From Candidatus Hydrogenedentota bacterium (GTDB lineage Bacteria; Hydrogenedentota; Hydrogenedentia; Hydrogenedentales; SLHB01), in contig CAVUWV010000021.1 of the NCBI GenBank assembly GCA_963745075.1, positions 64,001-128,000 on the forward strand: DNA of 64,000 bases. The letters are read 5' to 3'. Shown here in pieces: positions 1 through 64,000 of the stretch. The notes beneath the pieces are model-generated. The model searched no databases, was not told the DNA's origin, and worked only from the letters and a program-made list of their open reading frames with translations. Each line of letters opens with the position of its first letter. The first letter of the stretch is position 1. Both the position numbers and the translations under genes were made by a program.

Positions 1-759
1 TTGACGCCAATTGATCTTCAAAATGGGAACGCCGTTCTTATACTCGACCCCCTGATACGGAACGTCTTCACCGGCATTAATTTGTGCCGTCTGCTGGTCG
101 ATGACCAGCAATTGCGGTTTCGAAATCAGGTCGGAATCCGACTTCGTCTCGATGGCCCGCAGAATACCGTCAATGGTCCCGCGATCGTCGTCGATGATAC
201 TGTACGTGAGACCGGCGCCGCGTCGCGTGTTGAGTTGGAACTCTCCGGGACGATTCGGATCGTTGACCAACGAGTTCCCCGGCGTCCACGGGGTGTCGGA
301 CTCGGGAGTCAGCCGCACGTTATCCGGGTAAGGGCTTCCGTCCGGCGCGGGCAACGTCGTCTGAAACGCCGGATCGGTGGGAACGAAGGTATCGGTCCGA
401 ACCCGTTCCACGGATCCGCTCTGTTCGGCGCCGCGCACAAAACGGGTGTAGTTGAGATTGGAGCCAATCTCGCGGGCGCCGTCTTCATCGGTCTGACTGA
501 TCCACACCTGAATCTGGACCTGACTGATCGGGGTCGGAGGCGGTGGCACGGCGGGCGCTTCCGCGGCCGGAGCCTCCGGGGCCGCGGCGGGCGCTTCGGC
601 AGCCGGGGCCGCGGCGGGCGCTTCGGCAGCCGGAGCCGCGGCGGGCGCCGCTTCTGCCGGTGGCGGTGCTGGCGCTGCCGGTGCTGGATCTTGCGCGTAG
701 ACCGTACCGCACGTCAACACCAACGCCGCGAGGAGACAGTTCTTAACTACGCGTACCAT
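1..759 (-). CDS. Secretin-core protein without N0-N3 domains; 3' end runs off the window
   Basis: Not in the ORF track; read manually from the ATG at 759, which overlaps the upstream stop (TAATG). Signal peptide MVRVVKNCLLAALVLTCGTVYAQ, Ala/Pro/Glu linker, then QVQIQVWISQ...LRAIETKSDSDLISKPQLLVIDQQTAQINAGEDVPY, which matches secretin core motifs. Confidence 0.8.
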   Translation of the reverse strand, partial: MVRVVKNCLLAALVLTCGTVYAQDPAPAAPAPPPAEAAPAAAPAAEAPAAAPAAEAPAAAPEAPAAEAPAVPPPPTPISQVQIQVWISQTDEDGAREIGSNLNYTRFVRGAEQSGSVERVRTDTFVPTDPAFQTTLPAPDGSPYPDNVRLTPESDTPWTPGNSLVNDPNRPGEFQLNTRRGAGLTYSIIDDDRGTIDGILRAIETKSDSDLISKPQLLVIDQQTAQINAGEDVPYQGVEYKNGVPILKINWRQ

Positions 760-1919
760 TACGGACTGCCTCCCAGTTCCGAGTCAATGCCTTCTTTCCG
801 TTTCTCGCCGGAGATCCCCTCGGCAATCCCTTCTGGGATATTCGCAATACCACCGATCACGTCGCCGATCACGTCGGTTGGCTTGACTCGTTCCTTCGGT
901 TGGTCCTCGTCCTCGAAGACCGACTCATCCGCCACGGTGTATGCAGGACGCCACGCCTCGCACTTGATGAAGAAGACGAGTTCGCGGCGCTGTTCTTCGG
1001 TCGTGCGATTGCCCAGCGTGGATGAAACGGGCGAACCGATGAGATTACCGGGAACCACTCGCTCCACAAGCCCGACGGCCAAGTCTTCGGCCTTCGTCAG
1101 CCCGGGCACGGAATCCAGGGATTTTGCCTTCCGGTTCCGGAACAGGCCGCCGAGAATGAGCACCTGCCCGTGACGCACCCAGACGTTGGTCGTAATGCTG
1201 CGCGAAACAAAAGTCGGTGCGACGACCTGGTTGGCGCCGGCAAAGCGGTCATCCACCGCGACGACGATGTCCTCACCGAGTTCCTTCACTTCGGCCATCA
1301 ACTGCAGTTGAATGTACGTATCGTCGACGGTAGTCCAGTCGCCATCGTCGTCGATCACTTCCGGCACACCGACCTGGAGGATGACGCCCGTCTTCCGAAA
1401 ATCGGTTACGCCGACGACCGTCGTCCCGACGACGGTCGGGTTCTCATACGGATTCTCCTCCACGGTCTCAATTATGGTGGGGACCGCATTACGCACCATC
1501 ACCATCGCTTTCGGACGGGACAGGATGTACGCACGGTTTTCGTTAACGAGTCCCTGGAGCACAAATTCGAGATCGCCATCACTCATGTGGATACGATCGA
1601 GAAAGACTGTAATTGCGCCTTCCGTGTCCAGGGGAAACGTCAGGTCAGCGGTGGATATGGCGCCCTGACCGTCGGAAACCCGGCCGTAGGTCTTCGGTTC
1701 ATTTCGACGGGCGTAGAAGGCGCTCAGCCCGGTGTCGACCCCTTTGGTCGCCTGGAATTCCACGACCTTCATCGTAACGGTAACCTGCTCCGGAGCGCCG
1801 ACCTGCGCGGGCGTCTCCGGCACGGTAATCGTGATGGGCGCCGCATCCTGGCCCCATGCGGCGACGCAGCACAGCAGCGACGTGATGGCCAGTATTCTGC
1901 AGATGGCTCGGGGCATCAT
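759..1919 (-). CDS. Secretin (type II/III secretion family) core protein without N-domains
   Basis: Signal peptide, QVTVTMKVVE, ILSRPKAMV, TGVILQVGVP, GQVLILGGL, VPGLTK, RRELVFFIK. Confidence 0.85.
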   Translation of the reverse strand: MMPRAICRILAITSLLCCVAAWGQDAAPITITVPETPAQVGAPEQVTVTMKVVEFQATKGVDTGLSAFYARRNEPKTYGRVSDGQGAISTADLTFPLDTEGAITVFLDRIHMSDGDLEFVLQGLVNENRAYILSRPKAMVMVRNAVPTIIETVEENPYENPTVVGTTVVGVTDFRKTGVILQVGVPEVIDDDGDWTTVDDTYIQLQLMAEVKELGEDIVVAVDDRFAGANQVVAPTFVSRSITTNVWVRHGQVLILGGLFRNRKAKSLDSVPGLTKAEDLAVGLVERVVPGNLIGSPVSSTLGNRTTEEQRRELVFFIKCEAWRPAYTVADESVFEDEDQPKERVKPTDVIGDVIGGIANIPEGIAEGISGEKRKEGIDSELGGSP

Positions 1920-1926
1920 GCCTCCC

Positions 1927-2928
1927 TTACCGCTCAAACGAACCTACGCATTCGTAGCGGTGAATGTCGTCGATATTCTGAAAGTTGCTGAACCGCACAC
2001 TGAACGCCCGGATTTCTCCCGGGTTCAGCCGCCCGATATTGACGGTGTTCGTGTCGTACACCATGTTGCCGAATCCGTAAATGGTCACAATCACCTGTAC
2101 CCCGTACAAGACACTGTCGCTGCGGTTGACGACCTGGCCGGTAACCACGTAGTACAAACTCTCGCGGGTCAGGAGGTCCCGCCCGCTCTGGAACGACGCC
2201 GTATTGATCACCGCGAGCGGTTGTTTTTCGATTTCGCGACGCTGCACCTCGGCCGGCGTTAGTACAACGTACCCGCCCGAAGGCAGGAATTCGATGCGCG
2301 AACTGACCTCGGGATCGCTCGCCGTCTCGGGGTTCACTTTCACCACCTGCGCGTAGAGCCGGCCGGCATATTCGTAGTCCCCGCGTTTCCAAAGCATATC
2401 GGCCAGCTTCAATTGGTTGTCGAGGTTATTCGGGTCCGCCTTCAGCGTCTCCGTCAGCGCGCGGATTCGGGCATCCAGCTTCTCGGGCGTCAAATACTGG
2501 CGCTCATACTCCTCTTGCAGGCTGGCGATATATTGCTGACTTTGGTCCGCGAACTCGCCGTCCGGCGCCAACCGCAAGTACTCATTGAACACTTCGATGG
2601 CTTCGCGGAAACTCTTGATTTCCATGTAGGCCACACCAAGCCAGTAGCGCGCGTCGAGCGATGACTTCGAGTTGGGGTACTTGCCGATAACTTGAAGAAG
2701 CCGTGGAATGACTACCGTCGTGTCGCCGGACTTGATCATCCGGCGGGCTTCTTCAACTTCCTTGCTGCTGGACCGCTCGTTTATGACACGGTTCTTCGAC
2801 ACCGGTGTCTCGGTCATCGGCGGGTTCGACCGCGGCGTCGTACACCCGGCCGACACGAAAAGAAGGGCCGTAACCGCAATTACTGCGAGCGGCAGGCCCA
2901 TGCACTGCGCGGATTTGCCTGATCTCAC
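1927..2928 (-). CDS. TPR lipoprotein (BamD/CpoB-like) with C-terminal FxLYD-type Ig-like domain
   Basis: Lipobox VSAG-C; ARYWLGVAY...FNEYLRLAPDG; C-terminal VTGQVVNRS...VTIYG...RLNPGEIRAFSV; GTG start at 2928 after AGGGGA. Confidence 0.75.
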   Translation of the reverse strand: MRSGKSAQCMGLPLAVIAVTALLFVSAGCTTPRSNPPMTETPVSKNRVINERSSSKEVEEARRMIKSGDTTVVIPRLLQVIGKYPNSKSSLDARYWLGVAYMEIKSFREAIEVFNEYLRLAPDGEFADQSQQYIASLQEEYERQYLTPEKLDARIRALTETLKADPNNLDNQLKLADMLWKRGDYEYAGRLYAQVVKVNPETASDPEVSSRIEFLPSGGYVVLTPAEVQRREIEKQPLAVINTASFQSGRDLLTRESLYYVVTGQVVNRSDSVLYGVQVIVTIYGFGNMVYDTNTVNIGRLNPGEIRAFSVRFSNFQNIDDIHRYECVGSFER

Positions 2929-2941
2929 TACCGACCGTCCC

Positions 2942-3373
2942 CTACTTCTTCGTTTCCTCTTCCTTCGCGACGTCACCATCGAGTTGCTTCAGAATGAGTT
3001 CGGTAATATCATCGGCAGCGATTGCAGGCTGGAGACTACCCAGATATCCCTGCGCCGCGATGAGATCGTATTCCGTATCCTGACCGACTTGGGCGATGGC
3101 GCGGGTCGTACGGTCACTGGCTCGGCTCATCAAAATCCAGTACTTCCCCGTTCCCCGCTCGATCTTGCTTTTTTTCAACTCTTTATACTCAGGAGTCGCC
3201 TTGATGATGGCGTCGTAGTCGATTTCCCCAGCCTTCTCGAAGCCGGTCGCCACGCCCCAATACACCTTTTGGGGGTCAACCTGTTCCTTGGGGATGGAGT
3301 GCATCTCCGCAAATGCCAGAGAGGCTGCCATCGCAATCGCAACCCACGCTGTGAATCTTGCGTTGGTACTCAT
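2942..3373 (-). CDS. Secreted hypothetical protein
   Basis: 143-aa ORF with signal peptide (AASLAFA-E) and GAGGGA RBS; first gene of the secretin operon. Confidence 0.75.
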   Translation of the reverse strand: MSTNARFTAWVAIAMAASLAFAEMHSIPKEQVDPQKVYWGVATGFEKAGEIDYDAIIKATPEYKELKKSKIERGTGKYWILMSRASDRTTRAIAQVGQDTEYDLIAAQGYLGSLQPAIAADDITELILKQLDGDVAKEEETKK

Positions 3374-3459
3374 GTTCGTAGTCCCTCACTTCGCCCAAAT
3401 GTTGTTATGGACTTACGCACAAGACAGGCATCGCAACCTGTGGTCCCGCACAGAACACC

Positions 3460-3488
3460 AGTCTACGAATTCTACTGCCGCATGTCAA
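3460..3488 (-). promoter_or_regulatory. Sigma70-type promoter of the secretin operon
   Basis: TTGACA-N17-TAGACT on the minus strand, about 90 bp upstream of the ATG at 3373. Confidence 0.6.
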
Positions 3489-3989
3489 CTGTTTATACGC
3501 GCCCCGCTTGGTGCTGTATGGAGAACCAAGGTCGGTAGGCTTTCCGCTAACCCCCCAAATTCGCGAGAGTTCCTGACGTTCGCCCAAATTGCTTTGGACG
3601 GGCGAGCCATCTCGTCGTACGCTACTCTCTCAGAAAGTGTATACTCACAATTACGGGAAAGTTGCACCGTTCGTTACAGACTTTCGAACACCTTTCCAGT
3701 TTGGAGCGGTATCTGTGCGTCTATACCTATCGCTGTTTCCGCACTAGACGCCACAAGGGCTTGTGGTATTCAGGGGGAAGTGATCCGGACTTCCTGAGGA
3801 GGGCAACACAGACGACTTCACGCATTCTTCGCGTAAGTTTAACCGACGGACCCCTGCCAAGGCAAATGCCCGCACGCTTTGTCAACAGGTTGCAATTTGG
3901 CCACGTTAGCTTTGACAGGGCATGGGCCGTTACCTAAAATGGGGTTCTCGTGCCCCACACAAGTACCTCTGAGTGAAAGGATTTCCCGT

Positions 3990-6650
3990 ATGACTGGACG
4001 TTTCCGCCTCCCGCTCGGGCTGTGCGTGTGTGCGCTAGGATTTGTTGCCTGGGCGGAAACCGGGGCCGGGCACGATCGGGCTCCGGACCCGGTTCAACGG
4101 CTTTGGGTGGAAAAGCTCGACGGGACACGGACTTCTCAAGCCCGTATCGAGGTTCATGTGGCCTCCCAGTATACGCTTCCGGCATCGGTGCTGTGGCAAG
4201 GCACCGTCGTGGCGACGGAAACTTTCGACGATGTCGTAGCCGAACTGACCGTGACATCACCAGACGGTGAGCCATTGAGCGAGGGCAGCGTGCAGTTGGA
4301 CGTCCGGCCTGGGGAGAACCCCTTCACGCTGACGTGGACTCCCGGCGCGCTTGAAGACGGGATCTACCAGGCACAGTTGAAGGTAGAACGCTCGGAAGAG
4401 ATGGTGCTCGCGACCCAGGATTATCGTATTCGCCAGATTTCCGAGAGCAACCTTACGACGCTCCTTGAATCGCTGGAGAGTGACTCGGCCCAATTGCGCG
4501 ATCACCTGGCCACCCACGCCGCAGGTGCGGCGCTCTCCCCTTACGCGACCATGCGCTTTGCGATCGCCGAAGATTACTTGCCAATCGTGAAAAAGGCCTT
4601 TGACGATGGTTCCTGGCGCCGGGCGCAGGACGACGGCACATTTCTCGCGAAACTGCTCGCTGCGGCACGGGTGGAATTGGCGTTCCGCCCGGCAGGGGAA
4701 GCCGGGGAGTCCTCCCCGTCCCCCCTCATCAGCGACGTTTCCGTTGAAAATGCGCGGTTTGTGAGCCAACAGCGGCCGGTATTTCTGTTCGGCGCAACGG
4801 GCGCCGCGGAGGAACTGGCCGCGTCGCTTCCGTCGCTGCGACGCTACGGTCTGAATCTGGTTGCGACGCGGGTAGGTCCGGCGGACACCCTCCCGAGTCG
4901 GGGTGGCAACGGCATCGTGCCGGCAGACCTCTTGAACCTGTTCGATGGCGCAAAGAAAGAAAGCATGGGAGTCAGCGTAAGCCTGGCGCCCAATAAAATG
5001 GCTCCGTGGGCATACGAGTCATGGCCCGCGCTCGCCGAGCACCATGCAGGCACCTTCCCCTACGATATTTCCCACCCGAAAGTGCAGCCGATTCTTGCGC
5101 AACACACCCGCACCATTGTGCAAAGTCTGGCGAATCGCGATGCCTTGGTAAGTATTGCCGTAGCCGATCGCCCGGAAATGCAGTTCATGGGAGAGCCGGT
5201 ACGCCAAGGGCTCATTGCGTTCGCAAAGCAGCAGTATGGCGACCGAACGACGATGAACCGAATTTGGGGCACGTTGTACCTGAACTTCGACGAGGTCAAG
5301 CTGTCCTGGGACTACGAGCGGCCGGCATACCGCCACGATCTGGAACTCTACGAACAGAAACTGGGAAGCATCTTTCTGGACCAACTCATCGACATGGTGC
5401 GGAAGCAGGCTCCGGATGTGCCCGTGCAGGTCAACTTCACCGACCGCGTGTTCGATCCCGGCGAATCGGCCTTTGGCGTAAACCGGGAAACGGTGGAACG
5501 GAAAACGGATATCAGCGGGTGTATGGCGAGCGAGGACCTCGGTCATTCCTATCTTGCGCTGGGCTATCCGTCGCAAAGCCTCAACTACACGCTGCTGCGC
5601 TCGATGAACCGTGGTGCCCCCGTGTTCAATGCGGAAGACACCTTTGTCGTACCGTCCATGGCTCTTGCGTCCACCTACGAGCCGGCGGCATATGCCCTGG
5701 AATGGGAAGGCGCGATGGCCGGGCTGGACGCGTCCACGGCGCCGTTGGGAAGCCGGGACGGGAATCCGCAAACGTTGCTGGGCCGCCCCCAGCGTTTGGA
5801 AGGCTTCGCGCGCGCATGTCTGGATCTGAATCGATTGGCCCCCATCGTGAACGCATTTCAGGATTCCGCACCGGAGGTCAGCATTCTCTGGAGTATGTCG
5901 TCTAAGGTCTACAACGACGGTGTCCCATATCTGGAATCCGTCAAACGGGCCTATGAAGGATGTCACACGTTTGGGTTCAAAGTGGAATTCCTGACCGAGG
6001 AGGACTGCGAAGGCGGCGCGCTGGATCGCGTCAAGATTCTGGTGATTCCGGACGTTCTTTCGATGTCGGACAAGGCGTTCCTCGCCGTGGACAAGTACAT
6101 CTCGAACGGCGGGATCGCGATACGTCAGGGAAAGCCGATCGCCTACAACCCGAGCGGGTTGGCGCGCCAAGACACCCTGACAACGTCCGCGCGGACGATT
6201 CTCATCCAGGGCATCGATTCGCCGACAAGCTATCTCCATGCTCTGGATGCGGCGTGTGCCTTGAACGGAGCGCCGTCGGTCCCCCGAGCCATCAATGCGT
6301 CACAATACCCCTTGGAGGGTGTCAAGACCCGATTCGTCGAGTACGATGGCAATGCGTATCTCTACGCGATCAACTTGCGTAAGACGGCCGAAACCGTATA
6401 TCTGGCGGGACGCTACGCCAGCGGCTTGGACCTAATCGGCGGCGCAACGGCCAAATTCCCAATGACGATGAACCCGTTGGAACCCATGCTGTTACGCCTG
6501 GACACGCCGGATGACAACGCCCCTGCCGAGGAGTCGAGCGAAGCGCCGAAAGCGGACGATGTTCCGCTCGGGATCGTCGAACCGATTCACCGGGCAGCCG
6601 TTGAAGAAAAGCCTGCACCGCGGCCTCACCGCCGTCATGGAACTCGCTAA
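3990..6650 (+). CDS. GH42 beta-galactosidase-like secreted protein with trimerization domain
   Basis: Signal peptide, N-terminal Ig-like region, RPVFLFG, QYGDRTTMNRIWGT (GH42 'L N..WGT' motif), PVFNAE, LDRVKILVIPDV trimerization-like domain. Confidence 0.65.
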   Translation: MTGRFRLPLGLCVCALGFVAWAETGAGHDRAPDPVQRLWVEKLDGTRTSQARIEVHVASQYTLPASVLWQGTVVATETFDDVVAELTVTSPDGEPLSEGSVQLDVRPGENPFTLTWTPGALEDGIYQAQLKVERSEEMVLATQDYRIRQISESNLTTLLESLESDSAQLRDHLATHAAGAALSPYATMRFAIAEDYLPIVKKAFDDGSWRRAQDDGTFLAKLLAAARVELAFRPAGEAGESSPSPLISDVSVENARFVSQQRPVFLFGATGAAEELAASLPSLRRYGLNLVATRVGPADTLPSRGGNGIVPADLLNLFDGAKKESMGVSVSLAPNKMAPWAYESWPALAEHHAGTFPYDISHPKVQPILAQHTRTIVQSLANRDALVSIAVADRPEMQFMGEPVRQGLIAFAKQQYGDRTTMNRIWGTLYLNFDEVKLSWDYERPAYRHDLELYEQKLGSIFLDQLIDMVRKQAPDVPVQVNFTDRVFDPGESAFGVNRETVERKTDISGCMASEDLGHSYLALGYPSQSLNYTLLRSMNRGAPVFNAEDTFVVPSMALASTYEPAAYALEWEGAMAGLDASTAPLGSRDGNPQTLLGRPQRLEGFARACLDLNRLAPIVNAFQDSAPEVSILWSMSSKVYNDGVPYLESVKRAYEGCHTFGFKVEFLTEEDCEGGALDRVKILVIPDVLSMSDKAFLAVDKYISNGGIAIRQGKPIAYNPSGLARQDTLTTSARTILIQGIDSPTSYLHALDAACALNGAPSVPRAINASQYPLEGVKTRFVEYDGNAYLYAINLRKTAETVYLAGRYASGLDLIGGATAKFPMTMNPLEPMLLRLDTPDDNAPAEESSEAPKADDVPLGIVEPIHRAAVEEKPAPRPHRRHGTR

Positions 6651-6805
6651 CCGCAGCATCGCCGGATTCATAAGGTGTCGTCTGCGATTCCGGAGCCGGT
6701 TTTGAGGGGCTCCGGCATGATTTGGTATCCTGTTTAGACGTGACCAAGGCGTTGGCGTAGTGCACTGCTTCGCTCAAAGTGTGGATTCCAATTATGGAGT
6801 GGTTG

Positions 6806-7339
6806 ATGTCGGTATTGAATGTCGTCTTGTATCCGGACGATCCGCTGACAAAAGTTGCGGATCCGGTCGAGTCGTTTACTCCGGAAATCGCCGATCTGGC
6901 TGCAAGCATGTTTGAGACCATGTACGCCTTCGATGGGGTTGGCTTGGCGGCACCACAGGTCGGGCTCGCGAAACGGCTCTTCGTGCTGAATGAACCGGAC
7001 GGCGCAAAGATGTGCCTCGTCAATCCCGAAATCCTCGAACGTGAAGGCGAAGAAAAGGGACAGGAGGGCTGCCTCAGTCTGCCGGAAATCTACCTGGACG
7101 TTCCCCGTGCAACGCGAATCGTGGTCCGGGCGCAGGACGTCTACGGGGAAGTGCGGGAATTCGAGGCCCATGATTTTCTGGCCCGAATCATTCAACACGA
7201 GCTGGATCATCTCGACGGGATCATCTTCCTGGATCGAGTCGACGTGTTGACGCGACATGCCATGCTCCAGGAGTGGCAGGAAGTCCGTAACCGCTTGCTG
7301 GCAAACTCCATTACCGGGAGCCGGCCTCGTGCTTTTTGA
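6806..7339 (+). CDS. def: Peptide deformylase
   Basis: GVGLAAPQVG, EGCLS and QHELDHLDG motifs. Confidence 0.96.
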   Translation: MSVLNVVLYPDDPLTKVADPVESFTPEIADLAASMFETMYAFDGVGLAAPQVGLAKRLFVLNEPDGAKMCLVNPEILEREGEEKGQEGCLSLPEIYLDVPRATRIVVRAQDVYGEVREFEAHDFLARIIQHELDHLDGIIFLDRVDVLTRHAMLQEWQEVRNRLLANSITGSRPRAF

Positions 7340-7931
7340 ATCCCCCTCGGTCGAGCGTCTCATCGAGGCGTTCCGGCGATTGCCCGGTGTGGGCAAGCGT
7401 TCGGCCGAACGGTACGCACTGCATCTCCTGAGCGCGCCGGCGGAAGAAGCCCGATTTATCAGCGAAGCCATTCGCGACGCCCGCGAACGAATCACCACCT
7501 GCTCGAAATGCTGTAATCTGACCGAAACCGATCCCTGCCCCATTTGCAGCCATCCCAATCGCGACCGCAGCCTGATTTGCGTGGTCGAGCGTCCTGCGGG
7601 AGTCATGGCGATCGAAAAAGGCGCCAGTTACCGAGGCCTGTATCACGTCCTGAACGGCGCCTTGAATCCGCTTGAAGGGATCGGCCCCGATGAAATCACC
7701 GTGGGGAAACTCATGGCCCGGCTTCGTGAAGGTGGGGTAACGGAAGTGATCGTCGCGACCAACGCCACGGCGGAAGGCGAAGCAACCGCGCTCTATCTCT
7801 CCCGTCAGATTGGGGAATTGGGGATCGCGGTGACGCGCATCGCCCATGGCGTCCCCATGGGCAGCGGATTGGAATTCGCCGACGACGTGACGTTGTCGCA
7901 TGCACTTCAAGGTCGAACGAAGCTCGGTTAA
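7329..7931 (+). CDS. recR: Recombination mediator RecR
   Basis: LPGVGKRSAER HhH motif, C4 zinc finger CSKC..PCPIC, Toprim VVE..YRGLYHVLNG..EGEATALY. Confidence 0.96.
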   Translation: MLFESPSVERLIEAFRRLPGVGKRSAERYALHLLSAPAEEARFISEAIRDARERITTCSKCCNLTETDPCPICSHPNRDRSLICVVERPAGVMAIEKGASYRGLYHVLNGALNPLEGIGPDEITVGKLMARLREGGVTEVIVATNATAEGEATALYLSRQIGELGIAVTRIAHGVPMGSGLEFADDVTLSHALQGRTKLG

Positions 7932-7947
7932 CCGGGGGAATTTGTCC

Positions 7948-8778
7948 ATGCGTACGTTGAAACAACTTTTTGACAACAACGAAGCCTGGGCGGCACGCAT
8001 GCTGAAACGGGATCCCCAGTTCTTCGATCGACTTTCCCGGCAACAGTCGCCCGAGTATCTCTGGATTGGTTGTTCCGACAGCCGGGTTCCGGCCAACGAG
8101 ATCGTGGGGTTATTGCCGGGGGAATTGTTCGTGCATCGCAACGTGGCGAATCTCGTCAATCACATCGATCTCAATTGTCTGTCCGTGTTGCAGTATGCCG
8201 TGGAGGCGTTGCGGGTGCGGCACATCATCGTTTGCGGCCACTACGGGTGCGGCGGCGTGCAGGCCGCCGTACGCAACGACAAACTCGGACTTATTGACAA
8301 CTGGCTGCGCCGGGTGCAGGAAGTGCGACGCAAACACGACGAGGTACTGGACGGACTCGTCGACGAATCCCAGTTGCTGAACCGGATGTGCGAACTCAAT
8401 GTCATCGAACAGGTCTATAACGTGAGCCGCACAACGGTCGTCGAAGACGCATGGTGGCACGGGCAGTCCTTGACGATTCACGGCTGGATTTACAGCCTTA
8501 AGGATGGTCTGCTCCACGACTTAGGGATGTGTGTCAGCCGGAAGGAAGAAGTGGCGGAAAGCTACCTGGCTGCCGTGACCGCACTGAAGGCAGCGAACGG
8601 CAGGACGCCGCGCCCCCAATCGATCCAAATTGGAACACCTCCGAAAGCACCGCGACCCGAAACGCCGAACCAATCCCGGGAGACCGAACCACCGGCGTCG
8701 CGTACCGCCCAAGCAGCGCCGGCGCCACGCACGCAAGAGAGATCCGGCGGACCGCCACCACTCCCCCCCTTGAAGTAG
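7948..8778 (+). CDS. can: Beta-class carbonic anhydrase with Pro-rich C-terminal tail
   Basis: WIGCSDSRVP, GELFVHRNVAN, GHYGCGGV. Confidence 0.93.
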   Translation: MRTLKQLFDNNEAWAARMLKRDPQFFDRLSRQQSPEYLWIGCSDSRVPANEIVGLLPGELFVHRNVANLVNHIDLNCLSVLQYAVEALRVRHIIVCGHYGCGGVQAAVRNDKLGLIDNWLRRVQEVRRKHDEVLDGLVDESQLLNRMCELNVIEQVYNVSRTTVVEDAWWHGQSLTIHGWIYSLKDGLLHDLGMCVSRKEEVAESYLAAVTALKAANGRTPRPQSIQIGTPPKAPRPETPNQSRETEPPASRTAQAAPAPRTQERSGGPPPLPPLK

Positions 8779-8813
8779 TCCTTTCCGAGCGTTCTTGCGA
8801 CGCGAAAAACCCA

Positions 8814-8842
8814 ATTTGATGTTCGATTTGATGTTCGATTTG
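8814..8842. repeat. 12-bp tandem repeat ATTTGATGTTCG, about 2.4 copies
   Basis: atttgatgttcg atttgatgttcg atttg, upstream of a TGGTATGAT extended -10-like element. Confidence 0.7.
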
Positions 8843-9024
8843 GGTGCGCAACAAAACCATGGTATGATAGAGGCCGGTTCGTTTCGGTTACTCCCGCCTC
8901 CTCCGGGTTTTTGCGGAGCATTGTGCCATGACCACGCAGACCGATGCAGGGTGGTCGTGCGTCCGACGGAACCGGCAAGACGTTGTAAACCAACCAGAAT
9001 CAACCCATAAGGGAACGCGAAGTC

Positions 9025-11079
9025 ATGGGTGTATCTACACCTCGCACCGATCCTGACCGCGGCGTGTCCCGGATATTTGACCGGTTTTGGCAATCCGAGA
9101 CCGCAGTCATGATGACGTTCGCGGTTATCGTCGGCGTCGGCACCGGCTGTGGGACCATTGCCTTTATCTGGATGATCGAGTTTTTTGACAAGCTCTTCTT
9201 CGGGACCGGTGGTGAGTATCTCGGATTTCTCGGAAGCTATTATGTGATCCTGCTGCCGGCCATTGGGGGATTCTTAATCGGGCCGGTAATTTACTACGTC
9301 GCACCGGAGGCGAAAGGTCATGGTGTACCGGAGGTTATGACGGCGATCGCCACGTGCGGCGGACGGATCCGGCCGGTGGTTGTCCTGGCCAAAGCCATTT
9401 GCTCAGCGATCACCATTGGGTCCGGCGGCTCTGTCGGACGCGAAGGTCCTATCGTGCAGATTGGATCTGCCTTAGGATCCACCATCGGGCAGTATTTTAA
9501 GCTCAATGAGCGCCGGATCATCACGCTGGTTGCTGCGGGCGCAGCGGCAGGTATCGCCGCGACCTTCAACGCACCCATCGCCGGGGTCATGTTCGCGTTG
9601 GAAGTAATCCTGGCGGAGTTTGGCGTGCGCGCATTCGGCACGATTGTGATTGCGTCGGTCACGGCCAGCGTCGTCAGCCGGGCGGCGTTGGGCGACAATC
9701 CGGCCTTCGAGGTTCCGCGATCCTTCTATCTCCACAGTCCGTGGGAACTCGTCCTCTACCTCGGCCTTGGGGTTTTAAGTGCAGGAGGATCTTTAGCTTA
9801 TATCAAATGTCTCTATTTCCTGGAGGATCTCTTCGATAACTGGAAATTCCCGGAACCGCTCAAACCGGCCGTCGGCGGCGTGCTTTTGGGGGTTGTCGGC
9901 TTTCTGGTACCGCACTCATTCGGAACGGGATTTACGACGATCGCCGACACCTTGCGCGGAAACGTCATGCTCACATCGTTGCTGGTCCTGTTCGTGGCAA
10001 AACTGCTGGCCACGTCATTTACCCTGGGTTCCGGGGCTTCGGGCGGCGTGTTCGCCCCCGCCTTGTTCATGGGCGCCGTGCTGGGGGGCGCCTACGGTCA
10101 GGTCGCGCATCAGCTCTTCCCCGGAATCACCGAAACGAGTGGCGCCTACGCCATGGTGGGAATGGCGGCCGTCTTCGCCGGTTCGGCCCGCGCGCCGATA
10201 ACGGCCATTATTATCCTGTTCGAGATGACGCAGGACTATCGGATGATCCTGCCGCTCATGTTTGCAACCGTCGTAAGTACCGCGCTTTCTCAGCGTTACG
10301 AGCCGGAGAGTATCTACACCTTGAAGCTGACGCGCCGGGGACTCGACGTTCGCGCGAAGAAGGACGAGAACCTCATGAGCGCGATTCTCGTCGAGGAGGC
10401 CATGACTCCCGCTTCGGAATTGACGACGCTCACCCCGGACACGTCGCTGATGGAACTGGCGTTCTGGTTCCAGGAATCGGGACAGCACGGGTTTGTTGTG
10501 GTAAACGAAGCGGGCGATTTGCACGGAATTGTCACCCTTTCCGACCTCGAGCGCACGATGGCGCGGGACAGCATTCAGGACAAGACCGTGGCAGACATTT
10601 GCGCCACGGACGTAATGATCACGTACCCCGATGAGACCCTGGACGACGCCCTGCGCCACTTTGGGTCCATTCAGGTGGGCCGGCTGCCCGTCGTCGATCG
10701 CCGGGATCAGCACAAGCTCCTCGGGTTGCTCGACCGCGGGGATGTCATTCGCACCTACTCGAATATCCAAGTCGACAAGCAACAGCGCGCCCGCTATATC
10801 GCCCGGCTCCGCCTGGAATCCGCGACCAATTCTCAGCTTGTCGAAATCAACCTCGAACCCGGCTGGTCCGCTGTGGGCCGGCGCCTGAAAGACTTGGCAT
10901 TACCGCCAGATTGCGTCGTCGTCTCGATCCAGCGCGGCCGCCGCACGGTCGTGCCCCGCGGCCATACACTGCTCTATCGTGGCGACCGGGTGGTGGCGCT
11001 GACGAACGGGAATACGGGGACCGATCTCCGCGCAATTCTGCGGGACGGAGTGAAAACGGAAGAATCCCCGACCGCTTAA
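9025..11079 (+). CDS. ClC chloride channel/transporter with CBS pair and TrkA_C (RCK_C) domain
   Basis: GHGVPE, GREGP, FNAPIAG, GGVFAP, SIYTLKL, two CBS domains, C-terminal VVPRGHTLL..GDRV. Confidence 0.92.
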   Translation: MGVSTPRTDPDRGVSRIFDRFWQSETAVMMTFAVIVGVGTGCGTIAFIWMIEFFDKLFFGTGGEYLGFLGSYYVILLPAIGGFLIGPVIYYVAPEAKGHGVPEVMTAIATCGGRIRPVVVLAKAICSAITIGSGGSVGREGPIVQIGSALGSTIGQYFKLNERRIITLVAAGAAAGIAATFNAPIAGVMFALEVILAEFGVRAFGTIVIASVTASVVSRAALGDNPAFEVPRSFYLHSPWELVLYLGLGVLSAGGSLAYIKCLYFLEDLFDNWKFPEPLKPAVGGVLLGVVGFLVPHSFGTGFTTIADTLRGNVMLTSLLVLFVAKLLATSFTLGSGASGGVFAPALFMGAVLGGAYGQVAHQLFPGITETSGAYAMVGMAAVFAGSARAPITAIIILFEMTQDYRMILPLMFATVVSTALSQRYEPESIYTLKLTRRGLDVRAKKDENLMSAILVEEAMTPASELTTLTPDTSLMELAFWFQESGQHGFVVVNEAGDLHGIVTLSDLERTMARDSIQDKTVADICATDVMITYPDETLDDALRHFGSIQVGRLPVVDRRDQHKLLGLLDRGDVIRTYSNIQVDKQQRARYIARLRLESATNSQLVEINLEPGWSAVGRRLKDLALPPDCVVVSIQRGRRTVVPRGHTLLYRGDRVVALTNGNTGTDLRAILRDGVKTEESPTA

Positions 11080-11243
11080 AGCGTGTTTCAAGAGTGGTCG
11101 TCGCGCGATTTAACAGACGTGCGGTGAATGTAGCGCAGGCGTCCCCGACTGCAAATCCTGAGACAGAATCCTAAAGAATGCAGGCGGGGACGCCTGCGCT
11201 ACATTCACCGCACCCCGCCGATATCCCACTCTTGAAACACGCT
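11080..11243. repeat. MITE-like element with 18-bp terminal IRs enclosing an inverted GTAG-REP doublet
   Basis: AGCGTGTTTCAAGAGTGG (11080-11097) and its perfect reverse complement (11226-11243); inner 35-bp IR at 11119-11153 and 11179-11213 with one mismatch. Confidence 0.85.
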
Positions 11244-11366
11244 CGAAGTCCGCCTCGCTTGTTCCCGGTCAAGACCGCAGTCCCCTGTTACCTTTCAGGC
11301 ATCAACGGTGTATAACGATACAGATGAGCGGCCCGATGGGACGAGAAGCCGCTTGAATGAGGTATC

Positions 11367-12044
11367 GTGGCGTACGCGATGTTCAGGCAAATCGACGCAG
11401 CGAGGTCCCGGCGGCGCCCCGTGGATGCCCAAACGCCGAATGAACCCGTCTTACGACCGCTCCCCGATACCGGGGAAGAGGAGCCGTGTCCGGACGAGGA
11501 GTGGGTGCGGCGGATTCAACACGGTGAACGATCGGCATTCAATGGGATCGTACGCCGGTACGGGCGCGCCATTTACCGCCATTTGTATCGCATCATGCTG
11601 AACCGCGAGGACGCTGAAGACTTGACCCAGGAAGCCTTTATCCGCGCGTATCGGTACGTGGACCGGCTCGACTCGGGCCGCTCGCTGCGATCGTGGCTGT
11701 ATACGATCGCGACGCGTGTGGGACTGAACGCGTTACGTTCGCAGCAGCGCCGGGGCAAGGGCACGAATGTTTCCTACGACGCCCACGTTGCCACTGCCGG
11801 TGAACTCGAGGAGCCGTCGGGGCAGAACGCGCACCGGCAAGCCGAACTTCGGGATGAGATCGAGGCCGTATTGGCAACACTACCGCCGCGGACGGCGTTG
11901 CTTATGCAGTTGCATTACACCGAAGGGTTCGCCATTCGGGAAGCGGCGAATATCATCGGTATGAGTCCCGCAGCAGCCAAGGTGGCCCTGTGCCGCGCGC
12001 GGAAGGAACTGCGGCAACGCTTGTGCGAGGAGGATGAGTCATGA
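11367..12044 (+). CDS. ECF RNA polymerase sigma factor
   Basis: DAEDLTQEAFIRAY, SWLYTIA, region 4 EAANIIGMSPAAAKVALCRAR. Confidence 0.92.
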   Translation: MAYAMFRQIDAARSRRRPVDAQTPNEPVLRPLPDTGEEEPCPDEEWVRRIQHGERSAFNGIVRRYGRAIYRHLYRIMLNREDAEDLTQEAFIRAYRYVDRLDSGRSLRSWLYTIATRVGLNALRSQQRRGKGTNVSYDAHVATAGELEEPSGQNAHRQAELRDEIEAVLATLPPRTALLMQLHYTEGFAIREAANIIGMSPAAAKVALCRARKELRQRLCEEDES

Positions 12045-12607
12045 ACTGCGCATCCGTCAAAGCGTGGATGCGGGAACGATTCGATCAAGGTCTCGCGTTG
12101 GAAGACGGCTTCGAGCCGCATCTTGAAGGGTGCGAACGCTGCCGAACGTACGTCGCACGCCTTCGGGCGGTGGAGGCGGGACTGTCGGACTTGCCATATG
12201 TGACACCATCCGAAGACTTGGAGACCGTTGTCGTGGCACGGTTGCGGGCGTCTCGTCGAGAAATGGCCCGAGGCTGGATTGCGGGGCCGATCGTCGTGAT
12301 CGCGATCGCCTTTGTGGCACTTGGTTGGCGCCTTCCCCTGGAATCGTACGTGGCGGATGGGCTGACGCAACTCGCGGCCTGGCGGCCGGAACTCCTGTCT
12401 GCCGGAAGCTTGGCCGCTGCGATCTCGGAATGGGGACGTGAAACGTGGACAACCTTCGACCTGGCAGCCTATTTTGCCGGCGCGAAGAGTCCGTGGTTCT
12501 CAGGGGGCAGCATTGCGGTACTTGCGGCGGCCTTGGTTGGCTTCAACGCGTTAGTGCGGCATTTTGGCAGGGGTTCTCGGTCCGACTCACTGCGTCGGGC
12601 AAGGTAA
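12041..12607 (+). CDS. Zinc-binding (ZAS) membrane anti-sigma factor
   Basis: C...HLEGCERC (HxxxCxxC) followed by TM helices; ATGA overlap with the sigma gene. Confidence 0.85.
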   Translation: MNCASVKAWMRERFDQGLALEDGFEPHLEGCERCRTYVARLRAVEAGLSDLPYVTPSEDLETVVVARLRASRREMARGWIAGPIVVIAIAFVALGWRLPLESYVADGLTQLAAWRPELLSAGSLAAAISEWGRETWTTFDLAAYFAGAKSPWFSGGSIAVLAAALVGFNALVRHFGRGSRSDSLRRAR

Positions 12608-12630
12608 GTAACACCGGGGAGGATGGGGAT

Positions 12631-13212
12631 ATGCAAAACGTAACGGTCACATTGCTCAATGAAGGGGGTATGGACAAGCTGATCCGGACGTTGGGATTGG
12701 GCGGCGTCTGTATGTTGGTCCTTGCCGCCCTGGCGGTGTTGGTCCTTATCAAGCTGGGGTCGATCCTCGCCGCACTCTGGCTCGACTCCCGCTACCCGGA
12801 ACTGAGCGACGCGATGTTGCAGACCTATCGGAACGACCCCATGCGGTGTTTGGTGGTGGGCCTGGCAAACGTCCTGATGGGCGTACTTCTCGCTATCGTA
12901 TTGTTGAATACGAAAATACTGGCGCTGTTTGGTCTCGCGCTACTGCTGGCGGTGTACGTGATGGGATTTGTCGGGTACACGGTCGGGTACCGCAGCGCGG
13001 GGACAACCATACCGTTGTCATCATGGGGAACGCGCACTGGGGAAATCCTCCTCGGTGGGGTGGTGGCAGAAAGTACCTTCCTCATCCCAATCCTCGGACA
13101 ACTTCTGTCGCTCGTTACCTTACTGCGGGGATTCGGCGCCGTCACGCTTGCTATCATCGCCCGAAAGAAGCCGGCGTCGATGAAGGACAGCACGACAAGC
13201 GAATCGGAATAA
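12631..13212 (+). CDS. Multi-pass membrane protein
   Basis: About five hydrophobic helices ending IPILGQLL..RGFGAV; GGAGG RBS; follows the anti-sigma gene. Confidence 0.7.
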   Translation: MQNVTVTLLNEGGMDKLIRTLGLGGVCMLVLAALAVLVLIKLGSILAALWLDSRYPELSDAMLQTYRNDPMRCLVVGLANVLMGVLLAIVLLNTKILALFGLALLLAVYVMGFVGYTVGYRSAGTTIPLSSWGTRTGEILLGGVVAESTFLIPILGQLLSLVTLLRGFGAVTLAIIARKKPASMKDSTTSESE

Positions 13213-13388
13213 GGGGAAGCGCACAAGGTCGAGACCGCTTTGACATCCCGCCGTCACCGGTTTGACTTTTCCACCCGCTGAGCGAGATACTTGGACTGAA
13301 TAACCCGCCACGCATCCTCGTCCATAAATACGAGGAAATGCGCGTGGCGATTCCCGTGTCAAATGACGAAAGGTTTAAGGAGGAAATC

Positions 13389-14084
13389 ATGGTGAGACAT
13401 GCAGTTACGCCGCTACGAGTCCTTGCGACGGCGGCTGTGGTGGCGTTGACGTTTATGGCCGGTCCCACGGCGAAGGCCGAGGACGAGGCGCCGCTGAAGA
13501 TCGAGCTTCCCCAGCCGTATTTCGGCGGAACGCCGCTCGACTACTTCGGCGAGAATCTGGAAGAACGCAGCTACAAGCCGCGCGATCCGTATATGGCTCC
13601 CGCAGGCGCGACCAATCTTGCCAAAGGGAAGACGGTTACCAGCAGTGACCCCGATCCGAACTACGGCAAACTTTCGTTCATCACGGACGGCGAGAAGGGC
13701 TATCAGCAGGACTATCTCGTGGAACTTGGCACGGGCGTGCAGTGGGTGCAGATCGATCTCGGTCAGGAATCCGATATCTACGCCGTCGTGGTGTGGCACT
13801 TCCACGCGGCCGAGCGGGTGTACTTTGACGTGGTCGTGAAGACCGCCGACGACGCGGAATTCACCAAGAACGTGCAGACGATCTTCAACAACGACCACGA
13901 CAACTCGTCCGGACTCGGCGTAGGCAAAGACAAGGAATACGTCGAGACCTATGAAGGCCGCCTGATTCCGTGCACGGATAAAAATATCAAGGGCCGCTAC
14001 GTCCGCTTGTACAGCAACGGCAACACCACCGACGAGACCAACCATTACGTCGAAGTAGAAGTTTACGGTCAGCCGGCGAAGTAA
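13389..14084 (+). CDS. Secreted discoidin/F5-8 type C (galactose-binding-like) domain protein
   Basis: Signal peptide, NLAKGKTVTSS, ITDG, WVQIDLG, GRYVRLY, EVEVYG. Confidence 0.85.
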   Translation: MVRHAVTPLRVLATAAVVALTFMAGPTAKAEDEAPLKIELPQPYFGGTPLDYFGENLEERSYKPRDPYMAPAGATNLAKGKTVTSSDPDPNYGKLSFITDGEKGYQQDYLVELGTGVQWVQIDLGQESDIYAVVVWHFHAAERVYFDVVVKTADDAEFTKNVQTIFNNDHDNSSGLGVGKDKEYVETYEGRLIPCTDKNIKGRYVRLYSNGNTTDETNHYVEVEVYGQPAK

Positions 14085-14153
14085 GTAACCGATGACCCGG
14101 AACGGTGATGCAGTTCAGGACACCTTCCTTCCGGGATTGAAAGGCGGGGCACG

Positions 14154-15759
14154 GTGACCGCACACGCGGAAACTTCCCGCGCCGGCCGGATTGGGCTGGC
14201 ATTGATACTTGTGGCGGCAGCCGGAGCGCTTGCGTTCCGGCTGCCGTTGCTCGATCGGCGGCCCATGCACGGCGACGAAGCCAATCAAGCCGTCAAAGCG
14301 GGCATCCTCCTCGACACCGGGAATTATGCCTACGATCCGGTTGAACACCACGGACCCACGCTCTATTACTTCACCCTTCCCGTGGCATGGCTGTCCGGCG
14401 CAGCCGACTTCGCGGACACGACGGAGTACACGTTCCGACTGGTCCCGGTCATCTTCGGCGTCGGGATCGTGCTTCTGCTGATCCCGTTGCGCCGCACGCT
14501 CGGCGCAGGCCCCGTCGTGTGCGCGGCCATTCTCACCGCCGTTTCGCCGGCGATGGTGTATTACAGCCGCTACTACATCCAGGAGATGCTCCTCGTCTGT
14601 TTCGTCTTCGGGATCATCGTATCGGGTTGGCGGTATCTGGAAACGCGGTCGCTTGGATGGGCCATCGCGGCAGGACTGTTCACCGGGCTCGCCCACGCGT
14701 CGAAGGAAACATGCATCATTGCCTTCGCCGGGATCGCGGGAGCGGGCGTCGCGACGGCGTTGCTCGGTCGGGTGCTGGGATCGGCCGTTTCCGAGGGTGA
14801 GCCGAACGCGGACCAACAAGCGCGCCACTCGGTGTGGCATGTTGTCGCGTTTCTCGATCGCCGCCGTCAGCATATCGATCGTGTTCTATTCATCGTTTTT
14901 CACCCATCCGCACGGTATTGTGGACTCGATATTGACGTATGCGAACTATCTGCACAAAGCCGACACCAACCGCATTCACGAAAAACCCTGGTATTACTAC
15001 CTCGTGCTGCTGACGTATACGCACCGGACTCCCTGGCCGGTATTTAGCGAGGGACTGATTCTCGGACTGGGCCTTCTTGGGATGGTGGCAGCGGTGAGCG
15101 GAATTCGGCGCGGGCTCGACGCGCGTACGCGCCTGCTGGTGTTTCTAACGCTGTACACGATCTTGATGACTGCGGCCTATTCTTTCATTCCGTACAAGAC
15201 ACCGTGGAACGCGATAAACTTCTTGCAACCGTGGATTGTGCTGGCGGGTGCGGGCGCGGTCTGGCTGGTGCGGATCGTGCGGTTTCGTGCGCTCCAGGCA
15301 ATCGTATCGCTGGCGCTCGTCGCGGCAACGATTCAATTGGGCATTCAAGCATATCGTGCGGTGTACGTGTTCCCGGCCGACGTACGGAATCCGTACGTGT
15401 ATGCCCACACTTCGTCGGCGCTTTTGAAACTGGTCCATCGCGTGGATGAGATTGCCGCCGTGAGCCCGGACGACGGCAATCTGTTGATTCGGGTGATTAC
15501 AAACAACGGCGATTACTGGCCGCTGCCGTGGTATCTGCGTAAGTATCCAAACGTGGGGTATTGGAGGTCCATCCCGGAGGAAGCCGACGCCGCGATCATC
15601 CTTGCACCGGCAAGGCTGAAGACCGCGATCGATCCGCACCTCCGTAACGAGTATCAACTCGATACCAAGTCACTCCGCCCGGGTGTACTGTGGGTGATGG
15701 AAATCCGCAAGGACCTCTGGGACAAGTTCATGGAAAACAGGCGGGAGGCTGAAAGTTAG
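14154..15759 (+). CDS. GT-C fold membrane protein of the TIGR03663/Agl23 family; frameshift near 14855
   Basis: RPMHGDEA, YDPVEHHGP, YYSRYYIQE, ASKET in ORF1; HEKPWYYY, PYKTPW, NPYVYAHT, YWPLPWYLR in ORF2. Confidence 0.75.
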
Positions 15760-15768
15760 AGCGGGAAA

Positions 15769-15853
15769 GGACAGCAGAGACACCAAAGACAACAGCGACG
15801 TTTCTCAATCCATTTTCATGGTCCCTGCTGTCTCTGGCGTCCCAGTTGTCCCG
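15769..15853. repeat. 9-bp-periodic inverted repeat (GACnnnnnn x4 / GTCnnnnnn x4)
   Basis: GAC at 15770, 15779, 15788, 15797; GTC at 15821, 15830, 15839, 15848; lies between convergent genes. Confidence 0.65.
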
Positions 15854-15875
15854 GGTAGTACCACCACGCCGGCGA

Positions 15876-16587
15876 CTACTGATATCGCCCCATCGCGTCT
15901 TTGAATCGAATGGTCAGGGCATCCCAGAACATGCGGGCAGAGTCCATCAGTGCATTGACGCTGGTGTGCGGACTGTTTTTCCATCGAATCGGGAGTTGCT
16001 CCACACTCAATTCGTGTTTTTGCGCGATATAGAGCAGTTCGGCGTCGAAGCTGAATCGCGCAATGGTCTGGCGGGGAAAGACGATACCGCAGGCGTGGGC
16101 GGTGAACGCTTTGAATCCGCACTGCGTATCCGGGAAATGGGTTATCCCCAAGATTCGGATGATACGGTTAAACACGCGCCCCATATTCTCGCGATACCAG
16201 GGCTGGTGAATCTGCACATCCGAGCCGGGCATGGAACGGGAACCAATGACGACTTCAGCGCCGTTCCCGAAGATAGGCCATAGTTTGTCGACCTCTTCGA
16301 TAGGTGTCGACGCATCGGCGTCGTAGTATAGGCGCACTTCCCCCTTAGCGGACGTTCATGCCGGTGCGGACCGCGTGGCCCTTACCGCGATTCGCACGGT
16401 AGGAAATCACCTGCGCGTTTGATGCAATGTCGTGGACGACGGACACGGTATCGTCCGTGCTGCCGTCATCCACCACGATGATTTCGGCGTCGAAATCGGC
16501 GTTCGCGAGAAACGCGTTGATGCTTTCCAGCGTAGCGCCGATACGGTCCTCCTCGTTATATGCGGGAATCACAATGGAAAGGCGCAC
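15876..16587 (-). CDS. GT2 dolichyl/polyprenyl-phosphate glycosyltransferase; frameshift near 16355
   Basis: SIVIPAYNEE, VVDDGSTD, NRGKGHAVRTGM | YYDADAS, DTQCGFKAF, FSFDAELL. Confidence 0.85.
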
Positions 16588-16654
16588 TACTTCTCCTTTC
16601 CATCATCGCAGACCGGGACGCGCGCTCCATATGTCGGGCGTGGAGCCGGTGCCA

Positions 16655-17674
16655 TCACTCGGAAGCCGGTACGAACCAGATGTTGCGGTAACGAACGGCA
16701 TTGTGATGGTCCTGCAACAGCATCGGTCCCCGCGCGGAGTCGTCGCCGCTCACGCCGCCGGGGGTTGGATTGCTCAGCGCGACATCGTCATGAATCAGCA
16801 CGCCATTATGCACGACCGTAATCCGGGCATCGGCGGTCTTCTTGCCGGACGCATCGAACTGGGCGGCCGTGAAGGTGATGTCGTAGGTCTGCCACGTGAG
16901 CGGAGGAAGACACGCATTCACGAGGGGCACCGCCTCCTTGTAGATGCCGCCGCACAGGTTGTCCGCGGGTTCGAGGCCGAAGCTGTCCAGCACCTGCACT
17001 TCATACCGGCCGAAGACGTAGACGCCGCTGTTGCCACGGCCCTGGCCGCGCTCCGTGGGCATGAAGGGCGTGCGGAATTCTACGTGCCATTTCCCGCTAC
17101 CGAATTCTTCGATCGTCTTGAAATTGCTCGGCGTAACTTCCGTGGCGCCGTCGGAAAGCAGACTCCATTTCAGGGGAATGCGCTCCCATGCATCGAGATT
17201 GGTGCCGTCCATGAGCACCACGGCGCCGGCCGGCGGCGCTTCGCCTAGGGTCGGCGGTTTGATCTCGACGCGTTTCAGCGTGAACGCGACGGATTTCCCC
17301 TTGCTCGTCATCTTGCCGGAAAGGGCGCCGCCTTCGATTTCGCCGGACACGCGGTACGATCCGCCGAAATCTTTGCCAAGATCGACTTCGCCACCAAAGG
17401 GAACCGTCTTGGCGCCCGCGTCAACCCGGGCGGCCTCGACCGCTGCTTTCGCGTCCGGTTTCTTCCAATCGCCAATCAACAGAATTACACGCCAGCGGTC
17501 CGCGCCGTTCATAGGACCCTGCGCGATGATCTGCGCGGAAAGGGTGTAATCTTGCCAGCCCTCGGTCTGGAATGCGCCCTGCCAGACGCCCATGATGCCG
17601 TCGTCATCGTCCGCGAACGCCACGGACCCCACGAGAAACACTGCAAGTGCAAGTAAACAAATGGTTCGCCGCAT
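16655..17674 (-). CDS. DUF1080 (3-keto-disaccharide hydrolase-like) secreted protein
   Basis: Signal peptide, GQGRGNSGVY, YEVQVLDS, WQTYDITF, LQDH..VRYRNIW. Confidence 0.88.
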   Translation of the reverse strand: MRRTICLLALAVFLVGSVAFADDDDGIMGVWQGAFQTEGWQDYTLSAQIIAQGPMNGADRWRVILLIGDWKKPDAKAAVEAARVDAGAKTVPFGGEVDLGKDFGGSYRVSGEIEGGALSGKMTSKGKSVAFTLKRVEIKPPTLGEAPPAGAVVLMDGTNLDAWERIPLKWSLLSDGATEVTPSNFKTIEEFGSGKWHVEFRTPFMPTERGQGRGNSGVYVFGRYEVQVLDSFGLEPADNLCGGIYKEAVPLVNACLPPLTWQTYDITFTAAQFDASGKKTADARITVVHNGVLIHDDVALSNPTPGGVSGDDSARGPMLLQDHHNAVRYRNIWFVPASE

Positions 17675-17871
17675 GGGTAGGCTCCTTCGATCGAACCACG
17701 CATCTGTGCGCGTGGCTGGTTGGCAATTCCGAATACAAAAGGACTCGCATTGTAGCAAGAGCGCCCGTGAGGATTCACCCGTGGGATTGCGTGGCTCACA
17801 TTTGCACCTGTCATAAACCGGCGAGAGTCAGTTAGAATTGGTGAACAACGCATTTCGAGGGGGGAGTTCTC

Positions 17872-19308
17872 ATGAAACGACTGACCGTATCTATTTGCAG
17901 CGCACTCTTGATCGGCCTTGCCGCGATTTCCAGCGCTCACGCGGCCGAAACTGACGAAGTGCGGGCTTCGGTTCAGCGGGAGTCCAAGGAGGCCCGCGAC
18001 GCGCGGATGGCGTGGTGGCGCGAGGCGCGCTTCGGCATGTTCGTGCACTGGGGCTTGTACTCCGGTCTGGCAGGGACCTGGAAAGGCGAGTCCGTGGGTG
18101 ACCGTGGCGGGATGGAGTGGATTCAGCAGCGCGTCAAGGCCGACACGTGGGAGTACGCCCACGAGGCGATCCCTCAATTCCTGCCGAAGGAAGGGTTTGC
18201 CGAGGATTGGGCGCAGTTGGCGAAGGATGCGGGGTGCAAGTATGTCGTGTTCACGTCGAAGCACCACGAAGGGTTTGCGCTGCACGATTCAGCGGTGACC
18301 GACTATGACGCGCACGACCTCGTCGGGCGAGACTTGTGCAAAGAAATCGTCGACGCCGTTCGCGCGGAGGGTTTGCGGGTCGGGTTCTATCATTCCGTCA
18401 TCGACTGGCATCATCCCCAGTACGATTACGAAGCGGCGGATAAGCTCCCCCATCCTCTGCACGGACAGCCGTCGCCGAACGGGCCGCGAAATCACGCGAT
18501 CTACCTCGACTACCTCCACGACCAAGTGCGGGAACTGATGTCGAACTACGGACCCATCGACATTCTGTGGTGGGACTATTCGAAGCCCGGCAACGAAGGC
18601 GCGTTCTGGCGCGCGGATGAGTTGATGGCGATGGTCCGGGAGTTGCAGCCCGCGATTATCACCAACGACCGGCTCTATGCCATCCCGAACATCGAGAAGG
18701 ATGACTCGGTCAATCGTCTTCGCGAGTGGAAACCGGAACGCGGCGATTTCACGACCCCCGAGCAGACAGTGCCCTCCACGGGCGTGCCGGGTGTGGACTG
18801 GGAAGTCTGCATGACCATGAACACGACGTGGGGGTACTCGGAACACGACATGGCGTGGAAATCGCCGGAGACCCTGTTGCGCACCTTGATCGACATCGTA
18901 TCCAAAGGCGGCAACTACCTGTTGAACGTCGGCCCCAAGGGCGACGGCTCCATCCCCGAGGAAAGCATCACGAGCATGCACGTCATCGGCGAGTGGATGA
19001 AAGTCAACGGCGAAGCCATCTACGGCACCACCGCCAGCCCCTTCGAGCCTCCGGAGTGGGGACGCTATACGGCGAAGCCGGGTAGGCTCTACGTGCACGT
19101 CTTCGATTGGCCCGAGGATGGTGTGCTGCGCGTTCCAACTGGTGGAGTCAACGTTACGCTGGAATACTTAGTGGCGTACTTGCTTTCGGATCCGTCGAAG
19201 AGCCCGCTCGTTGCCACGGTCTCACCCGATTCCATCACGATCAACGTGCCGTCGAAAGCGCCGGATGCGATCGCATCGGTTGTCGTTTTGGAGTACAAGT
19301 CGACATGA
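17872..19308 (+). CDS. Alpha-L-fucosidase (GH29)
   Basis: RFGMFVHWGLY, TSKHHEGF, YHSVIDWHHP, ILWWD, WEVCMTMNTTWGY, GGNYLLNVGP. Confidence 0.93.
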   Translation: MKRLTVSICSALLIGLAAISSAHAAETDEVRASVQRESKEARDARMAWWREARFGMFVHWGLYSGLAGTWKGESVGDRGGMEWIQQRVKADTWEYAHEAIPQFLPKEGFAEDWAQLAKDAGCKYVVFTSKHHEGFALHDSAVTDYDAHDLVGRDLCKEIVDAVRAEGLRVGFYHSVIDWHHPQYDYEAADKLPHPLHGQPSPNGPRNHAIYLDYLHDQVRELMSNYGPIDILWWDYSKPGNEGAFWRADELMAMVRELQPAIITNDRLYAIPNIEKDDSVNRLREWKPERGDFTTPEQTVPSTGVPGVDWEVCMTMNTTWGYSEHDMAWKSPETLLRTLIDIVSKGGNYLLNVGPKGDGSIPEESITSMHVIGEWMKVNGEAIYGTTASPFEPPEWGRYTAKPGRLYVHVFDWPEDGVLRVPTGGVNVTLEYLVAYLLSDPSKSPLVATVSPDSITINVPSKAPDAIASVVVLEYKST

Positions 19309-19382
19309 CGGGGTCTTTCACCGAGAGACGATGAAAACGGCATACACTTTTCGCAAAAAAACGTGGTCCGAAGACGGCACGA

Positions 19383-19505
19383 GTAGGACGGGAATGATTC
19401 CCGTCCCGGGAGTTCTCGTTGACCGAATCCGTCACAATACCGATGCCTGGCGGCCAAGCACGAAGTCAATCAGAAGAGACTGGACGGGAACCATTCCCGT
19501 CCTAC
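19383..19505. repeat. Inverted GTAG-REP doublet (REPIN-like)
   Basis: GTAGGACGGGAATGATTCCCGTCC (19383-19406) and an inverted copy (19482-19505) with one mismatch; each copy is internally palindromic. Confidence 0.8.
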
Positions 19506-19562
19506 AAGATCGCCCCAAAACTGAGGCAATTCTTGGAGTAGACACAGTCGCAATCTACGGAG

Positions 19563-21010
19563 TTACTCGTCGCCGTGATAGTCGGGATTTGGACGGGGCA
19601 TATTGGCGTTCACGTCCTTTAGCCATTCCCGCAGTTTCCGGTGCAAGTCTCGTGTCTTGTCCGGCAACTTGCGCGCGAGATTCGTCGTCTCGCCGATGTC
19701 GTGTTCCAAATCGTAAAGTTCGAGCGAGCCGTCTTCGTACCGTTCGATGAGTTTCCAGTTTCCTTCGCGTATCGCCGCGCCGGGATCGCCACCCTGGTTC
19801 GAGAAATGGGGGTAGTGCCAGTACAAGGCATCTCGTTCAAGCTGCGCCTTCGGATCGCGCAACAACGGCGCAATGGTGATCCCATCGATGGGACCATGGG
19901 TCGGCGGAGCGTCGACGCGCGCCATCTCGCAGATGGTGGGAAAGAAATCGATACTGCACACGGGCGTGTCGCACACGCTGTTCGGGGTCGTCACGCCCGG
20001 CCATCGGACGATGCAGGGTTCCCGTACGCCGCCTTCGTAGAGATAGCCTTTTCCCCCGCGCAACGGCGAGTTGTTCGTCGCCGGCGTGTGCTTACCTTCT
20101 TTGACGGACAGGCCGCCGTTGTCGGAAAAGAAGAACACGATGGTGTCGTCGTCAATGCCGGTGCGTTTCAACGTTTCGAGCACGTTTCCGACGCTCTCAT
20201 CAATGGACTCCACCATGGCCGCGTAGATGGGATTGTCCTGTTGACCCATCTTGTCGCCCGCTTCTCCTTCTTCGCCTCATACTTTGCGATCTTGTCTTCC
20301 TTCCCTCCAAGGGGATGTGCACGGCGTAGTGGGCGAGATACAGGAAGAAGGGCCGGTCGTGTTGGATTCGATGAATTACACGCCTCATCGGTGAGACGAT
20401 CGGTGAGGTATTCCCCGTCGAAATGGCCCTCGATGGGCGGTCGGCCGTCCCATTCGGGCCAGAAGTAACTGCGCGGTGATCCGGCGTCACTGCCGCCGAC
20501 GTTCTTGTCAAATCCCTGATGTTGGGGCTAATACGGTTCGGCCCCGAGATGCCACTTGCCCACATGGCACGTGCGTGTAGCCCTGCGGTTTTCAGCGCCT
20601 CCGCGATGGTGACTTCTTCCAGGGGCAATTCATCGGCGTAGATCGCGGGCAAGGATGGGAGATCCTTCCCGGGTCCTCTTGCCTTTGAGCAAATCCGTAA
20701 GGTGCAGTCGCGCGGGATACTTGCCCGTCATGATGCTTGCGCGAGTGGGGGAACACACGGGGCAGGCGGCGTAGGCGTTGGTGAAGCGCATGCCCTCCGA
20801 GGCCAGCCGGTCGATATTCGGCGTCTCGAAGAACGTGTTGCCGAAGCATCCCACGTCGGCCCAACCCATGTCGTCGATGAGGATTATTAAAATGTTGGGC
20901 GGGCGACTTTGGCCGGGCACATCGCCGGTCGCTGCGAACGCGCGCATGACCGGATTTGCGAGACCCGCCAGACCCGCTGCCGTCAATCGCAGGAACTCTC
21001 TTCGCCGCAT
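19563..21010 (-). CDS. Tat-exported sulfatase (S1) with several frameshifts
   Basis: [31 protein letters not shown] split by an indel, [38 protein letters not shown]; spread over three track ORFs. Confidence 0.85.
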
Positions 21011-21119
21011 CGTGCACCCCTCCTTGAAGGACTCTGCCGGTTTAGCCAAGAATAGGGGCTACTGCGGAATGATGCAACGTTCTGACGGGAAGGGCCGGGC
21101 GGTCCGTGAAGGGATTTCC

Positions 21120-22955
21120 ATGAAGACCACGCGTGTGCTCGTCGTGCTTGGGGCGTTCGTGGCGGTGATTGCTGCGGCGCCCGCTCAAAACGTACCTTCC
21201 ACTTCCGCTCCATCGGAAATGGTCGAAGAAGGTCTCACCTACGGCCACGACGACTCCCTACCTCTACCGAAGACTATTCTCTTCTCGACGAGCCCGGACG
21301 AAATCGTTGCGGACGCGGAAGAATGGTCCCGTCGAGGCATCAACGCATTCTTCATGGACTACGTGGCGCGGAACTGGTCGAGCGATATCTGGGCAGCGGA
21401 TGACAAGCCCTGGACCATCGGCGAATCGGACGAAACGTTTCAGAAAGCGAAGAACGCGAACGCCATCTGCAAACGGATCGGGTCGGAGACGTTTCTGAAG
21501 ATCGCCTTCGATCATCCTTTCGAATGGTTTAACGAAACGGCATGGCAGCAAATCGACCACAACTTTCGCCAATTCGCGATCTTCGCGCGCGACACGGGAT
21601 GCACGGGCCTCGCGCTCGACATCGAGTACATCAGCGAACAATATGCCTTCGACTGGGACGGGTACACCTATGACGGATACACGCGGGCGGACTTGGCGGA
21701 GCAAGTGCGCAAACGCATGACCCGCGTCGCCGAGATCCTCTACGACGAATTCCCGGATATGGTTTTCGTCACCTTCCCGGAAGAGGGATTCAGCCTTGGC
21801 AGCGTGATTCACGCGGCTTGGATCGAGGAAGCGGCGCGGCGCGATGCACCGGGCGGCATCCACTACTGCACGGAGTATACGTATCGCAATCCCAATATCC
21901 GGTACATGTTCGCCCATGCCTGGGCCTGCAATGAGCTATTTCAAAATCTGCTGAGCGATCGCGCCAAAGCGTACTGGGCGGAAAAGTGCTCGATCTCCGA
22001 GGGCGTCTGGCCGTTCGGATTCAACTACGAGAAGGTGCATTCGCCGGGGTTGACGGTCGAGCAGTTCCGGCAGGGCTATGCCGCATCGCTCATGGTCTCG
22101 CGCCGGTACAACTGGATCTACAGCCACAACTCGCGGCCCCAGCTCATCGGGCGCGACGTGGACCAGTACTCGGGCGAAGCCCCGCTCCAGGATTACCTCG
22201 ACATCATGGCCGAGAAGGCGATCGTGACGACGCCCAAGTACCTCAATCTCGCTCAGGAATTGCGGGGAATGACCGTGCGCGATTACTCGGGGGATCTCGG
22301 CCTCGTTCCGGCGGTTCTGATTGCGGGCCCCGACGACATCCCGAAACTAAGCCTCGTCGAGCAGGACCAATACAACGCCCAGGACATTGAGCGGGGGTGG
22401 AAACTTGGCGCGGCCTATATTGCGGGCGAGTTGCTGGATCTGCGCAAAGAGTTTGGCACGGTTACGGATTGGATGCTGATCGGTCCGTTTCCGAGTCCGC
22501 AGTTGATGGACGGTCACAATACAGAATTCCCTCCCGAACAGGGTATCGACCTTACCGCTGAATATCCGGGTGTGGAGGGAGCCGTTCACTGGCAGGCGTA
22601 TCACCAGGCGGATACCCACGCGTCGGTGGATCTGACCCGCGCGTTCAATCCAACGGAGCATGTCACCGCGTACGCGCTGTGTTACGTTCATTCGCCGTCC
22701 GAGCAGAAAGCATACGTGCGGGTCGGCACAAATGACGCGGGAAAAGTCTGGCTCGGCGACAAGCTGATTCTCGACCACGCCGCGGAGGGAACGGCGTATC
22801 TGGATCGCGACATCATCCCGGTCACGATTCCTGCGGGGACCACGCCGATCCTCGTCAAGGTAACCAACGGACAGAATGATTGGGGGTTTGTGTTCCGAAT
22901 TACGGACGAACGGGCAAAGCCGCTGGAAGGGTTGCGGTTTTCATTGAAACCTTGA
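21120..22955 (+). CDS. Secreted protein with putative TIM-barrel glycosidase domain and C-terminal beta-sandwich
   Basis: Signal peptide MKTTRVLVVL..AAAPA; GLALDIEY; C-terminal WMLIGPF..YALCYV..GTNDAGKVWL..ILVKV..WGFVFR. Confidence 0.6.
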   Translation: MKTTRVLVVLGAFVAVIAAAPAQNVPSTSAPSEMVEEGLTYGHDDSLPLPKTILFSTSPDEIVADAEEWSRRGINAFFMDYVARNWSSDIWAADDKPWTIGESDETFQKAKNANAICKRIGSETFLKIAFDHPFEWFNETAWQQIDHNFRQFAIFARDTGCTGLALDIEYISEQYAFDWDGYTYDGYTRADLAEQVRKRMTRVAEILYDEFPDMVFVTFPEEGFSLGSVIHAAWIEEAARRDAPGGIHYCTEYTYRNPNIRYMFAHAWACNELFQNLLSDRAKAYWAEKCSISEGVWPFGFNYEKVHSPGLTVEQFRQGYAASLMVSRRYNWIYSHNSRPQLIGRDVDQYSGEAPLQDYLDIMAEKAIVTTPKYLNLAQELRGMTVRDYSGDLGLVPAVLIAGPDDIPKLSLVEQDQYNAQDIERGWKLGAAYIAGELLDLRKEFGTVTDWMLIGPFPSPQLMDGHNTEFPPEQGIDLTAEYPGVEGAVHWQAYHQADTHASVDLTRAFNPTEHVTAYALCYVHSPSEQKAYVRVGTNDAGKVWLGDKLILDHAAEGTAYLDRDIIPVTIPAGTTPILVKVTNGQNDWGFVFRITDERAKPLEGLRFSLKP

Positions 22956-22989
22956 GGGACAACTCGACACAAATGGGTCGACGAACCAG

Positions 22990-23158
22990 GAAGAACATCC
23001 CCCTTGATCCCCCTTCAAAGGGGGAAACTTGCGCAACGCTTCGCGTTGCGTCTTCGGCGGACCAGCGCTGGCGTACAGGGATTGTTACGACGCCCTCACC
23101 AGAAGACCGAGCTGAGCACAATTCCCCCTTTGAAGGGGGATCAAGGGGGATGTTCTTC
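22990..23158. repeat. 37-bp perfect inverted repeat built from CCCCCTTnAAnGGGGG hairpins
   Basis: GAAGAACATCCCCCTTGATCCCCCTTCAAAGGGGGAA (22990-23026) and its reverse complement (23122-23158). Confidence 0.88.
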
Positions 23159-23223
23159 AATCCAAGCGGCCTTCAATTCGTGTATCGTTTACTGTAGAAA
23201 GCTTTACCGGGGATGACGACGTA

Positions 23224-24540
23224 ATGGAAAAACATGAATTCAATCGGCGGACGTTTCTTCAAACAAGCGCCGGCTCAGCGTTGGGACTGGCAGCGGCCGG
23301 TCTGGCCGGTTCGACGGCTGGCGCGCAGGGGGCGAAGACGGTCCGGGTCGGCGTCATCGGCACGGGCAACCGGGGCAGCGCGCATTTGCGTTTCCTCACG
23401 TTGATGCCCGATGTGGAGATCCCGGCCATCTGCGACATCCGCCAGGAGGCGATCGACGCGGGCCAGAAGATCGTGACCGATGCGGGCCGTCCGGCGCCGG
23501 AGGCGTACACGCGGGATGAATACGTCTACCAGGAAATGGTGACACGTGACGATCTTGATGCAGTCATCATCGCGACGCCGTGGAACTGGCACACCCCCAT
23601 GGCCGTGGACACGATGAAGGCGGGGAAATACGCCGGCGTGGAAGTGCCCGCGGCGATGACCGTGGAGGAATGCTGGGCGCTGGTAAACACCTCGGAAGAG
23701 ACTGGCGTCCCCTGCATGATGCTGGAGAACTGGAGTTTCCGGCGAGACAATCTCGCCGTGCTGAACATGATCCGGCAAGGCCTGCTGGGCGACGTCGTGC
23801 ATTGCCATTGTTCGTACTCCCACGACTGCCGCAGTTGGTTTTACGATCCCGATGGCAAACCCCGCTGGAGCGGCGAGTTTCTGGATCAACGCAACTGCGC
23901 ACAATACCCGACTCACGGCGAAGGCCCCGTACTGAGCTGGCTGGATATCAACTGCGGCGACGCCTATGCGACACTGGTTGCGATGGCGACAGCCTCGAAG
24001 GGTATCAACGTGTATTTCGACGAGAAATACGGACACGACCACCCCTTCGCGACACATCCCTTCAAACAGGGGGACATCGTGACCTGCCTCGTGCGTACGC
24101 ATATGGGCAAGACGATTGTAATTAACAACGACCTGTTGCTGCCGCGTCCCTACGACAACCGTTGGGCCGTGCAGGGCACACAGGGGATCTATAACGAGCA
24201 GCGGAACGCCGTGTTCATCGAAGGTCGAAGCCCACAGAGCCATCAATGGGAACCTTTCGATCCGTACCAGGCGGAATTCGACCATCCCTGGTGGAAAGAC
24301 CTGGAAGAGGCGGGCCGCAAAAGCGGTCACGACGGCACGGACTACCTGGAAGTGAAGATGTTCTTGAAGGCGGTGCGTGAAAAGACGCAGACGCCCATTA
24401 ACGTCTACGACTCGGCGACAATGAGTTGCGTCGTGCCGTTGTCAGGGACGTCTATCGCAAAAGGCGGGATGCCGGTGGAATGTCCGGACTTCACGCGCGG
24501 GAAGTGGAAGACGCGGAAACCGGCGTTTGCGGTAGTGTAG
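23224..24540 (+). CDS. Tat-exported Gfo/Idh/MocA NAD-dependent glycosidase (GH109-like)
   Basis: NRRTFL, GVIGTGNRG, IATPWNWH, VEVP, MMLEN, YPTHG, GHDGTD. Confidence 0.88.
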   Translation: MEKHEFNRRTFLQTSAGSALGLAAAGLAGSTAGAQGAKTVRVGVIGTGNRGSAHLRFLTLMPDVEIPAICDIRQEAIDAGQKIVTDAGRPAPEAYTRDEYVYQEMVTRDDLDAVIIATPWNWHTPMAVDTMKAGKYAGVEVPAAMTVEECWALVNTSEETGVPCMMLENWSFRRDNLAVLNMIRQGLLGDVVHCHCSYSHDCRSWFYDPDGKPRWSGEFLDQRNCAQYPTHGEGPVLSWLDINCGDAYATLVAMATASKGINVYFDEKYGHDHPFATHPFKQGDIVTCLVRTHMGKTIVINNDLLLPRPYDNRWAVQGTQGIYNEQRNAVFIEGRSPQSHQWEPFDPYQAEFDHPWWKDLEEAGRKSGHDGTDYLEVKMFLKAVREKTQTPINVYDSATMSCVVPLSGTSIAKGGMPVECPDFTRGKWKTRKPAFAVV

Positions 24541-24546
24541 TAAGAT

Positions 24547-24597
24547 GGATTCCCGCGTGCGCGGGAATGACGGTCTGGGCGCGCACGAGAATGACGG
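24547..24597. repeat. CGTC-type REP / dRS3-like palindrome plus a degenerate partial copy
   Basis: GG-ATTCCC-GCGTGCGC-GGGAAT-GACGG followed by ...GAGAATGACGG. Confidence 0.7.
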
Positions 24598-24669
24598 TTT
24601 GCATGTATACACATAGGTCCCAGCAGTTCCTTTCGTCCCATTGGGGAAGCGCAAAGAGGAGGAGCCATC

Positions 24670-26251
24670 GTGAATCGACGTGAGTTTATGCAGGTAGCCG
24701 GAAGTAGTCTGGCGATGGCGGCATGTCCTTCTCTGGCAAACGCGGCCACTGGCCCCGACAAGCCCGGTAAGCGTCCTAACATCCTCATCATCTTTGCGGA
24801 CGATATGGGCTTCTCGGACCTGAATTGCTATGGCTCGGAAATTCGCACGCCCAACCTCAACCGTCTCGCCGATGAAGGCATGCGATTCACGCAGTTCTAT
24901 AACGTGGCGCGGTGTTGCCCGTCGCGGGCGTCGTTGTTAACGGGGCTCTATCCTCACCAGGCGGGCATGGGCAAGATGGTCAGCAAACTGGACGCGCCTC
25001 CCGAGCCGGGCCCGTATCAAGGGTATCTGAACGACCAATGCGTGACCATCGCCGAAGTGCTGCGCGGTTCCGGCTACCGCACGTACATGTCGGGCAAGTG
25101 GCACGTGGGTGAAGCGCCCGAGCACTGGCCGCGGCAACGCGGCTTCGATCGGTACTTCGGACTCATCAGCGGCGCCAGCAGTTATTGGGAAATCCTGCAG
25201 AGCCGATCGGAACCGCATGATGGCGAAAGACGATGCCCCGTTTACGCCGGAGCCGGCAAGTTTCTACATGACCGACGCGTTCACCGATTTTGCCGTGGAA
25301 TGCCTCGACGGCCATCAGAATCGCGAGGAACCGTTCTTCCTGTACCTCGCGTACACCGCGCCGCACTGGCCGCTCCACGCCTGGCCGGAGGATATCGACC
25401 GATATCGCGGCAAGTACGACATGGGGTGGGACGAATTGCGCAAGCAGCGGTACGCGCGGCAACTCGATATGGGAATCATCGATCCGCAATGGGCCCTCTC
25501 GCCGCGCGATCCGGATGTGCCGGCATGGGACACCATTGAAGACAAGGCGCACTGGTCGCTGCTCATGAGCGTCTACGCGGCGATGGTCGACCGCATGGAC
25601 CAGGGAATCGGCCGTGTGCTGGAAACATTGCAACGCACGGGGGCCGACGAAAACACGCTGGTGTTCTTCCTTTCCGACAACGGCGGCTGCCACGAGAACG
25701 TCGAGAAACGCCAATTGGACATGCCCGGCAAGGAACCGGGCGAGCGCGGCTCATTCGTCTCGTACCAGCGTCCTTGGGCCAACGCCAGCAATACACCGTT
25801 CAGGAAGTTCAAGCACTGGATTCATGAGGGCGGCATCTCGACGCCGCTTATCGCGCGTTGGCCGGGACAGATCAAACCCGGCGGGATGACCACGCAGCCG
25901 GGCATCATCATGGACCTCATGGCGACCTGTTGCGACGTAAGTGGAACGGCCTATCCGAGTACCTTCGCAAACCGTGCGGTTCGACCGTTGATCGGCGAGA
26001 GCCTCTCCCCCATTCTTCGTGGCGGCACGCGCGAACCGCACGAATGGTTGTACTGGGAGCATTTCGGGAACAAAGGCGTGCGACACGGCGACCGCAAGCT
26101 CGTGGCGACCGATCAAGGGGAGTGGGAACTCTACGACATGAAGGCCGACCGCACGGAACTCCACGATCTCTCCGAAACCGAGAAAGACACGGCACACGCA
26201 ATGGACGCGGCCTGGAACGCGTGGGCCAAGGAGAACGGCGTTACGACGTAA
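24670..26251 (+). CDS. Tat-exported arylsulfatase; frameshift near 25200
   Basis: NRREF, PNILIIFADDMG, CCPSRAS, GKWHVG | PFFLYLAYTAPHWPLH, SDNGG, HEGGISTP. Confidence 0.88.
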
Positions 26252-28167
26252 GGGCGTGCGCCGCGATTCGCGTGACGTACTGATTGTCGTCGTGTTCTGC
26301 CTGCTCCAGCGCGGCGTGCACTTCCGGCGTGTCAACGTGCAGGTGCTCGATAGCCTCGACCGCGCGGAGCCGTACAAACCCGTTCGGGTCTTTCAGGCCA
26401 TCCAAAAAGACGGGGATGGTCTTCTCGGGACCGTCCACCTTATACAGCGTGCGCGCGGCGGCAACCCGGACAGGCATCGTGGCGTTGGCCATCGCGTTGC
26501 GAAGCGCGTCAAGCGCCTCCGGCGAACGGTCTTCGTAGTTCTCGAAGGCCATAGCGGCCCAGAATGCTACGGAACGGTCGGCTTCGCTCAAGGCTTGAAT
26601 GAGGACCGGTTCCACATCCTTGCCGACAATCCCCAAGGTCTTGATCGCCCAAAGCCGCGAGATGCGGTCGGTGCCGTTCAACTGATCGACAAGGTCATTC
26701 ACCGGCTTACCGAAAATCGAAATTTCGGAATTCGTGAGATATTCATAGGTTTGGTGGGCCGGAATGGGCGGCTCGTTGCCGCGATTCGCCAGCCACTCCT
26801 CGAGGTCGAATTCCGGAATGCACCCCAGGTCCCGGCCGCGGGCCATCCACTCATCCATCGCCCCCCGCAACCGGTTGACAATCAGACGCGTGATCCGGGA
26901 GATTGACCAAGCTGTTGAGCTCGTGGGGGTCCGCTTCGGTGTCGTATAGCTCTTCGATGGGTTTGTGGTCCCGGAAGAAGAGTTTCTCCGGCCCTTTCAG
27001 TTCCCCCGCTTTTTCGACGCGGCGCATCTCTTGCATGACGGGAAAACTCTCGGGATACGTCAGATACTGGTCGTACGGCCGTTCAGGCTCGTAGTTGCGG
27101 ATATACTTGTAGCGATGGTCCCGCGTCGCGCGGATGATGTCATAGGTTTCGTCCATACGGTCGCGCGCGGCGTAGATGTACTCACGCGGGGCCTTCTGCG
27201 CCTCGCCCAGAAACGGCAATCCCTGCATGTGGTTCGGAATTTCAACGCCTGCGATGGACAATACGGTCGGCGCAAAGTCGACGAAGCTCACCATGCGATC
27301 GGTCGACGTGCCTTCCTTCAAATGGCCGGGCCACCGCACGAGGAGCGGCACCTGGATTCCGCGGTCCCATAGCCACCGCTTCGCTTGCGGCAGTCCAACG
27401 CCGTGGTCGCCGTAGAAAAACACAACCGTGTTGTCCGCAAGCCCGTCTTCCTCCAATTGCTGGAGCACCTCGCCCGCCTGCCGATCCATGGCCGTGATCA
27501 GATCAAAATAGTGTGCCCAATGACGGCGAGTCACGGGCGTATCCGGATAGTACGGCGGCAAATCGAGCTTTGCGAGGTCGTGCGGTGGATCGACGAGAAG
27601 CTTACGTTCACCCTCGCTCATGTTCTCGGGTAAAGTCCCGATCTTGGATTCATGGGTGATCGTGAAATTGAAAACGGCAAAGAACGGCTGGTTCGGATCC
27701 GGCCGGTTTCGCCAGTGCGCGGTTTTGCTCGATACATCCCACGCCGCCTCGGGCGGCGGAAAGTTATAGTCCGTCTTGACGTTATTGGTGCAGTAATATC
27801 CCGCGTTCCGGAGGTATTCCGGGAAGCATTTGACATCTTCGGGAGGCGGATTGTTGCACCGCATGTGGCACGTGCCCAAGGTCGTCGGGTACATGCCCGT
27901 GATGAGACAAGACCGGCTCGGCGCGCAAACGCCGGCAATCGAGAACGCCAGTTCGTAGCGAAGGCCCTCGCTTGCCAGTGTATCCAGATTGGGCGTCGTG
28001 GCTCGATCGTACCCGTAGCAGCCGAGATGCGGGCTAATATCCTCGCAGGTTATCCATAGGATATTCGGCCGGGAGGCGGCGGGCGCCGACGGTGCGTTAC
28101 GCTGCGCAAACGCAGTCCCTGCCAGCACGCTTCCACTTGCCGCCCACAGAAACGATCGACGATCCAT
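26241..28167 (-). CDS. Tat-exported sulfatase with C-terminal HEAT repeats; frameshift near 26875
   Basis: DRRSFL, PNILWITCED, CAPSRS, GDHG, RDRMDE, EELYD..DPHE | DLGCIPE followed by HEAT repeats (VRVAAARTL, VRLRAVEAI). Confidence 0.85.
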
Positions 28168-28262
28168 ATTGGCTTCCTCCGATTTCCTGCATTATGAAGA
28201 ATGCAAATCGGAGTGTCCAACGGGGGTGGAAGAGAATTCGCCGAAGTATGCGGAAGCCAAGA

Positions 28263-28415
28263 GACACCACGGACAACGGAGACAAAACAAACATGGACTT
28301 CAAAGTCGGCGGCCGATTCCCGGAGCGGATTCAGCCGCGCGCGGTCGGAGTTCTGCGGCCGCAGACTTGGCCTTGTCTATCATGGTCCCTGGTTTCGCGG
28401 ATGTCCTTGCTGTCG
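28263..28415. repeat. Second 9-bp-periodic inverted repeat
   Basis: GAC at 28263, 28272, 28281; GTC/TTC at 28385, 28394, 28403, 28412; shares CATGGTCCCTG with the 15.8 kb copy. Confidence 0.55.
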
Positions 28416-28478
28416 TTGAATTGGCCGTAGGCGAAGCGCGAGTAGATCGGGTAGCTGCTTTGGGCTGCAAGCCTCCCC

Positions 28479-28524
28479 AGAAAGAGGGAGAGCGGCGGAG
28501 CCCGTACCCGGGCAACCGCCGCTC
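28479..28524 (-). terminator. Putative terminator after the pilin gene
   Basis: GAGCGGCGG..GCCCG-GGTA-CGGGC..CCGCCGCTC hairpin followed by a pyrimidine tract. Confidence 0.5.
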
Positions 28525-28559
28525 AACCCCCGCTTACGCGCTGGGATTAGGAGCCTGGT

Positions 28560-29060
28560 TTAGTTCAACGGAGACGAGGCGACGCTAACCGCCGTGCCGT
28601 CCGCGGTGAAGCGAATCACGCCGGACTCGTCGACGAAGTACTGACGATAGCCCGTGCGGCCTGCCGCAGCCGGAATCGCCGTGCAGGTGTAGGCCGGCAT
28701 CGTGGCGGCCGTACCGTTGGTGACCGCAACCGTGAAGGTGTAGCCATGCTTCTGGCCATTGCCGAGAACCGAATCAATGAACGGAGGCGTAGCGCCGCCG
28801 CCATCAGGGTCGGCCAACTGGGCCAAGGTGCCGTAGTCACCCACACCGTCGGTGTCGGTGTCGGTGAAAGCGGCCGTCTGATAGGCCACTTCACCCGTCG
28901 AAATGGTGCGCATGGCGCCCGCCGCGCCCGCTTCATTCGCACTCATGCGCGAACGCAGCAGGTTCGGAATGGCGATAGCCGCGATGATCGCGATAATGGC
29001 GACCACGATCATCAACTCGATCAGCGTGAAACCGGATTTCTTCGTTGCTTTCATTCTCAT
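28560..29060 (-). CDS. Type IV pilin (candidate major pilin)
   Basis: Class III signal KKSG|FTLIELMIVVAIIAIIAAIAIPNL; GGAGGG RBS; stand-alone gene. Confidence 0.9.
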   Translation of the reverse strand: MRMKATKKSGFTLIELMIVVAIIAIIAAIAIPNLLRSRMSANEAGAAGAMRTISTGEVAYQTAAFTDTDTDGVGDYGTLAQLADPDGGGATPPFIDSVLGNGQKHGYTFTVAVTNGTAATMPAYTCTAIPAAAGRTGYRQYFVDESGVIRFTADGTAVSVASSPLN

Positions 29061-29152
29061 ACCCTCCAACAGACCTAACCCGTTACTTGGATTTCCCAAC
29101 ATCGGCCCCCCATAGGACCGACGTATTCCATTCAACTCTCGGCCCTTCCATA

Positions 29153-29168
29153 GGCAACCCGCGTGCCA
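29153..29168 (-). promoter_or_regulatory. Sigma54 -24/-12 promoter of the pilin gene
   Basis: TGGCACG-CGGG-TTGCC matches TGGCACG-N4-TTGC. Confidence 0.82.
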
Positions 29169-29199
29169 AAAGCACACAAAGGACATCCAAAAACTTGAA

Positions 29200-29212
29200 A
29201 ATAAATAACTTA
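29200..29212 (+). promoter_or_regulatory. Putative IHF site
   Basis: AATAAATAACTTA versus WATCAANNNNTTR (one mismatch); lies between the promoter and the enhancer. Confidence 0.5.
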
Positions 29213-29280
29213 CATCAAGATTTCGGCTGGCTATTCCGTCTCAATTACCGCCCAAAACCGAACACTGACAGTTACTTGGC

Positions 29281-29293
29281 GACAAAATTTGTC
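29281..29293. promoter_or_regulatory. Putative enhancer-binding protein (PilR-like) site
   Basis: Palindrome GACAAA-A-TTTGTC about 115 bp upstream of the -24 element. Confidence 0.55.
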
Positions 29294-29459
29294 ACCAAAC
29301 GCTTTCCCTATGCTGGCCAATTCGTCAGCCGATTCCCCTTCGATGGTGTCCAGACAATCCGCACCCAGACTTACGTTTGACACACTTCGGAATCATTGCG
29401 CTTCGCGGTGCCCTCTGCGATGATAGTGGGAGTGGCATTGGGACGCGGGGAGAGGGCTC

Positions 29460-30776
29460 TTGAGCACGAGAGGAATACGGTGGTTATACGGCGAATTGCC
29501 GGCGCTCGTTGAAGGAGGGGTGTTGACCGCGGACGCCGCCGAGCGCTTGCGAGCGCATTATGGCGAATCGCCCGATTCCAACCGGCTTCCCATAGCGTTG
29601 ATCGTCTGCAGTGTGCTGGGCGCAACGCTGATCGGCCTCGGCATCATTTTGGTACTCGCCCACAATTGGGAGTTCTTTTCGCGGGCGCAGCGAACGGTCC
29701 TGTCCTTCGGCCCACTTGCAGCGGGGCAGATACTGGTTGGCTACACCTTGTGGCGAAACCCCAAGTCCGTGGCATGGTGCGAAGGTTCCGGGACCTTCCT
29801 GGCGCTGAGCGTCGGAGCCTCTATCGCGCTGATCGGCCAAACCTACCAAGTACCGGGGGACTTCGGCGCGTTCATGCTGACCTGGGCACTGCTCGGGCTA
29901 CCATTGGTATATCTGCTGAACGCGAGCGTGCCCGCGGTGCTGTATATGGCTGCGATTACGGCGTGGGCGGGATATCAACAGGACCGGCACGGTTACGCGG
30001 AAGCGTTTTGGCCGCTGGCGCTGCTGATCGTGCCGCACATCTGGATCGCGTTTCGGCGGGACGCGTATGGCATTCGTTCCACGTGGCTTTCATGGGCGGG
30101 CGCAATCACGCTTTGTATTGCGACGGGGATTTCGTTGGAGAAGTCTCTGCCGGGTCTTTGGATCGTTATCTATTCGAGCCTTTTCACCCTCCTGTATCTT
30201 GCGGGCGTCATTTGGGCGGGACCATCGCATGCGTTCTGGCGCCGGCCCCTGAGGACGGCCGGTGGCCTGGGAATCGTCGGGATGGCGATCCTCTTGAGCT
30301 ACGAATGGCCCTGGGAACAAATCGGCTGGAGCCATTACCGGACCGGGGCCGAATTCGACACGATCGGCAACATCACGGATCTGGTGCTCCTCGCGGTGTT
30401 TTTTGCGGGCGCAATCGTGATGCTGGGAAGAACGTTGCGGAGCTTCCACAAGCTCAGCGCCGTTCTCGGGATAGCGCCCGTCGTTGCGCTCGTAGCGTAC
30501 GTATTCAGCGCAACGGCCGACGCGCCGGTCCCGGCACAAGTGCTGTATAACGGCTACGTTCTGGTGTTGGGGGTCGGAATCACCCTGATCGGGTTGCAGA
30601 AAGAACGTCTGGGGACTCTGAATCTCGGGCTCTTCATCCTTATGGTCTGGATCACGGCCCGATTCTTTGATAGCGATTTGGATTTTGTGACACGGGGTCT
30701 GGTGTTCATCGTATTAGGCGTCGGGTTTCTTACGGCAAACCTGTTCATGCTGCGGCGCCGGAGGAAGCAGGCATGA
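29460..30776 (+). CDS. DUF2157 domain membrane protein
   Basis: WLYGELPALVEGGVLTADAAERLRAHY, GIILVLAHNW, GASIALIGQTYQ; many TM helices. Confidence 0.85.
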   Translation: MSTRGIRWLYGELPALVEGGVLTADAAERLRAHYGESPDSNRLPIALIVCSVLGATLIGLGIILVLAHNWEFFSRAQRTVLSFGPLAAGQILVGYTLWRNPKSVAWCEGSGTFLALSVGASIALIGQTYQVPGDFGAFMLTWALLGLPLVYLLNASVPAVLYMAAITAWAGYQQDRHGYAEAFWPLALLIVPHIWIAFRRDAYGIRSTWLSWAGAITLCIATGISLEKSLPGLWIVIYSSLFTLLYLAGVIWAGPSHAFWRRPLRTAGGLGIVGMAILLSYEWPWEQIGWSHYRTGAEFDTIGNITDLVLLAVFFAGAIVMLGRTLRSFHKLSAVLGIAPVVALVAYVFSATADAPVPAQVLYNGYVLVLGVGITLIGLQKERLGTLNLGLFILMVWITARFFDSDLDFVTRGLVFIVLGVGFLTANLFMLRRRRKQA

Positions 30777-31354
30777 GTGCACGTATTCGACTGGGCCTCT
30801 TCGCTGTCGTTGCTATCGCGCAGCTTGCAATACCCGCGCGCATGATCCTCTCGCGCGAGACGGTCTTACATCAGGGCACGCTGTACAAGTTTCACACGCA
30901 ACCGGTCGATCCGAACGATCCGTTCCGCGGACGATACGTTCGTATCAGTGTCGAGACGAATCCAATACCGATTCCGGAGGGCTGGCAGCACGACAACGAC
31001 GCTCCGGTTTACGCCGTGCTCGGCGCCGACGAGGAGGGGTTCGCAATTATCAAAGACGTTCGCTCGGAACCCCCCGAAATCGGGGATTACATCCGCGCCG
31101 ATATGGTCCGGGTAGACGATTTCGCGGAGACGATCACCGTGAACCTTCCGATTGACCGGTATTACATGAACGAATGGTCCGCGCCGGAGGCCGAGCGCGC
31201 CTATTGGGACAACAGCCGGATTGCAAACAAGAATGCCTATGTGACGGTGCGCGTGCTCGACGGCGAAGCCGTCGTTGAAGGGCTTTACATCGGCGATCAG
31301 CCGATCGAAGATTACATGAAGAACATGGCCGCAACCAAAGGAGGGAACCCGTGA
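30773..31354 (+). CDS. GDYXXLXY-domain protein
   Basis: [22 protein letters not shown]; usual partner of DUF2157. Confidence 0.85.
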
Positions 31355-32367
31355 TGAGTACATTGATGCACGACAAACGCGTTCTGGTCCTGGGTGGGCT
31401 CGGCTTTATTGGAAGCAACCTTGCGTTGAAATGTCTCGAAAACGGCGCTCGGGTCACCGTGTACGATTCGTTGATGGATCACGGCGGCGGCAACATCGCC
31501 AATCTCGACCAACACCCCTCGATTCGCGTCGTGATCAACGACATACGCGACGTTCATCTCGTCGACAAGGCGATTCGCAATCAGGATTACATCTTCAATT
31601 GCGCGGGGCACACCTCGCACGCGTATTCCATGCGCGATCCCTATCTCGATGTGAACATCAATTGCATCGGCTCCATGAACGTGCTGGAGGGGGTCCGCAA
31701 AGCAAATCCGAAGGCGCGTGTGGTGTACGTGGGCACAAGCACCCAGTGCGGACCCATGCAACAGTCGCCCATGACCGAACTGCATCCCGAGTATCCGCTG
31801 GATATCTACTCCGCGAACAAGAGCGTCGCGGAAAAGTACCATCTCATTTACCACCGCGCGCACGGACTTCGGACCTCGGTCGTCCGTCTCGCCAATGTGT
31901 ACGGTCCGCGCGCCAACATCCGCAGCAGCGACGCCGGCGTGTTGAATTACTTCATCGGCCTCGCATTGCAAGGCCAGGATTTGACGGTCTACGGCGAAGG
32001 CACGCAACGCCGCAACGTGATGTACGTGGACGACTGCGTCGATGCCCTGATCAAAGTGGCGCTGGACGAGAAGACGGAAGGAGAGGTCCTGTTCGCGGCC
32101 GGCGACACGGAACATACGATCGCCGAGTTCGCGGAGATGGTCGTTGACGTTATGGGCGCGGGCGGCGTCAAACACGTGCCGTGGCCGGAGGATTGGAAGC
32201 CCATGGACGTCGGCGACGTGTCCATCTCCAACGAGAAGATCCGCGCAATGCTCCATTGGATACCGACCGTTCCGCTTCGAGACGGACTCGCGCGCACGAA
32301 AGCGTTCTTCGAGGAGCGGCTCCCCACGTATCTCGGCGAACGCCGCTGGGGCGTGATGGTGCATTGA
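31351..32367 (+). CDS. NAD-dependent epimerase/dehydratase (extended SDR)
   Basis: [34 protein letters not shown]. Confidence 0.9.
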
Positions 32368-32425
32368 CTGGAAACGTCCGCCGGAATGGTTTCATTCATT
32401 CCGGCGGACGTATCGCTTCAATCCA

Positions 32426-33580
32426 TCAAGCCACGGACACCTCCACCGTCCGGCGGATGATATCCACCAGATCTTTGTCTGACACCGCGCCATTCCGATC
32501 CTGGGCGACGGCGATGAATTCGCGGTAGACGGCATCGCCAACACCATTCGACAGGTCAAAACCCATCTCACGGGCTTTGAATTCGATGGCGCGCCGGCCG
32601 GAACTGGCCGTCAGCACAAAGCGATGGCCGGGCACACCAACCATCACCGGCGGCACGAACTCGTAGCAGACGGGATCTTTAATGATGCCGTCCTGGTGAA
32701 TGCCGGAACTGTGGGCGAAGGCGTTATCACCCACCACGGCACGGTTCGGCTGAACCGGGACGCCCGTGATTTCGGATACGCGCCGGCTCAACGTGGCCAT
32801 TCGAGTCAGGTCCAAACCCGTCTGGGCGATCCCCTTCAGGGCGCATACGACACCCACCTGCTCCACAGCCGTGTTGCCGGCGCGTTCACCGATTCCGTTG
32901 ACGGTCACCTCGACTTGTCCCGCGCCGGCTTGGATGGCCGCGACGGAGTTGGCCGTGGCCATGCCCATGTCGTCGTGACAATGGGCGCAGACCATCGCGG
33001 CGCCGTCGACATAACGCACGACGTCGTCGATGATTTCCGCGTATTCGACGGGTACCGCGCATCCAACCGTATCGGGGATGTTGATCCGTGTCGCGCCGGC
33101 ATTGATCGCGGTCTCGACACATTGCCGCAGAAATACGCGCTCCGTGCGCGTGGCATCTTCGGCGCTGAATTGGACCACCTCGACCCGCTCACGAGCACGC
33201 GACACGACGCGTTCGATGGCACGGATGGCCTGCGCGCGCGTCATGCGCAGCTTACGGGCCAGGTGGATGTCGGATACGCCCAAGAACACGTGAACGACCG
33301 GATGGACCGCTCGCGACACCGCTTCACACGCAGCGTCGACGTCACCGGGAACACACCGTGCCAATGCCGCGACTTCGCACCGTTGAACCACGCGGGCCAC
33401 TTCAGACACGGCGGCCTTGTCGCCGGGCGAAGACGCGGGGAACCCCGCCTCGATGGTGGCGACCCCGAAGTCTTCCAACATCCGGGCCACTTCCACTTTG
33501 TATTCGGACGGGATGTGCACGCCGGGGGTTTGCTCCCCGTCGCGCAGGGTTGTATCGAAAATTCGCACTTGAACGGACAT
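32426..33580 (-). CDS. leuA: 2-isopropylmalate synthase, short form lacking the regulatory domain
   Basis: DTTLRDGEQ, EAGFP, FSAEDATR, PDTVG, HCHDD, GIGERAGN, HSSGIHQDG; 384 aa; Leu-rich attenuator upstream. Confidence 0.85.
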   Translation of the reverse strand: MSVQVRIFDTTLRDGEQTPGVHIPSEYKVEVARMLEDFGVATIEAGFPASSPGDKAAVSEVARVVQRCEVAALARCVPGDVDAACEAVSRAVHPVVHVFLGVSDIHLARKLRMTRAQAIRAIERVVSRARERVEVVQFSAEDATRTERVFLRQCVETAINAGATRINIPDTVGCAVPVEYAEIIDDVVRYVDGAAMVCAHCHDDMGMATANSVAAIQAGAGQVEVTVNGIGERAGNTAVEQVGVVCALKGIAQTGLDLTRMATLSRRVSEITGVPVQPNRAVVGDNAFAHSSGIHQDGIIKDPVCYEFVPPVMVGVPGHRFVLTASSGRRAIEFKAREMGFDLSNGVGDAVYREFIAVAQDRNGAVSDKDLVDIIRRTVEVSVA

Positions 33581-33716
33581 GACTTGTCTCCTTTGCGTAA
33601 CGTTTGCTTTGTTGAAAACTCACCGAATACGCAAAGCTTCAAGCGCCTGGACAGCGGAAACTACCTGAGCCCCATGTCCATAAGACATCACCTCCTTTCG
33701 AGCGCCCTCATGGCGC

Positions 33717-33753
33717 AAAAAAAGGAGGCCGCGAGCATCTGGCTCGCGGCCTC
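33717..33753 (-). terminator. Attenuator terminator of leuA
   Basis: GAGGCCGCGAGC-CAGAT-GCTCGCGGCCTC (12-bp stem) followed by C and a U7 tract. Confidence 0.88.
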
Positions 33754-33781
33754 TACCTAAAACCCTATGTGGGGAAGTTAC

Positions 33782-33868
33782 TTAGGAAATTCGAGGCACA
33801 CCGAGCCCGCTATCCTCCAGGAGGAGGAGTGGGAGAAGCAGGCTCTCGATATGGCTCGAATTACACAT
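33782..33868 (-). CDS. leuL: Leucine attenuator leader peptide
   Basis: MCNSSHIESLLLPLLLLEDSGLGVPRIS*, with 7 Leu in 8 codons; stop is about 30 nt before the terminator. Confidence 0.8.
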   Translation of the reverse strand: MCNSSHIESLLLPLLLLEDSGLGVPRIS

Positions 33869-33889
33869 AATAGAATTTACCTTGGCGCA

Positions 33890-33918
33890 AGTGTACCACG
33901 GCAGCGGCCGGATTGCAA
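33890..33918 (-). promoter_or_regulatory. Sigma70 promoter of the leu leader
   Basis: TTGCAA-N17-TACACT with TG extension. Confidence 0.7.
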
Positions 33919-33933
33919 CCGCGGCTGCACCGC

Positions 33934-35571
33934 TTACTCCGTCTTCATCGGTGTGAAGACCATAGGCGGCATGTAGACGCCGACGAGTTCCCGCCGCCAC
34001 CAGTTGCCGGTTTCGCGCTTGGTCTTCAAATCCGTGAAGTGGTACTGGTAGAGCATCGCCCGAATCTCTTTCGGAGGTTGATCGGGGAACGGATTGTCTT
34101 TCAATAACCCCAAGACTGCCTTGTCTCCTTCGAGGAGGCGATAGCAGAAGTTGAGAAACCAGTTGGGCGGACGCTGTCGCAGGGCCGCGAACCACATCTG
34201 CCAGTCCAGTCGCGGTTGGAATGGGGCAATTCGCCGTGGCGCCTCGTCCAACGCGTCCGGTTTGTACTTGAAATTGTATGCCTTCCAATGAACCCCGTCG
34301 TCGCTTCCTTCGATGATGATCTCGGGCCGCGTTGTCGTCATGTGGGCAAAGAGGCCGTACCGGTTGGCGATGTAGAAGGGGAACATGCGCTGCTCCAAGG
34401 GAAACAACAATGGCGGCGGGCCGGACGATTTCGGGAGCAACTGCGCGATCTGGGAGCCCGTAATCACGGCGATCAGTACGGCAACTCCGCCCATGATCAG
34501 TTTCCGGTAGAGCGGCAGCGGCCGAATGAACTCGGGCGGATTCAGCCATGCAATGAAGCGCTTCGGCAACATGACCTTCCAGTGCCGGTCGTCGAGCAGC
34601 AAGAGGCACAGAGCGATGGTGAGCAGGTTGAAGAACGTGAAGTTGCCCGTCGCGACAATCAGAAGCTGGAAGCCGATGAGAATCCCCGCGGCTACGCCGC
34701 GAATGCTACGGGGCGCCAGCATGAGAAACGGCACGAACAGTTCGATGCCGAACATACCGACCACAGACACTTTCTGAAACCATTCCGGAAGGTGCGCGGC
34801 GTACCAGCCGATCGTGGTGGGCAGGGGTTGGGTTTCGTAGTGGTAGTCCAGGGCCGTCAAATTGCGCCAGTTCGCGTCGGCAAGCTTGACGACACCGGAC
34901 ATGAACATGAGGCGGAACAAGAGCCAGCGCAACAGCAGGAGCATGACGCGAGAATGAACGTCCTCCTTTGCGAGCTTGGGCCGCCATTGCATGGGAGCGA
35001 AGAAGATCGCGAGAAAGGTGGCTTCCAAGAGCAACGTGTCCCACTGGAAACTGAGAAAGTCCGGGCTAACGGAAACGAATGACAGATACAGGATGTACAG
35101 TGCGGCTAGACACAAGGGCGGCGCGTATCCGACGATGAGCACCAGCGCAAAGAATACCCCCGCGCCGCAGACTGCATGCAAAAACCAATTGCTGTCATTC
35201 AGCCAAAAAATGGTGGGGAGCTTCCAGATGCGTTCGAACCCCGTGCGGTTGCGGATGAAATCGAGCAGCATATACGCAGGCGCAATTCCGCGGCGTCCGA
35301 TCAAGCCGTCGATCTGAACCCAGAGGGAACTGAACGCGACAAGATGGACGATGCCCAGCACCCGCAGGAACATCCAGCGAGTGACGAAGTACCGAGGCGA
35401 GATACCGCCGACGAAGAAATCCCGACGTAAGGCCGTGTGCACCCGCTCGTACAAGGACAGCGTCTCCGGGTGCGCGCGTGGTACCTCGGACGTTTCGGAC
35501 CCGACCCGTTCGCCGGCATTGCCGGACGCCCGAACCTCCGGCGCCGGGATTTCGTGGTCGGATGCGCTCAA
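33934..35571 (-). CDS. Lipase maturation factor (LMF1) family membrane protein
   Basis: FLSFQWDTLLLE, LFRLMFMSGVVK, YHYETQPLP, TGNFTFFN, RPEIIIEGS, PRLDWQMWF; start approximate (TTG at 35571). Confidence 0.9.
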   Translation of the reverse strand: MSASDHEIPAPEVRASGNAGERVGSETSEVPRAHPETLSLYERVHTALRRDFFVGGISPRYFVTRWMFLRVLGIVHLVAFSSLWVQIDGLIGRRGIAPAYMLLDFIRNRTGFERIWKLPTIFWLNDSNWFLHAVCGAGVFFALVLIVGYAPPLCLAALYILYLSFVSVSPDFLSFQWDTLLLEATFLAIFFAPMQWRPKLAKEDVHSRVMLLLLRWLLFRLMFMSGVVKLADANWRNLTALDYHYETQPLPTTIGWYAAHLPEWFQKVSVVGMFGIELFVPFLMLAPRSIRGVAAGILIGFQLLIVATGNFTFFNLLTIALCLLLLDDRHWKVMLPKRFIAWLNPPEFIRPLPLYRKLIMGGVAVLIAVITGSQIAQLLPKSSGPPPLLFPLEQRMFPFYIANRYGLFAHMTTTRPEIIIEGSDDGVHWKAYNFKYKPDALDEAPRRIAPFQPRLDWQMWFAALRQRPPNWFLNFCYRLLEGDKAVLGLLKDNPFPDQPPKEIRAMLYQYHFTDLKTKRETGNWWRRELVGVYMPPMVFTPMKTE

Positions 35572-35751
35572 AACCTTCCCCCCGCTTTCTATCGTACGGT
35601 CAAAGACGGGAGTGTACCACAGCCGGTGGGCCCGTTTGGACCAGGCCAGCACCGCCCACCGATCCAATTTGGAGGGGACCCCGCAACGTGGCACTTCGGG
35701 CACAGAACCTGCTATTCTATGCTCGGTTGTTTGGGGAGGTAGCGGCTTGTG

Positions 35752-36135
35752 ATGTCGAACACACTGACGCAGCAGATTCGCGTTCGGTGCGAAAGTTATT
35801 TCGTGCCGGAACGGTCGAAGCAAAAAGAAGACTTGTACTACTTCGGGTACCGCATTCAAATCACCAACGAAGGCACCGAACCGGCGCAGCTCATCAGCCG
35901 GCACTGGCTCATCACCGACGGACTCGGCCAAATCGAAGAAGTGCGGGGGCCCGGCGTGGTCGGCGAACAGCCGCGGCTGGACCCGGGCGAGACGTTCGAA
36001 TACACCAGCGCCTGTCCGTTGCGCACGCGGTACGGCAACATGCGCGGCGAATACCGCATGGTCAAAGATAACGGTTCGACGTTTCACGCGGACATCGCGC
36101 CCTTTGAAATGATCGTCCCGTCCATTTCGAACTAG
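35752..36135 (+). CDS. apaG: ApaG protein
   Basis: QLISRHWLITD, VRGPGVVGEQP, FEYTSACPL. Confidence 0.95.
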   Translation: MSNTLTQQIRVRCESYFVPERSKQKEDLYYFGYRIQITNEGTEPAQLISRHWLITDGLGQIEEVRGPGVVGEQPRLDPGETFEYTSACPLRTRYGNMRGEYRMVKDNGSTFHADIAPFEMIVPSISN

Positions 36136-36174
36136 CCGTCCCCCATCGCGGGCGGAGTGAGGACTGATTCCCGG

Positions 36175-37059
36175 ATGAAGGTGCGCGTTATCGCCAACCC
36201 TATTTCGGGCGGAGGGAACGGACGCCGCCTGGGTGAGGCCATGCTGACCGCGTTGCAGGGACGCGGCATGGACGCATCGCTGCATATCACCTCGCGTGCC
36301 GGTGAAGCCGGCGAGGTCGCGGCGACCCCGGGCTACGACTGCGTGGTCAGCGTCGGCGGCGATGGCACCACCAACGAAGTCGCAAACGGTGTCGCGGGAT
36401 CGAACACCCTGCTCGCTATCCTTCCCCTGGGCACGGCCAACGTCGTGTCGCGCGAACTCGGAATTCCTCTCAGCGCCGACGCCGTAGCGGACCTCATCGT
36501 CAGCGGCAGCGTTCGCACCATCGACGCGGGCCGGTTCGCCGGACGTTTGTTTTTGCTGGGTACCGGCGCGGGGCCCGATGCGGCCATCGTTTCGGCCATT
36601 CATGCGCGCCGGGGTAAGCGGCTCGGGATTACCGGCTACTTCGCTCCCACGCTCCAGACCTTGTGGCGTTATCCGTGGCCGCACATCCGCGTAATAGTGG
36701 ACGGGGAAGAACTCTGCGACGACGGACACTACGCGATCGTCGGAAACTGCAAATTCTCGGCGGGGGTTTTTCGATTCACGCCCGAAGCGCGGATCGACGA
36801 TGGTTTGTTGGATGTCTGTGTGATGCGAAATCTTTCCATGCTCCGGCTGGCGGCGCACGCCATCGCTTCGTGGCGGCCACGGTTCACCTCGCGCAAGAAC
36901 GTCCTGTACCGGCGCGGGAAACGTATCGTCTTCGAGTCGGCTGATTCACAATCGATGCCCCTACAGGTCGACGGCGATCCCGCGGGCACACTTCCGGCTG
37001 AATTCGAGGTGCAGGAAGCGGCGTTACGCGTTGTGGCCCCGATCAAGCGGAACCTGTAG
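36175..37059 (+). CDS. Diacylglycerol/lipid kinase family (YegS/DagK-like)
   Basis: NPISGGG, GGDGTTNEVANG, PLGTAN, DDGLLDV, QVDGD. Confidence 0.9.
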   Translation: MKVRVIANPISGGGNGRRLGEAMLTALQGRGMDASLHITSRAGEAGEVAATPGYDCVVSVGGDGTTNEVANGVAGSNTLLAILPLGTANVVSRELGIPLSADAVADLIVSGSVRTIDAGRFAGRLFLLGTGAGPDAAIVSAIHARRGKRLGITGYFAPTLQTLWRYPWPHIRVIVDGEELCDDGHYAIVGNCKFSAGVFRFTPEARIDDGLLDVCVMRNLSMLRLAAHAIASWRPRFTSRKNVLYRRGKRIVFESADSQSMPLQVDGDPAGTLPAEFEVQEAALRVVAPIKRNL

Positions 37060-37083
37060 CCTCGCTCACTAGCCCCAGCCTAG

Positions 37084-38606
37084 CAGCCCGTGGTAAAAGT
37101 CGCTTATCGCCAATTTTTTCTTGACAGATCGTTGGACGTTTGGCACATCGTCATTGTAGCACTGGAGAGGAGAGCGTGCGATGGCGATGGGCGAAGAAAA
37201 ACGGGACCGGCAGGAAACGATGTGGGTGGAGACGAGCTTGTTGCCGCGAGCGCCGGGCCACCCGTTTTACGAGCGGTTGAACGGGGTGCTGAAGAAGCAC
37301 GGTTTCACGCAGTTCGCGGAGGAGGAGTGCAGGCAGTACTACGCGGAGAAGCTGGGGCGGCCGAGTATTCCGCCGACGGTGTACTTCAAGATGCTGTTCA
37401 TCGGTTTCTTCGAAGGGATCGATTCGGAACGAGGGATCGCATGGCGCGTGGCGGACTCGATGGCGCTTCGGGATTTCCTCGGATATGACTTGACCGAAGG
37501 GACTCCGGACCATTCGAGCCTTTCCCGGACGCGGCGCTTGATGAGTTTGGAGACGCACCGGAAGGTGTTTCAATGGGTACTGACGGTGCTGGCCAAAGAA
37601 AAGATACTCAACGGCAAGACGCTGGGCTTTGACGCATCGACTCTGGAAGCGAACGCGGCACTACGCAGTATTGTGCGCCGGGATACGGGCGAGAGCTACG
37701 AGGAGTTCCTGACGCGGCTGGCCCAAGCATCGGGCATCGAGACGCCGACGCGGGCGGACTTGGCCAAGCTGGATAAGAAACGCAAGGGCAAAGGGTCGAA
37801 TAAGGACTGGGAACACCCGTTTGATCCCGACGCACGCATCACCAAGATGAAAGACGGGCGTACGCATCTGGCCCATAAGGCTGAGCACGCCGTGGACCTG
37901 GATAGCGGCGCGCTGGTCGCAGTGACCTTGCAGCCCGCGGACAAAGGCGATCCCGAAACCTTGCGCGAGACGGTGAGAGAAACCGCCGGGAACCTGGCTG
38001 AAGTGGAGCGCGATGAAGAGGCGGCAGACGAATTGGACGAGGACCTCATGAGCGAGGCGGTTCTGGACAAAGGCTACCACAGCAACGAAACATTGATGGT
38101 CCTGGATTTCATTGGTATGCGTTCCTATGCTTCCGAACCGGCCCGTGGCAGACGCGACTGGGAAGGCAAAGACTACGAGCGTTACTGCGTATACGGAAAC
38201 CGGCGGAGGATTCGCGGGAACCGTGGAAAGGCCTTGTTACGCCAGCGCGGGGAAAAGGTCGAACGCACCTTTGCGCACATGTACGAAACCGGCGGCATGC
38301 GACGAACGCATCTGCGCCATCGGGAGAACATCCTGAAACGGGTCCTGATTCACGCCAGCGGATTCAACCTCAGTCTCATCCTGCGCCGCCAACACGGATT
38401 CGGCAAGCCAAGGAGATTGCAGGACGGGTACCGGGTCGCAGAACCGGCCCTTTCTCGTCTGTTTAAGGCGTGCGTGAACACCATACAACGGTTATTCGGC
38501 GTACAAGGCCGCCCAGACAACTTCTGGAATCCCAACCACATCGTGCCGAACGCCACGTGACTCAACTACGAGAGAGAACTCAAAAGATGCCTTTTACCAC
38601 GGGCTG
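37084..38606 (+). mobile_element. Intact IS1182/IS5-like insertion sequence
   Basis: Perfect 16-bp terminal IRs CAGCCCGTGGTAAAAG (37084-37099 and 38591-38606), flanked by CTAG on both sides. Confidence 0.92.
37181..38560 (+). CDS. DDE transposase with DUF772-type N-terminus (IS1182-like)
   Basis: GRPSIPP, GIDSERG, TPDHSSLSRTR, FDASTLEANA, DKGY, VERTFAH. Confidence 0.92.
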   Translation: MAMGEEKRDRQETMWVETSLLPRAPGHPFYERLNGVLKKHGFTQFAEEECRQYYAEKLGRPSIPPTVYFKMLFIGFFEGIDSERGIAWRVADSMALRDFLGYDLTEGTPDHSSLSRTRRLMSLETHRKVFQWVLTVLAKEKILNGKTLGFDASTLEANAALRSIVRRDTGESYEEFLTRLAQASGIETPTRADLAKLDKKRKGKGSNKDWEHPFDPDARITKMKDGRTHLAHKAEHAVDLDSGALVAVTLQPADKGDPETLRETVRETAGNLAEVERDEEAADELDEDLMSEAVLDKGYHSNETLMVLDFIGMRSYASEPARGRRDWEGKDYERYCVYGNRRRIRGNRGKALLRQRGEKVERTFAHMYETGGMRRTHLRHRENILKRVLIHASGFNLSLILRRQHGFGKPRRLQDGYRVAEPALSRLFKACVNTIQRLFGVQGRPDNFWNPNHIVPNAT

Positions 38607-38947
38607 CTAGACTTCTGGTTGTTTCTTCAACCGAACCCATGAACGCCGGGAACAGATCTACAACCTACCAGATAACTGGAGTCAAGTATGATAGCGCGAA
38701 AGGTGTGGGGATATTCCCGGGCGCGGCAGCGGTAGCGTCAAATGTCAGGGAGCGCGCGAGGGAGCTGTCAAATCGAGAACGTTTATCTCGCATGCTGACG
38801 CCAACCAACCGTCCTCGACCGTGACGATTCTTTCACTCACCTGACGTACCGTTTTCGCGATGCATCACGGCAGACTATTTAGATGACACATGGTTACAGA
38901 AATGTCACTTCTCATATATCCCTGATTGCTAGATATGTAAACTGCAC

Positions 38948-38976
38948 TTGACAAGGACTTAGATTGATGTTATTTT
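38948..38976 (+). promoter_or_regulatory. Sigma70-type promoter of the TPR / large surface protein locus
   Basis: TTGACA-N17-TATTTT with TG extension in an AT-rich tract; TGACA-N14-TGTCA inverted repeat upstream (about 38884-38907). Confidence 0.5.
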
Positions 38977-39128
38977 AATGGTGCAGTGGGTTGTTAGATC
39001 TAAAGGGTAACTAGAGATAATTGTTCGCTAAGGGGAGAATGGTGCATGATCGGGCTGCACTGCGGTTCGCTGCGTCGCTGGCCCCCTCCCTGCCCCGGGT
39101 TCTCCGGGAACTTCAAAGGACTTACACC

Positions 39129-40364
39129 ATGAGAAATGTTACCACCATCGCTCTGACTCTGCTTTTCTTGGGAAGTCTCGCACAGGCTGCAGCACCAACT
39201 GAGTCGGATCTTCTGACACAACGCCATCAAGCATTCCGAACGATGACAGCCGGGTATCCCATGCAGGCGGCCGTGGATCTCCTCAATGGGATTCATGCAT
39301 TGCCCACGGACGACCCGGCGGTTCTTGACTACGCGGGGGGAAACCTCCAACTCCTGCTCTTCGACACCAACCTTCTCATGACCGAACCCATGCGGAACGA
39401 GTTCTTTACGAAGCTCCTGGATACAAAAGAAAACGAGATTGACGCGTTGATCGCGACCCTGCATGAGGCTTCGTTGAAGCTTACGCCGGAGCAGGCCGAA
39501 GACTTCTTGGGCCGGCTTTGGAAGTACTCGCAAAGTTCCAACGATCTCGTTGCCGGGGTCGCACTGTATCTCCTGGCCGACCCTTACTATACGGAGGACA
39601 TGGACATCGGGATCGAGGCAAGCCACGAGATGGTAACCCGGTATCCCAACCTGGAAGCCACCCGCAATATGCTGGCGCTGCCGATCTACCACCGAAAGCT
39701 CCGCCCAGCCATCGCCGGGGAATGGATACGGGCCTACAAGGGTAAGCCTCAGGAGCCGGGAAAGCCGCGCATCCGCGAGACCACGAACGCGGAGAAGAAT
39801 GTGGCTGCACAGGATCCCTTCATCACGAACGTGGAACCTCTGGTGGACTATTTGAGCCAAAACGAAACGAAACGGAAAGGCATTGAGGGACTTCTCGCGC
39901 TCCTGGCTGATGAAAACACGGATTGGCGGGACCGCTACAGCTACCTGCGGATGCTGGAACCCGAAATGAAACCCCAGCCGGGTGGGACAGGCGCGCAAGG
40001 GTATTGGAAGCTCATCCAGCCCGGTGTGGAATCCCTCGCAAACCGCGGTGAACTCACACCGGATGTATACCACGCCCGGGTGTTGCTTTGCGAAGTGGAA
40101 AGCGCGGCCGGTGAGTTCGAGGACGCTTCGTATTGGGCTGAACGGCTCCTGACCGAGCAGGAGCGGCTCTACGAACATCCTGAACGCATTCTTTACGAAG
40201 AGACGATTCGAGTCTACACGGAGTTCGCGGAGAGTCTCGAAAAGGGGCAGTTGTACGAGGAGGCCGCGAAAACGTACGAACGCTTGGGGGACTACTATCC
40301 GAATAGCGCGATCGCGATTCAAGCACGGCAACTGGCATCGGAGGCGCGCGAGAAGTCCAAGTAG
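39129..40364 (+). CDS. Secreted alpha-helical/TPR-like protein
   Basis: Signal peptide MRNVTTIALTLLFLGSLAQA; C-terminal GQLYEEAAKTYERLGDYYPNS. Confidence 0.7.
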   Translation: MRNVTTIALTLLFLGSLAQAAAPTESDLLTQRHQAFRTMTAGYPMQAAVDLLNGIHALPTDDPAVLDYAGGNLQLLLFDTNLLMTEPMRNEFFTKLLDTKENEIDALIATLHEASLKLTPEQAEDFLGRLWKYSQSSNDLVAGVALYLLADPYYTEDMDIGIEASHEMVTRYPNLEATRNMLALPIYHRKLRPAIAGEWIRAYKGKPQEPGKPRIRETTNAEKNVAAQDPFITNVEPLVDYLSQNETKRKGIEGLLALLADENTDWRDRYSYLRMLEPEMKPQPGGTGAQGYWKLIQPGVESLANRGELTPDVYHARVLLCEVESAAGEFEDASYWAERLLTEQERLYEHPERILYEETIRVYTEFAESLEKGQLYEEAAKTYERLGDYYPNSAIAIQARQLASEAREKSK

Positions 40365-40479
40365 CGGCGCCGAACGAGGTTTGGACATCATCCGTCCATT
40401 TCATCAGGACGTATAACGAAAGCGAAGAGGGCTGAACGGGCGATCCGGCGCGAGCGCCGCCGCCAAAGGGGACACGGTA

Positions 40480-43400
40480 ATGGGTGGAATCGTTGTTCGG
40501 CGGATGCGGGCCGTCGCTGTTGGCAAGGTCCTTCTTCTGGTGCTGTTAACCGCGCTACTGGGACCCCAAGTCTTCCACCTCGTGGTCCTGGCCTGCGGAG
40601 ACGGGGGAAATGACCCGCCGAACCCTCCCCCACCTGCGAACACGCTCATTGTCAGCATGTCGGGAGCCGGAACCGTTACGGTGAACCCCTACGGAACGGG
40701 AGGCTCGTCTCAAGTCGTTACGTGGTCGGCGCATGTCAACTACACGTCCCCACAGTATGTCTCCTTAACGGCCAGCCCGGCTACGGGTTGGGTCTTTGAC
40801 AAGTGGGAGGAAACCGGGTCTACAAGCGCGTCGATTAGCCCCTATATCTCGGGAACGGACGAGTTCACTGCTATTTTTTCACCAAAACCGCCGGATGAAG
40901 ACCCGGACCAGTGGGTCTCGCTGCGCACGTCCGTATCACCCTCGGGAGCGTTGGCCGCGGGGTGCACGGTATCGCCGGCCGGCAAAACCAACCACGCCTT
41001 GGGAACGGAAGTGCCGCTCAAGCCGCAGGGCGCGGGCGGCTGGACGTTCAGCGGCTGGGACGGACCGGACGCGGACGACGTGGACACCTTCAACGATCCG
41101 CACATGATTGTGATGGACGCGGACAAGAAGGTTACAGCGGTCTTCACACAACAATTCGTGCTGAAAACAAGCACCAAGGGTAAAGGCGAGGTGACGGCCG
41201 TTCCCACCGGACCCACCTATAGTTCGGGAACGTCGGTCGAACTCACGGCCGAGCCGAATACAAGTCAAGGTTGGACCTTCGTGGAATGGCGCAACGATGC
41301 CTCCGGGACCAATGCAGTAACCAATGTGACGATGGACGCGGACAAGCACGCCAAAGCGGTATTCACGCGCGCAAACAGGAAGAGCCTGACGATCACCACC
41401 CCGGAAGGCTGCAAGATCCGGGTCGACGCGAATCCAAACGGGACGAGCAGCGGGACGAATCCGACGGAACCGGGCAACACCATTCTGCAGTTTACAGGTA
41501 CTTCCCAAGTGACATTGCGGGCGCACGTCTTCAGCGAGTACCGGGGGCAGGGCTACCGGTTTGTGCGGTGGGAAGGAGACGTGCCGGCGGGACAGGAGAC
41601 GAGCAATCCGGTGACGATCTCGGTGGACTCGGACAAGTCCGTCGAAGCCGTGCTCGAAGAGACGTTCCGGCTCAAAGTGGAATCCGAAGGGCCCGGCAGC
41701 GTGGATATCGATGCGCCCGCCGGATCGCAGGTGGGCAATAATCGCTACGTCGCTGGCACCGAGATCGGCCTGAGCGCAACGCCGCCGGAGAACTTTGTCG
41801 AGTGGGAAGGGTCCATCGGGGGAAGCAGCCCGGATAAGACGGTGACGATGGACTCAAACAAGTACGTGCTGGCCCAGTTTATGCCGGGAACGGGGGATTC
41901 GCCGCTGGTGAACATCAATTCCGTGGACATCGTGGCGGACACGATCAACGTGACCCTGGCGCCGGATGGCCATTCGGGGCCGTTTTCATTGACCCTGCAA
42001 GGGGACGGCACATCGCACGAAATCATGAGCGCGTCCCGTTCCTCCGGCACGCGGGACGAAAGTTTCGGCGTGTCCGCCATCCCGCCGGGCACGTACCACA
42101 GCATCCTCGCGGAATGGACGGTGGACGACGTGTCGTATTACGACGATTATCCCCTGAACCTGACCATCCTCGGCGGGGGCGAGGGTGAAGCCGAGGCAGA
42201 AGCGGAAGCCGAGGCAGAAGCCGAAGCCGAGGCAGAAGCAGAGGCCGAAGCCGAGGGCGAAGGCGAGGAGGAAGACCCGCCGCCGGTGGTGGTCTATCAT
42301 TATTCGGTTTCCGGCAGTTCGGTGGTCGATCTTCCACCTGCCTATACGTCTTCCGTTCCCGCTACCGAGGATTTCGTGTACGGCTACTTCAACGGCATCG
42401 CCGAGACTTACGCGAACGGGTATCCGGCGAGCGAAGACCCGGCGAATGGGACCAAATACTGCGGTCACAGTTGGGGTTACAGCGGGTATCTAACCGCTGA
42501 GACCAATTTCACGGTGGACTTCGAGGTCGAAAGCCCCAACGCACCTTGCGAGATTACGACGCCTGCGCCCGGAGACAAGGTCACACTGTTCCACAAATGG
42601 ACGGCCAGTGACAGTACCGAGTCCGCCGAGTACGCGGGAACCGCAGAGGTTAACCCGCAAGCCCCCAGTTTGGCGTTGACGGCGCATTTCAGGAACCATC
42701 AGTTGGTACTGGGCACGAATAATGGTCGTGATTATCTTTTGCCGGGCGAAGACTTGGAAGACGTACTTACGTATGATTTCGAGCCAGCTCTTCCAGAATC
42801 TGTGTCGGCCGAGTATACGGTGGAAACCATTGAGAACACGGATGATCGACAGGTTGTCCGAGTTACGGCGACGCTGACTACACCGACCGGAGTTCGATAC
42901 GCGGTGGCAACCGTAAACCACAACAAACTGAATCTTTCTAACATCGACTTCCTTGTCCCCGATGGACAGGGCGGGATGACCGTGCTTGCGCAGGGTGCGA
43001 ACGTTCCGCTCGACTTGGGCCATTACGAGTCGGCAACACAGACGTTTACACCGTGTGCCATGCCGGAAGTGACGGTGAGACTCAACGTACCTTCAAGCGT
43101 GCCGCAGGGAACTACCTACCGGTTCGTCGTCGGTAGCGATGCCTCAGGAGCCCACGCGCTGGAGTATGCCGACGCCCCAGCAACCGGTTACACGCATCCG
43201 GGGGCGTTGGACTCTGGCCAGCTCGCCCAGAACTCGTGGCAGATTGCGTGGGACCAGAATAGCAACGTCACGAATGAAGGGATCTACGGAGGCCATCTTA
43301 AGCGCCTGACCGTGGAGGTCCAGGTGCCGAATCAGGACCCTGAAAAGCAGACTCTGGTCGCGGGTAGCACCGCTGGATTCTCGGGAATCTATATTGTGGG

Positions 43401-44463
43401 GGGCGCGCTGCAACAAGCGACGGTAAATCAGTACATAAACTCCCGGACGCTCAACGATTTTGGACTTAGCACCAGTACAGTACCATTGAGTCAACTGCAG
43501 GCCATGGGTCGCGGTGTGGCTCGATGGGAGACATCGGACAACACTCACTTTCTTCCCATAAACCGTCACGGTTTGGACGGGTACGTATCGCATGACCGCT
43601 ACCCTATTTGGGAACTCAAGTTCACCAACGGTAACCCCAGCAGAGGTTTCGGGGTAGGACTTATGCAGATTTCGGAACAGCAAAACATAAATCGAGCCAC
43701 AATCTGGGACTGGCAACAAAACGTCAACGAGGGGATACAAATGCTCGAATCGTTTTATGCCAGTCAATCGATATTTTACTTGACGGCGCATACCGCCAAC
43801 CCGACAGCCGTTGACCTGCGGTTAACTACATACACGCATTATAACGGTGGCTCCGATTCCCACTATTATTGGTGGAACGATCAGGGCAGCGTCGTATCAT
43901 GTACAGAACTCACGTCGAGCACGACGAACAATACAGAGTCTCACAACCAAGCAACCACCAACTTGAACCTTGAGGTTAACAGTCTCGTTACGGGGCTTAC
44001 AGCGATCACACTTCAAAACGAGAGCAGTTCGACAAACGTAATCCCATGGACCGACCCATTGCCATCAACAAGCCCGTTTCAATGGACTTCGATCGCACTT
44101 ACGCTTTTTGCGACGCAAGGCAACGACTTCGTGTCAGGTTCAGACCAAGATCAAATAAACATCTTCCTATCCCTTGCTTATCAGGGGTCCACAACGCGAG
44201 AACGAATACACGAAGGAGCTCCGGCACCGTATGCAGTAAGCAATACGGCCGGTTTCCGGCCCGCCGCCGGGTGGGCCAAGATGGGATACATCCCTGTGGG
44301 AAATAGGAATGCTGGCTATCGGGATTACAACAGCGACGGGGTTCGTGATCAGCCAGGGGACCCATATAGCATACCCACATTTACCCCAGATTCCGCTCAC
44401 TTGAATAATGTAGTTGCTGATCGCGCTCCGCGATATGCTGACCGAGCATTGGCAGAAGAATAG
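40480..44463 (+). CDS. Large surface protein: InlB-B-like repeats, (EA)n linker and C-terminal lytic transglycosylase-like domain
   Basis: Hydrophobic leader with VLA-C; five repeats of the 'V.LTA.P..GW.F..W.G....M..DK.V.A.F' type; GEGE(AE)nGEGEEE linker; ARWETS, GVGLMQI, WDWQQNVNEG, YNGG. Confidence 0.8.
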   Translation: MGGIVVRRMRAVAVGKVLLLVLLTALLGPQVFHLVVLACGDGGNDPPNPPPPANTLIVSMSGAGTVTVNPYGTGGSSQVVTWSAHVNYTSPQYVSLTASPATGWVFDKWEETGSTSASISPYISGTDEFTAIFSPKPPDEDPDQWVSLRTSVSPSGALAAGCTVSPAGKTNHALGTEVPLKPQGAGGWTFSGWDGPDADDVDTFNDPHMIVMDADKKVTAVFTQQFVLKTSTKGKGEVTAVPTGPTYSSGTSVELTAEPNTSQGWTFVEWRNDASGTNAVTNVTMDADKHAKAVFTRANRKSLTITTPEGCKIRVDANPNGTSSGTNPTEPGNTILQFTGTSQVTLRAHVFSEYRGQGYRFVRWEGDVPAGQETSNPVTISVDSDKSVEAVLEETFRLKVESEGPGSVDIDAPAGSQVGNNRYVAGTEIGLSATPPENFVEWEGSIGGSSPDKTVTMDSNKYVLAQFMPGTGDSPLVNINSVDIVADTINVTLAPDGHSGPFSLTLQGDGTSHEIMSASRSSGTRDESFGVSAIPPGTYHSILAEWTVDDVSYYDDYPLNLTILGGGEGEAEAEAEAEAEAEAEAEAEAEAEGEGEEEDPPPVVVYHYSVSGSSVVDLPPAYTSSVPATEDFVYGYFNGIAETYANGYPASEDPANGTKYCGHSWGYSGYLTAETNFTVDFEVESPNAPCEITTPAPGDKVTLFHKWTASDSTESAEYAGTAEVNPQAPSLALTAHFRNHQLVLGTNNGRDYLLPGEDLEDVLTYDFEPALPESVSAEYTVETIENTDDRQVVRVTATLTTPTGVRYAVATVNHNKLNLSNIDFLVPDGQGGMTVLAQGANVPLDLGHYESATQTFTPCAMPEVTVRLNVPSSVPQGTTYRFVVGSDASGAHALEYADAPATGYTHPGALDSGQLAQNSWQIAWDQNSNVTNEGIYGGHLKRLTVEVQVPNQDPEKQTLVAGSTAGFSGIYIVGGALQQATVNQYINSRTLNDFGLSTSTVPLSQLQAMGRGVARWETSDNTHFLPINRHGLDGYVSHDRYPIWELKFTNGNPSRGFGVGLMQISEQQNINRATIWDWQQNVNEGIQMLESFYASQSIFYLTAHTANPTAVDLRLTTYTHYNGGSDSHYYWWNDQGSVVSCTELTSSTTNNTESHNQATTNLNLEVNSLVTGLTAITLQNESSSTNVIPWTDPLPSTSPFQWTSIALTLFATQGNDFVSGSDQDQINIFLSLAYQGSTTRERIHEGAPAPYAVSNTAGFRPAAGWAKMGYIPVGNRNAGYRDYNSDGVRDQPGDPYSIPTFTPDSAHLNNVVADRAPRYADRALAEE
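42178..42273 (+). repeat. Coding low-complexity repeat GEGE(AE)nGEGEEE
   Basis: Repeated gaagcc/gaggca hexamers with varied codons. Confidence 0.85.
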
Positions 44464-44521
44464 GCTGATTCCTGTAAAGCAATACGATGTGCAGGAGAAA
44501 TAGAACCAAGGAGATGATTCG

Positions 44522-45526
44522 ATGTCCACTCAGATGCGTGTAAAGCGCGCGCTTCAGACCAGTGCCCTCGTGCTGATGTCGTTTTTCTTGACGTTGGGAC
44601 AGGGCTTCGCTCAGGAGCCGGACTTCCATGATTTACTCCAAGTAGTTCGTGCGGCAACCGCCGATGGTGCCCGGTCTGCGCCGGGGATCGTTGCGCCGCC
44701 GGGTGCTCAGGGTCGTGCAGAGCAAAGCGCGTTAGTACGTGCCCAGGATTTGGCTGATTTGTATCATTCCACGAGTAAACCCATTTTCGGATTGGTCGTG
44801 AAGGGGTTCGAAGCGGGCTTGACGTTGGAGGGTATTCAGCAGCTCTCGGATCCGTACCTGACGTGGAGCGATTGGCCTTACAGGATTGGTCTCGACTCAG
44901 CGGTTAGACCCACCGGATTCGACAACAACGCGGCAAACCAGACTGCTGAAGACTCGCTCAGGGAGCAGGTCGTTCTGATATACCGGGAACATCGGGTGTC
45001 CGCCGACCTGCAACTAATATACCTCCAGACTTCGTACTGCTTTCCTAAGGTTCATGACCAATTCTTCTGGCGAAGCGTGGATATGGGGGTCATTATTCGA
45101 TCACCCGGGGAGGTCCGTCTGACCAGACTGCAATACCCGTTGGGGAATGAGTGGGTCGTGGGCAAGATCCCCGGACTCTTCCCCCTCTTGCTAGGATTCC
45201 TGCAACTCCCAGAGAGGGAGATGCCACTGATACTGGTTGGGCAGGCACCATCCGGTACGCAGCGGAACTGCTCCGTCTACATGTACCTTTGGTCCGACGA
45301 ACAAAACGAGTGGCTACACTTCAAGCTGATAAGCATGGAACACGTTGGAGACCTGATGTTCGATCCTGACACATCGAACTTGCTGATGTATAGCGGCTAT
45401 GCTTTGAATGAGGCGACTGGCCAGGTTGATGTTCCGATCCTCAATACCTCGATTCACGTACCGACGTTCTTGAAGGAGCACATAGAATACGTCAAAGAAC
45501 ATACCGGTATAGACCTATTTGACTGA
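44522..45526 (+). CDS. Secreted hypothetical protein, candidate immunity protein
   Basis: AAGGAG RBS; signal peptide ending GFA-Q; atypical AT-richer codons; immediately downstream of the muramidase-like gene. Confidence 0.65.
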   Translation: MSTQMRVKRALQTSALVLMSFFLTLGQGFAQEPDFHDLLQVVRAATADGARSAPGIVAPPGAQGRAEQSALVRAQDLADLYHSTSKPIFGLVVKGFEAGLTLEGIQQLSDPYLTWSDWPYRIGLDSAVRPTGFDNNAANQTAEDSLREQVVLIYREHRVSADLQLIYLQTSYCFPKVHDQFFWRSVDMGVIIRSPGEVRLTRLQYPLGNEWVVGKIPGLFPLLLGFLQLPEREMPLILVGQAPSGTQRNCSVYMYLWSDEQNEWLHFKLISMEHVGDLMFDPDTSNLLMYSGYALNEATGQVDVPILNTSIHVPTFLKEHIEYVKEHTGIDLFD

Positions 45527-45529
45527 ACA

Positions 45530-46690
45530 GTGGGTATTGAGAATCCGGAAACCGAATTTGTAGAGAACAAATGCGCGAACAATGGAAGTACACGGGGTTG
45601 CACTCAATCTACTCTCTCTATAGGGTATAGCGATGTCCCAAGTGCTCAACAGGTCCGAGCGGCGCGTTTTGCGGTCGCAACTGTCGCACTATTCCTCGTA
45701 AGCACTCTCCTTCCGTGTGCGGCGCAGACCATCAACATCCACGAGCACATCCAGTCCGAGGCCGAAGTGCCGAAGCTGCTGGCAGTGATGGACGCGTTGG
45801 GGATCGAGCGGACGGTGTTGGTGGGGAGTTCGTGGTTCACGATTACGTTGAACGAGGACGTGGGGTTTACCCGGTACGATGAGAACAACGAGGCGTTGTT
45901 GCGTATCGTGGAGCGGTATCCGGGTCGGTTCGAGGCGTGGCCGACGGTCAACCCGGAAGACCCGGAGATGCTGCCGAAGTTTCAGTCGCTGGTGGACCGT
46001 GGCGCGACGGGATTGAAACTGTATCTTGGCCACGGGTTCAAGTCCAAGAAGACGGGCACGTACTTCTTCCACACGCGGCCCCTGGACGACTCGTCGATGC
46101 TGCCACTCTATGCCTATTGCGAGGAACACTTCATCCCGGTGTGTTTCCACGTGAACCCCGGACCGAAGACGCCGGGGTTCGCCGAAGAGTTCATCGCGGT
46201 GCTCACGCAGTTCCCCGATTTGAAAGTCATCTGCCCCCACTTCATGTTGTCGTCGATCAAGGATTCGCGGCTGCGGGAGTTTCTGGACACCTTTCCGAAC
46301 CTGTATTCCGACATCAGCTTCGGCCACGACGACTACCTGAAGGCGGGGCTCAAACGGGTTTCGCGCGATCCCGCCAAGTTCCGGGGGCTGTTCCGGGAGT
46401 ATCCCGACCGGTTCATGTTCGGGACGGACTGCGTGATCACCGCTAACGAGCGGAAACACGAGGCCTGGATTCGCGCGCGGTACCAGTCCTACCTCGACAT
46501 GCTCCGGAAAGAGACCTACCAGTCCCCCCTCCTCCCCGGCCAGACTCTCCACGGCCTCGCCCTGCCCGCCGACCTCCTCGACCCCATCCTCCGCACCAAC
46601 TACGAAGCTTTCCTCAACAAGAAACCCACCGGCACACAAGTCACCAGGGAAATCGATTGGCGCCGCATGGGGGTGATGCACAAGAACTAA
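45530..46690 (+). CDS. Amidohydrolase family protein (Amidohydro_2-like); start uncertain
   Basis: INIHEH, GATGLKLY, PVCFHVN, ICPHF, NLYSDIS, DRFMFGTD. Confidence 0.85.
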   Translation: MGIENPETEFVENKCANNGSTRGCTQSTLSIGYSDVPSAQQVRAARFAVATVALFLVSTLLPCAAQTINIHEHIQSEAEVPKLLAVMDALGIERTVLVGSSWFTITLNEDVGFTRYDENNEALLRIVERYPGRFEAWPTVNPEDPEMLPKFQSLVDRGATGLKLYLGHGFKSKKTGTYFFHTRPLDDSSMLPLYAYCEEHFIPVCFHVNPGPKTPGFAEEFIAVLTQFPDLKVICPHFMLSSIKDSRLREFLDTFPNLYSDISFGHDDYLKAGLKRVSRDPAKFRGLFREYPDRFMFGTDCVITANERKHEAWIRARYQSYLDMLRKETYQSPLLPGQTLHGLALPADLLDPILRTNYEAFLNKKPTGTQVTREIDWRRMGVMHKN

Positions 46691-47466
46691 CCGATCGGCA
46701 CCACGAGTCCATCGGCGGCGGCGACAATCGGCACGCCAAACTCTTCGGTCAACGATTCGGCAACCCGCTCGGGCCCGGCTTCCAGCATGCTCATCCCAAA
46801 GTGCGTGAGAATTACTTTCTTCGGCCGCGCCTCCCGAACAATCGTGCGGACATCGTCGATGCCCAAGTGCAGAATGCGCGGATGGGGCGGGGATTCGAAG
46901 AACGTCACGTGGATCACCAGGGTATCGACGTCCTGGTACATGGCGGGGAGTTCGGGGAAGTAGCGCGTGTCCACGAGAAACCCAAGCTTCGTCTCTCCAA
47001 CATCAAACGTGATTCCGAAGGTGTCGACTCCGTGATGGTGAGGCGCCGACGTTGCAAACGATACGTTGCCGAAGGAATAGCGCGTACCAGCCTCAAGCGG
47101 AACGATCGTGTCCAGAAATGGCCGCAGGTAGCCCATGACCACGGCGTTCTCGCCTTCGAGACACGCCGCGGGCGCGAACAGCGTCCCCCCTTTATTGAAC
47201 CCGCCGCCCGTCATGGAATCGATGAGGATATTGACATCGTTGCAGTGATCGATGTGGCTGTGCGTGACGATAACGGCCTCGATCTCCGCGGGATCGATGG
47301 GCGGGTCCGCCTGGGCACATCGCACCAGCGCCCCCGGGCCGGGATCCAGGTAAAGCCGATGTCCGCAAAGCGAAAGATACACCCCTCCCGATGCGCGCAA
47401 CTGTCGCGCCACGACCCACCGGGATCCGGAAGTGCCAAGAAACTTGATGTAGTTCGATTCAGACAC
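46687..47466 (-). CDS. MBL-fold metallohydrolase
   Basis: KFLGTSG, DPGPG, THSHIDH, VDTRY, ILTHFG, AADG. Confidence 0.9.
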   Translation of the reverse strand: MSESNYIKFLGTSGSRWVVARQLRASGGVYLSLCGHRLYLDPGPGALVRCAQADPPIDPAEIEAVIVTHSHIDHCNDVNILIDSMTGGGFNKGGTLFAPAACLEGENAVVMGYLRPFLDTIVPLEAGTRYSFGNVSFATSAPHHHGVDTFGITFDVGETKLGFLVDTRYFPELPAMYQDVDTLVIHVTFFESPPHPRILHLGIDDVRTIVREARPKKVILTHFGMSMLEAGPERVAESLTEEFGVPIVAAADGLVVPIG

Positions 47467-47625
47467 TGTCGCGTCGTTTCTTATGCGATTTGTGAAGCGC
47501 CATGCACTTCCACGCCAAACACACCGGCCGAGCGGGAATGTCACTCGTGAATGAACGTTCTGGAGGGTATTCGGGCAGGCCGACGTTGCAGCGCCGATCC
47601 TGAATCGTACTTCTCCGCAGGCAGA

Positions 47626-48282
47626 TTACGGGATTGCCGTTTCCGAATCAACCGGTGCTGGACTGCGCAAAATCGCCGTATCGGTGACGCCGCTCGAGGT
47701 TTCAGTCAGTTCCCACGTTGCGAGCATGTCGGCAACGCGCGCCCAGCAATCGGTCAGCGGTTCGGCGGCAAGAGCCAGCGCACGCGGTGAACGCGATTCG
47801 GACGGAAGGTAACGGTGAATGTCGTCGAGAATCAAGAGTCCGCCGGGCCGGATCTTTGGGATGATGCATTCCGCGCATTGATCGCGCATCGCACTGATCC
47901 CGTCGATGAGCGCAAAGTCGAGGCTGGCGTCCTCCAATGCGCGGGCGGGCCGGAGATAGTCATCGGGTTCGGACACTGCCAGTACGAGCGTAACGTTGTT
48001 GCGAGGGTGTTCAAGCAGATTCCGCTGCACGCGCTGGTACCACTGCGCGTCGTGTTCGATGCTGATGAGACTCTCGACACGCGACGCAAACCAGAGCGTG
48101 CTGCGTCCGGCGCCCCATTCCAAGCCAACATATTCGGGACGGAGCCAGTCCTCGAGAATAGAGATTGCCTCCGGTGTGAGCCATGGCGCGTCCGGATGGG
48201 ATGCCTGGTAAAGAAGAAGTTTGAACCGGTCCATGAAATACCGGGGAGACCAATGTGCAAATCGATCCATCACCCCCCGCAC
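47626..48282 (-). CDS. Class I SAM-dependent methyltransferase
   Basis: LEWGAGRST, SIEHD, FALIDG, RPGGLLILDD. Confidence 0.88.
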   Translation of the reverse strand: MRGVMDRFAHWSPRYFMDRFKLLLYQASHPDAPWLTPEAISILEDWLRPEYVGLEWGAGRSTLWFASRVESLISIEHDAQWYQRVQRNLLEHPRNNVTLVLAVSEPDDYLRPARALEDASLDFALIDGISAMRDQCAECIIPKIRPGGLLILDDIHRYLPSESRSPRALALAAEPLTDCWARVADMLATWELTETSSGVTDTAILRSPAPVDSETAIP

Positions 48283-48291
48283 TCCAACGTA

Positions 48292-49254
48292 TTAATGGCC
48301 CAATTTCGCGGCATCCGTGTAGGTCTGAAACGCCCTGGCAACGCCCGCTTCCTCCGCCGATCCGCGGTGGACGAGCAGCCGGTACCGCAATTCAACGGAC
48401 TCTCCCGGCTGCAGGATGTAAGGATCGTTGTGTGGCCACGACGCTCCCAAGAAGGCGTAGTGGCGGAATATCCAACCGGGATGCGGATAGCCGGGGTCGG
48501 ACGGGTGTTGGAAGATGGCGACGCCGGTGTGCGGTCCATCGGTAAACCGCTGCCAGGAGACGTTGGCCCACGGGGTTTGGCACGTCAAGGCGTCCTCGGC
48601 CGCGATCCCGTTGGCCGTGGTGAAGGTGAAGGGCTGATACACATTGTCGGGACGAATCCCGAACCCACCATATCCCTTATTCTGCACCGGTGATCCCAAG
48701 AACGTGACGGGCTGCGTGGCGATGTTTTCGAAACGCAGGATAAAGTCAATCGCGCGGATATCGCCCTCCGTGGGATGAACCGTGATGTCGACGTGCTCGC
48801 GAACGGGCGTCGATCCGTCGTCGTCGTACCGCCACAGATTCTCGACAGCCAGATGGGCCGTGGCGCCGGCCTCGCGCGCCACCCAGTGGTCGAAGACCGG
48901 CCGCACGCCGTCAAGACTCCAAACGTCCAACAACCGATCGCCGACGGAACAGTGAGGCCATGCCCAGAATACGCCACGATGGTGATAGTGGTCGTCGGGA
49001 AAATCCTGCGTGATGACGCCGCCATCAAGATCGTAGAGCGGATGAATATAACTCGACCGCCGGTAACGCTGTTGATCAACCCCTTCCGGTGGCTCGATCA
49101 TCCCGTAGTTGTACACGAGTACGGGCGACCCATTTTCGGAGATGAGGACGTGCTCCCCATCGTTGTCGAGGGCAAACTCCGCTTGAGCGGAAGCGGCCAG
49201 TACAAACGCCCCAAGGATCATCGTCTGTTTCATCATCACCACACCCCGTTTCAT
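48292..49254 (-). CDS. Secreted DUF6807 ('PmoA family'-labelled) beta-sandwich protein
   Basis: YIHPLY, DHYHHRGVFWAW, KGYGGFGIR, LRYRLLVH; not a methane monooxygenase. Confidence 0.75.
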   Translation of the reverse strand: MKRGVVMMKQTMILGAFVLAASAQAEFALDNDGEHVLISENGSPVLVYNYGMIEPPEGVDQQRYRRSSYIHPLYDLDGGVITQDFPDDHYHHRGVFWAWPHCSVGDRLLDVWSLDGVRPVFDHWVAREAGATAHLAVENLWRYDDDGSTPVREHVDITVHPTEGDIRAIDFILRFENIATQPVTFLGSPVQNKGYGGFGIRPDNVYQPFTFTTANGIAAEDALTCQTPWANVSWQRFTDGPHTGVAIFQHPSDPGYPHPGWIFRHYAFLGASWPHNDPYILQPGESVELRYRLLVHRGSAEEAGVARAFQTYTDAAKLGH

Positions 49255-49285
49255 GCTGTCGGGTCTCCGTCATTCTTGCGCGATG

Positions 49286-50521
49286 TTACGATGCGCTCTT
49301 CGATTGTTCCACGAGTTCGGCGACCTTCGCTTCGTCCACTTCGATCCCGAGGCCCGGCCCCTTGGGAATTCGAACCTTGCCGCCCTTCGGTACAAACGGT
49401 TCCGTGATGACGCTCGTGCCGAGGAACTGGGGGCCGTTCAGCGCCGCAGGGAATTTCAGCCCGAACGCGCCGTACAGAATCAGCGACGCTGCCAGCGAGA
49501 CATCCGGATCCGTCAAGCCGCTGCCGAGGAACATGAGTCCCGCGTCTTCCATAATTTCGACCTGTTGCACCGCGGACACCAGCCCGCCGCAACGCGCCGG
49601 TTTCATGGCCACGCCGTCGCAGCATCCCAGCTTCATGAATTCGAGGAGGTCCGACGGCGACACGACGCCTTCGTCCATAATAATCGGGAGCGCGCCCTGG
49701 CGTTTCAATTCCTGGTACCCGGTCAATTGATTTGCCTTGAGTGGTTCCTCGAAGACTTCCATACCGGCATCCGCCAGCTTCGGCGCAACGTCCATCGCGG
49801 TCGTGAGATCGTAGCCGCCGTTGGCATCTCCCCACAAGAATCCATCCGGGACAAGCCGCTTCACGATCTTGCACATCTCGATGTCAAACTCGGGATGCGG
49901 GGCCACTTTGACGTTGAAATTCTCGAAACCTTCTTCGCGTCCTTTCGCGATCAGCGGTTCCAGGTCATCTAGCGTCTTCGGGTTTAACGTCCAACTCAAG
50001 ACGAGTTCGTCGGGCAGCGAACGCCCCCACAGTTCCGCCAGATTGCGGCCCGTAATCTTGCCGATGAGATCGTGCAAGGCGATGTCGAGACCTGCCTTCG
50101 TAATCGGAGAACCGGTCGAAAAGGAGTTGGCGATCTCTTTGTTCATCGCGTCGTGAATGCCCTTCAAATCGAAGGGGTTCATGCCGGTCACGATGGGGAT
50201 CAGATAATGCTCGAGCGTGCTGACGGCGCCTTCCAGGGTTTCGTAGCTCCAACGCGGCACGGGAACGCTTTCGCCCCATCCGACCGTGCCGTCGTCCGCG
50301 GTGACTTTGATCAACACCGAGGCCCGCCCGCTGCCGGAAGTCGGTCCCTCGAAGAACTTGAAGCGCATCACCGTAGGATAGCGGACCGGAAAGATCTCGA
50401 TGCGATCGATGGTCACCGGTTTGACCGCTTCCGCTTCGCTCAATCGATCCAACGCCATCATCGCGGCGACTCCCATGGTTCCCTGCAAGAATTCGCGGCG
50501 GGTAAACCCGTTCATTCGCAC
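49286..50521 (-). CDS. Tat-exported enolase-superfamily enzyme (MLE/dipeptide epimerase subgroup)
   Basis: FTRREFL, GWGE, DIALHDL, DANGG, EEP, MDE, AMKP, GPGLGIEVD. Confidence 0.88.
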   Translation of the reverse strand: MRMNGFTRREFLQGTMGVAAMMALDRLSEAEAVKPVTIDRIEIFPVRYPTVMRFKFFEGPTSGSGRASVLIKVTADDGTVGWGESVPVPRWSYETLEGAVSTLEHYLIPIVTGMNPFDLKGIHDAMNKEIANSFSTGSPITKAGLDIALHDLIGKITGRNLAELWGRSLPDELVLSWTLNPKTLDDLEPLIAKGREEGFENFNVKVAPHPEFDIEMCKIVKRLVPDGFLWGDANGGYDLTTAMDVAPKLADAGMEVFEEPLKANQLTGYQELKRQGALPIIMDEGVVSPSDLLEFMKLGCCDGVAMKPARCGGLVSAVQQVEIMEDAGLMFLGSGLTDPDVSLAASLILYGAFGLKFPAALNGPQFLGTSVITEPFVPKGGKVRIPKGPGLGIEVDEAKVAELVEQSKSAS

Positions 50522-50615
50522 GTCTCCCCTTCGTTGCCTCCGATTCCGCGCCGGCTACCTTCGGTAGCATCTAAGTATACGCGCTGAATGTGTGGTTTCA
50601 ACTCCAGCCGACGGA

Positions 50616-52388
50616 TCACTCGCGGTCCTTGACCAGTGTTTCGAGAATCGTTTGTTCCCGGATCAGCAATTGCCGGCCGGCCGCGCGGACGCTCAACGCA
50701 TACAGCAGCACCGTGCATCCGATCAGTAGCGCTGCCGTCAGCAGCCCCGCGGCGGTGCCGGCCCATCGGGGAAGTTCGTCCACCGACAAGCGCAGCGCAA
50801 GGGATACGCCGGCGGGAAGCAGCGCAAGCAATGCGGACACGAACCCCAGGGGAAAGATCGCCAGCACGGCCAGCGTGCGCACCCATCCCCCGCTCTGCAA
50901 GGCCTGTCTCCCCTGATACCGGATTCGATACGGTGCATACACGGAAATGAAATTACCCACGATACAGAACAATGCATAGACCAACAAGACGTGGAGGATC
51001 GATTGCACGAAGCTCAAGGCAGTATACGACATGAGCAGTGCGCAGAGCACGAGAAAGATAGCGGCGATACCGCCGGTAATCGGTAACAACGCCAGGTTCT
51101 TTGCGAAGAGGTATTTCGCGCGGTTGGTGGGAAGCAGCACCAAGGTCCGGAACCCTTCGGCGTCGATTCCGAACACGTTGAAGATGAAGTGCCCCATGGT
51201 CAACACCGGCCAAATCGCCACGCCGATCGGCGCCAGCGTCCGCATGAAAGCGCCATGCGCGACTCCCGAACCGATCTGGCGGAAATACAACAGCATGATC
51301 GCGCCGACCACCACCGGAAACACAAGCTGCATGCGAATCTGCGGATGGCGCAGGTATCCCAGAAACGCGGCGATGGTAAAGGCGGAGGTCTCCGGGTCCA
51401 GAAGGGGAATCTTCCGGGTGACCAGCGCGGCCCGTCCATGTTTGCAGGCTCGCGACCCCGGTCGCGCGACGCGGCGCTTTCTCCCGCGCCCCTTCCCGGT
51501 GTAGTGAAGTAAGGTGGATCGATATCCCAGGCCGAGGCCGCTCAGACCTAAGCCCGTCAGACCCAGAAACGCAAACGCCGGCACGGCGACGCGACCGTCA
51601 ATAAGCGTGGACATGCCCACCGGAAACCACCCGATCGGGATGACTGAGTTCGCGGCGAGCACGGTCTCGGTCAGCATCTCCGACGTAAATGCGGAATTGC
51701 GCCCCGGCCGCGCCTGCGACCCCGCGTGGTCCTTCGCCCAGGACAGAATCGTGAAGTTCATCAGGGCCGGCAGTTGTCCAATGAGGGCAAAACCCATCGT
51801 GATCAAGACGAGAAGCGTCCGGCGGCGGCGCTTATTTTCCATGAGGTACACCAAAATGCCGCGCACGTAGTAGGTCCACCCCGCGAGCGTAAAGTAAAAC
51901 GCCACGCCCAATGGGAACGTCAATACCATCACCGGGCCGTACGCGATGGTCAAGCCCAACGTGAACCCCACCAAAGGCAGCATGAAGAAGATCGTCCCCG
52001 GCGAGATCAGAGAAACGGCGAAGTTCAAGAGAAAAACGAGTCGAAGCGGAACGGGCAGAAAGAGCATCTTGCGAAAGTCGATCACTTCGGACCGCTGCAA
52101 CTCGGCTACCAATCCCGTTGTCCATACAAACAGGAACACGACGACCAATACGTCGCACACCCAAAGCACGAGTTCCGATGACGAAACCGCTCCGTGCGTG
52201 CTCGTAACGATGGCGGGGAAATAGATGCCGAGCACGAGAAGCCCCAGCGCGAAACCGATGGCGGTTCCTACGAACAGAATCGAATACAGCACGGCCAGGA
52301 TGAACGACCAGCGCTGCCCCCGCATCCACGAATTCCGCAGAAGCGTGTATCTCAAAATGACGAGCGCCCGGATTTGCGTCCCGATCAC
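50616..52388 (-). CDS. ABC exporter membrane subunit
   Basis: Many TM helices, LFLPVP, NVFGIDAEG..LLP; GTGA overlap with the ATPase gene. Confidence 0.8.
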   Translation of the reverse strand: MIGTQIRALVILRYTLLRNSWMRGQRWSFILAVLYSILFVGTAIGFALGLLVLGIYFPAIVTSTHGAVSSSELVLWVCDVLVVVFLFVWTTGLVAELQRSEVIDFRKMLFLPVPLRLVFLLNFAVSLISPGTIFFMLPLVGFTLGLTIAYGPVMVLTFPLGVAFYFTLAGWTYYVRGILVYLMENKRRRRTLLVLITMGFALIGQLPALMNFTILSWAKDHAGSQARPGRNSAFTSEMLTETVLAANSVIPIGWFPVGMSTLIDGRVAVPAFAFLGLTGLGLSGLGLGYRSTLLHYTGKGRGRKRRVARPGSRACKHGRAALVTRKIPLLDPETSAFTIAAFLGYLRHPQIRMQLVFPVVVGAIMLLYFRQIGSGVAHGAFMRTLAPIGVAIWPVLTMGHFIFNVFGIDAEGFRTLVLLPTNRAKYLFAKNLALLPITGGIAAIFLVLCALLMSYTALSFVQSILHVLLVYALFCIVGNFISVYAPYRIRYQGRQALQSGGWVRTLAVLAIFPLGFVSALLALLPAGVSLALRLSVDELPRWAGTAAGLLTAALLIGCTVLLYALSVRAAGRQLLIREQTILETLVKDRE

Positions 52389-53146
52389 GGCGCGCTTCCC
52401 AGCCAGGACAAGGCCGAGTCTCCCCGCCCGGCGTCGCCCACAACGTCGATAAACGCGCGTTCGAGCGACCCGTGCAGCGACAACTCGGCTTTGGAGGCCT
52501 GTGTCACCAGCAGGCCGTTGTTAATGATTCCGACGTGGGTGCACAATCGTTCGACAATCTCGAGGATATGGGACGTAATGAAGATCGTCGACCCCCGTTC
52601 GACGAATCGCTCCAGGACCGTCCGCAGCGTCCGCGACGCAATGGGATCGATTCCCTCAAAGGGCTCGTCGAGAAAGAGCAGCTCGGGATCGTGAATCAAC
52701 GCGGCGGCGAGGGACAGTTTTTTCTTCATGCCGTGCGAGAATTCGAGTGTCAACGCCTTCTCGTTTTCGGTGAGGTTCATGAGCGTCATCAGTTCGTCGC
52801 ACCGCTCGTCCAGCACGTGGGCGGATAGCCCGTGCATCCTCCCGATAAACGTCAGATACTCGCGGGCGGTCAAATTCTCGAAGAGGCACAAATCTTCGGG
52901 TACCACGCCGATGCGGCGCTTGACCCTAAGCGGATCGCGCATCAGGTCCAGCCCCAACACGCCGATATCTCCCGACGTCGGCGCCATGAGCCCGGTGAGC
53001 ATCTTGATCGTCGTGGACTTGCCGGCGCCGTTCGGCCCGAGAAAGCCGTAGAGGCTTCCGCCCGGTACCTGGAGATCGATCCCGTTCACCGCAGTCTGGC
53101 TGCCGAAAATCTTGGTAAGTTTCGTGGTCTGAATCGCGTAATCCAT
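52385..53146 (-). CDS. ABC transporter ATP-binding protein
   Basis: GPNGAGKST, FSHGMKKK, LFLDEP, TSH. Confidence 0.95.
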   Translation of the reverse strand: MDYAIQTTKLTKIFGSQTAVNGIDLQVPGGSLYGFLGPNGAGKSTTIKMLTGLMAPTSGDIGVLGLDLMRDPLRVKRRIGVVPEDLCLFENLTAREYLTFIGRMHGLSAHVLDERCDELMTLMNLTENEKALTLEFSHGMKKKLSLAAALIHDPELLFLDEPFEGIDPIASRTLRTVLERFVERGSTIFITSHILEIVERLCTHVGIINNGLLVTQASKAELSLHGSLERAFIDVVGDAGRGDSALSWLGSAP

Positions 53147-53458
53147 ACGTGCTCCCTGGACCCCACACTATACCCTACCCGGCACTCGCCGCGAATAGCC
53201 CGTGTTGCGGCCTATCCACCTTGCCGGAACCAAGTTCGAATGACTGAAACGAAGGAAATCTAAGATGGACGGACGGGAGAATCCCACGGATGACGGGTGG
53301 CCGAACGATTCAACTGAGAGATTCACTGTCAACGGACCAGACACTCCCGAGCGCGAGTCCGGATGAGCGCATGGAAAAGATCCTCCGGTCCCCCGGCTAT
53401 CTCCACTGAGCAAGAGACGAGCGCTACCGACCGCCGAATTCCTCTGCCGGATCTTCTC

Positions 53459-53488
53459 TTGACTAAATTCAACCTTTCTTGGTACACT
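53459..53488 (+). promoter_or_regulatory. Promoter of the 6S RNA
   Basis: TTGACT-N18-TACACT with TG extension. Confidence 0.65.
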
Positions 53489-53506
53489 TCGACTTGGAAC
53501 TTGCTT

Positions 53507-53687
53507 TTCCCTGCTGTGTTCGAGAAGGGCGGAGAAACTTTGTACCTTAGTCTTTTGAACCGGGAGCCCAACATTCGTCGTAGCTAACGACAAGCCATCG
53601 TAGAGTGGAAGCCGGTCGGCTATCGTGAGGGCACCCCCTTAGTGGGTAGGTTCAAAAGTTTCCCACCCAACGGCAATGTGCGGGGAA
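53507..53687 (+). ncRNA. ssrS: 6S RNA
   Basis: About 181-nt rod: TTCCCTGC pairs with GCGGGGAA and CTTTTGAACC with GGTTCAAAAG; conserved-looking CCCTGCTGTGTTC, GGGAGC, GGCACCC, AACGGC; own promoter and terminator. Confidence 0.8.
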
Positions 53688-53694
53688 TTTTTTC

Positions 53695-53731
53695 TGAGCG
53701 GGACACTGAAATGGTCCCGCTCATCTTATTT
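53695..53731 (+). terminator. Intrinsic terminator after the 6S RNA
   Basis: TGAGCGGGAC-N9-GTCCCGCTCA followed by TCTTATTT. Confidence 0.7.
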
Positions 53732-53968
53732 GGGCGAAACAAAACAGTTGACAAATTTATAGAATAATGAAACAATTAGAGACAGACGGATCTACGGGGT
53801 ATTCGGAGCCGTCAATTAAATAATCTCGCTTTAGTGGGGCCGTGGAACGGAGGGGTCAGTTGACCAATTGTCTATCGTTGACCACAAAGTATTGCAAAAT
53901 GGAACGATACGACACAAAACCGGGGTGTTTAGCATCCATGACATACATAATCGGCCACGGGTTAAGTA

Positions 53969-53997
53969 TTGACAGATACTCATATTTTTGCTACCAT
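53969..53997 (+). promoter_or_regulatory. Sigma70 promoter of pilMNOPQ
   Basis: TTGACA-N17-TACCAT with TG extension. Confidence 0.6.
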
Positions 53998-54107
53998 CGT
54001 TTTGAGTGGCAGAGTACGGATGCAGGCGTCATGGCCATACATGCCTATGGGGTTGGTACGGCTAAGTCGTTTGCTCGCTTGGCCAGAAACGTCCCTGCGG
54101 ACGGGGA

Positions 54108-55355
54108 GTGTACCTAGCCTTGCTATTCTCGAAACCCACGAAAGCCGTCGGTCTTGACATCGGTTCCCACTCGATCAAGGCGGTTCAGATGTCCCGGCAC
54201 GGGGGCAGGCTCCGAGTCGACAATGTGGGCTTTGCATACGTCGACCGGTCCCAATTCAACATGGACCCCGTCATCGCCCAGGCAAGTGCCCTGCGCGAGG
54301 CGGTCCGCACCTTGTCCCTGTCGGGAGCGTATGTTGTCGGAGCGCTTCCCGGACAGACGGTGGTAATCCGGTACCCGCGTCTTCCCGAGATGGACGATGC
54401 CAAGTTGGCGGACTCCATCGAACGCGAGGCGGGCCAGAACATTCCCTACGAACGGTCGGAAGTGTTCCTGGACTGGACGCCGCTGGACCGCGTGACCGAA
54501 GGTTCCAAGACGATGCTCAAGGTGCTGTTGGTAGCAGCGCGGTATGAGGTGGTCGAAACGCGCGTTCAGATTGCCCACGAGGCGGAAATCAACTACGCCG
54601 CGCTGGGGGTGGATTCGCTGGCACTGGCGGACGCCGCCGAAGGGTGCGATTTCCTCCGGGTGGGAGAAACGGTGGCCTTGGTCAATATCGGGCAAACCAC
54701 CACAAGCATACACTTTGTGAAAGACGGTATCTCAAACTTCATCCGTGATGTAAGTTGGGGCTCGCGCGAACTGATTCAATCCATCGCCAAAGCGCGGCGC
54801 GTGGAAATCTCGGATGCGGAAAAACTGTTGGTGTCCTCGGCGGAAGAAGAGCCCGCCGCCTTGGCGCCCCCGCCGCTTCCCGAAGATGACGAGGAGATTC
54901 CCGAGTCTCCCCCGCCGGTCGAGTCCCAATTAGGGGGGCTGGATGAAATGGGAGGCAGTCTCCTCGACCCACTCGAGGAGGAGTTGGGCGGCCTGGACGT
55001 GTCGGCTCCCACCCCGGCAACGCCGGCCCCAGCCGTTGAAGACAAAGATGTCGGCGAGATTCTCGCAACGCCGCTCGCGCGACTGGTCAGTGAGATTCGC
55101 CGTTCCTTCGATTATTACGAACAACAACTCTACGAGCACCCGGTGGACCGGCTGATCGTGAGCGGCGGCGTAGCCCATTTGCCGTTGCTGCGGGAAACGG
55201 TGGCCGATGAACTTGGCGTCGCCGTGGAACTGGCCGATCCGACCCGCAGCGCGCTGGTCCTGGGACCGGAGCACAACGTGGGCCGGATGTTGGAACAGCC
55301 CGCGCAGTTTATGGTGGCCGTGGGACTGGCCGCGAGGGGGATGGCTGACCTATGA
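54108..55355 (+). CDS. pilM: Type IV pilus assembly protein PilM
   Basis: VGLDIGSHSIK, VLLVAAR, LVNIG, EIRRSFDYY, VSGG, VAVGLAARG. Confidence 0.93.
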   Translation: MYLALLFSKPTKAVGLDIGSHSIKAVQMSRHGGRLRVDNVGFAYVDRSQFNMDPVIAQASALREAVRTLSLSGAYVVGALPGQTVVIRYPRLPEMDDAKLADSIEREAGQNIPYERSEVFLDWTPLDRVTEGSKTMLKVLLVAARYEVVETRVQIAHEAEINYAALGVDSLALADAAEGCDFLRVGETVALVNIGQTTTSIHFVKDGISNFIRDVSWGSRELIQSIAKARRVEISDAEKLLVSSAEEEPAALAPPPLPEDDEEIPESPPPVESQLGGLDEMGGSLLDPLEEELGGLDVSAPTPATPAPAVEDKDVGEILATPLARLVSEIRRSFDYYEQQLYEHPVDRLIVSGGVAHLPLLRETVADELGVAVELADPTRSALVLGPEHNVGRMLEQPAQFMVAVGLAARGMADL

Positions 55356-56029
55356 TTCGGATAAACCTGCTTCCCCATCATCTACGACCGATCAAGCGAA
55401 CCCCGCTCCCCTATATCGCGTGCGCGGCGTTGTTCGTGATTCTGCTCCTGGGGATGTTCAGCAGTTACGTCACGACCCAAGCGCAGGTCATGGCCGAGTC
55501 CAAGCATCTCAACCAGTTGCAGACCGACTTACAGAATCTTCAGCACATCGTGGACGAGTCCAACCAGTTGGAAGCGCTGAAACTCCAGTTGGCCGACAAG
55601 ATCAAGACCATCGATGAAATCGTGAAAGACCGGATCATCTGGTCGCGGCAGTTGTGGTTGTTGTCCAAATTGACACCGCCCAACTTCTGGTACAGCGAAA
55701 TACTGGTCACGACAAAGTCGTATCCCATGCAAGAACCCGTATTGGACCCCCAAACCAAGAAACCCAAAATCAATCCCAATACGAACCGCATCGAAATGAA
55801 GACCGTTCAGGTCAGCCGTCCGATCCTGCGGTTGTCGGGCTACGTCATCGACTCGCCGGACGGCAATCAGGATGTAAGTCCTTTGACGGACGCGCTGACC
55901 GAGGACGAGGAGTTTTCCAGCCTGTTCCAGTTGGAACAACCGTCGTTCTCTTCGGATGAATTCGAGGGATTCCCGGTGAAACGGTTTACGTTGGAGTTTC
56001 TCATCACGGCGGGAGGGGCCCGAGAATGA
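55352..56029 (+). CDS. pilN: PilN
   Basis: MIRINLLP motif, TM helix, coiled coil. Confidence 0.9.
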   Translation: MIRINLLPHHLRPIKRTPLPYIACAALFVILLLGMFSSYVTTQAQVMAESKHLNQLQTDLQNLQHIVDESNQLEALKLQLADKIKTIDEIVKDRIIWSRQLWLLSKLTPPNFWYSEILVTTKSYPMQEPVLDPQTKKPKINPNTNRIEMKTVQVSRPILRLSGYVIDSPDGNQDVSPLTDALTEDEEFSSLFQLEQPSFSSDEFEGFPVKRFTLEFLITAGGARE

Positions 56030-56633
56030 TCGAAATCCTGAAAGGCACGGTCACTCCGAAGGACTGGGCGGCGGTCGGTGTGATGGTGGGCATTATGGTG
56101 GCGCTCGTCGCGATCTACGTGTTGTTCGTGCACAAGCATCAGACCGAAGCCCTGGCGCGCGTAGAAGCCCAAACACAGGCCATTCAATCCGATCTCGCCG
56201 AGGCGCGGGATCGGAAAAAGGGATTGGCGAACTTCGCGAAGAGACACGGAAGATTCAGCAATTGGTGTCGGATTTCAACAAGCGGCTTCCGACCCAGCGC
56301 GAAATCCCCGACTTGGTGCGCCAGTTCGAGTCCATGGCCAACGACGTGGGGCTCTCCCATTCGCTGAAACCGGAAGCGCCCCAGCGTGACGAGACCAAGG
56401 AAACCATCCCCTACAGTGTCGACACGTTCGGGAATTTTCACCAGACCGCGAGTTTCATCAATCGCCTTGAGCGATTTGAACGCTATCTGAAAATCAGCGA
56501 CCTCAAGATCGAAGAAGAGGACGCCGGCGTGTCCAAAGCCAGCTTCACGCTCAGTACGTTTCGATTCCTGGGTGAGAATCCGCAAGAAGGACTGCAAAAC
56601 ATGGCGGCTGCGAACACGGGGGGTGCGCCGTGA
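56026..56633 (+). CDS. pilO: PilO; frameshift near 56215-56222
   Basis: TM helix and coiled coil | RLPTQREIPDLV, GNFHQTASFINRLE. Confidence 0.85.
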
Positions 56634-57274
56634 ACCCGAAGCAACGTAGGAACGTAATCATCCTTATCGTGCTAGGCGTTGCCACGCTGGGAGTATTGTA
56701 CTGGCAATTCTTCACGGAGTCGGATTTCGACCGCCAGTACCGGGAGAATCTGGCCAAGACCTCGGTGCCCGGTGCTGACGCGACCCCAGCCGCAAGCACG
56801 CCGAGCCCCGCCGCTACTGCGGCGGCCCCGGCAACCGGCGCGGCCCCGGCCGCCCAGGCAAGCGCGTTTCAGAAGGCCGACGTCAATATTGACGAATTGA
56901 TCGCAGGGATTAAGGAAGTCGACTTCGACTACGATCAAGTCGCCATGGACGTAAACCCGATGACGCCGCTGGTTGGCCCCTTTGCCCCGCAGCGGATCGC
57001 CGCCACGGGAGAGGAAGGCGGCAGCGAGGCCACGCCCATGCGGCACGACATTCAGGCCCTGGTCCGCACCCTCAAAGTGACCGGGATCATGTGGGACAAG
57101 TACGATCCTATGGCGGTCGTTAGTTTCCCCGTGCAAGGCGAGACGATCAGCGAAGTTGTGACGCGCGGATTCGAATTCCCGGATATGGGAGTTACGGTTC
57201 ACGATATCGAAAAGGATCGGGTCATTCTGAACATTAACGGTGTTGAGGTCCCCATCGAGCTAGAGGAGCGGTAG
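56630..57274 (+). CDS. PilP-like protein
   Basis: Position between pilO and pilQ; TM anchor, NPMTP, LKVTGIMW..AVV, VHDIEKDRVIL. Confidence 0.7.
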   Translation: MNPKQRRNVIILIVLGVATLGVLYWQFFTESDFDRQYRENLAKTSVPGADATPAASTPSPAATAAAPATGAAPAAQASAFQKADVNIDELIAGIKEVDFDYDQVAMDVNPMTPLVGPFAPQRIAATGEEGGSEATPMRHDIQALVRTLKVTGIMWDKYDPMAVVSFPVQGETISEVVTRGFEFPDMGVTVHDIEKDRVILNINGVEVPIELEER

Positions 57275-57277
57275 GCG

Positions 57278-60200
57278 ATGTTACCACGGAATAGAACGTG
57301 CACTGTGGCCGTACTGGCCGCGCTACTCGCCGTAGCGGCATTTGCCGCGACGGATGCCATCGAGGAGCGTAAGGAGAGCATAGTTCGTGTCGCCCTGGAG
57401 AAACAGGGACGCGAGGCGGACACCGCTCTACTCGAATCGGCGCGCAACGCCGCGGCGATTGTGAGCCTGAAGTTGAGCGGCACGCCCGGAGGCTCGATGC
57501 TCCAGATCCATACCAATGGGCGCCCGGAATACGACTGGTTTTTCCTGGATGGCGAGGCAAAACTGGTGGTCGATTTCAAGAACACCATCAACTTCGAATC
57601 GGGCAACGTGCTGAAAGCGGAAAACGACCCATTGATCGAACGGGTGCGAACCAGCTTGTTTGCGCTGGAGCCTCAGTTTGTATCGCGTGTGGTCATCGAT
57701 ATGAAACGCGAAGCAAAACCGCTCTTCCGAGAAGTGGAAAAAGGACTCGAACTGCAATTCGCGTCCGCGGGCGCGCCCATCCAAGAATCCGCGCCTGCCC
57801 CCATTGGCAAAGCGATCGAAGACGTTACGCCAACTTCTCCCTCGGGCGCGGATGGTGAAAAGCCCGCACCGTTGCCGGAGGGCGCCAAACAGATTCTGGC
57901 GGACTTGAACCAACAGGAGCAGGCCATTCGCGACACCCGCGCGAAACTCGAAGAGGCCGCCCTTCGCGATCGCGCGGACCGTCCCGCGGTGAGCCTTGGC
58001 GAGACGCCGGACGCGGACTCGCCGGCCCAGCGTGCGTTGCGCACATTTATCGCGCAAGACGAAGCGACCAGCGCGGAATTCTGGCAGCGGGTCGACGACC
58101 TTACCGCTGCCGCAAACGACCGGATCGCCAAGTTGCGGGCTCGCGTCCGGGAACTTCAGGCATCCATCGAAAACGGCAACGTCGCTGAAAAGGCCGGCAA
58201 GTCGGCCATGCAGGGCCTCGCCAAAGAAGCCCGTGCCGGGATCGATACGGATCGGGCCGCGTTCGCCGATCGTTTCGCTGAACTGAATTCGCAGCAGGCA
58301 CAGTCGCAGGAAGCGTTCGTGCGACTGGCCAACGCCGCCGAACGGTCCCCCTCCCCCACTCCCGATACGGCCCCGGGTGTTTCCGCGAAAACCGTTACCG
58401 AAGCCTTGGAGGGGCTGAGCAAACAGTTGGCGAAAATGCCCGAACTGACCGATGCGAAGCGTGAGGCGGGTTCGGAAAAACAAACCGATGTCGCGGACGT
58501 GGCAGACGCCCCGGAATCGCCCGAAGCGGATGCGATGCTGGACAATACGCTGGCCTCGCTTCAGGAACCCGTCGCCCCGGTGATCGAAGACACCGTCCTG
58601 ACGACACCGGCGTCGGAAATGCAACTGGTAACTTCGGTGCCGTTGGATCTCGCTGCCGCGCAACTCCAGCACGGCGCAGACGCGGCCGCCACCGACCCGC
58701 CTGCGAAGCCGAAGCCGGAATCAACACCGAAGCCAGAATCTACACCGGAACCGGCGCCCGCGCCGGAGACAGAAAACAAAGCAATGCCGACGCCAGCCAA
58801 GGAAGCGGCGCCCGCAAAGGAAAAGGCGCCGGTGCAGGAGAAGCAGGCCGAACCGGTCGAGGCCAAACCAGCCAAAGAAGAGCCCAAACCGGCCGCCGCC
58901 GAGATGAAGCCGGAAGCGAAACCCGCTATGGAGAAGCCCGTCGAGAAACCGGTCGAGCAACCGGCGGCTGCCACGCCGGCAATTGAAACCGTGGAACAGG
59001 AACCCCTCGGCGAAGTCGAACGCCAGCAGCTCCCTCCGGGAATGGACCCCTTGGACCAGCCCGTCAACATCGACTTCCGGGAGATGGATCTGAGCGCAGT
59101 CGTCTCGCTGCTCGCGAAAAAAGCCCAGGTCAACGTGATCGCCGGTACGGACATCATCGGCACCGTAACCGCGGATATCCGCAATGTACCCCTGCGTCAG
59201 GCGATGGACATGGTCCTGCGCATGAACGGCTTGGGGATCGTTGAGGAAGAGGGCGTCTTTCGAATCGTTCCCTATGACGAAGCAGTCGCGGCGCGGCGCA
59301 TGACGCGCATGGTCGTGCTGAAGAACGCGCAAGCGAATGATGTAAAACTAACGTTGGACGGTATCCTCGTCGGTGCGCAGGACGCGCAGCTCGTTACGCT
59401 GTCCGCCAACGACGCCACAAACGTATTGATCGTTTCGGGCCCGGAAAAGCGCGTCGACGAATTTGAAGACCTGGCCCATCAGCTCGATGTATCGGAGCCG
59501 GCATTGCCGACGGTCACCGAGGCGATCAAGTTGAACTACCTCGAACCGGCCGATGCCAAGCCGATCGCCGAGTCGCTCATCACCGAAGATATCGGTAAGG
59601 TCGAGGCGGACGCACAAGGCCGCCACTTGATTGTGACGGATATGCCGGTGGTCGTCGAACAGATCCGCCGCGTCCTGAGCGACGTGGACAAGCCCGTGAA
59701 ACAGGTCGCCATCGAGGCGATGATCGTGGATGCCGTCATGCGCGATGCGTCGCAGACCGGCGTTTCGTGGATGCTGGACGCCATCCGGAAATACAGTACC
59801 AACGGCGACTTGATCAGCGATGTATCGCAGGCGGGTTTCCGAAGCAACCTCGGCGTGCCCTTCGACATAACGGGCAATCCCAGCGCGGCCGGCCTTCCAC
59901 AGGCCCTCGATGCGGGTGCCATCACGTTGGGAATCCTGACCAACGACATCCGGCTCAACAGCGTGATCGCCGCCGAAGCCCAGAGCCGGAACGCGGAAAT
60001 CCTGGCCAATCCAAGCGTGGTCACGGTGGAGAACCAGCCCGCCACGATCTCCATCGTGCAGGAATTCCCCTATCAGGAAATCACCCAGGGGCTGACGGGA
60101 CCGCCCGTCGCGACCACCGAGTTCAAAGACATCGGTGTGACCCTCGAAGTGACTCCCCGGGTCACGCATGAGAACGACACGATTATCGCCATCAAGGCGA

Positions 60201-60613
60201 AACAGAGTTCCGTGAGCGGACTGACGGAAACGGGCGTGCCCATCGAGGATCTGCGCGAAGCCGAAACGACACTGCGCGCTGAGGATGGCCGGACCATCTT
60301 CATCGGCGGCCTGCGCAACGTTTCCGACACCCACGCCGTGAGCAAGATTCCGGTACTCGGCGATATCCCCTTGCTCAACATCATGTTCAAGAACAGCAAC
60401 ATCGAAAAGGTCAACACCGAGCTGTTGATCTTCCTGACGTGCAAAGTGCTCGGCGACAGCCTTCCGGAACTGTCGCCGTCCCATCAGCGGGAATACGATA
60501 AGCTCGATGCGACGCCTGAGGTCCCGGACTCGCAGCGGGCGCTCTTCAAAGATTACGTGAAACCGCAGGAGATGCGCGACCCCATTTGGAAATGGCGCCG
60601 CTCCGTTCGATAG
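57278..60613 (+). CDS. pilQ: Type IV pilus secretin PilQ (AMIN domain, long linker, N-domains, secretin core)
   Basis: KLVVDF..RVVID AMIN domain; VNIDFREMDL; QVAIEAMIVD; IGVTLEVTP; KIPVLGDIP; TELLIFLT. Confidence 0.92.
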   Translation: MLPRNRTCTVAVLAALLAVAAFAATDAIEERKESIVRVALEKQGREADTALLESARNAAAIVSLKLSGTPGGSMLQIHTNGRPEYDWFFLDGEAKLVVDFKNTINFESGNVLKAENDPLIERVRTSLFALEPQFVSRVVIDMKREAKPLFREVEKGLELQFASAGAPIQESAPAPIGKAIEDVTPTSPSGADGEKPAPLPEGAKQILADLNQQEQAIRDTRAKLEEAALRDRADRPAVSLGETPDADSPAQRALRTFIAQDEATSAEFWQRVDDLTAAANDRIAKLRARVRELQASIENGNVAEKAGKSAMQGLAKEARAGIDTDRAAFADRFAELNSQQAQSQEAFVRLANAAERSPSPTPDTAPGVSAKTVTEALEGLSKQLAKMPELTDAKREAGSEKQTDVADVADAPESPEADAMLDNTLASLQEPVAPVIEDTVLTTPASEMQLVTSVPLDLAAAQLQHGADAAATDPPAKPKPESTPKPESTPEPAPAPETENKAMPTPAKEAAPAKEKAPVQEKQAEPVEAKPAKEEPKPAAAEMKPEAKPAMEKPVEKPVEQPAAATPAIETVEQEPLGEVERQQLPPGMDPLDQPVNIDFREMDLSAVVSLLAKKAQVNVIAGTDIIGTVTADIRNVPLRQAMDMVLRMNGLGIVEEEGVFRIVPYDEAVAARRMTRMVVLKNAQANDVKLTLDGILVGAQDAQLVTLSANDATNVLIVSGPEKRVDEFEDLAHQLDVSEPALPTVTEAIKLNYLEPADAKPIAESLITEDIGKVEADAQGRHLIVTDMPVVVEQIRRVLSDVDKPVKQVAIEAMIVDAVMRDASQTGVSWMLDAIRKYSTNGDLISDVSQAGFRSNLGVPFDITGNPSAAGLPQALDAGAITLGILTNDIRLNSVIAAEAQSRNAEILANPSVVTVENQPATISIVQEFPYQEITQGLTGPPVATTEFKDIGVTLEVTPRVTHENDTIIAIKAKQSSVSGLTETGVPIEDLREAETTLRAEDGRTIFIGGLRNVSDTHAVSKIPVLGDIPLLNIMFKNSNIEKVNTELLIFLTCKVLGDSLPELSPSHQREYDKLDATPEVPDSQRALFKDYVKPQEMRDPIWKWRRSVR

Positions 60614-60630
60614 AATAATCGGAACGATCG

Positions 60631-60671
60631 ACGAGGCCGCGGACCAAAACCGGTTCGCGGCCTCGTTCGTT
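60631..60671 (+). terminator. Putative terminator after pilQ
   Basis: ACGAGGCCGCGGACC / GGTTCGCGGCCTCGT hairpin with a weak U-tract. Confidence 0.55.
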
Positions 60672-60829
60672 GATGGTAAAATGATTCGTCCCCCGCCCCA
60701 CGACGGGATCGTGTGTAAGGCAATAAACCTGCGCCTATTTGCCGTGCAGGGAGGCGATTCGGTACACTCGCCTGACGGCTTGCGTCGCGCAACGAAAGCC
60801 CCCCATGACAGGTAAATCAGAGAAGCTAG

Positions 60830-61318
60830 ATGTTCGGTTCTGATGAAATGCGTGAGATATATCTCCGCACAAAGATCGTCAAACGGCCAACGTACGGTGT
60901 CGTAAGCGGTTACCACGAATTGCCTTACGTTTGCCTGGGCAAACAGTGGGAAACCGCGAACGGCACGGTACGGGTCCGCGGAACGGTACACGTGTCGCCG
61001 CGATTCATAATCCGGCCGTCGCAATATGAACCCAGCTATGAGGAAATCTTCGGCGAGGAGAATGTCGACACGGCGCTTACGGGTCGCCTGTTCGGTTTTC
61101 TCGGGTTCCGCGGCAAACCGGTGGAATGCACATCCGACCGTCTGGACGTGAAGCGGCTGGAGGCGCATCTCGATCGGGTCCTTGCCGAGACGCTGGACGA
61201 ATTGGAACGGCACGAAGACATTTCAACCGGGGTCATTATCACGCCGAACAGCCGGTACTTTCCCGTTTCGGTCGAGCGATTCATCGCCAGTGTACTGGAC
61301 GACGAATTCTCGCTATGA
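60830..61318 (+). CDS. Hypothetical protein
   Basis: 162-aa ORF with host-like codons. Confidence 0.7.
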   Translation: MFGSDEMREIYLRTKIVKRPTYGVVSGYHELPYVCLGKQWETANGTVRVRGTVHVSPRFIIRPSQYEPSYEEIFGEENVDTALTGRLFGFLGFRGKPVECTSDRLDVKRLEAHLDRVLAETLDELERHEDISTGVIITPNSRYFPVSVERFIASVLDDEFSL

Positions 61319-61365
61319 TCGGCCCGTCGGCGTCCCCCGGCGATCCCCAACATGTGAAGGAGGAA

Positions 61366-61641
61366 ATGGTGAAAAGCGCATACGAAATCGCCCTCGAACG
61401 CCTGGAAAAAGAGCACGGTCCGGTCCAGACGCTCTCCGACGACCAGCGCCAGGAAATCGCCGCGATCGACAAGCGGTATGACTCGCAAATCGCGGAAGAG
61501 CGTCTGAAACTCGACGGCCGGCTTTCTCAGGCGGCATCGGCCGAGGAGGTCGAACAAATCCGCGCGGAGTCGGCGGAGCACATCGCCTCCCTCGAGGAGA
61601 AGCGCGAGAAAGAAAAAGAAACCATCTGGAACGCCAACTAG
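61366..61641 (+). CDS. Small coiled-coil hypothetical protein
   Basis: AAGGAGG RBS, MVKSAYEIALERL, charged helix. Confidence 0.75.
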   Translation: MVKSAYEIALERLEKEHGPVQTLSDDQRQEIAAIDKRYDSQIAEERLKLDGRLSQAASAEEVEQIRAESAEHIASLEEKREKEKETIWNAN

Positions 61642-61653
61642 GTTGGCCCGGCC

Positions 61654-63091
61654 TTGATCCCGATCCTCAGCAGGGTTGCTTCGGGCCTCCGGGGGTGGCG
61701 CGCACTTCTTGCGACGATTCTCGTCCTCGGGGGACTGGTCGTATGGGACCAGCATATCCAGCAGACCGCTCCTCTGTATGGGGTGCGTCCGGCCAACGCG
61801 ACGTGGGTTCTCTCCACAGGCGACTTTCCCAAGTTCTGGCGTGATTTCGAAGGGGGCGACGTGTTCGCGCGCGTCCAGGATGACTGGCCCCGGCCCCAAG
61901 GAAGCTTCGAACTGGCCCTCCGGCTTGCGACCGGCGTTCGCCCCACTCCCACGCGCTGGCGCGTTTGGATGGGCAAACGATTGACGGTCAGCCAGTCCCC
62001 CGACGGAATCGGTTGCAGTGTGTACCCTGGACTCCTCCTGCGCATCGTATCCCGCGGAGTGCAAATGTTCGGCCACGGCCCGGACGCATCGGGTATTGCC
62101 CGAATGGGGGACGTTCTACTACTCGTGGCGCAGCGGTTTCTTGATTCTTTCCCGCGATCGCCCCTATGTCGAAGCCTGCATGATGAACACCGATGCAACT
62201 CCTTTGCGATCCGGGAACGACGCGCAAATTGCGTTGCAGTGGACCGGCCCCAACGAGGGCTATATCCGCACGCTCCCGGGTACCGGGTTACCGGTCGAAG
62301 GACGCTGCCGCATACCACTGTCCGACGGCGACACGCCGCTGAGTCTCACCAACGCCTGGCCTGCTCCCCCCGTCTTTGCGGTCGCGGCGCGAACCCCGCA
62401 GGACTTGGAGACGCTGGGAAATGTCGCCGAACGCGCCTTACGTTCAACAGCCCCCTGGAAGGAGATCGCGTCGACGGCGCGTGAACTCGTGAAGACGTGG
62501 GATCTGCATGCTCCGCCGAAGGATTGGGATCGGGGCGTCGAGCAAGTGGCCGTCGCCGTGCTCGGTGTTGACACCGCCGAATTCCTCCCGATTCCCGATA
62601 CCGCATTCGTCATGCGGCAAAATGGTCCGACCGACGGCGAACATCCCCTTCGGCCAATGTTTGGCGATGACTTGACCATCGATTACGAGTGGCAAGGCCA
62701 GCCGGGAACGTCCGTACCATGGCTCGGAGAAAGCGTATCGCCATGCCTGTGCGGGTACGGCCGTGACTGGATTCTGACCACGAACGAACCCCGCATGGCC
62801 TCCCTGGCGGGCGCGCTCCTCCCAGGCCCCACCGAGGCGCCGGACGTTGACGTGACCGCCCGCGTCGAGTGGGATGCCACCGCAGGCGCCGCAAAGTCGA
62901 TGCTGCTCCAACTCGCATCGCGGGACCTGCTTCCCGAGTATGGTCTTCAGGATGCCGAGGCCGACCTGTCCCCCAAGCTCGACGCCCTTGGCAAACTCGG
63001 GTCGTTTCGGCTCGATGGCCGGGTCCTCGAGGACGGCTGGCTCGAATTCGATGGTCGTCTATTCGATTCGGGACCGTCTGATGAGGAATAA
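61654..63091 (+). CDS. Membrane-anchored hypothetical protein; frameshift near 62100
   Basis: Track ORFs 61654-62484 and 62018-63091 join after removing one base at gccc; N-terminal TM helix. Confidence 0.55.
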
Positions 63092-63218
63092 GCGGCGGAA
63101 TACTGTCGTGACTCCAAAAACAGCAGTCGACGCGATGGCACGGTTGCGAGAGCGGACTCTTCCAAGGGTTTCCGCAAGGCCTGCTGGTCGTCATCGCGGC
63201 GAGCACCGCATAACCAGA

Positions 63219-63373
63219 AAGACCACAGCCGGGAGCGGCTGTGCCACACGCGCTTGCCTGGCATTCGTGTCCCGGATGTCGGCCGCGGTTTTGGGCGAAT
63301 ACGCTTTCCGGATTGATAAAGCCGGAGTCGGTCGAGTTAAACGTGTGGCACAGCCGCTCCCGGCTGTGGTCTT
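63219..63373. repeat. Inverted GTGG-type REP doublet
   Basis: 32-bp perfect IR AAGACCACAGCCGGGAGCGGCTGTGCCACACG at 63219-63250 and 63342-63373. Confidence 0.85.
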
Positions 63374-63410
63374 CCAACAAGAACCGCGACGGTCTCGTTC
63401 AACTGCCGTT

Positions 63411-64000
63411 TTGAGAATGGCCGCTTGGTGCCTCTGTGCCGTGACCGTTGCTGCCGCATCCCCTTATGGGTTTATCGGGACTCTCGGCGATGGAAATGGC
63501 AGCACGGCGGTTTCGGGCAACGGGCGATTGACCGTTGGCGTGAATGCCTTCGGACACATTGACGCGTGCCGGTGGCCGGGTCCGGCCCGAGCCAATCAGA
63601 TTTCCTCCGTGCCCGCAGACCCTGAGACCGATAGCCGATACGGCCTGCTGTGGGGGCTTCGTATTGGCGACAAGACGGTATGGCTCGACGGCGCCCACGA
63701 AATCACGCACTCCCAATCGGTCCCTGCGAACGGACCGATTATCCGCACGCAATCGGATCTCGACGGGGTTCCGGGCGCGGTCGTCCAAGAAACTTTCGTG
63801 CTTGGCGACCGCGACGTCTTGGTCGCCCGGATTCAGGTCTCACCTGCGATGCAGGGCCAGGCGATTTGGTACGCAGATGCATCGCCGTGCTCGACGGTCG
63901 TTCCGGAGCTGCCCTTTCTGTCTTTCCTTTGGCGCGGCGGGCAGGATTTCGCCGCATTCGCCGACGAAACGCGTCGCACTGTCTATCAATTTCGGCCCAA
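63411..64000 (+). CDS. Partial secreted protein with GH15/glucodextranase-like N-terminus
   Basis: Frame open to the window end: AVSGNGRLTVGVNAFGHIDACRWPGP...ETFVLGDRDVLV; not in the ORF track. Confidence 0.5.
   Translation, partial: MRMAAWCLCAVTVAAASPYGFIGTLGDGNGSTAVSGNGRLTVGVNAFGHIDACRWPGPARANQISSVPADPETDSRYGLLWGLRIGDKTVWLDGAHEITHSQSVPANGPIIRTQSDLDGVPGAVVQETFVLGDRDVLVARIQVSPAMQGQAIWYADASPCSTVVPELPFLSFLWRGGQDFAAFADETRRTVYQFRP

Follow-up and report, generated by a model that had tools for sequence, protein, structure and literature searches.

The window, a stretch of 64,000 nucleotides from a Candidatus Hydrogenedentota bacterium, carries a locus that probably encodes a polymorphic antibacterial toxin system. 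It comprises a conserved exported TPR protein, an InlB-repeat stalk whose swappable tip is a predicted peptidoglycan-cleaving enzyme, and an exported partner that is predicted to plug the active site and likely protects the producer. Sequence comparison and structure models together point to a likely Sec-exported polymorphic toxin system of Hydrogenedentota with a new family of cell-wall tips and a new family of inhibitors, both predicted, and the locus likely represents an undescribed, phylum-wide weapon family directed against rival bacteria. We found a secreted protein of several domains that joins a conserved N-terminal portion to a predicted enzymatic C-terminal tip, one stalk with different C-termini, a downstream gene specific to the tip, and headless orphan cassettes, which are features by which polymorphic toxins are recognised. 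The initial annotation had proposed such an architecture, and the fold, the variation of stalk and tip, the tip-partner linkage and the co-fold support it. The transposase, TPR, carrier and partner reading frames lie where they had first been placed. The features are as follows, in window coordinates.

37181..38560, forward strand: DDE transposase (Pfam DUF772 and DDE_Tnp_1_6)
38948..38976, forward strand: sigma-70-like promoter match 5' of the TPR gene (TTGACA-17-TATTTT, extended TG; 10/12 matches)
39129..40364, forward strand: TPR-family gene, exported product of ~411 aa; the longest ORF begins at 39021
40480..44463, forward strand: carrier-toxin gene, 1327 aa
40640..41890 (approximate bounds), forward strand: five InlB-B (Flg_new_2) repeats (Pfam, E 3e-29; a genome-wide search places three of them)
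41992..42920, forward strand: shared stalk segment, aa ~505-813, 72-74% nucleotide identity to two headless cassettes of contig C14
42175..42270, forward strand: acidic (EG/EA)n linker, from aa 567 (sequence)
42931..43428, forward strand: pre-tip domain, aa 818-983, ~80% identical to congener G003
43400..44460, forward strand: predicted lytic-transglycosylase / g-lysozyme-like tip (structure model)
44522..45526, forward strand: partner gene, 334 aa, exported product
45251-45268, forward strand: conserved partner loop S244-N249 (Ser-Gly, GP-x-GSG family loop; alignment, co-fold)
45530..46690, forward strand: Amidohydrolase_2 gene (Pfam)

The product of the first gene of the locus matched TPR_6 (Pfam, E 3.6e-5). 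Homologues were present in 30 of 135 genomes of the phylum, and the source genome contained one full-length copy. The results showed that an InlB-B-repeat protein is encoded directly 3' of the TPR gene in 13 of 17 informative homologue loci, against a background of three InlB-B loci in the whole source genome. By gene order, the TPR gene reads as the marker of a phylum-wide set of loci and as the conserved head gene of the system. The carriers that it leads across the phylum bear tips that include Rhs, DUF7689 and a possible peptidase (weak M10-like match), and RHS repeats were detected in three TPR-led carriers and in the second gene of a fourth locus. The 1327-aa protein itself has no RHS/YD repeat core (Pfam) and no VgrG, PAAR or Hcp domain, in line with its earlier description as neither Rhs nor T6SS. 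The TPR protein is likely a chaperone or export helper. We rejected its assignment as BamD, to which only 1 of 18 family members matched, weakly, in an NCBIfam scan, and its PDB matches were generic TPR stretches.

The carrier consists, in order, of a signal peptide or possible lipobox, the InlB-B repeats, a likely Ig-like domain, the (EA)n linker, a mid-stalk, the pre-tip domain and the lysozyme-fold tip. The signal peptide was judged by eye, as was the possible lipobox at VLA-C (aa 36-39, Cys39). Five InlB-B-like repeats had been read from the sequence and were recovered by Pfam as five Flg_new_2 stretches; Pfam found no processing protease and no TPS domain in the carrier. Only two ORFs in the genome have an (EG/EA)n linker of this kind, namely the carrier and one cassette on C14. 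This other contig of the same genome holds an array of headless cassettes with unrelated tips and partners, the head of the array lying past the contig end. Homology between the carrier and C14 ends at ~aa 810-817, where identity falls from 57-73% to 17-20%, giving a first exchange point. In one C14 cassette the tip is unrelated, 246 aa long, and precedes a HEAT-repeat partner; in a second it is an out-of-frame DUF900 alpha/beta-hydrolase, behind which lies a 673-aa partner. The same 673-aa partner type was found again in G002, 3' of a fragment that by eye resembles the C-terminus of the C14 hydrolase. A second exchange point lies past aa ~983, where identity to G003 collapses; in the same slot, G003 has a stalk at 80% identity, a tip with a 31% local match and a partner at 24% over 102 aa. 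The C14 cassettes and G003 bear out the expectation that the same stalks would be found with different C-termini and different downstream genes. Headless orphan tip-immunity cassettes were present in the C14 array and in the G094:C22 and G107 loci. No intact TPR-carrier-partner unit was seen in five congeners: G001 and G002 showed no carrier within the 470-1200 nt available, the G004 sequence ends at the TPR gene, and the G003 and G005 loci are interrupted beside a transposase.

We then compared codon composition along the locus. The best GC3 change point in the carrier is at aa 746 (nt 42718), with a drop from 0.73 to 0.57, in agreement with the AT-richer codons noted earlier from ~42.7 kb; the reported continuation into the partner gene is only modest, because GC3 there is 0.64, compared with 0.69 in the TPR gene and 0.86 in the amidohydrolase gene.

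These exchanges also bear on whether the target is kin. If the system served feeding or predation, enzymes displayed on the surface to degrade walls, lipids and proteins would lyse or scavenge unrelated bacteria by the same biochemistry, and the partner would only shield the wall of the producer while export takes place. Those tips that can be identified are extracytoplasmic hydrolases (lysozyme fold, alpha/beta-hydrolase, weak M10-like peptidase match), such enzymes act without entering the target cytoplasm, and the partners are exported, all of which would suit that role. However, tip exchange between congeners and stock-piled orphan cassettes form a signature of related-strain conflict in the parts consulted of a published review (PMC4436062), and Rhs-bearing members exist, so that we consider predation unlikely and favour an antibacterial polymorphic toxin system.

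The predicted tip was modelled with a pLDDT of 83 and a pTM of 0.83. The SLT/lysozyme-like motifs and the (EA)n linker named in the initial annotation were all found at their places, with Glu1017 (codon at nt 43528), GVGLMQI at aa 1058, WDWQQNVNEG at aa 1076 and YNGG at aa 1121; a beta-sandwich is inserted at aa ~1142-1246. A structural search over 48,161 chains returned, as the top 14 matches, entries that we take to belong to the lysozyme superfamily, so that the lysozyme-like fold anticipated from the sequence was recovered. Matches to lytic transglycosylases and g-type lysozyme fell in a moderate range (Z 8.0-8.9), including MltF (Z 8.9, rmsd 3.5, 152 aligned), g-lysozyme (Z 8.7, rmsd 3.1, 134 aligned) and MltC (Z 8.7, rmsd 2.5, 125 aligned), with transglycosylases and muramidases tied; Tse3 gave Z 5.9. 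Glu1017 is conserved in at least 90% of the 11 sequences of alignment A2 and lies, in the model, inside the cleft, where the first long helix ends, and it is the predicted catalyst of the lysozyme/transglycosylase fold. At the sequence level, the tip matched Lysozyme_like weakly (Pfam, E 0.059), SLT did not exceed its curated cut-off in this protein and matched 2 of 24 tip-family members (best E 0.00099), and neither PDB sequence searches with the tip and its profile nor Foldseek at E <= 0.001 gave a match. Some tip homologues have short N-termini (e.g. P0018) and could be ordinary secreted enzymes.

Endogenous lytic transglycosylases are the best structural matches, and cells restrain their own wall hydrolases with inhibitors, as would be expected if the tip served the producer in housekeeping remodelling of its own wall, under the control of a dedicated periplasmic regulator. 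However, the tip was present in only 7 of the 135 phylum genomes searched, its GC3 is lower, it was truncated or not found in congeners, and non-wall enzymes replace it on the same stalk. We regard a housekeeping role as very unlikely, and the exchangeable tip is better read as the toxic part of an antibacterial system.

The 334-aa gene had been described as an orphan, which proved wrong: it has a family (alignment A4). Of 25 close tip loci, 21 have a member of this family directly 3' of the tip, and 8 of these 21 lay outside the profile-building set. The other four loci are either truncated (L052, L059) or carry no partner (L057, L090). The family followed none of 34 more distant lysozyme-like loci, and no member without a tip was seen among the loci examined. 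Across 14 pairs, tip and partner identities covaried (rho 0.64, Mantel p 0.0004), without correction for kinship. We next co-folded the tip with the 44522 product, a pairing suggested in the initial annotation. The co-fold scored 0.62 versus 0.01 for the best control; 116 of 157 solved pairs and 2 of 215 mismatched pairs attain that mark, although these calibration counts are only rough because custom alignments were used. The runs agreed in at least 72% of contacts, with a partner pLDDT of at least 71. The interface places E1017, Q1063, S1065 and Y1121-G1124 of the tip (numbered as model residue + 960) against S244-N249 of the partner. These models predict that the partner's Ser-Gly loop lies within the catalytic cleft of the tip, and the 44522 product is predicted to be its inhibitor (immunity protein).

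Partners of the system are large (250-680 aa), and some have C-terminal membrane anchors. Parts of beta-propellers (best Z 7.7) and helical bundles were all that a wide structural search with the partner returned, and Foldseek gave no match at E <= 0.001. PliI was no more than an Atlas lead for the partner (0.85); Pfam gave no match to the PliC/PliI/PliG/Tsi3 families, and none of these was among the listed structural matches. Across 16 partners and tips, Pfam named two, with HEAT repeats in one and weak matches in another. Least probable is a non-toxic system for adhesion or for telling self from non-self, with the variable tips as ligands and the variable surface partners as receptors. Adhesin-like stalks, large and sometimes membrane-anchored partners and some tips without a known enzyme match would fit it, but the Glu at the catalytic position is conserved and the partner is predicted to lie, inhibitor-like, in the catalytic cleft.

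For the polymorphic toxin system that we favour, our proposal is that the TPR protein, the carrier and the partner would each cross the inner membrane by Sec. The TPR protein may then bind the stalk in the periplasm and aid its folding or exit, possibly via a secretin system of the genome. The stalk would keep the tip at a distance from the cell and bind a neighbour, whose wall the tip would cut unless that neighbour carries the matching partner. Recombination that uses the stalk segment on one side and the downstream amidohydrolase gene on the other may swap the tips, which would give rise to tandem orphan cassettes. No dedicated transporter was seen within the locus, PADLOC matched 0 of 7 proteins, and the 89.7%-complete genome yielded no match to the T6SS sheath gene VipB, with a positive E. 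coli control; a search for ShlB (TpsB) gave no match in the genome or in any control. We raise only tentatively that the TPR protein acts as a dedicated factor for export or loading and recognises the first InlB-B repeat behind a proline-rich spacer, which would make this a new T6SS-free delivery route for interchangeable warheads (wall hydrolases, lipases, peptidases and whole Rhs capsules), and that the partner is a new lysozyme-inhibitor fold whose Ser-Gly plug arose independently.

We compared the locus with known systems as described in the portions of the cited sources consulted. The class of polymorphic toxins described in 2012 (PMC3482391) and by Jamet and Nassif (2015, PMC4436062) combines a signal peptide, a repeat stalk, a variable C-terminal toxin, a gene for immunity downstream of it and orphan cassettes; each of these has a counterpart here, the toxin and the immunity as predictions. 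Unlike that class, a conserved TPR gene heads the locus and the immunity is predicted to be extracytoplasmic; for that class, Zhang Table 1 (PMC3482391) lists neither a neighbourhood signature gene nor InlB-B repeats, and the part of that paper searched contains no mention of 'transglycosylase' or 'Listeria'. Neisseria MafA-MafB-MafI likewise has an upstream exported helper gene followed by a secreted polymorphic toxin and an immunity gene, and MafA is required for MafB secretion (PMC7738311; PMC4436062). Here, however, the likely helper is a TPR protein of alpha-helical type and the predicted target of the tip is the wall, and Pfam matched neither MafA nor DUF1020 at the locus. In myxobacterial SitB-SitA-SitI, an accessory gene also lies immediately 5' of a modular toxin, and a lipobox-like motif is seen here by eye, whereas the stalk here is of InlB/Ig repeats; transfer of SitA toxins runs through outer-membrane exchange by TraAB, and the toxins then reach the cytoplasm (PMC8546572). 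The S8-peptidase/BetaH system of Gram-positives has a conserved secreted gene mostly 5' of variable toxin-immunity pairs, but there the signature gene encodes a peptidase, and the TPR proteins serve as immunity proteins encoded downstream (PMC9424270). With the T6SS muramidase Tse3 and its partner Tsi3, and with the inhibitors PliC/MliC/PliI/PliG (PMC5507604; PDB 4luq), an exported partner blocks a lysozyme-fold enzyme, as predicted here, and an SxSGAxY Ser-Gly loop fills the active site, as is predicted for the GP-x-GSG loop.

Our search of literature other than subscription journals found no publication on polymorphic toxins in Hydrogenedentota or with Flg_new; such loci could be listed in supplements to the Zhang 2012 and Lipocone papers. 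The system provides a poorly known, mostly uncultured phylum with a predicted main weapon, and the TPR family, as its signature gene, could be used to collect tips and partners, several of which had no Pfam family here. The tip adds a family of cell-wall enzymes that is new, together with a cognate inhibitor that is predicted and an interface that is named. If the upstream helper acts like MafA, the system also bears on how Sec-exported polymorphic toxins of diderms cross the outer membrane.

Finally, we examined the flanks. The promoter match is only a lead, because the scan yielded 3 sites versus 3.7 expected in shuffles; the terminator scan was at chance level. Among sequencing runs, none of RNA was listed as containing this DNA, and one DNA run with a share of 0.07 yielded just short pieces at low depth and was set aside. 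The DDE transposase was rejected as a system part and set aside as an incidental neighbour, because no such ORF is listed 5' of the TPR gene in G003 or G005. The amidohydrolase gene has 89-90% nucleotide identity to three C14 copies, where it is repeated between the cassettes, and its product shares 83-84% aa identity with 3 of 5 congeners; by these identities, it reads as the constant 3' flank of the cassette. This fixed flank, the Rhs cores in some carriers and the TPR gene as a conserved part of the system all go beyond what was first read from the sequence.

The three open reading frames and the IS described in the initial annotation were located as stated, and this gene order is set out below together with the amidohydrolase gene that follows.

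37181-38560, DDE transposase of the IS
39129-40364, TPR gene, head of the unit
40480-44463, carrier of 1327 aa, with a stalk, a pre-tip domain and a C-terminal tip
44522-45526, exported partner of 334 aa
45530-46690, amidohydrolase gene

The five InlB-B repeats, the linker and the tip motifs also lay at their reported positions. The proposed shift to AT-richer codons from about 42.7 kb was real; the best position for the GC3 break is nt 42718, where GC3 drops from 0.73 to 0.57.

A search of 1.84 billion representatives returned 32 tip relatives, and the 29 examined included very different N-termini (for example FN3/Ig-type, Ser-rich or short). Homologues of both the tip and the TPR protein carried the source name Candidatus Hydrogenedentes, which points to this phylum for the host. 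We built a structure model of the tip from 24 sequences (pLDDT 83, pTM 0.83). Lysozyme-superfamily enzymes filled all of the top 14 structural matches (MltF, Z 8.9; g-type lysozyme, 8.7; MltC, 8.7), in agreement with the lysozyme-like fold suggested earlier. The first long helix of the model ends at Glu1017, a column conserved in at least 90% of 11 aligned tip sequences, and structure comparison placed an Ig/FN3-like sandwich within the tip at about aa 1142-1246. Sequence-level support is weak, and the tip is predicted to be either a transglycosylase or a muramidase.

A direct search with the partner found 2 relatives only, and the gene had been regarded as an orphan. This did not hold: the genes downstream of tip homologues encode an exported family, some 250-440 aa long, that shares the motif LGF...P...GP-x-GSG. 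We collected 25 close tip loci (17 metagenome and 4 genome loci at tblastn E <= 1e-16, three phylum loci and the window), and the partner profile matched the next gene in 21, linking partner to tip; 13 of these had built the profile and 8 had not, 2 of the 8 being near-duplicates of profile members. The partner-less loci were L052 and L059 (both truncated), L057 and L090. The profile matched in 0 of 34 more distant lysozyme-like loci. Tip and partner identities covaried (rho 0.64 over 14 pairs, kinship not removed). The partner model (pLDDT 74) consists of helices followed by a beta-meander, and a structural search with it gave no clear match. The more distant lysozyme-like tips at L063:1793-2908 and L064:6467-7591 precede a different exported partner of ~370 aa, beta-propeller-like by eye, which looks like a second toxin-immunity pairing. 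The tip-partner pair at L089:1454-9444, with its long Ser-rich linker, has a relaxase-like gene next to it and glycosyltransferase-like genes downstream (judged by eye), which suggests that mobile elements carry the module as well.

Co-folding of the tip with the 44522 product, as proposed earlier, scored 0.62 vs 0.01 for the best control; 116 of the 157 solved pairs and 2 of the 215 mismatched ones reach that mark, counts that are only rough with the custom alignments used. Between runs, at least 72% of contacts were the same, and partner pLDDT was 71 or higher. Confident contacts joined partner S244-N249 to tip Y1121-G1124, Q1063 and S1065, and E1017 lay inside the predicted interface. These predictions support tip-partner binding. 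Known lysozyme inhibitors occupy the enzyme's active site with an SxSGAxY loop (PMC5507604).

Two further copies of carrier residues ~505-813 lie at the end of C14, another contig of the same genome, in a tandem array of orphan cassettes (L001:7739-19915) that includes the amidohydrolase in three copies. Its genes come in this order:

exported protein of 667 aa; amidohydrolase; stalk fragment carrying an unrelated tip of 246 aa; HEAT-repeat exported protein; amidohydrolase; stalk fragment, then an out-of-frame DUF900 alpha/beta-hydrolase; exported protein of 673 aa; partial amidohydrolase

Thus the same stalk occurs with different C-termini and different downstream genes, as had been anticipated. 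An amidohydrolase and a stalk fragment make up the repeat unit, which spans 1887 bp at 93.6% identity; the window amidohydrolase is 89-90% identical to the array copies, and the 673-aa and 667-aa proteins share 29% identity. The 246-aa tip (after L001:15853) and the HEAT partner gave no toxin-family match. We infer that stalk and amidohydrolase act as two homology arms for the exchange and stacking of tip-partner cassettes.

All five congeners carried the TPR gene, and three a close amidohydrolase. In the slot between these two genes, G003 has a 120-aa orphan, a transposase-like gene (which we take to be REP-associated), a carrier truncated at its 5' end and a partner of 441 aa. Compared with the window's carrier, this one is 80% identical across aa 725-983 and 31% across aa 1016-1141; two exchange points can be seen, one close to aa 810 and the other close to aa 983. 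The 673-aa type precedes the amidohydrolase in G005 and G004, and in G002 follows a fragment resembling, by eye, the C14 hydrolase C-terminus. Within the DNA available, none of the five showed an intact unit, which counts against the polymorphic-toxin reading. REP-type transposase-like genes lie inside or beside the slot in three congeners (L018:4803-5561, L042:9700-10458, L044:3-677). Elsewhere in G003 (contig C32, L019:13063-14945), a 290-aa protein sharing carrier segment aa 481-565 lies ahead of an exported gene of 332 aa, and the two probably form another cassette; the C-terminus of the 290-aa protein looks like a 3D/DPBB wall-enzyme motif, for which Pfam gave no match.

Of 135 phylum genomes, 30 had TPR homologues, with a maximum of four in any one. 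With the window copy and five congener orthologues set aside, we examined 21 of 36 matches; a contig edge ended four, leaving 17 informative. A Pfam InlB-B protein directly followed the TPR gene in 13 of the 17; in three more the follower was, by eye, a similarly built protein with a signal peptide; L162 had a truncated-looking TPR and no carrier. With just 3 InlB-B loci and a single full-length TPR copy in the window genome, chance pairing is unlikely, although related loci are not independent. The following genes encoded 263 to >3382 aa (some cut by the fetched stretch), with Rhs cores in L145, L152 and L164 (in L161 on a separate second gene), DUF7689 in L147 and L157, and a weak M10-like peptidase match in L160. 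Wherever a TPR-led carrier was complete, an exported gene lay behind it. On C10 of the window genome, L165:4894-14482 encodes two large secreted paralogues, of 2038 and 906 aa, each with a C-terminal membrane anchor; the 2038-aa one has seven InlB-B matches and no TPR-family gene in front. Two headless Rhs fragment clusters (L166:6362-13272 on C10, L167:6572-11602 on C27) each precede ~315-aa exported genes. At a contig end (L002:12766-14403, C30), a Peptidase M23, BACON and SLT protein adjoins an InlB-B fragment and is apparently a fragmented surface wall-hydrolase gene.

The locus shows the four sequence-testable features of polymorphic toxin systems (PMC4436062 and PMC3482391), which supports the architecture first proposed. 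The organisation is like that of MafA-MafB-MafI (PMC7738311), SitB-SitA-SitI (PMC8546572) and the S8-peptidase system (PMC9424270), with no common signature domain found in any; simple toxin-immunity pairs with a lipobox are already described (PMC12419801). Outside subscription journals and supplements, we found no account of a Hydrogenedentota TPR/InlB-stalk toxin system, and we regard it as a variant, not previously found described, of known polymorphic toxin systems. Fairly probably, the carrier would be exported by Sec as a stalked toxin, the TPR protein helping it out; the tip would cut the peptidoglycan of neighbours without the matching periplasmic inhibitor, killing them, and cassette recombination would re-arm the stalk with new tips. 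No T6SS sheath gene was found in the window genome, which gave seven secretin matches. A ShlB search for a TpsB transporter gave no match there, nor in any control. Secretin matches in the window lie at about 59978-60451 and 1095-1547, one of them ~14 kb downstream of the toxin locus.
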